Assembly (NCBI GenBank): GCA_033764315.1 | Contig: JANRJA010000038.1 | Coordinates: 1 to 49,474 of the forward strand | Source: Oculatellaceae cyanobacterium bins.114 | GTDB lineage: Bacteria; Cyanobacteriota; Cyanobacteriia; Elainellales; Elainellaceae | Reading direction: 5' to 3' | Length of the DNA: 49,474 nt | Shown here: piece after piece, positions 1-49,474 of the stretch | How positions within the stretch are numbered: position 1 is the stretch's first letter | Layout: every line of letters starts with the position of its first letter | The notes under the pieces: model-generated | What the model saw: only the letters and a program-made list of their open reading frames with translations | Databases searched by the model: none | Told to the model about the DNA's origin: nothing | Position numbers and translations under genes: made by a program

Positions 1-140
1 CATTGAGCTTGGTTTGGCGGTCTTCCCAATCCCAAAAGCCAGGTTGTTTCATCTCAACTCACCCCGTCACTGCTCCATCACTAGGATCTCATACTTGTCT
101 CGATTTAAGACACTGCTTGATCTATTTTTCGAGGTTCCCC
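1..140 (-). mobile_element. Left end of an IS5-family insertion sequence, truncated by the window edge
   Basis: The minus strand reads GGGAACCTCGAAAAATAG at ~140-122, like an IS terminus. An ATG at 52 then gives MKQPGFWDWEDRQTKLN, resembling IS5-group transposase N-termini in cyanobacteria (recalled pattern M-x-Q-x-G-F-W-D). Confidence 0.7.
2..52 (-). CDS. IS5-family transposase, N-terminal 17 codons (partial)
   Basis: Manual translation MKQPGFWDWEDRQTKLN; the frame runs off the window. Confidence 0.65.
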   Translation of the reverse strand, partial: MKQPGFWDWEDRQTKLN

Positions 141-350
141 ATAGTAATCAACAAACGGTCCGCTATAAAGATGGGGAAGCTGTTGTGACCAGTGTTCAAC
201 GAACTGATTGGAATAGTTGAATAAGCACTCAGACCCAACCTGTAGACGATAAAAGCCATCTGTGAAGCCGAACCATGACAGGCTTAGATGGGGAGGGTTG
301 CCCCAAGGTTGTATTTCCTCTATCGGACGAAGATCAAAATCAAACAACAT
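141..350 (-). pseudogene. DUF5984-like protein, 5' part interrupted by the IS
   Basis: MLFDFDLRPIEEIQPWG...LSWFGFTDGFY...VDYY resembles the DUF5984 N-terminus. The frame switches into the IS terminus (GEPRKI...) right after DYY. Confidence 0.55.
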
Positions 351-466
351 GGGAGATAGGCTGAATCATTTGCCAAGTATGCTACGAATCTCTCATCCTT
401 CATCCTTTGGCTTTTTCCCTGTTCATTCTTTTTATTTTTCATCCTTATATCGTTTATCCTTTTCCT

Positions 467-892
467 TCAAAGCACCTGTCCGCCGCGAAACCGCCAACGC
501 GGTAAGAGCACTCGCATTAGAGTCTGGGAAAAAGTAAAGATCGCTAACCAGACACAACTGTAGTGCCAGATGAAAGTGTCGAGGGGCATGTCGCGCGCCA
601 TTCCAGGCAACCCCAGCGTTTTAAAGAGAATACCGATAAACACTACTTCCCAAACACCAGCCAACACCTGAAAGGCAGCAGGCCAATCGCGATCCCAGCG
701 AAATTTTTGCAGGTAGTCATAGAGCACATCCCACACCAGCCCAAAGCCAGCGACGTAACCCAATACCCAGAAAAAAATGGGATGGGAGCCAGGGCCACCG
801 TAGGTCAAGGCAAAGGGAATGCTAATCAAAACACCAATGGTTGCCAGTAATAATAAGCGAGATTGCCAGCGACCCAACAGTGTAGGAGTCAT
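467..892 (-). CDS. Conserved hypothetical membrane protein
   Basis: 141 aa, about four hydrophobic segments, MTPTLLGRWQSRL start and RWDRDWP motif. Confidence 0.75.
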   Translation of the reverse strand: MTPTLLGRWQSRLLLLATIGVLISIPFALTYGGPGSHPIFFWVLGYVAGFGLVWDVLYDYLQKFRWDRDWPAAFQVLAGVWEVVFIGILFKTLGLPGMARDMPLDTFIWHYSCVWLAIFTFSQTLMRVLLPRWRFRGGQVL

Positions 893-928
893 GACTCAAG
901 AATATGAGGGATACCAAGATACTTTAAC

Positions 929-1798
929 CTACTCAGATTGCCTTGTTTGGCTACTTTGAGCGATGGTTTCCTTGATACGCGGTAATTGTAGAAATGCCTG
1001 GGCCTGTTCCATCAAGCGATCGCCCCACAGGTTTTCTCGTAAAAAATCTGGGTTGCCATATCGCTCGTCTAACCGAATTGCCATTTCGCCCAACGATAAC
1101 GCTTGTTCGCGATCGCCCTGCCCATATAAAACCACAGCCAGTGCTAGTTGGGGTTCAGCTTGCTCGTTGTCAATCGCGATCGCCGATTGCCATTGTCGCA
1201 CGGCTCCTTCAGCATCCCCTTTTTCATACAGGGCTAAGCCAATGTTGTTGACAGCGGGCCAAAATTCTTCATCTAGATCGACAGCTTTTTGATATTGGGC
1301 GATCGCCTCGTCATATTGCTTCAGCATGTAATAGGCATTGCCCAAATCAAACAACGCCCCTGGCACATCCGACTGCAAGCGTAACCCAGCTTGCAAATAT
1401 TCAATCGATCGGTTGTAGTCTTGCTTACGGAAATAGGCTGACCCGATCGCAAATAAGATCGCCGGATTTTGCTGATCTAAGGTTTTAGCGCGTTCGAGTG
1501 CTCTAATACCCTCATCTACGTTCTCCGTTTGCAGATATAAGCTGCCTAACAATGTCCAAATATCAGCATTACCAGGGGCAAGTTGAGTTGCCAACTCAGC
1601 CCGGGGCAGTGCTAGTTGAAATTGCTGAAATTGCGCCAACTGAGCCGCTTCTTGAGCAATACGCAACCCCTGCTCTTCAAGTTGGGTGCCATCTAGCTGT
1701 AATACGTGGGGCACCAGAGCTTGAGAATAGGCAGGTTGAGCCAGATTTAACAAACCACCCGCCACGAAAAGGGAGATGAGAATAAGACGCTTAGGCAC
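929..1798 (-). CDS. Tetratricopeptide repeat protein with signal peptide
   Basis: N-terminal signal (..AYSQ) and tandem TPR motifs (LGSLY, IGSAYF, LGNAYY, IGLALY). Confidence 0.9.
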   Translation of the reverse strand: MPKRLILISLFVAGGLLNLAQPAYSQALVPHVLQLDGTQLEEQGLRIAQEAAQLAQFQQFQLALPRAELATQLAPGNADIWTLLGSLYLQTENVDEGIRALERAKTLDQQNPAILFAIGSAYFRKQDYNRSIEYLQAGLRLQSDVPGALFDLGNAYYMLKQYDEAIAQYQKAVDLDEEFWPAVNNIGLALYEKGDAEGAVRQWQSAIAIDNEQAEPQLALAVVLYGQGDREQALSLGEMAIRLDERYGNPDFLRENLWGDRLMEQAQAFLQLPRIKETIAQSSQTRQSE

Positions 1799-2016
1799 AG
1801 TTGGATTTTAATGAAGAACGCAGTGTATTCTCCGCTAGCTTAGACCATCTTTTCTCGATCGTGGCAAATATCTTAAGAAAAGAGAAGAGGGAAGAGAAGA
1901 AAACGAAGAGAGAAAGGCGAAGGGGGTATTCATGGGTTTTCTGGATGAAGTCCCCATTAGCGGATTTAGCATTGATAGCTGTCGCTTCAATCGTTGGGTT
2001 GAATGAGGGACTAGAC

Positions 2017-2112
2017 CCAGCGAATGAATTCGCGTCTATCCAAACAAAGTCTGCCTTCGCAGACTGGGGTGGTTGAAACCTGCCTTTACAGGGTTTGCTC
2101 TGGTAGCGGTTT
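2017..2112 (-). repeat. Intergenic palindromic repeat, inverted copy of the MITE interior at 30945-31202 and 32374-32518
   Basis: CCAGCGAATGAATTCGC...GTAGCGGTTT matches the reverse complement of GCGAATTTATTCGCT(A/G)G and GAAACCGC seen in both downstream copies. Confidence 0.6.
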
Positions 2113-2240
2113 GGGGGATTGATGCGTTAAGGCTAACGCCCAACACATCATACAAAAGCCGATGTTATTGAATTCTCATTCCTTAGCAGGCTTGATGCAC
2201 TCTTCATTGCATTCTTCTCTTTTCTTTTTTCTTTTTTTCT

Positions 2241-3233
2241 TTACTCTTCACTCTTCTTTTTTAAATTGGCGATCGCGTTACGTCGCCACATATACGGTTT
2301 GATCCGCCGCAATGCTGAGCCTTGAAACCGTCGATCCCAGTCCTCATCGGTTAGCTCAGCCAGTTCCGTCAGAGTGGGGGCAATGTTCCAGGAGCGGGGT
2401 TGAAACGCCTCAACATCCGTCGGTTGGGCAAAGCGTTGATTCCAGGGGCAGACATCCTGGCAGATATCGCAGCCTGCAACCCATCCGTTTAAGTGGGGGG
2501 CGATCGCCTCTGGCAAAGTCTCAGCTCGGTTTTCGATGGTGTGATAGGCGATGCAGCGGTTGGCATCGACCACGAAAGGATGGGCGATCGCTCCCGTTGG
2601 GCAAGCGTCAATGCACCGAGTGCAGGTGCCGCAGTGCGACGTATGGGGGCGATCGGGGGTAAGTTCTAGATTGGTCAAAACCTCTCCCAAAAACACCCAG
2701 GAGCCATAGTCACGGGTAATCACATTGCTGTTTTTGGCAATCCAGCCAATCCCTGCTCGCTCTGCCCACACCTTGTCTTGTACAGGTCCCGTATCAGCAT
2801 AATAGCGAGCTTCAATGCCATCCCCTTGCGCTTCTAACCAGGTGGTCAAGGCTTTGAGGCGTTTGTGCAACTGCCGATGATAATCTTTGCCCCAACCATA
2901 GCGAGAGATTTTGGCGTAGTTTTCTCCCTCTGGGCGATCGCCGGAGGTGTAATAGTTCAACGCAACACAAATGAGCGATCGCACTGACGGCATCACCATT
3001 TGAATATCTTGGCGTTTAGGATTCTCCATCCAGGTCATATCGGCGTGATATCCCTGCGCTAGCCACTGTTGCAGTGGGGCATCGAGAGGATTAGTCGCAG
3101 TCTCAGTTATCTCAGGCACGGCTGCAATGCCGACTTTATGAAAGCCCAACTCTAACGCCTTTTTTTTGACAAACGAACTGTCAAGACAGGGGAGCGGGTT
3201 AGACGGGGCATCAGAAGCAGGTGGGTTAAGCAC
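2241..3233 (-). CDS. queG: tRNA epoxyqueuosine(34) reductase
   Basis: [24 protein letters not shown] and [12 protein letters not shown] Fe-S motifs. Confidence 0.95.
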
Positions 3234-3376
3234 GGGTTGAGTGGATTAGCAAACAGGTTTGGAATCATTTCGCTGCGTTTTGGCTCTCTCAATGGGGGAT
3301 CAAATTCCCTCTCACGAGATAGGGCAGTGCTTCAAACAGACGGGTATGTTGGGGTGGACGCAGCAACAGAAGAATT

Positions 3377-3805
3377 ATGAGAGACAAAGTGACAGATAGG
3401 GTTGACTCAACGGCGATCGCATTACCCATTAACGCGATTTCAGAACCGGTGATTTTGACCTATTTTGAAACGTTGAATGCAGGGGATTTTCAAGCTACAG
3501 CTGACTTATTCGATGAAGTGGGTATATTGTATCCCCCATTTGACGAAGCGTTGGTAGGAAGGGAAGCGATCGCCCACTATCTTGCAACTGAAGCAAAAGG
3601 AATGAAGTTTCAGCCGTTAACAGGAACCTACGGCGTCTTAGAAACAGGTGATACGGAATTCACGATTGCTGGAAAAGTGCAAACCCCCTTATTTGGCGTC
3701 AACGTTGTCTGGGATTTTGTCTTGAATCCACACTCCCAAATTCTCTCTGTTCGTATCAAACTTCTAGCAAATTTACAGGAATTGCTAAGCCTGAAATCAG
3801 AATGA
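3377..3805 (+). CDS. NTF2-like orange carotenoid protein C-terminal domain homolog (CTDH)
   Basis: YFETLNAGDF..TA.LF, PPF...VGREAI..YL..EA.GM and GKVQTPLFGVNV.W.F.LN match the OCP CTD. Confidence 0.85.
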   Translation: MRDKVTDRVDSTAIALPINAISEPVILTYFETLNAGDFQATADLFDEVGILYPPFDEALVGREAIAHYLATEAKGMKFQPLTGTYGVLETGDTEFTIAGKVQTPLFGVNVVWDFVLNPHSQILSVRIKLLANLQELLSLKSE

Positions 3806-3877
3806 AGGCAACCAGTCGGGTCAAAAGTGGAGGGCAAGGGTTGACTCCTAGCTTCTTTCTAAAGTTGTGATGACCCT

Positions 3878-5149
3878 TCACGGTTGGTGACAGATGCCAA
3901 ACACTGATGTGTAGCCATGTAAGAAAGTAGCGTCTCCGACAGGACCAATCTCTCCTCCACAAAAGAACCCACTCAATGGAATATTTCTTAAGTAACGATT
4001 AAAAAGTTGAGAATCAAAATTGGACTTGCCATACAACCCTTCGCCTCTGCCCATGCATGAAAACATCAGTGCTCCTGATGGAGACGCTTGAGCAGGTGAA
4101 TCAGACCCCAAAACAGTTTGGTTGTCATAGCGTTTGAGTAACATCTCTAGTTCTTCGGCAGACGTATTGGCATCGCGCAGATGAAACTGGATGCGTTGAC
4201 CAGGTCGAACGCGATCGCCAACTGCGATCGCCCCATTCCGGGGATCAACTCCTAGTAGGTTACGAATCAGAAAATCTCCATATTCCAGATTTTGCTTAAA
4301 TTCGTTCCGGGCAATGCCTACAAACAGTGAGTGTTGCGCTAACTGGCGATCTTCTTCACTCAGTTCTTGAAACAATTCTTGCAGGATTTCTAAAGGCGTA
4401 CGCGGTTGACCACAGGCGATCGCACTGTCTGCCGAATTTTCTTCTAACTTCAATAAAATGTTGCGATCGCCTTCTACCACCTGATAGGGCGGACCAATAG
4501 GGCGACATCCCTGAGCCACCACCGTTTCCAGGACGATATTGCCACTCAAGGCAACCCCAACCACCCCTTCTCGATGCAGGTGGTAGTTGTAGAATAAGCC
4601 GCTGCTCTGACGAACCGAGCCAACACTGGCCAATCCCCCAATCTTGACTGATCCCGGATAGGCAAAATCTAACCCTTGCAGCAAATCATTAATCCTGGAT
4701 GCAAAGGGGTCTGCCAATAGGACAAATTGGGGATTGTCTTGGGGTGAGACTCCCACCAACTCAACCCAGGCATTAGGAGAGCTATCTAAATCTGGCAACG
4801 CATCAGGGGCGATATGAAAAGCCTGAACCTTGACATTGGGGAGTGAGGCTAGACAGAGGCTAATGGCAGCGTCTTCTTCGACTTCTTGGGTTTCCCCATT
4901 TGCATCAACCCCGATCACCCCACCGCCACTACAGCCAATCAGCGTCGGCACTGACAAATATTCTTGTAGCAATGGCATTAAGCGCGAATATTCACTCGCA
5001 AACGCTGATGAGATAAACACCAGTCCTAAATCAGGGGAGGATTGCAGCGATCGCTGAGTTTGCTCAACCACCTCTTTAATCGCCGTCTCCAACGAGGGGC
5101 GAGTTGACAATCCACTAACCCATTGCATTGGTTGATTCATCGCTGTCAT
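3878..5149 (-). CDS. FIST N/C domain sensor protein
   Basis: LIGCSGGGVIG, VAQGCRPIG, FSCMGRG and GFFCGGEIGP motifs. Confidence 0.9.
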   Translation of the reverse strand: MTAMNQPMQWVSGLSTRPSLETAIKEVVEQTQRSLQSSPDLGLVFISSAFASEYSRLMPLLQEYLSVPTLIGCSGGGVIGVDANGETQEVEEDAAISLCLASLPNVKVQAFHIAPDALPDLDSSPNAWVELVGVSPQDNPQFVLLADPFASRINDLLQGLDFAYPGSVKIGGLASVGSVRQSSGLFYNYHLHREGVVGVALSGNIVLETVVAQGCRPIGPPYQVVEGDRNILLKLEENSADSAIACGQPRTPLEILQELFQELSEEDRQLAQHSLFVGIARNEFKQNLEYGDFLIRNLLGVDPRNGAIAVGDRVRPGQRIQFHLRDANTSAEELEMLLKRYDNQTVLGSDSPAQASPSGALMFSCMGRGEGLYGKSNFDSQLFNRYLRNIPLSGFFCGGEIGPVGDATFLHGYTSVFGICHQP

Positions 5150-5570
5150 TGCAATTTCCCTTGGGAATTTTATCGATCCTATCAGTCCCTATCAGTCTTA
5201 AAACAGTCCTCAGAGTTGCAAAACCATCAAATTTGGCTCAAGGCTTGGCTTCAAAGCAGTTCAGGCGTTATCTACCATTCTACTGAGTAAAATTGCTTAT
5301 GAAGATAGAGGCAATTACTCCAGTAGACGTTAATATATATAGAGAACTACTGATCATAACGTGTAAAGGCTAGGGTAGAAAAGTCAAATCTTAAATCTAT
5401 AACGAGATTTTCTTACAACCTTGGTGATTTGTGCGTTATTAGAAGATAGTTATATTCCCAGCTACACTTGGGTAGCTACCACGGCAAACTTGGAACCCCA
5501 GTCATCCAAGTCATTCAGAGTAAGAATGCTCTAATATACCGATGGACGTAAGTTGAGACAGCCAAAATCT

Positions 5571-5795
5571 ATGAACGATATCCACAGCAAAATCGAACAA
5601 GAACGTGACGAAGCCCGCAACGTCTGCGAAGTTAAGGGCGATGGCTCTGTTGAGTGTGCCGTTGCTTGGGACGCAGTTGAAGAACTGCAAGCTGAAGCTG
5701 CTCACCAGCGGCAGAAGGAAGCTCCCAAAAATTCTCTTCAGCAGTATTGTGATGCTAACCCCGAAGCTGACGAATGTCGGATTTACGACAACTAA
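5571..5795 (+). CDS. cp12: Calvin cycle regulator CP12
   Basis: AWDAVEEL core, N-terminal Cys pair and C-terminal YCDANPEADECRIYD. ATG at 5571 preferred. Confidence 0.95.
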   Translation: MNDIHSKIEQERDEARNVCEVKGDGSVECAVAWDAVEELQAEAAHQRQKEAPKNSLQQYCDANPEADECRIYDN

Positions 5796-5832
5796 GCTTG
5801 GCTTATCTGGCATTTTAAACAGCCATTATGTG

Positions 5833-5867
5833 GAGGGCAGCACGCGGGTGTTTGCCCTTTTGTTTTT
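5833..5867 (+). terminator. Intrinsic terminator after cp12
   Basis: AGGGCAGCAC-gcgg-GTGTTTGCCCT hairpin followed by a T-rich tail. Confidence 0.7.
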
Positions 5868-6117
5868 GGTATTAAAATGCCCAAATGATTGCCCCCATTG
5901 CTTGAATGCTGAGAAAATTCTGAATCAAAATTCTCAAGGTTTGGGAAACTTAAGGAGCTTTAAACGCTTGTTGGAGTTACAAGTTCACCCTTTGACCCAG
6001 CGATGCCTGGTTTGGCGATCTTTGATGTAGCAACCTATTGTTTTTGAAATCTATTCTCTTTGCATTTCACTGTGGTTTGTATTCTATTACGGTTGAATTA
6101 GGTGTGGTTGAACAGGT

Positions 6118-6597
6118 GTGGTTGAGCAGGCAGTAACACTAACACTAACGGATGCAGCGGCGACGCAAGAGTTAGGTCTAAGCTTGGGGCGATCGCTCTC
6201 CAGTGGCAGCACATTATTGCTAGACGGTGATTTGGGCAGTGGCAAAACGACTCTGATTCAAGGAATTGCAGCCGGATTGGGCATCACCGACCCCATCGTT
6301 AGCCCAACCTTTAATCTCATCAACGAATATTTTGAGGGGCGGTTGCCGCTCTATCACTTTGACTTATATCGGCTTGCCCCCAGTGAGGTTGTAACCCTCA
6401 CTCCAGAACTTTATTGGGAGGGAATCGAATATCCCTTAGGAATTGTGGCGATCGAGTGGGCAGAGCGGCTTTCCTATTACCCCAATCGTTATTTACAAAT
6501 CTCTCTCAAGCACGATGCGGCAGGACGTCATATTTGTCTGCTTCCTAAAGGTGACTTTGAGCATGAATTGGCTCAGATTGTTGCTCTCAAAGCTTAG
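6118..6597 (+). CDS. tsaE: tRNA threonylcarbamoyladenosine biosynthesis ATPase
   Basis: GDLGSGKTT, SPTF, HFDLYRL and IEWAE motifs. Confidence 0.95.
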   Translation: MVEQAVTLTLTDAAATQELGLSLGRSLSSGSTLLLDGDLGSGKTTLIQGIAAGLGITDPIVSPTFNLINEYFEGRLPLYHFDLYRLAPSEVVTLTPELYWEGIEYPLGIVAIEWAERLSYYPNRYLQISLKHDAAGRHICLLPKGDFEHELAQIVALKA

Positions 6598-6889
6598 GGA
6601 ACTCCCTCAAAAAAACTCACTTTCAACAACAGTTACTACTCTTTGAAATAGGTCTAAAGCCATTTCAAATCACGGTCGAGAAAAAGGCGATCGCAGCCCT
6701 GGAAGCACCAAGATTGTAAGGATTTAGTTTTCATAAATCCCTTGAGATGAGTACATGATTGGTCAAAAATCGCTATACACTAAAACAGCAACAAATTATT
6801 ATTTTTTCATCTGTACTGGCTCAGACAGAGAAGCTAAATGGCTTCCTGGTTTCTTACACTAAAAGAATGCAGATGGTGAGGACACAACC

Positions 6890-7918
6890 ATGTTTGAACT
6901 GCTCACGCGAGTCTTGCTTTGGGTACTGATTGTCACCATCATCTGGTACATCTTTAGCCGATTTATTAATAAAGTCTATCTAACCTGGTTAGGGGGATTA
7001 ATCGTATTTGCATTTATTATCCTGGCGTTTTTAGAACCTACAAACAAAACGGTTGGAACGGTCTGGAGCATTTTGTCGCTGCCCCTGAAACCATTGGGGT
7101 TGGCGATTTTTCTATTACTCAACTCGCTGAAAGAAGGAACTAAGAAAATTGCTGCTAATCAAGTCGTGGCAGCCCTATTGGTTTTATTTTTTACCAGCAC
7201 ACCCATTGTGTCCTATTGGTTGGCGTCTCAAACGGAGCGATCGGCATCATCAACCGTGCAGATTCAGGGCGATCGCCCCCCTGATCCAGCTTCTGTCAAG
7301 GCGATCGTCGTTTTGGGAGATGGCACCTCACCCGGCGACCCTACCTACGGAGTTCGGACTCAATTTAGCAATGCCGAAGATGGGTTTGGTACAGGGTTAG
7401 TGTCTCGTCTCTATTACGCAGGGCAGATCTATCAAAATCTGGCAGCCCAAAATAACACCCCTTTAGTGATTGTCAGTGCTGGCCCTCAACCGGATAACGG
7501 GACAGAAGGGGCAGATCGAACTCAGGAAACAATCAACTTGCTCGTTAGTGCTGGAGTTCCTGAGGAACGAATTTTAATCGAGCCTGACGGGGTAGATGTG
7601 CGCAGTAGCGCGATGGAGGTTGAGCAACTCCTGGTTGAAAGGGGATATCAAAAGGCAAGTGATACGATTGTTTTAATCTCTCCTGCACTCAACATTCGTC
7701 GAGCTACTTCTGCCTTTGCTCATATGGGCTTGCAAGCTCAGGCTAGACCCACCGATTTCTTTGCATTTCAACTGCGAGAAGGAAGGCGATTGGCCCTGTT
7801 ATCAGATCTAGTTCCTAATGTTGAGGCACTGGCTTTAACAACTCGTGTTGTCGATGAATACCTCACGTCTGTTTATTACTTCTTGCGAGGCTGGCTCTTA
7901 AATCCGATGACATTTTAA
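6890..7918 (+). CDS. YdcF/DUF218 family membrane protein
   Basis: N-terminal TM helices, then AIVVLG, RLYYAG, GVPEERILIE and RRATSAF. Confidence 0.8.
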   Translation: MFELLTRVLLWVLIVTIIWYIFSRFINKVYLTWLGGLIVFAFIILAFLEPTNKTVGTVWSILSLPLKPLGLAIFLLLNSLKEGTKKIAANQVVAALLVLFFTSTPIVSYWLASQTERSASSTVQIQGDRPPDPASVKAIVVLGDGTSPGDPTYGVRTQFSNAEDGFGTGLVSRLYYAGQIYQNLAAQNNTPLVIVSAGPQPDNGTEGADRTQETINLLVSAGVPEERILIEPDGVDVRSSAMEVEQLLVERGYQKASDTIVLISPALNIRRATSAFAHMGLQAQARPTDFFAFQLREGRRLALLSDLVPNVEALALTTRVVDEYLTSVYYFLRGWLLNPMTF

Positions 7919-7955
7919 TTTTTAATATTGACTCCTCAGCACTACCTTTCACCGC

Positions 7956-9707
7956 ATGGCTAACTCAAATCGATTACAAAAACTACTGACTTATCTGCGT
8001 CCTCATTGGCGACAAACGGCTTTAGGAATTCTAGCTTTATTAGTTGTAAATGCAGTTGGTGTTTATATTCCTCTACTGATTCGCAACAGCATCGACAGAT
8101 TACAGGTGGCTTTTAGCTTTGAACGAGTGCTGTATTACGTCGCACTGATTTTTGTGCTGGCATCGGTGATGTGGGTTGTGCGAATGACCTCTCGTATTTT
8201 GTTATTTGGGGTTGGCAGACAGGTCGAGTTTGACTTGAAACAGCGTATTTTTAATCATCTGTTGACTCTTGAACCAGCTTATTTTGCAACGAACACCGTA
8301 GGCGATCTGATTAGCCGTGCAACCAGTGATGTTGATAATATTCGACGCTTGTTAGGCTTTGCTGTCTTAAGTTTAGCCAACACGGTGTTTGCCTATGGTC
8401 TAACGTTACCAGTGATGTTGTTGATTAGTTGGCGATTGACTCTGGTGGCGATCGCTATCTATCCCATCATGTTCTTTTTGGTGCATCTGTTTAGTAATCG
8501 TCTCCGTAATGAGCAATTAGCCGTTCAAGAAGAAACCTCTAACCTCAGTGATTTGATTCAAGAAGACATGAGCGGCATGGCTCTGATTAAGATCTATGCT
8601 CAAGAAGAAAATGAACGTCGTGCCTTTCAAGATCTAAATCAACAACTATTAAAGGCTAATTTGCGACTGGCAAAAACGCGCAACATGCTCTTTCCACTGT
8701 TGGGTGGGTTGGCAAGCATCAGTTTGTTAGCTGTTTTGGCATTAGGGTCTGGGGCGATCGCCAGTGGTGTAATTACAATTGGTGATTTTTTGGCATTGCT
8801 CCTCTACGTCGAACGGTTAGTCTTTCCCACGGCTATTTTGGGGTTTACCATCACGGCTTATCAACGGGGTGAGGTTAGCATTGATCGGATTGAATACATG
8901 CTGTCGGTTGAACCCAAAATCAAAGATACGTCTAACGCTATTCCTCTAAAAGCGTCAGAGGTTAAAGGCTGGCTGATGGCTCAACATCTGAGTTACGCCT
9001 ATCCAGATGCGAGGGGTGTGGCGTTAGATGATATCAACTTTACCATTCAACCGGGAGAAACAGTGGCGATCGTTGGCCCCATTGGTTCTGGCAAGTCAAC
9101 TCTGGCAAATGCCCTGACCCTGTTACTCGATATTGCGCCTGGTCAATTGTTTTTAGATGGGTACGATATCACTCAGATTCGGTTGCGCGATTTGCGGTCG
9201 GCGATCGCCTATGTCCCTCAAGATAGTTTTCTCTTTAGCACCACCATCAAAAACAACATCAGCTATGGCGACCCGGTGGCCGAGCAACCCTTGGTCGAGG
9301 CTTCTGCCAAACAAGCCCAAATTCACCAGGAGATTCTCAACTTTCCGCAAGAGTACAAAACTATTGTGGGTGAACGAGGTATCACACTCTCAGGAGGGCA
9401 GCGTCAACGCAGCGCACTAGGACGAGCCTTACTAGTGGATGCACCTGTGTTGATTTTGGATGATGCGCTCTCCAGCGTAGACAATCAAACGGCTACCGAG
9501 ATTCTCAAGAACCTCTCAGAAGGAACTCGCCGCAAAACTGTGCTTTTCATCTCTCATCAACTGTCTGCGGCGGCGATGGCTGACCGAATTTTGGTGATGG
9601 ATCAAGGCAAAATTGTCCAATCAGGTACCCACGCTGAGTTAGTCAGTCAATCTGGTTTGTATCAAACTCTGTGGGATCAACACAAACTTGAAGAAATATT
9701 GCAGTAA
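7956..9707 (+). CDS. ABC exporter, fused permease and ATP-binding protein
   Basis: N-terminal TM domain, GPIGSGKST, LSGGQRQR and ILDDALSSVD. Confidence 0.95.
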   Translation: MANSNRLQKLLTYLRPHWRQTALGILALLVVNAVGVYIPLLIRNSIDRLQVAFSFERVLYYVALIFVLASVMWVVRMTSRILLFGVGRQVEFDLKQRIFNHLLTLEPAYFATNTVGDLISRATSDVDNIRRLLGFAVLSLANTVFAYGLTLPVMLLISWRLTLVAIAIYPIMFFLVHLFSNRLRNEQLAVQEETSNLSDLIQEDMSGMALIKIYAQEENERRAFQDLNQQLLKANLRLAKTRNMLFPLLGGLASISLLAVLALGSGAIASGVITIGDFLALLLYVERLVFPTAILGFTITAYQRGEVSIDRIEYMLSVEPKIKDTSNAIPLKASEVKGWLMAQHLSYAYPDARGVALDDINFTIQPGETVAIVGPIGSGKSTLANALTLLLDIAPGQLFLDGYDITQIRLRDLRSAIAYVPQDSFLFSTTIKNNISYGDPVAEQPLVEASAKQAQIHQEILNFPQEYKTIVGERGITLSGGQRQRSALGRALLVDAPVLILDDALSSVDNQTATEILKNLSEGTRRKTVLFISHQLSAAAMADRILVMDQGKIVQSGTHAELVSQSGLYQTLWDQHKLEEILQ

Positions 9708-9809
9708 AATCCAGACTTAAGACTTTAGACAGACTGCAAACCCAGCTAGGGTAACTAATATGGGAACTACAACAAAGTTGTTGAGATTTGTAACAAGAGG
9801 ATAGAACCC

Positions 9810-10016
9810 ATGACTAACTCTACTGATTTACCTAACGTTGCTAGAGAATATAACGGTGCTGACCGCAATGCTTTCTTGTTTGGCTGGACTCCCCAAGCTG
9901 AATTATGGAATGGTCGTTTGGCAATGATCGGCTTTGTCGCTTACCTCCTGTGGGATTTAGGTGGTTACAGCGTTCTGCGCGATGTGCTTCACCTCGTCTC
10001 TTATGCTGGACAGTAA
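9810..10016 (+). CDS. High-light-inducible protein (chlorophyll a/b-binding family)
   Basis: FGWTPQAELWNGRLAMIGF motif. Confidence 0.92.
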   Translation: MTNSTDLPNVAREYNGADRNAFLFGWTPQAELWNGRLAMIGFVAYLLWDLGGYSVLRDVLHLVSYAGQ

Positions 10017-10076
10017 TCTAGGCAGTAATTTTGTCTAACAGTAACTCTCCTTGATTGGTAATAACTGAGGCATTTA

Positions 10077-10145
10077 AGCTTTAAAAATAATTAGGACTCC
10101 TGTGGCTATGGCATAGCTGTCCTGATTATTTTTAAAGCTCTTTTT
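10077..10145 (+). terminator. Long hairpin/terminator after the HLIP gene
   Basis: AGCTTTAAAAATAATTAGGAC ... GTCCTGATTATTTTTAAAGCT followed by a T run. Confidence 0.65.
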
Positions 10146-10248
10146 GTGGCTTAAGGGAGACTCTTTGGCAATAGGGATGGCACAATCAGAATAGCGTTGT
10201 CGTCCTTAGAAGTTCCTCCTCTGATATTCAGCCTCTGTTTTCTGCACG

Positions 10249-10608
10249 ATGAAATTCTTTCCCTTACTGACTATTGCTGGATTGAATGTTGTGGCGATCG
10301 CCCTTACCCTGCCAGCGGTTGCCCAATCGACCCCTGCTCAAAATCAACCTCAAACAGGGTGCTTATCTGGTAATCCAGATGGTACTTTTCGGGGCGATCA
10401 ACCCTTAACTCGCGATGAGTTTGCCGCCGGATTGAGTGCTTGCCTAGATCAAGCCCTACAGCAAATCCAATCGCCGGAGCTGGTAACTCGTGAAGACTTT
10501 GAAGCAACGTTGCAACGCCAGCAAGACCTTAATGGAGAATTGAGAGAATTAAGTCAGCGGCTTGCTTCCCCTACGTCTGATCCTACTAGATCAACTTCAA
10601 ATCCATGA
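10249..10608 (+). CDS. Secreted S-layer homology (SLH) domain protein
   Basis: Signal peptide plus [26 protein letters not shown] and a coiled coil, like cyanobacterial porin N-termini but without the barrel. Confidence 0.85.
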
Positions 10609-11216
10609 CGACTACTGCCCAAAAGTTCACTTTTGAGGAATACCTCATTTATAGCGATGGTACAGACACCCGCTACGAGTTAGTTGATGGAGAACTTGTT
10701 CACAGGAGCTTGGGAACTGGCAAGCACGGTGCAATTATTGAGTTCCTGAATGATCAGTTCCGTGAGGAGATTAAACGCCAGCAGCTTCCCTGGACTTCTA
10801 AGCCAATGATGATTGGCGTGCGCTCCTGTGAGGGAGAGGCTACGCCTACGCCTCGTGGTAGACGTTAGGATACTTCTCGCATTCCCGATGTTACCGTTTT
10901 GCCCGTAACTCAGTGGGAAGCAATGGGAAACCGGGAAACTGTGATTGACTTTAACGAACCACCACCATTCCTGGTGGTTGAAGTAGTTAGTCCGTCTACT
11001 AAAACAGACGACTATCGCTCTAAGCGTTCTGAGTATGGTGTGCTAGAGATTCCTGAATATTAGATTTTTGATCCACTAGAGAATAAAGTAACGGTTTGTG
11101 TTATCGAGCACCAGTTTTATGATTCTGTTGAGTATCAGGGTGATGACGTGATTCAGTCACCTACGTTTTCAGAGATTCACTTAACGGCTGCTCAGATCTT
11201 GGCAGGTAAACGGTAA
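10605..11216 (+). pseudogene. Uma2 family endonuclease with two in-frame TAG stops and a small in-frame insertion
   Basis: The frame continues after TAG 10866-68 (SRIPDVTVL...LVVEVVSPST...Y) and after TAG 11061-63 (IPEY*IFDP) to TAA at 11214-16. Confidence 0.85.
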
Positions 11217-11386
11217 TTGGGGCGATCGCCCCAAGTTTGAGTTCTTGTTGAGGTTTTCTTGACTCCCAGAATTAGAAGCCGATACAAATCAAATTTTCAC
11301 GCTGTTGCGATTTTAGTTCAACTTTTCTACTTGAGAAACCCACCACTTCTCAAACGATTTTGTAAATCACAATTCCAAACACAAAA

Positions 11387-12775
11387 TCACAATTCCAAAC
11401 ACAGTTGTCGAAAATGATCGCCTCGTTGTTCAAAATTCTGATATTGATCAAAGCTGGCACAGGCGGGCGATAGCAACACTACCTTTGCTTGAGTTTGTTG
11501 GGCTAACTCTGCCCCTCGGACTACTGCTCGATCCATCGTCTCCACAATTTCATAGGTGCAGGTGGTCGCTTCTTGGAGTCGTTGAGCAAACACAGGAGCT
11601 GCACTGCCAATTAGTAAAACCGTTGCTACTTTGGCTTGAATTGTTTGTAACCAAGCAGTATCATCTCCCGTTTTGGCTTCGCCACCCGCGATTAAAATTA
11701 CCGGATTTTCGACCGCAGATAATCCAACCTGAGCCGCATCATAGTTGGTCGCTTTGCTGTCATTGATGAACTGAATGCCATTCCAGATGCGAATCAACTC
11801 CAACCGATGCGCCACCCCTGGAAAGTCATGAACGGCTTGAGCGATCGCCTCTTTGGGAATCTCCGCTAAACACGCCACCGCGATCGCCATTAACAGATTT
11901 TGCTGATTGTGTGCCCCCACCATCCGCAAGGCTGAGACAGGCACAATGGGCTGATTTTGAAACCATGCCCATCCATCTTCAACATAAGCTCCTTGCTCTG
12001 TATGACTGGGTAAATTGGCTTTACCCGTGACGCTTGTCCAATAGGTGGCTTCCCAGCGATCGCCCTCAGTGTTGTGTAGTGTCTTCCTCAAATAAGGGTC
12101 ATCTCCATTCAACACCCGATAATGCGACTGGTTTAACAACTGCGCTTTGATGTTGAAGTAGTTTTCTAAGGTGTAGTGTCGGTTCAAATGATCAGGGGTA
12201 AAGGTCGTCCATACTCCGATCTGGGGTGCCAAACTAGCGGATGCTTCGATTTGATAGCTACTTAATTCGGCTATCACCCAGTCTAGAGGTTGAGCCGCAG
12301 TATCACACGCTTCAGTTGCAGCAAGTGCGACTTCACAGGTGGCATAGCCGATATTGCCACAGGCAGGTGCATTTAACCCTGACGCTTGAAAGATTGCTGC
12401 AATTAAGGCTGTTGTTGTGGTTTTGCCATTGGTGCCTGTGACGCCCACCCAGGGATAGGTTTGCAGCGATCGCCACGCTAACTCTACTTCACCCATTGTC
12501 TCAATCCCCAACTCTCTGGTTTTCACCAGCGCAGGCAGATCCCACCGCACCCCCGGACTCACCACCACCCGTTGCATCAACGCTGGATCAGGCTCAAACG
12601 TGTGCCCCAACTTGACAGCAATGCCTTCGGCTTCAAGACGGTTTTGAGTTTGAACTAGGGCGTCTGCCACATTGCGATCGCTGAGAGTAACTTGCCACCC
12701 CTCTCGTTTTAAGAGCCGCGCCGCCGCAATCCCTGACTGTCCTAGACCAATGACGTAAGCACTCTGCATAGACAA
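11387..12775 (-). CDS. murD: UDP-N-acetylmuramoyl-L-alanine:D-glutamate ligase
   Basis: [27 protein letters not shown] and [11 protein letters not shown]. Confidence 0.97.
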
Positions 12776-12810
12776 CCGCTACGATTCCTCGTTGAGCAGT
12801 CATCATCTTA

Positions 12811-13608
12811 TCATCGGATAGTCATCTGCAATCTCAGCAGCAAGATTTCTAGACTCCCAACGAATAGAGCTACACCGCTAACAACTAGCAGGGTTACAAC
12901 AGTTAACTGAGGTAACGACATACTAGAACGATTGCTTGTCTCTTCAACTTCAAGCGACTCTCCACGAGAGCGTGGAAACAGACAGAGGGCGATCGCCTGA
13001 ACAGTTCCCTCAAACCCTGGTATCAAGATGGGCATGAAAAACTGGAGAGGCAGTGGAGATACCTGAAATAACAACCAATTTAACTGTTCAAGACCAATCG
13101 ATATAACAACAGATATGATTGAGATGAGCAACCACCATCCAGCAAAACGAGTGTAGCGACTCAAAACCAAGCCTTGCAGTATAGCGGTCGGGAAGCTTGC
13201 TAGCAGGATGATAGGCAAGGGAGTGACAGGCGAGGGGGATGGAGTGGCAAAAACATCCAGAAAATTGATTAGATTTCTCAGTGAGGGTTGAGGCTGCACG
13301 GGTGGTGGAACAAATCGTGGAAACACGACATCGGTGATTAACAGGCTTCCCAATGCTCCTAGTGCAGTAGCGACAATCCAGTACTTGCTTGGGAGATAAC
13401 GCCGCAGCACCCACCATTGAGCAAAGCCTACGGCTGCTCCAGTTAAAAACCTTTGCATCAGAACAGAAGCCAAACCGTTTGGTAGTTGTACCCGTGGTGA
13501 CAAAAGATATTGAGCAATCAGCCATGAGACAACTGTTGCAAGAACGTAAAGCCCTACAAATTGGGTGCGATCGCCAGGTGTAATTAATAAAGAGCGAGTT
13601 GTTGACAT
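12811..13608 (-). CDS. Hypothetical polytopic membrane protein
   Basis: 265 aa with repeated G-x-x-Q-W-x-V-L-R-R-Y-like helical hairpins. Confidence 0.7.
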   Translation of the reverse strand: MSTTRSLLITPGDRTQFVGLYVLATVVSWLIAQYLLSPRVQLPNGLASVLMQRFLTGAAVGFAQWWVLRRYLPSKYWIVATALGALGSLLITDVVFPRFVPPPVQPQPSLRNLINFLDVFATPSPSPVTPLPIILLASFPTAILQGLVLSRYTRFAGWWLLISIISVVISIGLEQLNWLLFQVSPLPLQFFMPILIPGFEGTVQAIALCLFPRSRGESLEVEETSNRSSMSLPQLTVVTLLVVSGVALFVGSLEILLLRLQMTIR

Positions 13609-13693
13609 AAAGGGATGAGCAATGAGTGAGGCTAAATCTAGAGTGATGCGACCATTCTAGATTCGGCTCATCAAAATTCATCCCAACAGGGAA

Positions 13694-14626
13694 TTAAGAC
13701 TTAAAGAGTTTCTCCAGTTTTAGGGGCAACAGCCGACCCGATAAGCTCTGGAAGTAAAGTCCACCAACCGTTATGAGGAACACAAGATAGGCGATCGCCT
13801 GCACTTGATAGAGCCGTTGCGTATAGCCAAACAACGCATTAAATATCAATCCTGGAAATTGGTCATCGGGCAAGACACCAGAGAGATCCCACACAAGCGG
13901 CCCCAAGACACAGGAACGGATGCGGGTAAAGTGGGCGTAATAAAAACAGAGTGATTCAGAGGCGCGATCGCGGCTCGACAAAACTGACATCACCGCATCA
14001 ACATGGCCTAAGGTGGTGATAACCAACCCAGCCACGACCAGCAGCAACAAAACCCCCATCACCTGAAAAAACAATCGCAGATTGAGCTTGATGCCCCACT
14101 TAAACAAGGCAACGCCAATGATGGCAGCGGAGACTAAGCCAGCTAAAGCCCCTAAAGCGGGCAACATCCCTTGCTGAAACTTAGCCGCAATGAAAACAAC
14201 GGTTTCAAATCCTTCTCGCAAAACCGCAATAAAAATCAGACTAAAGATGCCCCAGGCAGCACTGACATGGCTACTCAACGCGTTGGTCACTTCTCCCTCA
14301 ACAAACATTCGCATTGAGCGAGCCTGTTGTGTCATCCAGATCAACATCCAACTCAATAACACAATGGCGATCGCACTAAAGGCCGCTTCTAACAGTGGCT
14401 CTGTAGCAGGGCTAGCGGAGCCAAGCGCACCAATAATCCACCCAAATAACAAACCAATGAGCGCACTAACTAAGACACCCGCCCCCAACCCTATATAGAC
14501 CCAATGGTTTAAATGAGTGCGCTTGGCTTTTTGCAAACACGCTAACACAATTCCCACAACGAGGGCAGCTTCTACGCCTTCTCGCAGCGTGATAATAAAC
14601 GAGGGCAACACCAAGCTAAGATTCAT
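13694..14626 (-). CDS. FTR1/EfeU family iron permease
   Basis: Two RExxE motifs (LREGVEA, LREGFET) and about seven TM helices. Confidence 0.93.
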   Translation of the reverse strand: MNLSLVLPSFIITLREGVEAALVVGIVLACLQKAKRTHLNHWVYIGLGAGVLVSALIGLLFGWIIGALGSASPATEPLLEAAFSAIAIVLLSWMLIWMTQQARSMRMFVEGEVTNALSSHVSAAWGIFSLIFIAVLREGFETVVFIAAKFQQGMLPALGALAGLVSAAIIGVALFKWGIKLNLRLFFQVMGVLLLLVVAGLVITTLGHVDAVMSVLSSRDRASESLCFYYAHFTRIRSCVLGPLVWDLSGVLPDDQFPGLIFNALFGYTQRLYQVQAIAYLVFLITVGGLYFQSLSGRLLPLKLEKLFKS

Positions 14627-14814
14627 ATCGGTGATGGAAATGAGGGAATGGGTTTATAAAATCGAGTTTTTCGTCATGAGTTGAACTGCATTCTGCAACA
14701 TCCGTTGCAAGGAATCCGGTTTTGTAAGAGGTTTTTCAAGAATCGACGGAAGTCGAAGCTTTTTAGAAACTCCAACTTCCATATCCTCTGCCTACACAGG
14801 CTGTCTACCCAGTC

Positions 14815-15828
14815 TTAAGTCGCCGATTCAATAATGGGTGCACTGCTTGCCTCAAATCGTTTGACTTGATTAGCGACATCATCTGCGGTAGCGACTGGAA
14901 CCTCTGGCGGAATGGGTTGAGGCCAAGCCGCAAACAATCCAGCCAATTGTGAGTTCAGGTCATTGGCGATCGCTTCGTCTGTTTCGGTCAGTTTAGCTGC
15001 GATTGTCTTAAAGAGGGTGTCTTTGGAATATTCAACAAAGCCACGGGAATCCTGATATTCAATTTCAGCGGTAAACTTACCATCGCTGATAGCTGCCGTA
15101 TATTCAGCTGCCGCTGTATCTAACATGCCGTTGATCACCTGCAATACAAAAGCTGGAGACTCTCGTTGCTCTGATGGAAGAACGGCGATCGCCTCATCTA
15201 CAGATTGGGTAGCCGCTGCATAGGCTGTCTTTACCTGGGGGGCATTAGGTTTTGAGCGCACCAACTCTTGCACTTGAATTAGCCCTTCGCTGAAATCTGC
15301 AACGCCTCGTTCGGTCAGTTGCTCAGCCACATCGACATAAATTTCTTCTACAGGATGTCCTAAATGGGGTTCTGCCTTCTCAGGAAAGCCCAGATCTAAC
15401 AGTTGCCCTGCAATAATCAGGTGCCCCTTCATCAACCCCAGTTTGAGCAGGTAGTCCACATCTTTGGCTTCACCCGTCAACACAATTTCCTCAACTGTCA
15501 CCTGGTCTTGAATCTGGTCAAATTGCTCTTGGGTCAAGACTCCCTTACTGACCAAATCAGTAGGGCTACCATAGGGGCGACTAGCTTGAATCTGGTGTGA
15601 CAACGCTGGAACACCCAGCTCAGCTTCTAGTTTGTCTAGCTCTGACAAAATCGCTGTGTTGATGTTAATTTTGCGATCGCCACTATTTGTTGTGGTGTCA
15701 GTCGCCGCAGAGCTAGTAACAGCAGGGGGCGAGGCAGTATCTGATGATATTGAACCTGCACAATTATTCAGACCAATCGCCAAACAGGCGATCGCCACCG
15801 CCATCACCAGATATCGAAGCACTCGCAT
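14815..15828 (-). CDS. Lipoprotein with HhH (PsbU/ComEA-like) domain and His/Glu-rich helical domain
   Basis: Lipobox-like LNNC; KININTA...RPYGSPTDLV HhH-like segment; GH...HLGHPVEEIY and EIEYQDSRGF. Confidence 0.7.
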   Translation of the reverse strand: MRVLRYLVMAVAIACLAIGLNNCAGSISSDTASPPAVTSSAATDTTTNSGDRKININTAILSELDKLEAELGVPALSHQIQASRPYGSPTDLVSKGVLTQEQFDQIQDQVTVEEIVLTGEAKDVDYLLKLGLMKGHLIIAGQLLDLGFPEKAEPHLGHPVEEIYVDVAEQLTERGVADFSEGLIQVQELVRSKPNAPQVKTAYAAATQSVDEAIAVLPSEQRESPAFVLQVINGMLDTAAAEYTAAISDGKFTAEIEYQDSRGFVEYSKDTLFKTIAAKLTETDEAIANDLNSQLAGLFAAWPQPIPPEVPVATADDVANQVKRFEASSAPIIESAT

Positions 15829-16001
15829 CCTACTCCCTCCATCAATACATAGCTTTCACAGGGTTGAAAGCCCCCAATATGGGGGACTGAACTAAAAATT
15901 ATTAGGCTTGATTGAGCTATATCTATACGCACCCAACCCATAGGATTGCAAGACATCAATATTTTTCAATCATGATCATCACAGGATTAATCTTGCTATT
16001 T

Positions 16002-16018
16002 TTGAGAATAATTGTCAA
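16002..16018. promoter_or_regulatory. Fur-box-like palindrome
   Basis: TTGAGAATAATTGTCAA, an imperfect GATAAT-N-ATTATC-type inverted repeat upstream of the lipoprotein and FTR1 genes. Confidence 0.55.
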
Positions 16019-16237
16019 CTATATTGAAAGCTATTCTTAACTAGACTCTTTTAGATAAAGGATCAAAATGCGGCTTCTGCTGATTTACCTTGTGCAAAGT
16101 TGTCACCCTAAACCCGATGAATCGCGTCTCTTTATACCCTTTGCTTTCTTGTCTCAAAATCTTGTGAGGATCTCGTGAAGCCAGGTTATGCCGTTGCGGC
16201 CCTACGGTTTATTTGTCTTGTCCCTCACCGTTCGACG

Positions 16238-17236
16238 CTATGTGCTAATCACATTAAAACGCCCCATACATCCCGCTTCAGCGATTCCGTCCTGGTGCGG
16301 GTGAAACATATATTCCCCTGGATAACGGCTCTTAAATTCCAAAATGTGTCGTTCGGCGGTTCCCATTGTGATCACATCGGTTTCCATCGTTGGCTCTAAG
16401 GTGCGGCCAGTGGGATAGACGCTAAACATGTTGGCGTGCAAGTGAAATGTAGCGGCAATATCAAACTCAATCATGTTCAACACATACAACCGCACCAACT
16501 GATCTTGTTGAATCGGAATGGGATGTTGCATGTAATAGTTGGGAATGCCATTAAAGGCATACAACTCGTTATGCCCATCTTCATCGGTGTCATATCCTGC
16601 CATCACTAACACCATCTCATCAGCAGGGGGGCGATCGCTAGGCGGGTCAATAATAAACATGCCATGCAACCCTTTGCTAATGTGGCGAGTCACAGGGGAG
16701 ACATGACAGTGATAGAGATGCACCCCAAACGGCTCTGCATCAAACTCATAAATAAAGGCTGTGTCATTGCGAACCGGGCGAATGCCATCCATTTCAGACG
16801 GATGGATGCCATGAAAGTGCAGGGAATGGGAGTGCCCACCGCGATTCATAAACACCACTCGGATGCGATCGCCCTCGCGTGCCCGCAAGGTTGGCCCCGG
16901 CACCTGCCCATTAAAACACCACGACACAAACGACACCGCACTGTTGAGTTGAATCGGTTTGGTGCCTACTTCAATGTTAAATTCACGAACCGTGCGTCCA
17001 TTCTCCTGTTTGACCGTTCCATAATCAAACTGCCGCAGGTGTTGCATTGGAAAAATGCCATCAATGCCTGCCATCGCTTCGGCAGGAACAGGTGGAATGT
17101 GAACCGTTGGGGGGGATGATCGCATCTGATTGAGGGCGATCGCTGCTCCTCCTAAGCCCACGCCTGCCAAGCCAACTTGCAAGAGACGGCGACGACTCCA
17201 ATACACACTTTTCTCTGAAGCAACCTGTTTTGGCAT
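16238..17236 (-). CDS. Two-domain multicopper oxidase with Tat signal
   Basis: SRRRLL Tat motif; HSLHFHG, YHCH...H, FHLHAN and MFHPH copper motifs. Confidence 0.9.
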   Translation of the reverse strand: MPKQVASEKSVYWSRRRLLQVGLAGVGLGGAAIALNQMRSSPPTVHIPPVPAEAMAGIDGIFPMQHLRQFDYGTVKQENGRTVREFNIEVGTKPIQLNSAVSFVSWCFNGQVPGPTLRAREGDRIRVVFMNRGGHSHSLHFHGIHPSEMDGIRPVRNDTAFIYEFDAEPFGVHLYHCHVSPVTRHISKGLHGMFIIDPPSDRPPADEMVLVMAGYDTDEDGHNELYAFNGIPNYYMQHPIPIQQDQLVRLYVLNMIEFDIAATFHLHANMFSVYPTGRTLEPTMETDVITMGTAERHILEFKSRYPGEYMFHPHQDGIAEAGCMGRFNVIST

Positions 17237-17552
17237 GGGAGATACACAGCAAAATGAGACAGCAGATCAAAATTCTTCCCCGATCGCAGCATAAGAAATT
17301 GCCGCATTATTGTCAAATATTCGCAAGAAGGTTTTGGGAAATAGAAAATATAATTCGACTACACTCACCAACCCGCGAGTCAGGGGTTTCGGCTATGCTC
17401 TAAAGCCCCAACTAGAACACTGAGCAGAGCCGAAATGCATCTCATCAATCATTCGCCTTCCTGCTGATGTAACCGACGACCAAAACCAGCAATGTTAGGA
17501 TAGGAGAACGATTAACCCCCCAATCGGGTTGCTCTTTTTAAGACACTCACTA

Positions 17553-17594
17553 TTGATGTAAAACAGTTGATGTAAAGTAGTTGATGTAAAACAA
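17553..17594 (+). repeat. Three 14-bp tandem repeats (TTGATGTAAAACAG)
   Basis: ttgatgtaaaacag/ttgatgtaaagtag/ttgatgtaaaacaa immediately before the ATG at 17594. Confidence 0.85.
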
Positions 17595-17800
17595 TGCCGA
17601 ACTCCTCTCAAACCACTTCTAACATCTTGATCGGTATCGGCACTGTGCCTGTTTTAGCTGTACTGTTGGGCAGCAAGGCCATTGCAGAGCTAATGCAACA
17701 CGTGGGGCAAGCTAGTGAAGAGCTATTTCGGGGCGATCGCCTGCCTATTCTAAATCTATCCTCTCAGCCCGAGTCCGCTGCCACAGATGAGCCTGAGTAG
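17594..17800 (+). CDS. Small conserved cyanobacterial hypothetical protein
   Basis: Hydrophobic stretch followed by GQASEELFRGDRLP. Confidence 0.7.
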   Translation: MPNSSQTTSNILIGIGTVPVLAVLLGSKAIAELMQHVGQASEELFRGDRLPILNLSSQPESAATDEPE

Positions 17801-17821
17801 GGTTTAGCACAGAGCACCTCT

Positions 17822-19009
17822 ATGAATGTGACTCCACACCAGGCAATTGAGCAATTTCGTCAGAGCCATTATGAAGCGGCGATCGCCTTGTATGAACAAT
17901 GTTTAGATGAGCAATGTCTAGATGAGGAAAACCTGAATGAGGCAGAGATATTGTCTCACTATTGGTATCTGGGCATGGCACTGTTGCTCAATCAGCAACC
18001 ACTAGAGGCAGAGGCCGTCTGGTTATCGGCGATCGCCCTAGCAGAGCCAGAGCAAGTAGATGGCTTTGTGCAAGATTGGGGCAGGGCGTTGGCTAAGGAA
18101 GCATTGCGCTTTCAAACGACAAACCACTTGTTTGAGGCAGAACTGCTGTATCAGCAAATTTTGCAGCAGATTCCCAATTCTGTAGAAACCTATGAAAATC
18201 TGGCGATCGTGTTGGTGGGTCAGGGTAAGTTAGACGAGGTGGAAGCTCTGGTGCAACAGGCGATCGAACTGCAAGCCGAGCACCCTGACTTGGCTCAAAA
18301 GATTAGCAGTTTGTTGCAATATGCTCAAGATCATCCTGTTCCGAAAGCCATCTATAAACCAGAAGTGTTTTACGTTGATACGCTTGATGCAGCCAAAGGC
18401 ATTATCTTGACACCCGAACAGGGAACCACCACTGAAGAACGTTGGCAGATTGAAACGCCTTATCTGGCTGAGCAATTGGGTTTGGAATTGCAACCAAAGC
18501 CTAATGATTTAATTCTCGATTTTGGTTGCGGCATTGGTCGGTTAGCGAAGGAAATGATCGCCCGCTATGACTGCTTAGTATTGGGCGTAGATATGAGCCA
18601 GCAAATGCTGCAATTTGCGATCGACTATGTTGCCTCACCTAAGTTCATCACCTGTTCGCCCACTGCCCTCGATCGGTTGATTCAAAATGGGTTGAGAGTT
18701 GACCATGCCTATAGCACCTGGGTAATCCAACACTGCCATGATCCGCATCTGGAACTAGCTCGCATTAAGCAAGTTCTTAAACCGAATGGACGGTTTTATG
18801 TTGTCAACGCCTATTACCGCTGTGTACCCTCCAATCTGGGTTGGGTAGATGACGACATTGATATTGCTGCCTTATTGCGGAGTGAGTTTCAAGAACTTAA
18901 CTGCACAGCCCTGCCAGAAGCAATTACCACACCAGAGCTGGCGCAGAATTGCTTTTGTATGACGGTGAGAAAGAAGAAAGAAGAAAGAAGATTGAAAAAA
19001 GAAAATTGA
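17822..19009 (+). CDS. TPR-domain class I SAM-dependent methyltransferase
   Basis: N-terminal TPRs (YWYLGMALLL, YENLAIVL) and C-terminal ILDFGCGIGR...GVDMS. Confidence 0.85.
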   Translation: MNVTPHQAIEQFRQSHYEAAIALYEQCLDEQCLDEENLNEAEILSHYWYLGMALLLNQQPLEAEAVWLSAIALAEPEQVDGFVQDWGRALAKEALRFQTTNHLFEAELLYQQILQQIPNSVETYENLAIVLVGQGKLDEVEALVQQAIELQAEHPDLAQKISSLLQYAQDHPVPKAIYKPEVFYVDTLDAAKGIILTPEQGTTTEERWQIETPYLAEQLGLELQPKPNDLILDFGCGIGRLAKEMIARYDCLVLGVDMSQQMLQFAIDYVASPKFITCSPTALDRLIQNGLRVDHAYSTWVIQHCHDPHLELARIKQVLKPNGRFYVVNAYYRCVPSNLGWVDDDIDIAALLRSEFQELNCTALPEAITTPELAQNCFCMTVRKKKEERRLKKEN

Positions 19010-19022
19010 AGCAAGAAAATGG

Positions 19023-19159
19023 GGCGTTGCTGAATGCAAGTATGATTTTCCCTCATTCCCAACCCTGCTCCTTGGGGATAAGGGAGCTAGAAGTCCTGTC
19101 CCCTCTCCCAAAGGTAGAGGGCTAGGGTGAGGGCAATGTTTACGGTTCATACCTCACGC
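19023..19159. repeat. MITE-like intergenic repeat with CCCTCTCCC...GAGGG palindromes
   Basis: Begins GGCGTTGCTGAATGCAAGTATGA, ends in a degenerate inverse (TTCATACCT..ACGC), with internal hairpins. Confidence 0.55.
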
Positions 19160-19175
19160 TTTTGTTCTTTTTTTC

Positions 19176-20024
19176 TTAGCCAAACCGTCCTTCGACATAA
19201 TCGCGGGTGCGTTCCTGGGTTGCTGCTCGGAAGATTTGAGCTGTAGGACCAAACTCGATCATCTGCCCAATCCGGCTTTCATCGGTGCTAAAGAAAGCAG
19301 TGTAGTCTGACACGCGAGATGCCTGCTGCATGTTATGGGTGACGATGACAATGGTGAAATCCTTCTTTAACTGATGAATCAATTCCTCGATTTTCATAGT
19401 GGCGATCGGGTCCAGTGCTGAACAAGGTTCATCCATCAGCAACACTTTGGGCTTGATTGCCAGTGCCCGAGCAATGCAAAGACGTTGTTGTTGACCACCC
19501 GATAACCCCAACGCTGATTTGCTGAGGTGATCTTTGACTTCATCCCACAGAGCCGCCCCTTTTAGCGAAGACTCCACAATGGCGTCGAGTTCGGCTCGTG
19601 ATTTGCCGCCTGATACCCGCACCCCATAAGCCACATTTTCATAAATGCTCATGCTAAATGGGTTGGGTTTTTGAAACACCATGCCAATCTGTCGTCGCAA
19701 CCGATTGAGATTGACTTTACTGCTGTAGAGGTCTTGTCCAAAAAACTCAACCTTACCCTCAACTCTGACGGTGGTTTCAAGTTCACCAATGCGGTTAAGG
19801 GCTTTGATAAAGGTTGACTTACCACAACCAGAGGGACCAATAATAGCCGTTACTCGATTTTGAGCAATATCCATTGAGACTCCTTCAAGCACCTTGCGAG
19901 TGCCATAGTAGAAGCTCAAATTATGCACACGCATGGCTGGAGAAATATCCATGTCTGAGTCTTCAGGGTGGAGGGTGTCGGTCAATGCACCTGTGGAATT
20001 GAGAGAGTTTAGATCAGATGACAT
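19176..20024 (-). CDS. pstB: Phosphate ABC transporter ATP-binding protein
   Basis: [29 protein letters not shown] and DEPCSALDP. Confidence 0.97.
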
Positions 20025-20037
20025 ACGTTATCGAGCT

Positions 20038-20961
20038 TTAGCGAGAGGTGAACCGTTGACGAGTAACCAAACGAGACAAAATGCTAGTCACCATAACTAG
20101 CCCAACTAAAACGAGGGAAGCCGTCCACGCCATTTGATTTTGCTCGATGTAGGGAGAGTTGGCATAGTTAAAAATTAACACTGACATGGATGGCATTGGG
20201 CTAAACAATCCACCTGGTAAAGGATCAGGCCAGTTTTGACTAAATAATGCTGTAAAGATGAGAGGAGCCGTTTCACCTGCTGCCCGCGCAACGGCTAACA
20301 AAATGCCAGTCGTAATCCCTGGTAGAGCCGAGGCAACCACCACTTTTAGGGTAGTTTGCAAACGGCTAGCTCCTAGTGCTGAAGAGGCAAGTCGTTGACT
20401 GAGCGGTACAAGCTTTAAAGCCTCTTCGGTCGAGAGGATGATAATCGGTAACATGACGACTGCCAGGGCAAAACTTCCGGCGATCGCCGAAAACTGTTTT
20501 GTTGTGAAGACAATCACCCCATAGGCAAACACACCGACCACAATCGACGGCACCCCACTTAACACCGTTACTACAAACCGAATCGTCTCAGTCACCGCCG
20601 CTTTTTGACCAAACTCTGACAAAAAGATCGCGGCTAACATCCCCACTGGCACACTCACAAGAGCCGCTAGACCCACCATGATGAAGGTGCCTATGATGGC
20701 GTTGCCAAACCCATTTGAGACTCCCTCCATGCCAATCGGGGCAGGCAGCGAGACAAACACTTCCCAGCGCAAATTGGGGAGTCCCTGTTTGAGAATCTCG
20801 ACTAAAATCGCACCCAGCGGTAACAGTGCGATCGCTGCTAACACAAAAGCGAGCGTTGTCATGCCAATGCTAAACACTCGACGCACCACTGGCAATGGAC
20901 TGCTGAGATCGTTAATTGAATCAGTTTCTAAAGTTGAGGCGGGCAATGGAGATGGGGTCAT
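20038..20961 (-). CDS. pstA: Phosphate ABC transporter permease
   Basis: GVPSIVVG and ARAAGETAPL; operon position. Confidence 0.95.
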   Translation of the reverse strand: MTPSPLPASTLETDSINDLSSPLPVVRRVFSIGMTTLAFVLAAIALLPLGAILVEILKQGLPNLRWEVFVSLPAPIGMEGVSNGFGNAIIGTFIMVGLAALVSVPVGMLAAIFLSEFGQKAAVTETIRFVVTVLSGVPSIVVGVFAYGVIVFTTKQFSAIAGSFALAVVMLPIIILSTEEALKLVPLSQRLASSALGASRLQTTLKVVVASALPGITTGILLAVARAAGETAPLIFTALFSQNWPDPLPGGLFSPMPSMSVLIFNYANSPYIEQNQMAWTASLVLVGLVMVTSILSRLVTRQRFTSR

Positions 20962-21012
20962 GGTGGAGTGTTGATAGAGTAACGACTGAGAAGCAGAATC
21001 ACGCGCTGATGC

Positions 21013-22002
21013 CTAACTTGCTCGTAAGGTTGGACTTAAAAACCGCACCATCAAAACAGCCACAATATTGACAAGCAGCGTCAGCACAAACAAGATTAAG
21101 GCCAGATACATGAGTGCCCCCACATGTAAATCATCGAGTGCTTCTGCAAATTGGTTGGCTAACAGCGACGGAATGCTAGAAGCCGGATCGAGCAACGAGG
21201 CACTAATCAATTGCGAGTTGCCAATCACCATCGTGACGGCCATCGTTTCACCCAATGCTCGCCCCAGGGCTAACGTAGCTGCCCCCAAAATACCAGACAA
21301 TCCAGCGGGCAAAATAACTCGAAAAATGGTCTCCCATCGGGTTGCGCCCAAGGCTCCAGAGGCACTGCGTAACTCTCCGGGCACGGCGATCAACACTTCT
21401 CGGCTAATAGCCGCCATCGTTGGCAAAATCATGATTGCCAAAATCACACCCGCTGGCAACATGCCAGGACCAAACGGCTCAGTGGAAAACAAAGGAAACC
21501 ATCCAAACACTTGGTGCAGCCATACGCCAATGGGTAACAAGAAGGGAATCAACACAAAAATGCCCCACAACCCGATAATCACACTGGGAATCGCGGCAAT
21601 TAACTCAATTAAAAACGCAATAGGCGATCGCACCCAGGCTGGCAAAAAGTTTTCGCTCGTGACAAGGGCAACGGATAACCCAATCGGAATAGCAATTAGA
21701 AGGGCGATCGTGGATGTGACAAGGGTACCGTAGATGTAGGGCAAGGCTCCAAAAACCAATGCTCCCACATCCCACTCCTGGCTCCATAAAAAGCCTAGAC
21801 CAAACGCTTGAATGGCAGGAAATGCCTGTTTAAAGATGACGACTGCCATCCAACCCATAACGGCGATCGTGCAGAATGCAAAAATCCGGACGAGCCAGGT
21901 AAAAGCAGTATCAAGCCACAGCCCCTCATCTTCAGTGCTGGTTAAGTCAACAACAGGAGATTGGAGGTCTTCAGGAGTTCCAGCAGTCATATCAATTTCC
22001 AA
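21013..22002 (-). CDS. pstC: Phosphate ABC transporter permease
   Basis: AIPSVIIGLWG and GRALGETMAV. Confidence 0.95.
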   Translation of the reverse strand: MEIDMTAGTPEDLQSPVVDLTSTEDEGLWLDTAFTWLVRIFAFCTIAVMGWMAVVIFKQAFPAIQAFGLGFLWSQEWDVGALVFGALPYIYGTLVTSTIALLIAIPIGLSVALVTSENFLPAWVRSPIAFLIELIAAIPSVIIGLWGIFVLIPFLLPIGVWLHQVFGWFPLFSTEPFGPGMLPAGVILAIMILPTMAAISREVLIAVPGELRSASGALGATRWETIFRVILPAGLSGILGAATLALGRALGETMAVTMVIGNSQLISASLLDPASSIPSLLANQFAEALDDLHVGALMYLALILFVLTLLVNIVAVLMVRFLSPTLRAS

Positions 22003-22045
22003 CAGTCACAATAGAACACGAGCAACGTTACTTAAGAGATGGATA

Positions 22046-22070
22046 GGGGCACGGTTTAACCGCGCCCCCA
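22046..22070 (-). terminator. Hairpin between pstS and pstC
   Basis: GGGGCACGGTTTAACCGCGCCCC inverted repeat; a stabiliser or attenuator role is inferred. Confidence 0.55.
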
Positions 22071-22126
22071 CTGATGATCAAAATCCGTTCAGGAAATTGT
22101 CTATCAAACCTGATGCGCCCATCAGA

Positions 22127-23185
22127 TTAAGAACCAGTTACACCACTGTTAACTGCCTCAATCGCGCGACGAGCAACCGCTTGAGGAATACGAGTGTAGT
22201 CGAGCGTGTTGTTGATGGCTTGACCATCGGTCAAAATCCACTCAACCAACTTCTTCATGGCCGCTGCTTTACCCGCTTGCTCATACTGACGATATACCAT
22301 TAACCAGGTCAATCCAGCAATTGGATAGCCCCGATCAGGGTCACCGACAAACACGCGGAAGTTGTCAGGGAACGTTACGCTTGACAACGCTTCTTCAGTT
22401 GCTGCTAAGGAAGGAGCAATAAACTGACCCGCTTTGTTTTGCACAGACGCGATTTGCATGTTGTTTTGCTTTGCATAAGCAAATTCAACATAGCCGATCG
22501 CACCACGAGTTCTCGAAACCTGAGCCGCAACACCGGGGTTACCGCGACCTGTCACAGGGTTGATTGTCCAGCGAGGAGCTGTACCTACGCCAACCCGACC
22601 TCTAAAGTAGGGGCTGACTGCACTGAGGTTGTTGGTGAAGATAAAGGTTGTACCACTGCCATCTGCCCGAACAACAGCGCGAATAGGCAGGTCAGGCAGG
22701 TTTACACCAGGGTTATCAGCCGCGATGCGAGGGTCGTTCCAACGAGTAATCCGACCGGAGAAGATGTCAGGATAAACAGAGCGAGACAACTTGAGGTCAG
22801 TAACTCCAGGTAGGTTATACACGATTGAAACCGCGCCACCCGCTGTAGGAACGAGAATGATGCCCCGATCAACTTGCTCAATTTGAGCATCAGTCATAGC
22901 TGCATCACTACCGCCAAAGTCTACAGTTTCAGCAATCACCTGACGAATACCGCCACCACTACCAATGGCTTGATAGTTAACGCGGATATCGGGGTTTGCT
23001 CGAGTAAATTCGCTGAAATAACGTTCATACAAAGGAGCAGGGAATGTGGCCCCTGCACCGTTCAGGCTGACAGCGGCCTGAACCAAAGTCGTCAAAACTG
23101 GGCTAACAGCGATCGCAGCAGCTACCATAACCGCAAGGAATGTGCGGCGGAGAACTTTACTACGAAGAATATTGGAAAACACCAT
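22127..23185 (-). CDS. pstS: Phosphate-binding protein
   Basis: GAGATFPAPLY, YQAIGSGGG, DFGGSD and RADGSGTT. Confidence 0.97.
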   Translation of the reverse strand: MVFSNILRSKVLRRTFLAVMVAAAIAVSPVLTTLVQAAVSLNGAGATFPAPLYERYFSEFTRANPDIRVNYQAIGSGGGIRQVIAETVDFGGSDAAMTDAQIEQVDRGIILVPTAGGAVSIVYNLPGVTDLKLSRSVYPDIFSGRITRWNDPRIAADNPGVNLPDLPIRAVVRADGSGTTFIFTNNLSAVSPYFRGRVGVGTAPRWTINPVTGRGNPGVAAQVSRTRGAIGYVEFAYAKQNNMQIASVQNKAGQFIAPSLAATEEALSSVTFPDNFRVFVGDPDRGYPIAGLTWLMVYRQYEQAGKAAAMKKLVEWILTDGQAINNTLDYTRIPQAVARRAIEAVNSGVTGS

Positions 23186-23285
23186 TTCACTTCTTCCTCT
23201 AACAGGAAAACACTATTAATTGAATGCACAATTCAAGTTTTCACAGAACAAGGTACAACTTGTCGGGTTAAATTAGTTAATTGCA

Positions 23286-23326
23286 AAATTAATATCTGTT
23301 TAAGGTTTGATTTAGCGAAGGTAAAA
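23286..23326 (-). promoter_or_regulatory. Pho-box-like array upstream of pstS
   Basis: Minus strand TTTTACCT-tcg-CTAAATCA-aac-CTTAAACA-gat-ATTAATTT: 8+3 periodicity like the cyanobacterial SphR consensus PyTTAAPyPy(T/A). Confidence 0.55.
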
Positions 23327-23726
23327 TGCCTTAATTTGTCCATTTTTTGATAAAACATAGCTCAAAATCAATGAATAACATCGAATAATATTTCAATTTA
23401 TCTTGATATATAAAGCTACAAATTGCAGTTTAAAAAACTTTCAAAGCTTTCATCGTTGATAGACTAGATCCCCAATCTTCTCAATCGAACAGTAGAATTC
23501 CAAAATTTGAAGATTCTCTGTTGTGAAACCTTGACAAACTCATCTCAACCCTTATTTTCTTCAAACTTTCTAGCGTCAAGTGTCTCTCTCACAAAGAACT
23601 CTAGGGAAACAGGCACCTCCTGTCGTATCGTTCTTTTCTAAAAAGTCTGACCGTTTTCATACTAGGATGAATGAGAGATTGATAAGGAGTTGATGAGGGA
23701 TTGATAAGCCAATCTCCCATCGAGTT

Positions 23727-23756
23727 TTAAACCTTACTTTAAACTGTTCTTAAACA
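23727..23756 (+). promoter_or_regulatory. Pho-box-like array upstream of the TonB-like gene
   Basis: TTAAACCT-tac-TTTAAACT-gtt-CTTAAACA: three 8-mers with 3-bp spacers. Confidence 0.6.
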
Positions 23757-24013
23757 AACTTAGAGACTTAAGATACGCCAAAGATACGCCAATTAGCTGA
23801 TATGATGCCGCATATCTTCCTAAAGCAACTACAGTCTTTAATAGAGTTAGCTATTTTTAAATTTCAAATGCTTTTGGTATCACCCTAATCTTGCAAAATT
23901 ACTAATTCAGCTCTTTAATCAGGTCAGATTAGCTGATGCACTGAGGCGATCGCCCATTCTCATTTTTCAGATGCATTGTTCTGGGTGTTATTCAATTTCG
24001 ATTTCTATCAAAC

Positions 24014-25120
24014 ATGGCTCAGTCCTATCCTATGAAAAACTTGCAGCCTTCTATGCAAGCTTTGATTCGTCCGATGCTACTCATTTCCCTGCTCCTTCAT
24101 GGTGCGTTCCTGCTTGTACCGTTTGGATCATCTGAGCCTGAAGCACCTCCAGAACCCGAAGAAGAAGCCGTCACGTTAACTCAGTTGCCCCCGGCAGATC
24201 AGCCCGTCGCTCAACCATCTCCTTCTCCGCGGGCGACTCCGGCTCCTCGTCCCCGTCCATCAGCCCTGCCTCGTGCACGGGTAGCTGCACCTCCAGCCCG
24301 TCGGAGTGCACCGCCTCCAGTGCGATCGACCCCTCGTGAGCCAGGGGCAGTAGCTCCAGCGGCTCCAGTGGCTCCAGCCGCTCCAACCGCTAACGACTTT
24401 GTGCGCGATTTCCCTCGCTATCCTGGAGCACGAACAGGAACAGTTGGCTTACCGCCTGCCTTTGCCTCTCAAGGGCAAAATACGGGAGATGCCATTCGAG
24501 CCGTTGAGAGCTGGTTTGAGCAACAGTTAGCAGCTAAGGGATACACCGCTGCCCCCTTTGAAACAGAGGCTAACCGGGTGGTGTATGAGGTGTCGCGACA
24601 AGGAACCACTCAATATTTGACCTTGCTCTCAAACCCAACTGATGTGGGAACCAATATTCTCCTTACTCCACAACCGTTGCCAGCTAATTTAGGAGATGTC
24701 AACGTTGAGCCTCCAGAGGTTGCCCAATTCTATACTGAGTTGCCTATCCCAGACATTGATGCAGAGAACCCTGACCCTGCCTTTGAGCGAGTGAGTGAGC
24801 CCAATATATTACTAAGCCAGCCCACAGCATTTTTTGCCAGTCTCGGCTCTGATGAAGGTGGGTTTTATATTGAACCCGCCCTGCGACCCGAAGTGCGTCG
24901 AGCCGTCGTAGCATTGGGAGAAACTGATCCTCAAGCTCTTTTTAGTGTGTTGCAGAATCAGTTAGAGATTGGTGCCTATGCGATTACGCCTCAGGGCAAC
25001 TATGGCGGAGGATTGTTGTATCAACTTCAACGCGATGGGGTGACAGGCTATCTTAGCCTGGTGCCTGCGACCAACGGTCGAGACACGGTGATCTTTATTT
25101 GGGACAAACCCCCTCAGTAA
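24014..25120 (+). CDS. TonB-like membrane-anchored proline-rich protein with atypical C-terminal domains
   Basis: Single TM with S-x3-H (ISLLLHGAFLL), a Pro/Ala-rich linker of roughly 90 aa, and adjacency to exbBDD. Confidence 0.55.
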   Translation: MAQSYPMKNLQPSMQALIRPMLLISLLLHGAFLLVPFGSSEPEAPPEPEEEAVTLTQLPPADQPVAQPSPSPRATPAPRPRPSALPRARVAAPPARRSAPPPVRSTPREPGAVAPAAPVAPAAPTANDFVRDFPRYPGARTGTVGLPPAFASQGQNTGDAIRAVESWFEQQLAAKGYTAAPFETEANRVVYEVSRQGTTQYLTLLSNPTDVGTNILLTPQPLPANLGDVNVEPPEVAQFYTELPIPDIDAENPDPAFERVSEPNILLSQPTAFFASLGSDEGGFYIEPALRPEVRRAVVALGETDPQALFSVLQNQLEIGAYAITPQGNYGGGLLYQLQRDGVTGYLSLVPATNGRDTVIFIWDKPPQ

Positions 25121-25147
25121 ACGATTATTGGAGTCTTCTCAAAGTCA

Positions 25148-25186
25148 CATCTCCGACTGACTTCTTAGAGGCTAAGTCGGAGATGG
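25148..25186. terminator. Hairpin between convergent genes
   Basis: CATCTCCGACT...AGTCGGAGATG inverted repeat. Confidence 0.65.
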
Positions 25187-25199
25187 CTCAGGGACATCG

Positions 25200-25640
25200 T
25201 TAATCATCAATTCCTTCAACGCCGAGGGAAACGCGACCACCGCCGACATCTCGCATCACTTTGAGCAAGTCTGCTACATCTCGATAGGTGAGCGATCGAT
25301 CGGCTTTGAGTGTGACCACCCCTTCTGGGTTTTCTTCAAAGTAAGCTTGCATTCGCTCAATCAGTTGCTCATCTGTAGCGACACTGTTACTCAGCAAAAT
25401 TTGTTTTTCTGCATTCAAACCTACTACCAGCGGTTTGGGTGGTTCTTCTTTTGCTTCGGCTTGGTTTCCGTCTTTACTCTCCGACGAGGCTGCTTCTGGT
25501 AAAAACACATTGACGACCTGACCGTTTAATGTCATCGAAATGATGATGAAGAAAGTCAAAACAGTCATCAACACATCCATCATAGGAATTAAGTTGACTT
25601 CTGGAAGCGGAGCGTTATTTCGCTGACTCTTAAATCGCAT
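25200..25640 (-). CDS. exbD: Biopolymer transporter ExbD/TolR
   Basis: NLIPMMDVLMTVLTFF and LKADRSLTY. Confidence 0.92.
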   Translation of the reverse strand: MRFKSQRNNAPLPEVNLIPMMDVLMTVLTFFIIISMTLNGQVVNVFLPEAASSESKDGNQAEAKEEPPKPLVVGLNAEKQILLSNSVATDEQLIERMQAYFEENPEGVVTLKADRSLTYRDVADLLKVMRDVGGGRVSLGVEGIDD

Positions 25641-25696
25641 GGTTAAAGATTCCTTTTATAGTCGCCCCTGACTCAACTGCTAGAGAAACGCGATCC

Positions 25697-26101
25697 CTAC
25701 TCAATCGCTAGAGAAACGCGATCGCCACCCACCTCTTTTAGATCGCCCAACAATCGAACTACATCTTCATAGGGCAAATCTGGCGAAGCTTGCAACACCA
25801 CAAAACCCTCTTTGTTGCTGGTTAGATAAGATTGCAGTTGAGGTGCCAACTGTTCTTTAGAGGTTGGTTGATTGTTCAAGAGTATCTGACCTTGAGGGTC
25901 AAGTTGGACAATCAATGGCTCAGGGGCGGCAGTCACTGGAGCACTGTCAGCACTATTGGGTAACTCAACCTCAACCCCTTTTTCAATAGTAAGCGTCATT
26001 GAGATGACGATAAAAAAGGTCAAAACGGTCATCAACACGTCCATCATGGGAATCAAGTTGACCTCTGGCAACCGTGCCTCGTTCCGATTTTTAAACCGCA
26101 T
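25697..26101 (-). CDS. exbD: Biopolymer transporter ExbD/TolR
   Basis: NLIPMMDVLMTVLTFF; paralog of the adjacent gene. Confidence 0.92.
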   Translation of the reverse strand: MRFKNRNEARLPEVNLIPMMDVLMTVLTFFIVISMTLTIEKGVEVELPNSADSAPVTAAPEPLIVQLDPQGQILLNNQPTSKEQLAPQLQSYLTSNKEGFVVLQASPDLPYEDVVRLLGDLKEVGGDRVSLAIE

Positions 26102-26113
26102 GATGTTACCAAC

Positions 26114-26821
26114 TTAACGAGTTTGATCAAACGTAGCAGATACAGGAGAAGATGCCATATGACCATCTTGCTCTGCATCATCTGCATCACTGGATTCGTA
26201 CCAGACTTGCCGATAGATCAGTTCGAGTTCATTACCCACTTCAGAAAAGAAGTCTATCTGTTGCGACTGAATCGTGGTGAATAATCGAAATAGCATCAGC
26301 GCAATAATCGCAACGAACATTCCTGAAGCTGTACAAATCAGTGCTTCACCAATCCCAGCGGCAGCCTCGGTTGCCTGATCTGCCGTGCCGCCGCCACCAA
26401 CGTTGAGGTTCCCAAACGTGCGAATCAAGCCTATCACGGTTCCCATCAACCCTAACAAGGGGGCAAGGGCAACGACCGTTTCTAAAAACTTTTCGCCTTT
26501 CCTCATTTGTGCAAATTCTTTGTCGCCTGCGGCTTCCATCGCCAACCGAAAAGTTTCGGGAGTGGGCTGTCTGAGCCGCAGTGGAGCCAACAAGAATCGT
26601 CCGATCGCCGTCTCTTTAGATTCCTCAGCAATTAATGCTGCTTTATCCAAGTCATATTTTGCGGCATCTAAAACGTCATGAACGACCCGTCCTTCTTGCC
26701 TAAACAGTTGATACCAAAACCAACCTCGATCTAACCCACAGGCAATCGTCGCCACTGATAAACCCGCCAATGGAATCATTAAAAGGCCGCCTTCGGCTAA
26801 TAAATCAAGCAAGTTAGACAT
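26114..26821 (-). CDS. exbB: MotA/TolQ/ExbB proton channel protein
   Basis: APLLGLMGTVIGLI and GIGEALICTASG. Confidence 0.92.
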   Translation of the reverse strand: MSNLLDLLAEGGLLMIPLAGLSVATIACGLDRGWFWYQLFRQEGRVVHDVLDAAKYDLDKAALIAEESKETAIGRFLLAPLRLRQPTPETFRLAMEAAGDKEFAQMRKGEKFLETVVALAPLLGLMGTVIGLIRTFGNLNVGGGGTADQATEAAAGIGEALICTASGMFVAIIALMLFRLFTTIQSQQIDFFSEVGNELELIYRQVWYESSDADDAEQDGHMASSPVSATFDQTR

Positions 26822-27183
26822 GATAATTGAGGGGTATTTTGAGGGGAGAGGGGAAAGTACTTTTAGATTCTTAACAGATCTTGAGCCTTACCGATAGGAT
26901 AGCGGAATTATGAATGTGGCTCGTTAAGAAGACATCTACTAAAAGATTAACAACATATTAAGAATCCGTAAGAAGGAGGTGGGGAGCAGGGATTGCCCTA
27001 TCCTATGAATCTTCTGTACCCCCATTTGTCAGTTTGTTGCAAACCCCACTGAGGCGAGTAGCCCTTCATCGATCGCCCCTTCCATTCCTTCATCGACGGC
27101 TTTAACCAAGTCACCGCTTGATTTTTGCAACACGATATTTTTGAATAACCTTACGAGTTTGCCAATCGATTTGATGATGTTTT

Positions 27184-27344
27184 AGAAGCTGTTTGTAAAC
27201 GGGTGTAAAGTTGGCTAAAAAGCATTCCCTGAAGCGATCCTCCCTAACCCTCCTTAAAAAGGAGGGAACCAAGCCCTAAATCTGAAGTCCCCCTTTTTCA
27301 GGGGGATTTAAGGGGATCGAAACATTGATTTACAAACACTTTCT
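27184..27344. repeat. MITE-like element
   Basis: Terminal inverted repeats AGAAGCTGTTTGTAAA / TTTACAAACACTTTCT enclosing the hairpins CCCTCCTTAAAAAGGAGGG and TCCCCCTTTTTCAGGGGGA. Confidence 0.6.
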
Positions 27345-27575
27345 GATTTTGAGATTTTGTCGTTGAAAAACGTGACGGATTCTGTCGCAAACCGTAAGAA
27401 TGAAGAATATTTAGGACGGTTGCGTGTTAAAAAAGCATAATTTTGTTGAAAACAGGCAATAGTATGGTATCCCTATAAGGCAAAATCACGCGATCGCCCT
27501 CAGATTTAATGATCTTGCTTAAACAAGCTTGTTTTAACAGTCAGGCTTGAGCCATCACACTCAATCAGAATACGG

Positions 27576-30500
27576 ATGTTGAACTCAGCACAGGAGTATT
27601 CCCCTTCTAACGACAAATCACCCTTGGCGCAGTGGCTGCGCCGAACCCTTGAACGTGGCGGCATTTGGGTTCAGTTTCGGTTGAAGGGAAATCATCTGCA
27701 CCTATTGTGTGAAAGTAAGCCCTGTCTCAATCGGGCGATCGCGCTCAATCGGTTATTACCCGCGCTGCACCAAACCGATATCAACACCTTGTTGCCCTCT
27801 GGTCATCCTCCTATTTATCAAGTCTTGCTTTATGGGCGGACACTGGGTGACGATCGCCCTGCCTGGTCTTATCGAATTCATTTAGATCAACTCGATCGCC
27901 ATCTAGAGCAACTCAAACAATTTCGTACCAATTCCAGAGTGGCACTTTCAACCGCTACCCGTTCGGCTGGAACCCACTCAACCGCGACACTCACCTCTGA
28001 TCCATTAGTAAGACCCTCGATCGAAGAGGGTGGGGCTATTGTTCTCTCAACTCGCAGTCAAGCCCGACGGGGATATCCTGATGCGATCGCCCGTTATCTG
28101 AGTGAACGCATTAGCACACTGGGTATCGCAGTCAAAGTCAGTGTGCGAACCCTGCCCTATGAAGCCACCGTGCCCACTCCCGGTTTGTTAAATACGGTGT
28201 CGGTCAGTCGGGTTTCGATGCGGCGACTCTGGATCGTTTGTGAATCGCTCTATAGCCCTGATCCCGTGGCGATCGGCGAGCCAATGGCTCGACAGTTGCG
28301 AGATCTAGAGTTAGACGATTTTCGCGACGCTGTAATTTGCATTCAGGTGACAGGGGAAGCGGAACCCGATTGGTTGTTGCGGGTAGACCTCACCCCTCCG
28401 GTCGAAATGCTGCGAGAACGGGCTCGTTGGGGCGATGTGGGGGCGATCGCCCGACTCATTCGTCATGCCTTGAGCGATCGCGACATTCAACTCTCGACCA
28501 GTGCTCTCAAAGATGCCACATTACATCTGTCTTGTTGTTTTGCTTCTGAATTGGCGACGACAGCGGCACCCGATCAGGCAACCGTGCGAGCGATCATTGC
28601 ACCTCTATTAGAAACCTTGGGCCCGCAAGGCATTCAAGCTGCAACGGTGTATGGTCAGGTGATTGGGCAAGAAGCCCCTGCCTGGGTTGATTGGTTAAAC
28701 CTGCCCGCTGCCGAACACGCTGCCTTAGCAGAACCCGCCCTGACCCTGGCACAACAGGGTGATTGGGATGCGATCGCCTTTTTGTTGATGTGTGCCTTAA
28801 ACCCTGACCTGGATCAGCAGCTTGCTACTGGAGGAATTCGCATTCAACTCTTGCGGCGACACGATCTGCTGCACATCATGACCGATGCCCCAGTCTGCCC
28901 CAATCAACGACGGGTCAGCAGTACCATTGTAAAGTTGCTCAAGCGATTTCAGTTGCCTGAGATCTTGGGGATTCGCATTTATGGGCGACGGGCTGGGCAA
29001 AAGCGTCCCCTCTGGAGTTATGGCGTCGATTGGACTCCTCGTCATCGTCTCGTGCCAGAACCTGCCCCAGAGTTCGCCGCCACCGATGCCTATGTCGCTG
29101 ATCTGATGGCTCAGACTGGTGATGACATTTTGCGTCCTGATCTGACTCCGGCAGATCTGCGTCATGCCTGGACGACCTTTAGAGAAAATTTAGGGCAAAA
29201 AATGCAGCGTGCTCTGGTGCGATCGCAATTGTTTGCGCCCCTGCCAGAAAATCAAGCCCTGATTTCCACTTCTGACCCGGCTGAATCGGCTCTGAGTCGC
29301 TATGTCCCCTCTCACTATCAAGGGGCAAGAGTCGCTCTCATCTGGGGCACAATCGGTCTGTTGTTGACCTTTCAGAGCGATCGCCTGCTCAACTACTTAC
29401 AACAGCGTCAATCTGTAACCCAGATGGTTTCACCACCCGCAGTCGCGGTTCCCCTACCCGAAACCACCTCTGAGTTCAATGCCCCCATTAGCCCCGTGTT
29501 GTCTGACGATGACAGCTTCTTAGAAGAATCGCCAGAAGAAGTCCCCTCTACCGCGACCGCTTCAATTTTGGCAAGCGACTCCCCCTTCCCGACGTTTAAC
29601 AGCGATCAACTCGATCAAAAAGTAGCTCTCTATCATCAACGTTGGCTCGACTCAGGAGCACCCGATGTGCTGATTGTGGGTAGCTCTAGAGCCTTACGCG
29701 GCATTGACCCAACCGTCTTACAGCAAGAACTAGCAAAACTGGGTTACACCGATGTCAGCGTCTTTAACTATGGAGTAAATGGGGCAACAGCCCAAGTCGT
29801 AGATCTGATCGTGCAACAGATTCTCACGACTGACCAGTTACCTCGATTGATCATTTGGGCAGATGGGGCACGAGCTTTTAATAGCAGCACCCTGGATGTT
29901 ACCTATAACGGCGTTGTGCTCTCAGAAGGATATCGCGAAGTTGCCCAAGACACCCCCAATCTATCTGCTCAAGAGTCTCAAATGAGTGAAACAGACATGT
30001 CTGGCGTTGCCGGAACGGAGGGCTTTGGAGCGTCGTTAACTGCGAGCTATCAAGACATTGATGAGTGGTTGAGCGATCGCCTTGCCAGTGTCTCCGCAGC
30101 CCATACGGAGCGCGATCGCCTCAAGTCGATGGTGCAGCAAGGGTTGACCGCATGGCTACCCGCTCAATCATCGGCCCCAATCGCTGGAGAAGAGAGTGCC
30201 GATTCCCAATCGTTAGCCAATGCAGGGCAAGGTTTGATTGATGTGCAAGGATTCTTACCGCTGACGGTACGGTTTAATCCCGCTACTTATTACCAGCAAT
30301 ATGCCAGAGTTGCTGGAGCCTATGACAGCGACTACAAAGATTTTGAAATCGACGGCAAACAGGCGATCGCCCTCCGCAACCTGTTGAGCTACACGCGATC
30401 GCACAACATTCCCGTTGTGTTCGTCAACCTGCCATTAACAGACGACTATCTTGATCCAGTTCGGCTGCAATATGAGCAAGAGTTTAGACAGTACATGTTA

Positions 30501-30677
30501 AATCTGTCGTTGACTCAGCAAGGGTTTATCTTCCGAGATTTGAGTGAACTGTGGGTCGATCGCTACAACTATTTCTCTGATCCCAGCCACCTCAACCGTT
30601 ATGGAGCACAAGCCGTTTCTACCCGATTAGCTCAAGATCCAATGATCCCCTGGGTGCAATCGGCTCCCAATCCTTAG
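27576..30677 (+). CDS. Large membrane protein with C-terminal DUF1574/SGNH-like domain
   Basis: One TM near aa 590; DVLIVGSSRALRG, NYGVNGAT and FSDPSHLN; repeated 'LH.C/M...YG...P.W' units in the N-terminal half. Confidence 0.75.
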   Translation: MLNSAQEYSPSNDKSPLAQWLRRTLERGGIWVQFRLKGNHLHLLCESKPCLNRAIALNRLLPALHQTDINTLLPSGHPPIYQVLLYGRTLGDDRPAWSYRIHLDQLDRHLEQLKQFRTNSRVALSTATRSAGTHSTATLTSDPLVRPSIEEGGAIVLSTRSQARRGYPDAIARYLSERISTLGIAVKVSVRTLPYEATVPTPGLLNTVSVSRVSMRRLWIVCESLYSPDPVAIGEPMARQLRDLELDDFRDAVICIQVTGEAEPDWLLRVDLTPPVEMLRERARWGDVGAIARLIRHALSDRDIQLSTSALKDATLHLSCCFASELATTAAPDQATVRAIIAPLLETLGPQGIQAATVYGQVIGQEAPAWVDWLNLPAAEHAALAEPALTLAQQGDWDAIAFLLMCALNPDLDQQLATGGIRIQLLRRHDLLHIMTDAPVCPNQRRVSSTIVKLLKRFQLPEILGIRIYGRRAGQKRPLWSYGVDWTPRHRLVPEPAPEFAATDAYVADLMAQTGDDILRPDLTPADLRHAWTTFRENLGQKMQRALVRSQLFAPLPENQALISTSDPAESALSRYVPSHYQGARVALIWGTIGLLLTFQSDRLLNYLQQRQSVTQMVSPPAVAVPLPETTSEFNAPISPVLSDDDSFLEESPEEVPSTATASILASDSPFPTFNSDQLDQKVALYHQRWLDSGAPDVLIVGSSRALRGIDPTVLQQELAKLGYTDVSVFNYGVNGATAQVVDLIVQQILTTDQLPRLIIWADGARAFNSSTLDVTYNGVVLSEGYREVAQDTPNLSAQESQMSETDMSGVAGTEGFGASLTASYQDIDEWLSDRLASVSAAHTERDRLKSMVQQGLTAWLPAQSSAPIAGEESADSQSLANAGQGLIDVQGFLPLTVRFNPATYYQQYARVAGAYDSDYKDFEIDGKQAIALRNLLSYTRSHNIPVVFVNLPLTDDYLDPVRLQYEQEFRQYMLNLSLTQQGFIFRDLSELWVDRYNYFSDPSHLNRYGAQAVSTRLAQDPMIPWVQSAPNP

Positions 30678-30804
30678 TACAACTCGTCGTAAATAGGGGT
30701 GGGAATTTGGGGTGCAGGGGTGAAACCCTTGGCTGGGGGCACAGCCCCCACACCCCCCTGGTTTTATTTCTGAACCCTATTTGTGAAAAGAAAAGCAGTA
30801 CTTA
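30675..30804. repeat. Palindromic intergenic repeat
   Basis: AGTAC...AAATAGGG / CCCTATTT...GTACT ends with a GGGGGCACAGCCCCC hairpin inside. Confidence 0.5.
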
Positions 30805-30944
30805 GCAGCTTGCATTAACTTGAGTGTTGTTTTCTGCAACCATCGCGATAACAGGTGAGATGACGATTGAACCAGTCAAGTGGGTAGATGCAATTAACTG
30901 TAAAATGTCTGGAGCACAGCCAAAACCCGAATTCGGGTTAATTT

Positions 30945-31202
30945 AACGTGAATTCGGGATAAGGATTTTGGCGGTTGAAACCGCAACGACAGGAGCAAAA
31001 CCGACCTGATATGAAATCTGGCTGCTTACTTGTTGTCAGGCTAGGCTAAAACCTTTGCCTGTAGGAAAGTAATTAGTAAGCAACTAGCCAGATTTTATAG
31101 GAGTCGGTTCACTCAACCCTTGATTCTCCGTAGTTTGCGAAGACGAACTCCGCTCTGATAGCTGCGAATTTATTCGCTAGGCTCTTAAACCGAACTGACG
31201 TT
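30945..31202. mobile_element. MITE with 5-bp target duplication and a nested second element (31010-31099)
   Basis: TIRs AACGTGAATTCGG / CCGAACTGACGTT flanked by AATTT on both sides; internal TIRs TATGAAATCTGGCT / AGCCAGATTTTATA. Confidence 0.7.
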
Positions 31203-31679
31203 AATTTAGGGTCTTCTATTGATTTAGCGGTTATCCTTCCATTCATCTTTGCTGGAACTATTGCCACGCTTCTTAGTCTCTTAAAGAAAGCAACGGTTTA
31301 TTTCACTCATTCTTCACATCAGGGCGTTGTAGATTGTGTTGCTGATGAGTTGCATCTCAACCTTTAGCTCCGTTGCAAGCACATTCATTTAATGGCTTTG
31401 TGAGCTTCAAAATTGCTCATTCAATGAACCACTAGTTTAGAACGTAATGACTTTACGTCGTGTACAATACGCAGTCGTGAAAATGTCAGTGACCCTTGTC
31501 AATGGGCTGAAACTCGCTTAGTGTCATGATAGATGAAGATTGAACGAAAGGTATGCGTCATTGTCATCTGCTCAAAATTGCTGCAATTTGCTCAAGCAAA
31601 ATCAAACATTTAAATTTCTTCACACTTTAGGGGGAAGCTAAAGAACGTGAGCACAACTTACATTCAATATTGAAACACA

Positions 31680-32375
31680 ATGCGTTTAATACCTTTGAAA
31701 GAACTGCCTCCTCAGGAATTATTCCTCAACGCAATGCAGCAACGGAAAGGCAAACGAGATTTCAACTCCGTTCAAAACAGATCTCACCGACAGATTCCTT
31801 GGAAGCCTGTCCATGATACAAAGCCTGATTTTTGTTCTGATGCATGGTCAACAGCATTGAGTCCCGATGGTGGCGTGATGGCAAGTTGTCACGGCGATCG
31901 CACCCTTAAGTTTTGGAATGTCAAAACGGGAGAGCGGATTAAAACCCTCATTCATCAACAACCGATTTGGGCATGTAGTTTCAGCCCATCTGGTTGGGGG
32001 ATCGCCACAGCGGGCATAGACGGCATGATTTGGTTGTGGGAATTAGAAACCAGTCGCTGTTTTGGGAAGTTGCAAGGGCACACGGGTTGGATTCATACCC
32101 TCGATTTCAGCTCCATAGATGATGTTATAGCGAGTGGCAGCACTGATACGACTGTGCGCTTGTGGAATATTGCGACGGGTAAGTGCCTTGCTGTATTTGA
32201 GGGGCACGATCGCCCAGTTCACACCGTTGAATTTGACCCAACTGGTCACTTGCTTGCCAGTATCAGCGACGATCAGGTAATCAAGGTTTGGAATATTCAA
32301 ACAGGTGAATGTCTTAGTACCCTGATTGGACATTACAACAATTTTGCTGATGATATGTGGGCATTAATTAATTAA
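31680..32375 (+). CDS. WD40 repeat protein (short, about four repeats)
   Basis: GH..WI..L.FS, ASGSTDTTVRLWN and DDQVIKVWN repeats. Confidence 0.85.
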   Translation: MRLIPLKELPPQELFLNAMQQRKGKRDFNSVQNRSHRQIPWKPVHDTKPDFCSDAWSTALSPDGGVMASCHGDRTLKFWNVKTGERIKTLIHQQPIWACSFSPSGWGIATAGIDGMIWLWELETSRCFGKLQGHTGWIHTLDFSSIDDVIASGSTDTTVRLWNIATGKCLAVFEGHDRPVHTVEFDPTGHLLASISDDQVIKVWNIQTGECLSTLIGHYNNFADDMWALIN

Positions 32376-32518
32376 CCTGAGTTCGGGAAAAGGATTTTGG
32401 CGGTTGAAACCGCTAATTTCGGCGATGCTCAGACGTTCGGCGAAGCTCAATCGAGCAGCGGACTTCGCTCTGGTAGCCGCGAATTTATTCGCTGGGCCGC
32501 TTAAACCGAACTGACGTT
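32374..32518. mobile_element. Second copy of the MITE family
   Basis: AACCTGAGTTCGGGAAAAGGATTTTGGCGGTTGAAACCGC ... GCGAATTTATTCGCT...CTTAAACCGAACTGACGTT, with near-identical ends to 30945-31202. Confidence 0.7.
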
Positions 32519-32625
32519 AGTTAGGGGATGTAAGGTCGCAACCCTGGTGGCCTGGGTATTCAGAGGTCTTAAAAGTCTCGATTTAAGTGGCATTGGCAAT
32601 CCCAGAGTCATTATTACTGACCAAA

Positions 32626-32655
32626 GAAAAAGCCCAAACTGAATCAGTCTGGGCT
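32626..32655 (-). terminator. Intrinsic terminator for the DUF2949 gene
   Basis: AGCCCAAACTGAATCAGTCTGGGCT hairpin preceded by an A run (T tail on the minus strand). Confidence 0.65.
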
Positions 32656-32686
32656 AAGTCTTATTGATTCACAATCAGGAGGGAGA

Positions 32687-32878
32687 CTACGCTGTTTCAA
32701 GCCAGTCAAAAATTTTGTCTAATTGCTCCAGGGTGACTAGCCCATATTGCCAGAGCACCATCGGCAGTAGGCTGGGGGTTTGTTCTTCGTGGCGCAAAGC
32801 AACAGCGATTGAGTCTGACGGAATCGCCAAATCTTCCTGAAGAAATCGAATTAGCCGTGCTTTTAACGACGATCTCAT
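32687..32878 (-). CDS. DUF2949 domain protein
   Basis: FLQEDLAIP...LPMVLWQYGLVTLEQLDKIFDWLE. Confidence 0.85.
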   Translation of the reverse strand: MRSSLKARLIRFLQEDLAIPSDSIAVALRHEEQTPSLLPMVLWQYGLVTLEQLDKIFDWLETA

Positions 32879-33083
32879 AGCCCCTGCCTTTGAATAAAGG
32901 CTTGTTTAGAATGAACCTAGATTAACGAGTAGAACGGGGATCAAACCTCCCTCCATCGGCTCATCCATGAGGGTGAGATTTTAAGCCCAAATTTCTTCGC
33001 ATCTCTACCAATCGGTAGAGTCTATTTTTGCTCAATTTCATTAATCATGAACGGAGTCTAATATAGGAAACTGAGTAAAGCCA

Positions 33084-35852
33084 ATGACAGCACTGCCAAG
33101 CGATCGCTATTTCTGTCCTTGTTGTGGCAATTCCTGTGCTCAATGGTTAGATTTCAGTAGCACCTATCGCAACGTCACCTGCCCTCATTGCGCTTCACAG
33201 CCTCGACATCGGGCACTAAAGCTATATTTGGCCGAGCGCACTAACTTATATCGCGATTCCTTAAAAGTCTTGCATTTTGCTCCAGAGTCTTTTTTAAGAG
33301 GGGCGATCGCCAACTTACCCAATCTGGATTACATCACTACAGATTTGATGGATCCCTCTGTCGATATCAATTTTGATATCACTCAAATTCCTTATGACGA
33401 CAACAGTTTTGATGTTATTTTTTGCAGCCATGTCTTAGAACATGTGCCCAACGACAGAGCGGCAATGCAAGAGCTGTTTAGAATTCTCAAACCTGGAGGA
33501 TGGGCGTTTTTGCAAGTCCCCATCGATATTTATCGAGAGCAAAGTTTTGACGATCCAACCATTACTGATCCCGAAGAACGTCGCCGATTGTATTGGCAAG
33601 AAGATCACGTCCGCTTGTATGGGTTGGATTACAAAGCTCGGTTAGAGCAAGCAGGTTTCACGGTCAAAGTTGAGGACTATGCCAAACAACTTGACCCGGC
33701 TTTAGTTGAGAAATATGGGTTAGATCTATCTGAAAATTTATATTTTGGTGTGAAGCCAGAGGAAAATCACAGCGATTCTCCCTTTGGAATAGCAGTTTTT
33801 CTAGATTCAACTGAAGCGATCACTGAAATAGAAACTGACGAAGAAGAGACTGAAATTCAACAGAATGACCCCCATCGTGAGACGAGCAAAATTCCTCAAA
33901 TCAGCGTTGTGATTCCCTGTTTTAACTATGGACGGTTCATTCAACAAGCGGTTGAAAGTGTCTTTAGCCAGACCTTCACTGATTATGAGTTGATTGTCGT
34001 TGATGATGGCTCCACAGACGACACACGAGCCGTTTTAGAACCCTATGGCGATCGCCTACAATATTTCTACCAAACCAATCAAGGACCAGCCGCAACTCGC
34101 AATCAAGGCTTACGGTTAGCCCGTGGGGAATTCATCATTTTTCTTGATGCAGATGATTATTTTCTGCCCAATCTGTTAACCAACCAGATTGCTTGTTTTA
34201 ATGAGAATCCTGTCTTAGGAGCCGTAGTTAGTGGTTGGCGACTCGTCAACGAAACGGGTGACTACTTATCAAATCTAGAGCTTTGGAAAACTCTACCTCA
34301 TCTGACAGCAGAAGCCTGGGTCGTTTGGCGGCCTGTGCTACCCAGTGCTACTTTATTTCGGCGGGAATGGTTAGAAAAAATCGGTGGTTTTAGAGGGGAA
34401 TTTCCTCCGGCTGAAGATGTAGAGTGCTTCTTGAAACTCGCTTTGATGGGGTGTGAAATCGATTGGTGTCGCCAAATTGGGGTGTGTTATCGACAACATG
34501 GAAATGCGATGACGCGCAATACAACGCGACAGGCAAAACAGTTTGAATCTCTCTACGATCAATTTTTTGCTCAAGCTGATTTACCTTCATCTTTTCAACA
34601 GTTAGAAAGCAAAACACGCTATCACTTATTGGTATGGCTGGCATGGCGGTTTTACCACACTCATTGTTTTAATGAGATGGCTTTTTACTTACAAAAATCA
34701 TTGGCTTACACTCCTTTTTCACCCATTGAAACCGTCTCAAATTGGGTCGAAAGTTTCATTGAGTGTTGTGCTGGACATGGCTATTCACTCAATACCTATG
34801 CCCTCAGCAATCAAGCTGAATGGCAACAGTTGATCCAGTCAGTGCTTTCCACTCAAAAACCGCAGGTGAGTGTGATTATCCCCACTTACAACACAGCAAA
34901 TTATCTGCAACAAGCGATCGAGAGTGTCTTAAATCAAGCTTTTGATTCCTATGAGGTGATCGTGATTGATGACGGTTCAACGGATGATACCTATTGTGTT
35001 GTAGAACCCTATCTCGATCACATTCGATATTATCGCCAACACAATCGGGGTGTTTCAGCCGCACGCAACCGAGGAATTCAGTTGGCTCAGGGTGAGTTGA
35101 TTGCCTTTTTGGATGCCGATGATTATTTTCTGCCTAATAAATTGACTAAACAGGTGGACGTGTTTACGGCTCACCCAACTGTTGGCATTGTCAACAGTGG
35201 TTTTCGAGCGATTAATGTCAATGGGGAGGCGATCGCTGATGTAGAGTGGTGGGGTTCTATGCCGCATCTCACTCCTCAAGATTGGCTGTTGTATAAGCCC
35301 GTGTTACCCAGTGCTTTGATGTTTCGTCGAGACTGGCTAGAGCAGGTTGGGGGGTTTGATCCCCACTTGTCAGCAGCGGAAGATTTGGATCTGGTTTTGC
35401 GATTGATTGTTGCTGGATGTCAGTCTGCCTGGTTAACTCAAATTACGGCTTGTTATCGGCTACATGATCACAGTGCCTGTAGTCAAAACACGCCCAAACT
35501 AGCACGATCAGCGGAAACCGTGTTGCAAAAATTCTTTGCTCAACCCGACTTACCACCCTCCCTGCGATCGCTTAAAGCATCATCGTGTTATCAAACCTTG
35601 GTATGGTCAGCGTGGCGGCTCTATTGCACCGACTACACCGATGAAATGGGTGAATATCTGAAGAAGTCGCTACACTACACCCCCTATTCACCAGTCACAA
35701 CCATTGAAAGCTGGATTGAAAGTTTTACGTCATACTCCAAAAGCTTTGGAAATGACTTCAATACCTATCACTTGGGTCGTCTACCCGCGTGGCAAGAGGC
35801 GATCGCGACTGCCATTCAAACGGATGAATGCACTTTAAGAGAGTTGTGCTAA
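33084..35852 (+). CDS. Fusion of a SAM methyltransferase and two family-2 glycosyltransferase modules
   Basis: CPCC..CPHC, LHFAPE, SHVLEHV; then twice SVV/IIP..N..VV/IDDGSTD..RN.G..FLDADD. Confidence 0.85.
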   Translation: MTALPSDRYFCPCCGNSCAQWLDFSSTYRNVTCPHCASQPRHRALKLYLAERTNLYRDSLKVLHFAPESFLRGAIANLPNLDYITTDLMDPSVDINFDITQIPYDDNSFDVIFCSHVLEHVPNDRAAMQELFRILKPGGWAFLQVPIDIYREQSFDDPTITDPEERRRLYWQEDHVRLYGLDYKARLEQAGFTVKVEDYAKQLDPALVEKYGLDLSENLYFGVKPEENHSDSPFGIAVFLDSTEAITEIETDEEETEIQQNDPHRETSKIPQISVVIPCFNYGRFIQQAVESVFSQTFTDYELIVVDDGSTDDTRAVLEPYGDRLQYFYQTNQGPAATRNQGLRLARGEFIIFLDADDYFLPNLLTNQIACFNENPVLGAVVSGWRLVNETGDYLSNLELWKTLPHLTAEAWVVWRPVLPSATLFRREWLEKIGGFRGEFPPAEDVECFLKLALMGCEIDWCRQIGVCYRQHGNAMTRNTTRQAKQFESLYDQFFAQADLPSSFQQLESKTRYHLLVWLAWRFYHTHCFNEMAFYLQKSLAYTPFSPIETVSNWVESFIECCAGHGYSLNTYALSNQAEWQQLIQSVLSTQKPQVSVIIPTYNTANYLQQAIESVLNQAFDSYEVIVIDDGSTDDTYCVVEPYLDHIRYYRQHNRGVSAARNRGIQLAQGELIAFLDADDYFLPNKLTKQVDVFTAHPTVGIVNSGFRAINVNGEAIADVEWWGSMPHLTPQDWLLYKPVLPSALMFRRDWLEQVGGFDPHLSAAEDLDLVLRLIVAGCQSAWLTQITACYRLHDHSACSQNTPKLARSAETVLQKFFAQPDLPPSLRSLKASSCYQTLVWSAWRLYCTDYTDEMGEYLKKSLHYTPYSPVTTIESWIESFTSYSKSFGNDFNTYHLGRLPAWQEAIATAIQTDECTLRELC

Positions 35853-35920
35853 TATCAGCTTTAACTAAAGCACGGTATCTTGATAGAATTACCGGATATT
35901 CTCCTCCGCTCCTAAAGCTT

Positions 35921-36505
35921 ATGAGCCTCCCCCTCTCAGTTCTCCCCTTTAACGAATCTCGCGTTTACAAGTTTGACTATCGGTCGCTCATTCCCACTCC
36001 ACCTGGTAGCCTTTGGCGAATTGAATCAGGACTGGTGCGATCGCTCACTTGGCTAGAAGATGGCACGATTGTGGCGTTGGGCTTGTGGGGCAAGGGGGAT
36101 GTAGTGGGCGACTATTTAACGAAGGTTGAGCCATATCAAGTGGAGTGTTTGACCAAGGTTGAAGCCGTCTCACTATCGCTTGAAAGTTTGCACACGATGG
36201 GAGATTTGCTGCTTCAGCACATTCAACTGTCAGAAGAGTTGATGGTGATTCGCAGCTATAAACGGGCTGACGTGATGTTATTAAAGCTGTTGGCTTGGTT
36301 GGCAAAGCGATTTGGCAGCGAGGTTGAACGGGGACAATTGATAGACCTGCGTTTGACCCATCAAGATTTGTCAGAGCTATTGGGGATCACTCGTGTGACG
36401 ATCACTCGGCTTTTGAGTCAATTAGAGCAGCAGGGCTTTATTCAACGCTTATCTCTTCAACGCATCATTCTCAAACAAGAAGAATTCTGGCATTACGAAA
36501 TCTAG
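35921..36505 (+). CDS. Crp/Fnr family transcriptional regulator (CysR-like)
   Basis: LWRIESGLVRSLTW...GLWGKGD and the C-terminal HTH LTHQDLSELLGITRVTITRLL. Start probably ATG 35921 (the ORF opens at 35828). Confidence 0.88.
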   Translation: MSLPLSVLPFNESRVYKFDYRSLIPTPPGSLWRIESGLVRSLTWLEDGTIVALGLWGKGDVVGDYLTKVEPYQVECLTKVEAVSLSLESLHTMGDLLLQHIQLSEELMVIRSYKRADVMLLKLLAWLAKRFGSEVERGQLIDLRLTHQDLSELLGITRVTITRLLSQLEQQGFIQRLSLQRIILKQEEFWHYEI

Positions 36506-37070
36506 TTTTGATTTTGTGTTCTAAGGGCAACTTGACCCCTTAAGTAAGGACATACGCTAGCCCTCATTTTCATAAGAGCCAGTGCGAAGACCCGGCAGAA
36601 TCTCTTCGCTGTCTTCAAAGTATTGAGAGACAACACCAACTGCGTATTCATGCCACAAGGTAGCATCGGTGGGAACGTGAAGCACGTTGATGGAACCAAG
36701 ATTTTCGGTTTCCTGAGGTTTAGCTCTTTCAGCAAAACACACTTTAGGAAATAACCTTTTGTTTCCCTGACTGAACCAACCCGCATCGTGGTTGTAGGCG
36801 AATTGGAAGAAGAAGCTTACGCAAATAGCTTGATGTTGCTCAGGATCATCAACACATTGCCTTTCAAAACCTGATTTAATCCATGTGTCATGAGAACCAT
36901 GAATGCCATCCCTGCCTTGTCCAAGAACTGTTCAGTATTTTCATCGGTGCAGATGATATCCATTTAGCATCCTCTCTCTGAAGCACTTGACAGGCACACA
37001 CGTAACCGCTCGATCTCTGAGATACTTAAACCCCCAGAATCTCCAAGATTCCGGGGGGTTGATGATTGCT

Positions 37071-38657
37071 TTAAGCTGGGAGCGTCACCGTGTAGGCATC
37101 TCGAATTCCAGGCATTTTAGTGATCTCTGCGAGAATACCCTCTGGCAGGGGATCATCCAAACTCAATGCCATTACTGCATCGCCTCGAACAATTTTGCGT
37201 CCAACTTGCATGCTGGCAATGTTGACGTTGTAGCTACCCAGCATAGACCCGATTTTGCCGATGATCCCCGGCATGTCACGGTGCAAAGTAAACAGCATAA
37301 AGCGGCTAGGAGGAACGTTGATGGGGAAATCATTGATGTTCGTCACCCGAATTTCGCCATCGCCTAATAAGGCTCCTGTAACCGAGTGATCACCCAAAGG
37401 GCCTTTCGCCGACAATCGCAACGATCCGGTGTAATCGCGGACGGTCGCATCACGGGTTTCAATCACTCGAATGCCCCGTTCTTTAGCCTCAATGCTGGCG
37501 TTGACGTAGTTGACACGCTCTTGCAAAGCGTGGGAGAGCAACCCTTTGAGGGCTGCAACCACAACGGGTTGGCTTTCGTTGGTGGCTAACTCTCCTTGCA
37601 AGCGAATGTTGAGCGATTCTACCCGTCCACCCGCTAACTGACTAATCAAGTTGCCCAACGTTTCTGCCAGTTGCAAATAGGGACGCAATTTTTCTAGCAG
37701 GTCAGGACGTAGCCCAGGAATATTAACTGCTGAACGAGCGGGTAGACCCAGTAGCACATCTCGAATTTGCTCTGCCACATCGATCGCCACGTTGACTTGA
37801 GCTTCTTCGGTAGAGGCACCTAAGTGAGGAGTCAGAATGATTTCCTTGCCTAGCGATCGCAAGGTCGATTCACCCAATGGCTCGACTTCATAAACATCTA
37901 GAGCCGCACCCGCAATTTTGCCTGATTGCAACGCCTCAGCCAGAGCCGCTTCATCAATAATGCCACCCCTGGCGCAGTTAACAATGCGGGCAGTGGGCTT
38001 CATTTTGCTCAAGGCCTCGGCATTGATTAGATGCAACGTTTCAGAGGTTTTAGGCAGATGCAGGGTGATGTAGTCTGATTCACGAAATAGAAAATCAAGC
38101 TCAACCAGTTGACACCCTAGTTGCTCGGCACGCTCATTTGATAGGAAGGGATCATATGCCAGAAGCCGCATTCCCATTGCTCGGGCGATGGTTGCGACGT
38201 GAGCACCAATTTTGCCCAGTCCCACGATCCCCAATGTTTTTTTATAAACTTCGACCCCAGTGAAACTCTTACGATCCCACTGGTTGTTTTTCACCGATTG
38301 GTTGGCATCAGGAATATGGCGGGACAGCGATAGCATCATAGCTACAGCATGTTCGGCGGCTGCAACTGTGTTTCCTTCGGGTGAGTTGACAACCAGAATG
38401 CCGCGACGGGTTGCCGCTGGAACATCCACGTTATCAACCCCAACTCCAGCTCGACCGATAATTTTTAATTGTGTTCCGGCATCAATCACCTCTTTGGTGA
38501 CGCGAGTTCCAGAACGAATCATTAATGCGTCGTATTCTGGAATGATTTGCACCAATTGCTCAAGCGTTAGATTGGTTTTTACATCAACCTGAGCAACTTG
38601 GGAGAGAATATCGATGCCAACTTGATCAATTGGATCTGAAACGAGAACCTTGGACAT
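37071..38657 (-). CDS. serA: D-3-phosphoglycerate dehydrogenase
   Basis: GRAGVGVDNVD, GLGKIG, NCARGG, TPHLGAST and a C-terminal ACT domain. Confidence 0.97.
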   Translation of the reverse strand: MSKVLVSDPIDQVGIDILSQVAQVDVKTNLTLEQLVQIIPEYDALMIRSGTRVTKEVIDAGTQLKIIGRAGVGVDNVDVPAATRRGILVVNSPEGNTVAAAEHAVAMMLSLSRHIPDANQSVKNNQWDRKSFTGVEVYKKTLGIVGLGKIGAHVATIARAMGMRLLAYDPFLSNERAEQLGCQLVELDFLFRESDYITLHLPKTSETLHLINAEALSKMKPTARIVNCARGGIIDEAALAEALQSGKIAGAALDVYEVEPLGESTLRSLGKEIILTPHLGASTEEAQVNVAIDVAEQIRDVLLGLPARSAVNIPGLRPDLLEKLRPYLQLAETLGNLISQLAGGRVESLNIRLQGELATNESQPVVVAALKGLLSHALQERVNYVNASIEAKERGIRVIETRDATVRDYTGSLRLSAKGPLGDHSVTGALLGDGEIRVTNINDFPINVPPSRFMLFTLHRDMPGIIGKIGSMLGSYNVNIASMQVGRKIVRGDAVMALSLDDPLPEGILAEITKMPGIRDAYTVTLPA

Positions 38658-38985
38658 GGTAGGTCGGTTGAGTCAACTAAAGGGAATTGCAGCTAATAAA
38701 GATTGCAGCGATCGCTAAGGCAGCGCAAAACCTGAATGTTTGTCCAAACCCAAAATGAGGACTAATGGGTTGAAATTGCCACAGTAGGTCATTTTACTTT
38801 ATAGATGTGACCCACCCACGAGAATGATGGAAAGTTTTTGGGTTTATTTCCTGAATTGGATGGCGATCGCTGTCAATAGGTAAGCATACGGGTAGTTCTC
38901 AACAAGTCAAGCATATGGTGTGTCTGCAATATCAAAACACAACCTTGTGAAGCACTACCAGCATGTGGTTTAAGAGGTTTGACCT

Positions 38986-40173
38986 ATGGGCGATCTATCT
39001 CTTTTAGCGGTCAGTCTGCTGCATCATAGCTCAGTCACCAAACAGCAAATTCCAGTCAATCTAGCGATCGCCACTGTTACATCGGCCTCAGCGGTGGATC
39101 AATTAGGGCAAGATGCCATCGGGCAAACCGTTGTCTCAATTTCTGGGACTGATGTTTCGACTTATGCCCCCGAATTTAGTTCAACAGAGACTGATCTCAG
39201 CGATCCATCAATGCCAGGTCAGTTAACGTCAGAGCAGTCTGTCGTCAATCAACCGATTGACTATCCTGAGGAGCAGACGATGGCTCAAAGCGTCTCCCCG
39301 CTTCAGCCGCGATCGCTGCAACGCTCACCTCAATCGTTGTCTCGCCCCTCTGCAACAAGTACACCCCTTGTTCCTCAAACTTCCACCATTCAACCGATTC
39401 CCACCTGGATAGAACCGTCAAACTTACCCAATCCAGAGTTCAGTGATCCCAATCCTGCGGCGACTCTCAGCACCCCTCGACCTAGCTCAGGAAGCCAACT
39501 CTATCGACAGCGGACGATCGCTTTGAGATCTGGACGAACCTATACTCGCTTACCTGCTAATAGTTATTGGGAGAGTTGGGTACAGGCAACGCAGCAACCT
39601 ACCTATGAACAGTGGGTTAGCCTTTTGTCTCAAGAAGCTGGGGCAATGGCCCGAGGACAAGGCTCCAATCGGTTAACTGTGTTGCTGGGAGATTCATTGT
39701 ATTTGTGGTATCCACCAGAGCGACTGGCCAGCGATCGCTTTTGGCTGAACCAGGGCATCTCAGGCGACACCACCACTGGGGTGCTGAGACGCTTATCCGC
39801 TTTTGCTCAAACTCGACCTGATACGATTCACGTTATGGTTGGGATCAACGATCTGCGACGAGGTGCGACAGATGCAGAGGTGATTAACAACTCTCGGCAA
39901 ATTATGCGACAACTGCGGCGCAACCACCCCCGCGCTCAAATTATCATTCACTCAATTTTGCCCACTCGTCTAGCCGCGATCCCCAGCGGCCGCATTCACC
40001 ACATCAACAACACAATTGCGGCGATCGCCAAACAAGAACAGGTGGAGTATCTCGATTTGCTTAATTACTTTGCTGATGCTCAAGGCAATTTGCGCCGAGA
40101 TTTAACCACTGATGGGTTGCATCTTAACCCACGTGGATATGCTACTTGGCAATGGGCGATGGCACATGGGTGA
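38986..40173 (+). CDS. SGNH/GDSL hydrolase with low-complexity N-terminus
   Basis: LGDS, NQGISGDTT, GINDL and DGLHLN blocks. Confidence 0.9.
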   Translation: MGDLSLLAVSLLHHSSVTKQQIPVNLAIATVTSASAVDQLGQDAIGQTVVSISGTDVSTYAPEFSSTETDLSDPSMPGQLTSEQSVVNQPIDYPEEQTMAQSVSPLQPRSLQRSPQSLSRPSATSTPLVPQTSTIQPIPTWIEPSNLPNPEFSDPNPAATLSTPRPSSGSQLYRQRTIALRSGRTYTRLPANSYWESWVQATQQPTYEQWVSLLSQEAGAMARGQGSNRLTVLLGDSLYLWYPPERLASDRFWLNQGISGDTTTGVLRRLSAFAQTRPDTIHVMVGINDLRRGATDAEVINNSRQIMRQLRRNHPRAQIIIHSILPTRLAAIPSGRIHHINNTIAAIAKQEQVEYLDLLNYFADAQGNLRRDLTTDGLHLNPRGYATWQWAMAHG

Positions 40174-40276
40174 GGATAGAAAAAAGCAAGCGATCGCCCT
40201 TGGTACTCATCTTGGTTTAATTGGGACTGTCAAGAGCGATCGCTTGTTAGCCTAACAACATCGGTAGTCCTAAACA

Positions 40277-40315
40277 AGTAAAGATATGCCGCGCGGAACG
40301 TGGCATATCTTTACT
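40277..40315. other. Strong hairpin between the GDSL gene and the Lrp gene
   Basis: AGTAAAGATATGCC-gcgcggaacgt-GGCATATCTTTACT. Confidence 0.6.
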
Positions 40316-40418
40316 CAAAAATCATTACTTTTAGAGTAGTACCACAAAATCTATTAAGACAGTTGAAAAAGGCAGTCCAAATTAGGTCTAAAATAGTGTA
40401 TCAGTGAGAAGCTTTAAC

Positions 40419-40913
40419 ATGACTGATTCAACTATTAATGGCGATTCAGTAGAGATTCAAAATTACGAAATCGATCAATTGGATCTAAACATTACTGAAT
40501 ATTTGCAAGCCGATGGACGCATTTCTTATAGCTATATTGCCCGCGAGATGGGAGTCCCTGAAGCGACAGTGCGCTATCGGGTAAAACGTCTACTGGATGA
40601 GGAAATCATCAAGATCAGTGCATTTATTAATACTGGAAAACTGAAATATGAAAATGTGGCTTATCTAGAGCTTGAAGTGGATCCAAGTTTTTTTGATGTC
40701 ACATTACATACTTTAGTGGAGATGGAAAAGATTAGTTATATTGCGTCTGTTACGGGTGAGTTTAATGTCATGATGGAATATGTCTATCATGACAACGATG
40801 ATTTATTAGAATTTTTAAATTTTATGAAAGCCAAGCATGACATTAAACGGCTTCATTCAAGGACGATCTTAAAAATTCACAAGGCACAATATCCAATTCG
40901 GGTGAAATCGTAA
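40419..40913 (+). CDS. Lrp/AsnC family transcriptional regulator
   Basis: IDQLDLNI..LQADGRISYS.IA..MGV.EATVRYRVKRL HTH and VTGEFN in the ligand domain. Confidence 0.93.
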   Translation: MTDSTINGDSVEIQNYEIDQLDLNITEYLQADGRISYSYIAREMGVPEATVRYRVKRLLDEEIIKISAFINTGKLKYENVAYLELEVDPSFFDVTLHTLVEMEKISYIASVTGEFNVMMEYVYHDNDDLLEFLNFMKAKHDIKRLHSRTILKIHKAQYPIRVKS

Positions 40914-40968
40914 AAGCGACGCCTATTGCTTCTAAATTTTCCTCACCCGCCAGGAGCAAGCAACCCTT

Positions 40969-41790
40969 TTATGGCTGCAAAATGGGAATCATGTTTCCTG
41001 GATAGGATTCGTTGTCGTTGGCGATCGCATTCCGTTCTAGTACTGATTCTAAATAGCGTTGCAATTCTAAGAAACTGGGATGGTATCGATCTCGAAATTC
41101 ACTCGCTGCAATTGAGACTTCTTCAATAATTCGTCCTGGGCGATCGCCAACCACAATCAACTTTTGCCCCAACAAGATGGCTTCTTCGACGTTGTGTGTC
41201 ACCAGTGTCATGGTTGTAGAGGTTTCTTGCCAGATTGCTAACAAAAAATCTTGGAGTCGTCGTCTGAGTTGCACATCTAGTGCAGAAAAAGGCTCATCGA
41301 GTAAGAGAACATCGGGTTTCACCGCAATCGAACGGGCGATCGCCACCCGTTGTTTCATTCCCCCTGAAAGCTGATGGGGATACAACTTGCGAGCATGGGA
41401 AAGCCCCACATGGTCGATTAAATCTCGAACTAAATGGCGATAGGTGACAGGTTGATCGCCTCTAACGTGAAAACCGAACCCAATATTCTGTTCCACCGTC
41501 ATCCACGGATACAGATTTTGATCTTGAAAGACCATCCCAATCTCAGGGGTTGTCCGTTTTAAAGTCTGCCCATGAAACAACACCTGCCCCGACGAAGGGG
41601 AAACAAAACCACCCATGAGCTTTAACAGCGTCGATTTACCACAACCCGACTGTCCCAAAATAGTGACAAAGTCGCCTGCCGTCAGATTGAGATTGACATC
41701 TTCGAGCACAACCGTTTCTTGCTGGCGATCGCCCGAAAACCGTTTATAGAGATGTTGACATGATAAGACAGGTGCAGGGGCTTGATGCAT
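40969..41790 (-). CDS. NitT/TauT-type ABC transporter ATP-binding protein
   Basis: GQSGCGKST, YPHQLSGGMKQR and DEPFSALD. Confidence 0.93.
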   Translation of the reverse strand: MHQAPAPVLSCQHLYKRFSGDRQQETVVLEDVNLNLTAGDFVTILGQSGCGKSTLLKLMGGFVSPSSGQVLFHGQTLKRTTPEIGMVFQDQNLYPWMTVEQNIGFGFHVRGDQPVTYRHLVRDLIDHVGLSHARKLYPHQLSGGMKQRVAIARSIAVKPDVLLLDEPFSALDVQLRRRLQDFLLAIWQETSTTMTLVTHNVEEAILLGQKLIVVGDRPGRIIEEVSIAASEFRDRYHPSFLELQRYLESVLERNAIANDNESYPGNMIPILQP

Positions 41791-41791
41791 C

Positions 41792-42598
41792 TCAGACTCT
41801 CCACCAAAAGAACTTTTGTTGAATCAGGAGCAGCAACCGATCTACCGCAAATCCGGTAATGCCAATAATGCAAATCCCCAACAAGATCAGATCGCTATTA
41901 AAAAGATTGCGCCCTGTCATTACAACTGCTCCTAAGCCATCACGTAGACCTGTCATTTCAGCGGCTAAGACTGCCATCCAGGCGGCAATAAAATTTAGTC
42001 GGAGTAAGGTAAACACACCCGGCAAGACCGCAGGCAAAATCACCATGCGCCAGCGATTAAACTCATTGCCACCCAAATTTTCGGCGGTGATTAACAGGTT
42101 CTCAGGAATCCGTTTGATCTCTGCCACTGTTGCAATGGTCAGAGTAAAGAAAACCCCCATAAACACAATAAATACCGCCGTCAGATTACTGACTCCAAAC
42201 ACTACTAATGCCAGTGGCACCCAAGCGATCGGTGCGATCGGTGCGATCAATCCTAAGATGGGCAGAATAAAAAGCTCAGACCACTTTGAGAGACTGATCA
42301 ACATGCCACACAGAACAGAACCTATAAAGGCGATCGCCATTCCCAAAAAGACGCGTACCAGAGTCACAAACACAGACTGGTAAATCGATGCTGATTGAGA
42401 CCCCAAACCAATTTTGAAATCGCTCTCAAATAAGACGGGTAAAAATCGAGAGGGAGGTGGCAAAACCTGGGTGACAGGATTGGCTGGATTAGAGCCAATC
42501 CACTCCCAAATTGCTACTAAAATTAGACAGGAAAAAATTCCACAACTAATCGACAAACTCGATTTTTTCCAACTCTGCCAAACCTGATGTGTATCCAT
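41792..42598 (-). CDS. NitT/TauT-type ABC transporter permease
   Basis: LPPPS, PIAPIAWVPL and AWMAVLAAEM..GLG. Confidence 0.92.
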   Translation of the reverse strand: MDTHQVWQSWKKSSLSISCGIFSCLILVAIWEWIGSNPANPVTQVLPPPSRFLPVLFESDFKIGLGSQSASIYQSVFVTLVRVFLGMAIAFIGSVLCGMLISLSKWSELFILPILGLIAPIAPIAWVPLALVVFGVSNLTAVFIVFMGVFFTLTIATVAEIKRIPENLLITAENLGGNEFNRWRMVILPAVLPGVFTLLRLNFIAAWMAVLAAEMTGLRDGLGAVVMTGRNLFNSDLILLGICIIGITGFAVDRLLLLIQQKFFWWRV

Positions 42599-42608
42599 TA
42601 GTTAGCTG

Positions 42609-43673
42609 TTATTGTTCTAACGTCTTAATGATAGAGACATCAAAAATTTTGTTAGCTGGAACATCTGCCTTGATATATCCCAGACTCACCATCTCATCGA
42701 CCACACTCTGAATCGCTACAAGATCGGGTGTGAAAGTGATAGGAGATGGCTGCGACGTAAATGCTTCTAACAGAACATCATTATCAACTCGGTAATAGTT
42801 ACCACCATTCAATAAATCAACAGCTTCTTGAGGAGTTTCATTAATGATTTTTGCTGCACACTGAAGTCCTTTGAGGTATGCTTCTACCACGTCTGGACGC
42901 TCTGCCAATGTCTTTTCCAACACACTCATGACTGTGTTTGGGGTAGTGGGAGACCAGATTTCGGCGTTGTCAGTAACTACTGTGGCAGTACCATCTTCTA
43001 CAAATTGTGTAGTGTAGGGTTTAATGTGGCTCAACAAATCAACTTGCCCCTGTCTAAAGGCTTCTACCATTGCCAACAGGTCATCAAAATAAACCATCTC
43101 AACGCTGTCTACTGAAATACCTTCTTTTTCAAAAGCATCCAATAAAATTAACTCTAACGTGTCGCCTCTCAAGGTAGCGATCTTCAAACGTGTATCTGGA
43201 TGGGCCGTGATATAGCTTGCCAAATCTTTGACTGATTTGATCTCATATTCGCTCTTGGCAATTACCTGCATAATGCCCCATCCCCCTGCTGCGGAAATGG
43301 TTTTGATGGGAACCCCACTACTAGCCGCAAAAAAAGGTAAGGTGAACGGGTTGACGTTGAAGTCTACTGCTCCTCCAGCAAGTGCCGCATTGTTGTCTCC
43401 CGGATTGGTAAATGCCACGGTTTCAACCGCTAGTCCGTTTTCTTGAAAGCACCCTGACTCAACTCCAACAAATAGTGGTGCCATGTCAAGCGCAACTAAA
43501 TGCCCCACCTTGACAGGAATTAATTCTTGAGTCTCACTCGCCTCTGTTGGGGTCGCCGCAGAGCTTTCAGGGGCAACGCTTTCAGTGGCGGGTTGTGTCG
43601 TTGTGCAGGAGGCGATCGCTACACTGACTGCCAGACTGGTCAAGGATAATGTAATTGTTCTTCTAGTCCACAT
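42609..43673 (-). CDS. NitT/TauT/NMT1-type substrate-binding lipoprotein
   Basis: Lipobox IASC; APLFVG.E.G.F.ENGL.VE; NMT1/SsuA-like pattern. Confidence 0.9.
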   Translation of the reverse strand: MWTRRTITLSLTSLAVSVAIASCTTTQPATESVAPESSAATPTEASETQELIPVKVGHLVALDMAPLFVGVESGCFQENGLAVETVAFTNPGDNNAALAGGAVDFNVNPFTLPFFAASSGVPIKTISAAGGWGIMQVIAKSEYEIKSVKDLASYITAHPDTRLKIATLRGDTLELILLDAFEKEGISVDSVEMVYFDDLLAMVEAFRQGQVDLLSHIKPYTTQFVEDGTATVVTDNAEIWSPTTPNTVMSVLEKTLAERPDVVEAYLKGLQCAAKIINETPQEAVDLLNGGNYYRVDNDVLLEAFTSQPSPITFTPDLVAIQSVVDEMVSLGYIKADVPANKIFDVSIIKTLEQ

Positions 43674-43819
43674 TACTCAAGTTCCCTCAAATATAGAGTT
43701 TCGATTAAGAGGCACAGGCTTAGACATCAACATTGGGATGGTTGGCACAGGGATTTACTGTGTAAAGCAATCACTGTGTAAAGCAATCATCCCCTAACCT
43801 CTTGACTAAATATGAAATG

Positions 43820-43862
43820 AAGGTAATTCATTCAAATAACATTTTTTGTAATGACATACACA
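43820..43862 (-). promoter_or_regulatory. NtcA-activated promoter of the ABC operon
   Basis: Minus strand TGTG-TATGTCAT-TACA (GTA-N8-TAC with one mismatch; TGT-N10-ACA intact), exactly 22 nt before TACCTT (TAN3T). Confidence 0.7.
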
Positions 43863-43956
43863 GAATCAGTGGGGAAATCGCTATTTTACTTAATGAATAA
43901 GCAAAACAGATTTAATTTATTGCTTATTCGCTAATATAGAAAATCTAATCCATCGT

Positions 43957-44031
43957 GCTGTCAATCAACCATGTTGCCAATCAACCATGTTGCCAATCAA
44001 TTACGTTGTCAATCAATTACGTTGTCAATCA
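43957..44031 (+). repeat. 16-bp tandem repeat, about 4.7 copies
   Basis: gctgtcaatcaaccat/gttgccaatcaaccat/gttgccaatcaattac/gttgtcaatcaattac/gttgtcaatca. Confidence 0.9.
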
Positions 44032-44408
44032 CGATTTACCAGGAGCAATGCATTTAATCACATTTAATCAATTGCGGTGATGTGCCGTGATTGCAAGCTC
44101 TAGGAGTTATAGCAACTGTCAAGATAGTCGATGTAAGGGGGTTTAGGGACTTTGCCCTTAACCAGTTTTTGGCCTGAGCACTCAAGCCAAAAGGGGCAGA
44201 ACCCTAACCCTAAGTAACCCTTTAATCGCTATCAATCTCCGCTTGGGTTTGGGTTTCAACTACACTCAACCCACACGACTCATGAAGGCGTTGACTGCAC
44301 TCAGCACAGTTTCTAAGATGCAAGATCTAAAGTCTGAGTTAATTTATGCATTGATTCATCTCAAATACTGCACCTACCTCAATTCATGATCTTTAGGATA
44401 GAAATGAC

Positions 44409-45011
44409 ATGGTTTTAACTTTGAATGCCAACTCAACTGCGTTGCTCGTGATTGACTTTCAGCAAGACATTTTTAATGGGGGACCACTGCAAACAGTTGG
44501 CTCCACTGAAGTGCTGCCAAAGGCAAAGTCTGTTCTATCAGTAACCCGCAATGCAGGACTACCAATTATCCATACAAAAGAAGTGCATCGCAAAGAAATG
44601 GTGGATTTTGGTCGAGAACTGGACGGATCGGAACCTGTTCATTGCCTTGAGACGTGGTCAGGAACTGATTTTCACTCAGAGTTATATCCTCAGGATGGCG
44701 AGTTTGCGATCGCCAAGCGGCGTTATAGTGCTTTTTTTGCAACCGATCTTGATCTATTACTGCGAGGACTTAAGATTGATACCTTGGTCATCATGGGAAC
44801 ATTGACAGATGTTTGTGTTCACTACACTACTGTTGATGCACATCAACATGACTACTTTGTCTATGTGATCGAAGATTGTTGTATGGGATCAACTTGGGAT
44901 GCTCACTGGGCTGCTTTAAACGCAATTAAATATCTTCAACGGAACTCTCGGATTACACATTTAGAATTTATCCAAGCTGTTTCAAACTTGTCAAAAGTTG
45001 CCTATTCTTAA
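44409..45011 (+). CDS. Isochorismatase-family cysteine hydrolase (amidase-like)
   Basis: Asp-Lys-Cys triad (VIDFQ, KRRYSAF, TDVCV) and PncA-like E-x-H...PVHC. Confidence 0.9.
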   Translation: MVLTLNANSTALLVIDFQQDIFNGGPLQTVGSTEVLPKAKSVLSVTRNAGLPIIHTKEVHRKEMVDFGRELDGSEPVHCLETWSGTDFHSELYPQDGEFAIAKRRYSAFFATDLDLLLRGLKIDTLVIMGTLTDVCVHYTTVDAHQHDYFVYVIEDCCMGSTWDAHWAALNAIKYLQRNSRITHLEFIQAVSNLSKVAYS

Positions 45012-45025
45012 CAGCACTACCTAAA

Positions 45026-45060
45026 TAGAAGTCGGAGTTTTGAGAAAACTCTGACTTCTA
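45026..45060. terminator. Hairpin between the convergent hydrolase and NHase operon
   Basis: TAGAAGTCGGAGTTTT-gag-AAAACTCTGACTTCTA. Confidence 0.7.
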
Positions 45061-45069
45061 AAAGGAGCC

Positions 45070-45402
45070 TTAATGTTTATGATCAGATTCACGTTCAGCG
45101 AGAAGTTCTGCAATCTTATACCGAATCAATTCTGGCTCCAATAATCCTTTAGCTGTCAGCAGTTTTTCGCATGCACTCACCCATTGTTCATAATAGGTTT
45201 TTGTACCAGGAGATTCTTTCTCAGTAGCTGCAATTTCACTGACTAAATAATCAGTCCACTCTGACCAACTGTAATGCTCAGAAGCAACGAGTTGATTAAC
45301 GATCGCAAATGCGCGGGCTTCCCAGGGAGCCTGAAAAACGAGTTCATCCTGGTCTGTTGGTAATCCTGATATGGAAGATGGATTAGTCGGGGAAGGAGTC
45401 AT
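45070..45402 (-). CDS. Nitrile hydratase accessory protein (P14K/NhlE-type)
   Basis: VFQAPWEARAFA, W.EW...L, YYEQWVSACEKLL and a C-terminal DHKH. Confidence 0.9.
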   Translation of the reverse strand: MTPSPTNPSSISGLPTDQDELVFQAPWEARAFAIVNQLVASEHYSWSEWTDYLVSEIAATEKESPGTKTYYEQWVSACEKLLTAKGLLEPELIRYKIAELLAERESDHKH

Positions 45403-45405
45403 GGC

Positions 45406-45774
45406 TTAAATCGCTTCAAGATGATCATCAAATAGGTCAATATAAAGGCAGTCTTGAGCGGGGGCATCGGCTCCCCACAACTCTTGTGCAGTAAACCGGA
45501 CGCTGTAAACGTGCTGAGGTTTTGGCCCTATCCGCTGCCCCATTGTGTCTGGAAACACGTAAACCCCATGATCTTTGGCGATCGCACCAATCTTGCCTCG
45601 GACATAACGCGGTAAACGGGTGTAGGTGTGAGGGTGCATCACCTTGGCTCGGACGCGATCGCCCACCTGAAAAAGAGCAGGAGCATCGATCTCTGCCTGA
45701 CAACTCAGACCGTCTCGTAGCAAGGCTTCAGCCTGTTCAACCGTCATGCATTCATTACTGGTTTCAATGGGCAT
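45406..45774 (-). CDS. Nitrile hydratase beta subunit, C-terminal (SH3-like) half
   Basis: FQVGDRVR, TRLPRYVRGK.G, VFPDT and YSVRF.AQELWG. Confidence 0.88.
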   Translation of the reverse strand: MPIETSNECMTVEQAEALLRDGLSCQAEIDAPALFQVGDRVRAKVMHPHTYTRLPRYVRGKIGAIAKDHGVYVFPDTMGQRIGPKPQHVYSVRFTAQELWGADAPAQDCLYIDLFDDHLEAI

Positions 45775-45798
45775 AGGACTTGATACTCTTTGCTAAAT

Positions 45799-46098
45799 TC
45801 ACGCTTTAAGTTGTGCAATGCGTTCTTCGATCTCGGCTGGTGTCACTAAATTGTGTTCGGTAATCAATAGCTCCAGGGCATACAGCCAGCGTTCGTAATA
45901 GCGGGAACTGAGATAGTCACCTGCTGGCATTCGTTCTGAGGCGTGTCGGGTTTCATCCACTGGGAAATAGTTGCCAAACGTGGCAAAACTCATGGCAAAT
46001 ACCTTCGCTTCCCATTCGGAGTGAAAGACGGGTTCATTCTCTTCAATCGGGATAGCACCCAGGTTATGCATCCCGCCCATATCGTGTGGACCGTTCAT
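45799..46098 (-). CDS. Nitrile hydratase beta subunit, N-terminal half
   Basis: MNGPHDMGG, VFHSEWEAKVFA, DETRHASERM and YYERWL. Confidence 0.9.
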   Translation of the reverse strand: MNGPHDMGGMHNLGAIPIEENEPVFHSEWEAKVFAMSFATFGNYFPVDETRHASERMPAGDYLSSRYYERWLYALELLITEHNLVTPAEIEERIAQLKA

Positions 46099-46109
46099 CG
46101 AGCAATCTC

Positions 46110-46730
46110 CTAAGCCGCAAGTTCAGTCAGAGAATCGGGAGGCAAAACTTTGGCAGTGCCAATCATGGCATTGCGTGTTACCAGGGCAGCTAACGCCTCT
46201 TCTGTCATGCCTTCTGTGCCATGAGGACGTTCTGGTAGCACCAGATAACGTAAGTCGGCATTGCTATCCCAAACGCGCACTTCGACCTGTTCTGGAATGT
46301 CTAACCCAAATTCTCGCAGCACACTACGTGGCTCAATCACTGCACGAGAACGGTAGGCAAAGGATTTGTACCAGGTGGGAGGTAAGCCTAAAATCGCCCA
46401 GGGATAGCAAGAACAGAGGGTACACACGATCAAGTTATGTACCTCTGGTGTATTTTCGACGACCACCATGTGTTCGCTAGAAAAACCTGTTAAACCGAGT
46501 TCAGCGATCGCCCCTGTACCATCTGCCAGCAATCGCTGTTTAAACTCTGGATCAACCCATGCTTTAGCAACGATGCGTGCCCCATTGTGAGGGCCAATTT
46601 TGTGTTCGTAGGCATCATTAATGGCATCACGTGTACCGGGATCGACAATTCCTTTTTCGACTAAAAGCGACTCGATCGCTTTGACACGAAGGGCAATATC
46701 AGCTTCGGGGGGATGATCGTGAGAACTCAT
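46110..46730 (-). CDS. nthA: Cobalt-type nitrile hydratase alpha subunit
   Basis: [10 protein letters not shown] metal site (Thr/Tyr signature of the Co type), [12 protein letters not shown] and WYKS.AYRSR. Confidence 0.95.
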
Positions 46731-46852
46731 GACAGTTTGTATTACAAGTAGCCGAGAGGGAATGGGAACGGAAGATTTAGACTTGATTTTACCAGGGTTG
46801 CCTATTGTGCCAAAGTAAGTTCTGTAGCAGTTCTAAAACATTTTAGAGAGAA

Positions 46853-47428
46853 TCAGCTCCAAAAGATTTTACTGAGATCCAGTAAGATACCTGAAAAGTT
46901 AGGCAACTCAACCTGTTCGTGGCGCAATGAAATATGTTTTGATCGATACCCAAACTCCCCAGTTGCTTTCTGATAGGGTTCAGAATATTGCTCTAGGCAG
47001 CGATCAACTAAATTCACAATCCAATAGTGTTGAATCTGATTCTCTGCATAGAGCGACAATTTCGTGGTTTGGTCATAATCCAACGATGAATCAGAGACCT
47101 CAATGATCAACACAATGTCGTCTGGATAGGGGTGAGTTGATAGATAGAGATCATCTCGAAATCGAACAATAGCAAAATCAGGTTCAGGCTCGCTATCAAG
47201 CGGCAAAATAACAGGTCCTTGGTTGCGAACTAAAGCACAATCCCTTAATAAGGGAAGCAATTCATACAACAGACGAGTATTGCAAACCGAGTGAGGGGTT
47301 CCCTTGGCTGCCATTTGAATCAACTCTCCCCGAATCAGCTCAATGCGATCGCCCTCTGCAAAAAATTTCAGGTCGATCAGACGGTGATAGTCGTTTAACG
47401 TGAAGCGTTTGGGGGTAACAGCTGTCAT
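46853..47428 (-). CDS. Uma2 family endonuclease
   Basis: RIELIRGEL, SEPEPD, IIEVSDSSL.YD...K..LYA and YWIVNL. Start probably MTAVTPKRF (the ORF opens at 47446). Confidence 0.9.
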   Translation of the reverse strand: MTAVTPKRFTLNDYHRLIDLKFFAEGDRIELIRGELIQMAAKGTPHSVCNTRLLYELLPLLRDCALVRNQGPVILPLDSEPEPDFAIVRFRDDLYLSTHPYPDDIVLIIEVSDSSLDYDQTTKLSLYAENQIQHYWIVNLVDRCLEQYSEPYQKATGEFGYRSKHISLRHEQVELPNFSGILLDLSKIFWS

Positions 47429-47574
47429 AGGGACACAACCAAACATCTAACTGCTTTGAACTCAGCATAACGGATCGAAGTCAGAAGCGATCGCGATGAT
47501 ATATGAGCTTAGCAACTTACCCGACAAGATAGCTGTAAGATAAAGAGCGATCGCCCTTCATTATTAATCTCTGC

Positions 47575-48600
47575 ATGTCTCGCTCGGTTGCTCTGCGTTA
47601 TTACATTCTGTCGCGGATCTTATTAGCACCCTTAATGATTTGGGTGCTGATTACCCTCGTGTTTTTGTTGCTGAGAGCGACTCCTGGCGATCCGGTAGAT
47701 GTGATCTTAGGGTCGCGTGCTCCCGAAGAGGCAAAAATAGCGTTGCGATCGCGTCTGGGGTTAGATGACCCGTTGTGGTTGCAATACCTTCACTATTTAG
47801 GCGATTTGCTGCGGTTTGATTTGGGCACGTCGTTGACGACGCAGGGACAATCGGTGTGGCACATCATTCAGCAATACTTTCCGGCGACAGTCGAGCTAAC
47901 GGTCTTTAGCATGATTGTCTCAGTGGTTGTGGGAGTGAGCATTGGCGCGATCGCAGCCTCTAAACCCAATACTCCACTGGATGCGGGGGGACGGTTGTTT
48001 GGCATCGTCACCTACGCTGTGCCGACTTACTGGTTTGGCATGATTTTACAGCTTATTTTTGCAGTGCAGTTGCGCTGGTTTCCGATTGGCACTCGCTTTC
48101 CGTTAACTGCAGATCCACCCGTGGTGCGAACAGGGTTATATCTGGTGGATAGCTTACTTCAGGGCAATCTCAACGCTTTTTTTACTAGTTTGTACTACCT
48201 GACGCTTCCCAGCTTGACGTTGGGCATTTTGCTGAGTGGCATCTTTGAACGCATCGTCCGGGTAAACCTGAAGCAAACCCTGCGGGCAGATTATGTCGAA
48301 GCAGCACGGGCACGCGGCATTTCAGAACCCCGCATTGTCATCGCTCACGCACTCAAAAATGCCATGATTCCAGTGATTACGGTGTTGGGATTAACAGTGG
48401 CATCGTTGCTGGGTGGAGCGATTTTAACGGAAGTGACTTTCTCTTGGCCTGGGTTAGCCAATCGTTTATATGAGGCAATTTCATTTCGCGATTACCCTGT
48501 TGTGCAAGGCATCATGGTGTTTTTTGGCATCATCGTGGCGATCGCCAGTATTGTGATCGACATTCTCAATGCCTACATCGACCCCCGAATTCGGTATTAA
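47575..48600 (+). CDS. Peptide/nickel ABC transporter permease (DppB/OppB type)
   Basis: PGDPV, LGLDDPL..QY, ARARG, HALKNA.IP, TEVTFSWPG and DPRIRY. Confidence 0.92.
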   Translation: MSRSVALRYYILSRILLAPLMIWVLITLVFLLLRATPGDPVDVILGSRAPEEAKIALRSRLGLDDPLWLQYLHYLGDLLRFDLGTSLTTQGQSVWHIIQQYFPATVELTVFSMIVSVVVGVSIGAIAASKPNTPLDAGGRLFGIVTYAVPTYWFGMILQLIFAVQLRWFPIGTRFPLTADPPVVRTGLYLVDSLLQGNLNAFFTSLYYLTLPSLTLGILLSGIFERIVRVNLKQTLRADYVEAARARGISEPRIVIAHALKNAMIPVITVLGLTVASLLGGAILTEVTFSWPGLANRLYEAISFRDYPVVQGIMVFFGIIVAIASIVIDILNAYIDPRIRY

Positions 48601-48608
48601 TGGGATGG

Positions 48609-49253
48609 TTATGGATATCCTTGCCACTTAAAAACTAAGATTCCCTGTATCACTACCTGACACTCCTCTGTATTAATTACGATTTGTGGATATTTAGGAT
48701 TAGAGGCAACCAATGAAACGTAGTCACCATTTCTGTAGAAGTGTTTTAAGGTCGTACCTCTACCCTCAACCCATGCTGCAACAATCTCTCCATCCTTCAA
48801 CAAATCAGGGTCATCTACAGGGCGCATGATAACAAACGAATCATCTGTAATATGATCGCCAATCATACTATCTCCAGCCACTCGAAGAGCAAAATCTCCA
48901 GGTTTTAGCATAGGACTGAAGATAGGCAACTTGGCATAATTGTCAGTAAATGACTCAGTCAGATAGCCTGCGGCAATTGTTCCCCAAATAGGAATGCCAT
49001 TTTGACTAACAGGATTGCCACCTTGATTGATAGGAATGCTATCTCGACTTGATTTGAGAATTTTGATAGTGCGAGGCTTCCCACACTCTCGCTCAATGTA
49101 ACCTTCTAACTCTAAATGGTTAAGGCTATTTTGAATCGCACCCCTTGATTTCTTCATCGCTGCCATCATCTCATCCATTGAAGGAGGATAACCACGGAGA
49201 TCGATATAGTCTTCCAAATAAACGAGAAGATTCCAGTGAGATAAATGAAGCAT
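48609..49253 (-). CDS. lexA: LexA-family repressor (divergent paralog)
   Basis: YPPS winged HTH; IAAG cleavage site; GDSM Ser and TLKH Lys catalytic dyad. Confidence 0.85.
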   Translation of the reverse strand: MLHLSHWNLLVYLEDYIDLRGYPPSMDEMMAAMKKSRGAIQNSLNHLELEGYIERECGKPRTIKILKSSRDSIPINQGGNPVSQNGIPIWGTIAAGYLTESFTDNYAKLPIFSPMLKPGDFALRVAGDSMIGDHITDDSFVIMRPVDDPDLLKDGEIVAAWVEGRGTTLKHFYRNGDYVSLVASNPKYPQIVINTEECQVVIQGILVFKWQGYP

Positions 49254-49281
49254 TGAAAATTGATGGCTGAACTATTTTTAT

Positions 49282-49295
49282 AGTACATATGTTCG
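49282..49295. promoter_or_regulatory. Cyanobacterial LexA box
   Basis: AGTAC-ATA-TGTTCG fits RGTAC-NNN-DGTWCB, about 30 bp upstream of the lexA start. Confidence 0.7.
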
Positions 49296-49339
49296 TATCT
49301 CTAGACAAGGCTCTTTAAAGACAAAGCCTAAAACTACTT

Positions 49340-49474
49340 AGAACCTATCCGAAAACGTCTCAATGGGTGAGATGCTTTTAAGAAGGATGTTTCAGGGATT
49401 AACGAGCGATGTCCTTCACAGAGATCAACCCTGCCTATCGATTGCCAGATGAGGTATGGGAACGGGTTCATCAT
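49340..49474 (+). mobile_element. Left end of an IS5-family element; transposase starts at 49409 (partial)
   Basis: AGAACCTATCCGAAAA terminus-like sequence, then MSFTEINPAYRLPDEVWERVHH, matching the L-x-D-E-x-W N-terminal motif of IS5-family (IS427/IS1031-like) transposases. Confidence 0.65.

Follow-up and report, generated by a model that had tools for sequence, protein, structure and literature searches.

A nine-gene module that joins an ABC importer, a cobalt nitrile hydratase (NHase) and a cysteine hydrolase to a regulator and an accessory gene recurs in cyanobacteria and proteobacteria, and as a family it probably serves as a mobile system for scavenging nitrogen from a small, polar compound with an N-cyano group, of the kind represented by cyanoguanidine (dicyandiamide). 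In the window, the whole 49,474-nucleotide stretch of Oculatellaceae cyanobacterium bins.114 DNA that was analysed (contig JANRJA010000038.1), the module occupies positions 40419..46730. For the variant found here we propose the same kind of substrate more tentatively, because its hydrolase and NHase belong to lineages other than the proteobacterial ones.

Gene content and nitrile hydratase of the locus

The nine contiguous genes are split into four transcription units. An Lrp/AsnC-family regulator gene (lrp; 40419..40913, + strand; PF13404 above cut-off; start at ATG 40419, with GTG 40404 also possible) is convergent with an ABC operon on the − strand, which encodes a NitT/TauT-type ATPase scoring below the TauB and NrtCD cut-offs (40969..41790), a permease recognised by profile matches (41792..42598) and a substrate-binding lipoprotein of NMT1/SsuA fold (42609..43673). 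Beyond these lie an isochorismatase-like cysteine hydrolase with residues D16, K103 and C136 (44409..45011, + strand) and, on the − strand, the NHase genes: a P14K/NhlE-type accessory protein (45070..45402; TIGR03889, 71.7 bits against a cut-off of 46), the C-terminal half of the beta subunit (45406..45774; 122 aa, PF02211), its N-terminal half (45799..46098; 99 aa, PF21006) and Co-type alpha (46110..46730; TIGR01323, 307 bits against 249.85). Profile matches recovered every gene named in a preliminary description of this DNA, each at its reported place; the genes do adjoin, but they form four units rather than one operon, and the beta subunit listed there is in fact two genes.

The alpha subunit carries the motif C103-T-L-C106-S-C108, and its best genuine PDB matches are Co-type enzymes. 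In alignments to Co-type beta chains, the beta N-half covers residues 1-92 and the C-half residues 102-217, and PDB beta-chain alignments show that the two half-genes together retain both arginines and the tyrosine that we take to be catalytic and active-site residues; on its own, each half stays below the TIGR03888 cut-off. From these matches we assign the enzyme to the Co-type NHases, for which cobalt binding, cysteine oxidation and nitrile hydration are predicted. Thiocyanate hydrolase (ScnABC) was rejected: alpha scores below the thiocyanate-hydrolase cut-off (TIGR03887 gamma, 196 against 291 bits), and the corresponding PDB matches are far weaker than those to NHases. In Co-type NHase operons the usual partner is an amidase-signature amidase, whereas the partners here are an isochorismatase-like hydrolase and a binding-protein importer. 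The alpha metal motif, the beta Arg/Tyr positions and the accessory gene all resemble those of the Pseudomonas putida and Pseudonocardia thermophila Co-type NHases with P14K/NhlE activators (PDB 3qxe, 1ire), but the window's beta subunit is divided between two genes and has Thr in place of the Phe that usually precedes the catalytic Arg.

The 24-nt gap between the beta halves contains a second in-frame stop, and beta is split in all 30 assessable cyanobacterial loci, so the split does not reflect a frameshift or sequencing error. Toyocamycin NHase is a three-subunit enzyme with separately encoded beta halves, and a toyocamycin/preQ0-type hydratase was considered because of the split; no deazapurine genes were found among the families recurring in at least 5 of 82 loci. 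By gene layout the window resembles Streptomyces canus AnhD/AnhE/AnhA, in which the beta N- and C-halves are likewise encoded apart, but that locus has the order D-E-A with no activator in the accessible part of its description (PMC7329996), against alpha-betaN-betaC plus a separate accessory gene here. In a quick tree, the split-beta NHases form a clade separate from the proteobacterial module NHases, so that a substrate may not carry over from one to the other. A second cyanobacterial type, with fused beta and CobW, DUF1097 and HupE genes, forms another clade. Judged by its description, the nthE-nthA-nthB system of Limnospira (Arthrospira) PCC 8005, an NHase induced by nitrogen limitation and reported to let nitriles serve as nitrogen source (PMC4509649, PMC8400943), may be of this second type; one beta gene is listed for it, and the accessible parts of these papers describe neither importer nor hydrolase, both of which the window has. 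The preliminary description knew of no characterised pathway in cyanobacteria with this layout. We likewise found no description of the module in the largely open-access literature covered, but nitrogen-regulated cyanobacterial NHase, as in the accessible part of PMC4509649, and split-beta NHases are both already known.

Importer, promoter and distribution across genomes

Upstream of the binding-protein gene lies an NtcA-type box (43848..43861, − strand), GTG-N8-TAC, a one-mismatch variant of the consensus placed 22 nt upstream of a TAN3T −10 box found by motif search (43820..43825, − strand). The same geometry precedes the binding protein in 40 of the 43 cyanobacterial loci that have upstream DNA, six of them with a perfect GTA-N8-TAC, against 0.009 expected by chance per 420 nt. 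At that spacing, the scan of cyanobacterial promoters gave a single box before the hydrolase and none before alpha or lrp. The importer is thus predicted to carry an NtcA-activated class II-type promoter and the NHase and hydrolase are not, which limits the NtcA control previously suggested to the importer. A similar arrangement is described in the accessible part of a report on Synechocystis PCC 6803, where GimABC and GdmH take up and hydrolyse guanidine and the NitT/TauT-type importer is NtcA-driven from a partial-consensus site (PMC12704784).

The binding protein, on which the module is anchored, is highly conserved and belongs to an uncharacterised family. It scores below the SsuA and TauA cut-offs and is only 24% identical to the GimA-like protein of its own genome, indicating a family different from GimA; we place it outside the GimA, NrtA/CmpA, SsuA and TauA families. 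Identity between phyla is 60%, suggesting an old natural ligand, and 102 positions are invariant across three host groups, including D63, D93, D171, E174, D198, H58, H216 and K218. Its structure model has a pLDDT of 91, and identity to PDB folds is 11-21% among the matches listed; models and fold searches recovered the fold alone, with no ligand-bound close relative among the matches. An Lrp orthologue lies near the binding protein in 29/39 cyanobacterial and 0/41 other loci, and LysR takes its place in 33 non-cyanobacterial loci. When an Lrp site was sought upstream of alpha, the sole hit was the beginning of the coding sequence of the divergent hydrolase, and an Rfam search of positions 39000-48000 found no riboswitch.

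To survey co-occurrence independently of NHase, we anchored a scan on the binding protein, which yielded 39 cyanobacterial and 41 other loci, related loci among them not being independent. NHase alpha and an isochorismatase-like hydrolase both lie beside the binding protein in 31 of the former and 29 of the latter; the preliminary description had staked its pathway on such co-occurrence, which is borne out. Of 77 metagenomic control loci with NHase, many on short contigs, none has this binding protein or the carboxyguanidine deiminase genes cgdAB, and five loci have the binding protein without NHase (L048, L086, L090, L092 and L101). Hosts include cyanobacteria of deserts and mats, a Prochlorococcus known from a single-cell genome, and proteobacteria from the sea, soil and wastewater; the module is not specific to cyanobacteria.

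The module is patchy and plasmid-borne. An identical layout occurs on a Gloeocapsopsis plasmid adjoining an integrase and IS6 copies, a search of one genome from the same genus, 100% complete, gave no NHase alpha match, and the GC3 values of lrp, the hydrolase and the accessory gene rank among the bottom 1-3% for long ORFs in the genome. These observations speak against the long residence previously read from the HIP1 sites. The ten sites are a real enrichment over the 0.06 expected by chance, but their density (1.58/kb) is merely average for this genome (1.61/kb), and HIP1 probably reflects time spent in HIP1-bearing cyanobacteria rather than in this lineage.

Cysteine hydrolases and guanidine-catabolism partners

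The window hydrolase falls outside the BiuH/TrtA/GuuH clade, in an uncharacterised subfamily that fills the slot of the module's usual enzyme and lies beside the binding protein in 7/39 cyanobacterial loci. The usual hydrolases belong to three separate lineages and carry Glu at the position of BiuH Q215/TrtA Q202 in 57/57 cases, plus two plasmid copies. Glu also occupies this position in the pMET-2 hydrolase, which we take from its deaminase neighbour to be the validated guanylurea hydrolase BB_00025 (PMC9800807, accessible part), whereas Gln is found in the BiuH- and TrtA-like proteins of the source genome and in 6/6 related non-module plasmid hydrolases. Module Glu-type enzymes score 206-305 bits on NF050097 (cut-off 370) and have Glu and no Lys, where BiuH has Gln215 and Lys145; in a quick tree of the hydrolases, no starred clade joins them with the pMET-2 enzyme. 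The window hydrolase falls in that tree as a fourth lineage without the Glu-bearing loop, and this separate subfamily lowers the case for GuuH membership without bearing on a claim of the same reaction step. BiuH was rejected for it (NF050097, 93 against 370 bits), as was nicotinamidase PncA (NF008623, 73.7 against 174 bits). PncA has an Asp-His-His metal site, and Glu58-His60-His78 is present in the window hydrolase, but Glu-x-His also occurs in the BiuH clade. ESM Atlas matches were to isochorismatase clusters only. Elsewhere in cyanobacteria its relatives lie mostly away from NHase, beside type III glutamine synthetase, creatininase-family, metallo-beta-lactamase-fold or Rieske genes. Taken together, these data on the hydrolases favour a ureide (N-carbamoyl) hydrolase over an ordinary carboxamide amidase, which makes the nitrile probably an N-cyano compound.

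In several phyla, carboxyguanidine deiminase genes (CgdA/CgdB family), identified above the TIGR03425/03424 cut-offs, form part of the module or adjoin it (within the locus in 14/41 non-cyanobacterial and 1/39 cyanobacterial cases), and in six Burkholderiales-type loci they sit between the binding protein and the permease. These six are related, three having identical NHase and hydrolase sequences, and one of the six (L090) lacks NHase. CgdB above cut-off is encoded by 37/41 non-cyanobacterial carrier genomes against 31/300 other Pseudomonadota, an enrichment that may reflect a nitrogen-scavenging lifestyle. Guanidine riboswitches occur in 5 of 8 loci picked for having Cgd genes, L032 with its window-type hydrolase among them. 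The source genome encodes a riboswitch-preceded GdmH-like hydrolase and urease; GdmH is present in 33/40 cyanobacterial carriers, but this is uninformative because well-sampled families of the class are equally rich in it (19/25, 21/25, 13/17). Five genomes with the window-type hydrolase lack a GdmH match, and four of these encode CgdB. The module's usual hydrolases thus share family, CgdAB linkage and the substrate-contacting Glu with the GuuH system, in which metformin-derived guanylurea is degraded through guanidine carboxylase, CgdAB and AtzF with no NHase in the accessible descriptions (PMC9800807, PMC11446756); the window's own enzyme, by contrast, is 34% identical to the pMET-2 hydrolase.

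Proposed pathway, alternatives and significance

In the proposed pathway, nitrogen limitation would lead NtcA to turn on the importer, as promoter conservation suggests. The three-chain cobalt NHase, matured by its accessory protein, would then hydrate N-C≡N to the ureide N-CO-NH2, presumably converting cyanoguanidine to guanylurea. Both transformations have precedent in the accessible literature: Co-NHases convert N-cyano groups to ureas with sulfoxaflor (PMC13243292), and cyanoguanidine breaks down to guanylurea (PMC11410670). Against the proposal, that literature names cyanoguanidine solely as a fertiliser additive, whereas the conservation of the binding protein suggests an old natural ligand, and window-type binding proteins differ at 17 fixed sites from Glu-type cyanobacterial ones. 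The cysteine hydrolase would cut the terminal ureide to NH3 and carboxyguanidine, which would lose CO2 to give guanidine; this cleavage is demonstrated in the literature for GuuH only, and the window hydrolase would be a non-orthologous stand-in. Guanidine could pass to the GdmH-like hydrolase, our proposed downstream sink, and urease, releasing all four nitrogens, a role that CgdAB would take in proteobacterial carriers, while Lrp probably links NHase and hydrolase expression to the substrate. The import, hydration and deamidation route advanced earlier thus keeps its co-occurring parts, but probably with a ureide hydrolase for the amidase and an N-cyano nitrile.

The window variant could instead apply the same chemistry to another N-cyano substrate (an N-alkyl cyanamide, cyanamide, cyanourea or dicyanamide), giving a urea and then amine, CO2 and NH3 without guanidine, a reading we regard as doubtful. 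Relatives of the window hydrolase cluster with creatininase-family genes and TIGR03105 glutamine synthetase III, a family that we take to include gamma-glutamylmethylamide synthetase, which would fit an N-alkylurea hydrolase; hydrolase and NHase are both exchanged relative to proteobacteria, and BiuH-like, TrtA-like and urease genes are present in the genome. The binding protein's 102 positions nonetheless stay invariant in all host groups, a guanidine-I riboswitch and CgdAB lie next to one window-type locus (L032), and the Glu-type enzyme that fills this slot in 28 cyanobacterial loci speaks against a biuret product. Conversion of a polar C-nitrile such as cyanopyridine or beta-cyanoalanine to a carboxamide, and on to acid and ammonium by a nicotinamidase-like hydrolase, in essence the generic route of the preliminary description, is unlikely. 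The invariant H78-C79 pair of the window hydrolase is, we presume, reminiscent of nicotinamidases, Co-NHases have a broad range, and Lrp/AsnC regulators usually sense amino acids, but the weak PncA match is far under cut-off, the top fold matches are an uncharacterised hydrolase and then BiuH, ureide-hydrolase-clade enzymes take the slot elsewhere, and CgdAB inside the operon would be left unexplained.

We consider it quite improbable that the locus is a nitrogen-scavenging island, in which the importer delivers guanylurea or another guanidino compound to the hydrolase and a separately controlled NHase handles nitriles that diffuse freely. The NtcA promoter is confined to the importer, L022 and L023 have lost NHase but kept importer and hydrolase, L090 combines importer and CgdAB without NHase, and module regions often hold extra importers as well as NHase paralogues, two or three per region. 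Yet proteobacterial importer, NHase and hydrolase form one co-directional string of abutting genes, the nine-gene set moves as a unit, and the same importer has recruited two different NHase clades.

Around one binding-protein family we thus find two NHase clades, four hydrolase lineages and either Lrp or LysR. This assortment is compatible with a widespread, old and undescribed pathway, still a tentative proposal, in which cyanoguanidine or a natural N-cyano-guanidine is imported, hydrated by a dedicated cobalt NHase and passed as carboxyguanidine to CgdAB or as guanidine to GdmH, its parts having been assembled repeatedly. To our knowledge, most NHases have no known natural substrate, and such a pathway would give them a natural substrate class. 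It would supply genes for the breakdown of dicyandiamide, an additive whose conversion to guanylurea was tied to no gene in the largely open-access literature searched. It would also be a new source feeding environmental guanidine from upstream; the origins of free guanidine are called largely unexplained in the accessible parts of recent reviews (PMC12623156, PMC12186494). The window hydrolase would then represent a second subfamily of guanylurea hydrolases, unrelated to the first, and the host range would imply that nitrogen cycling includes an overlooked pool of N-cyano compounds. The module narrows the candidates to a few proteins and one cheap compound, which, if the proposal is right, would make the natural job of an NHase testable.

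Gene content and distribution of the module

The locus holds nine intact genes, consistent with family scans: lrp, an Lrp/AsnC-family regulator (40419–40913, plus strand); an ABC ATPase, permease and binding protein (40969–43673, minus strand); an isochorismatase-like hydrolase (IHL; 44409–45011, plus strand); and nitrile hydratase (NHase) alpha, beta-N, beta-C and an accessory gene, in that order from 46730 to 45070 on the minus strand. NHase alpha scores above the NHase and below the thiocyanate-hydrolase cut-off, carries the C-T-L-C-S-C motif of cobalt enzymes and has Co-type enzymes as its best PDB matches. The preliminary description had these genes right but did not state that beta is encoded by two of them: the halves align to residues 1–92 and 102–217 of a Co-type beta chain, a second in-frame stop lies within the 24-nt gap between them, and across both halves the Arg and Tyr positions that we take to be catalytic are kept. 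Predicted models of the binding protein and hydrolase indicate folds only, with no close ligand-bound relative among the fold matches.

The host is a cyanobacterium with a 6.64-Mb genome, in which HIP1 sites occur at 1.61 per kb versus 1.58 at the locus. Dispersed repeats with many genome copies flank the region at 40263–40350 (an 80–90-nt element directly before lrp) and 49330–49474 (the contig end, after a lexA-like gene), and short tandem repeats between importer and hydrolase (43960–44032; caatcaa...ttgc/ttgt units) presumably resemble cyanobacterial STRR elements.

Scanning GTDB genomes with a binding-protein alignment, we compared the best 80 of 97 confirmed loci (L-numbers): 39 cyanobacterial and 41 others, the latter nearly all from alpha-, beta- and gamma-proteobacteria. 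The proposed co-occurrence of importer, hydrolase and NHase was borne out, as NHase alpha and an IHL adjoin the binding protein in 31/39 cyanobacterial and 29/41 other loci of these 80, and contig ends account for most loci missing them. The importer lacks an NHase at L048, L086, L090, L092 and L101. L022, which retains the accessory gene and is missing NHase alpha and beta, and L023, with an ATPase broken by a transposase-like ORF and no NHase, look like decayed copies. Beta is split in 30/30 assessable cyanobacterial loci and fused in 30/32 others; among the same 80, the regulator is Lrp in 29 of the 39 cyanobacterial loci and LysR in 33 of the others. Neither this binding protein nor the carboxyguanidine deiminase CgdAB occurred in a control set of 77 metagenome loci, many of them short, that carry the next-closest NHases.

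Overall, the module is uncommon, patchily distributed and mobile. A layout identical to the window's is seen on two mat metagenome contigs, in Elainella saxicola and on a Gloeocapsopsis dulcis plasmid, where it adjoins an integrase and IS6; Stutzerimonas and Klebsiella plasmids carry proteobacterial versions. NHase alpha was matched in 8/61 relatives and 7/401 phylum genomes, mostly by a second NHase type, and a search of a same-genus genome gave no match. On a Klebsiella wastewater plasmid (L184; NZ_CP056226.1, 28–48 kb), the module sits amid transposons, with a second Glu-type hydrolase and a guanidine-type (TIGR03427) binding protein alongside. The single-cell genome of Prochlorococcus sp. 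AG-355-J09 holds a diverged copy (L054 and L260), a GdmH-like (guanidine hydrolase) operon with importer and, on another contig, Nit1C-like genes.

NtcA-type promoter of the importer

Between importer and hydrolase, the sole NtcA-like site is a minus-strand GTG-N8-TAC at 43848–43861, followed 22 nt downstream by TAN3T. Among 44 cyanobacterial loci surveyed, 43 with upstream DNA (L102 and L103 being near-duplicates), 40/43 have such a box 21–22 nt before TAN3T ahead of the binding-protein gene, six of the 40 with perfect consensus; 0.009 such arrangements are expected by chance per 420 nt. The geometry is missing at L048 and L051, which also have no NHase nearby, and at the Prochlorococcus locus, where the box is present and the -10 absent. 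In the surveyed loci it precedes hydrolases in one case and NHase alpha or lrp in none. The Synechocystis guanidine importer GimABC likewise is driven by a similar partial-consensus NtcA site, according to the accessible text of PMC12704784. Given this conservation and precedent, it is only for the importer that predicted NtcA control is well supported, and the earlier proposal of a nitrogen-regulated locus narrows accordingly.

Guanidine genes and the module substrate

The TIGR03425/03424 family, whose cut-offs defined our Cgd calls, corresponds to CgdAB in the portion of PMC11410670 consulted, including a title cited there. In six mutually related Burkholderiales-type loci, CgdAB-family genes separate the binding-protein gene from the permease gene; in Sodalis and Endobugula they immediately follow the module, and Marinobacter, Roseibium and a Leptolyngbya have them in divergent guanidine operons. 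Guanidine riboswitches occur in 5/8 loci, all eight chosen for having Cgd genes. CgdB is present in 37/41 non-cyanobacterial carrier genomes versus 31/300 Pseudomonadota (32/301 with the centre genome), kin being non-independent in this comparison. Also recurrent beside the module (L081:7107–8789 and 15 other loci, including L086, L092 and L184) is a tandem carbon-nitrogen hydrolase of 560 aa, together with a sigma-54 activator and a binding protein of a second family; in two Polyangia loci the tandem hydrolase follows the module importer where the NHase is absent.

The usual module IHLs fall within the clade of biuret, triuret and guanylurea hydrolases (BiuH/TrtA/GuuH), yet under the BiuH cut-off. 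BiuH Q215 and TrtA Q202 are substrate contacts (PMC7948467, in excerpt). Glu occupies this position in 57/57 module IHLs of the clade, spanning three lineages, and in the pMET-2 IHL, and Gln in 6/6 related IHLs taken from four plasmid loci of the biuret/triuret type. A 2021 study by Tassoulas reportedly found this Glu to be diagnostic of guanylurea specificity in GuuH. Because it adjoins a nucleoside deaminase, as described in the part of PMC9800807 available to us, we take the pMET-2 IHL to be BB_00025, the validated guanylurea hydrolase. Co-NHases convert N-cyano groups to ureas (PMC13243292, in excerpt). Since the NHase product would feed a guanylurea-type hydrolase and CgdAB, the module NHase would most simply act on cyanoguanidine.

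Cyanobacterial "nitrile islands" place two or three NHase paralogues together (L010/L011, G044:C12 117–127 kb; L027, L028, L040, L046, L053): split-beta, fused-beta with CobW, DUF1097 and HupE/UreJ, and a third, divergent clade accompanied by a NitT/TauT importer of its own. At L016 (G005:C31 8.5–18.5 kb), a PotABCD-like importer adjoining an NHase of the fused-beta CobW/DUF1097 type is flanked by a Glu-type hydrolase and by an Lrp with 60% identity to that of the window, a hint that this second NHase type may share the module chemistry.

The window's variant and its host

The substrate inference carries less far to the window's variant, whose IHL is a fourth, distant lineage present in 7/39 cyanobacterial loci (best 80 of 97). 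In a quick tree, moreover, the split-beta NHases group apart from the proteobacterial module NHases. In favour of carrying it over, most cyanobacterial loci combine the same split-beta NHase with a Glu-type IHL; 102 binding-protein positions, several acidic, are invariant across all groups; both NHase clades have a polar residue (Thr or His) in place of the Phe that precedes the catalytic Arg of beta; and at one window-type locus a guanidine riboswitch and CgdAB lie next to the module. In 20 other cyanobacterial genomes that have the window-type IHL, the 17 gene contexts inspected mostly place it in a conserved cluster (L225, L228–L233, L236–L238) with Rieske oxygenase, creatininase-family and MBL-fold genes, a type III glutamine synthetase and a GimA-like importer, possibly devoted to catabolism of methylated guanidines or ureas. 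The host genome has this cluster (C49:11246–17127) but without the IHL, which suggests that the window IHL was recruited.

Elsewhere the host carries urease and a GdmH-like gene that is preceded by a guanidine-I riboswitch and accompanied by hypAB-like and ABC genes. GdmH was matched in 33/40 cyanobacterial carriers versus 142/300 class genomes, which is permissive only, because well-sampled families of the class reach 19/25, 21/25 and 13/17; among window-type genomes without GdmH, CgdB occurs in 4/5. A nitrilase cluster that we take to be Nit1C-like (C96:26489–31281) and a BiuH/TrtA-type cluster with a BMP-type importer (C87:6412–15090) are also present. By its predicted gene content, the host has several organic-nitrogen scavenging routes.

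Nitrogen-induced NHase in a cyanobacterium (PMC4509649, PMC8400943) and three-subunit NHases (PMC7329996) are already known from the sections consulted, and GuuH, CgdAB and GimABC-GdmH have been described. The literature searched, thin in subscription papers, yielded no description of the importer–NHase–IHL module or of an NHase–guanidine link; the parts are known, and the combination and substrate inference appear new. The original reading as nitrile import, hydration and deamidation is partly supported and sharpened, standing on gene co-occurrence and, for the importer only, on the NtcA-type promoter. For the window's variant, some N-cyano-to-ureide route is reasonably probable, and the cyanoguanidine route itself tentative, falling slightly short of an even chance. 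The chief weakness is ecological: the literature mentions cyanoguanidine as a fertiliser additive, yet the divergence of the module and the habitats of its carriers imply that the natural ligand is older.
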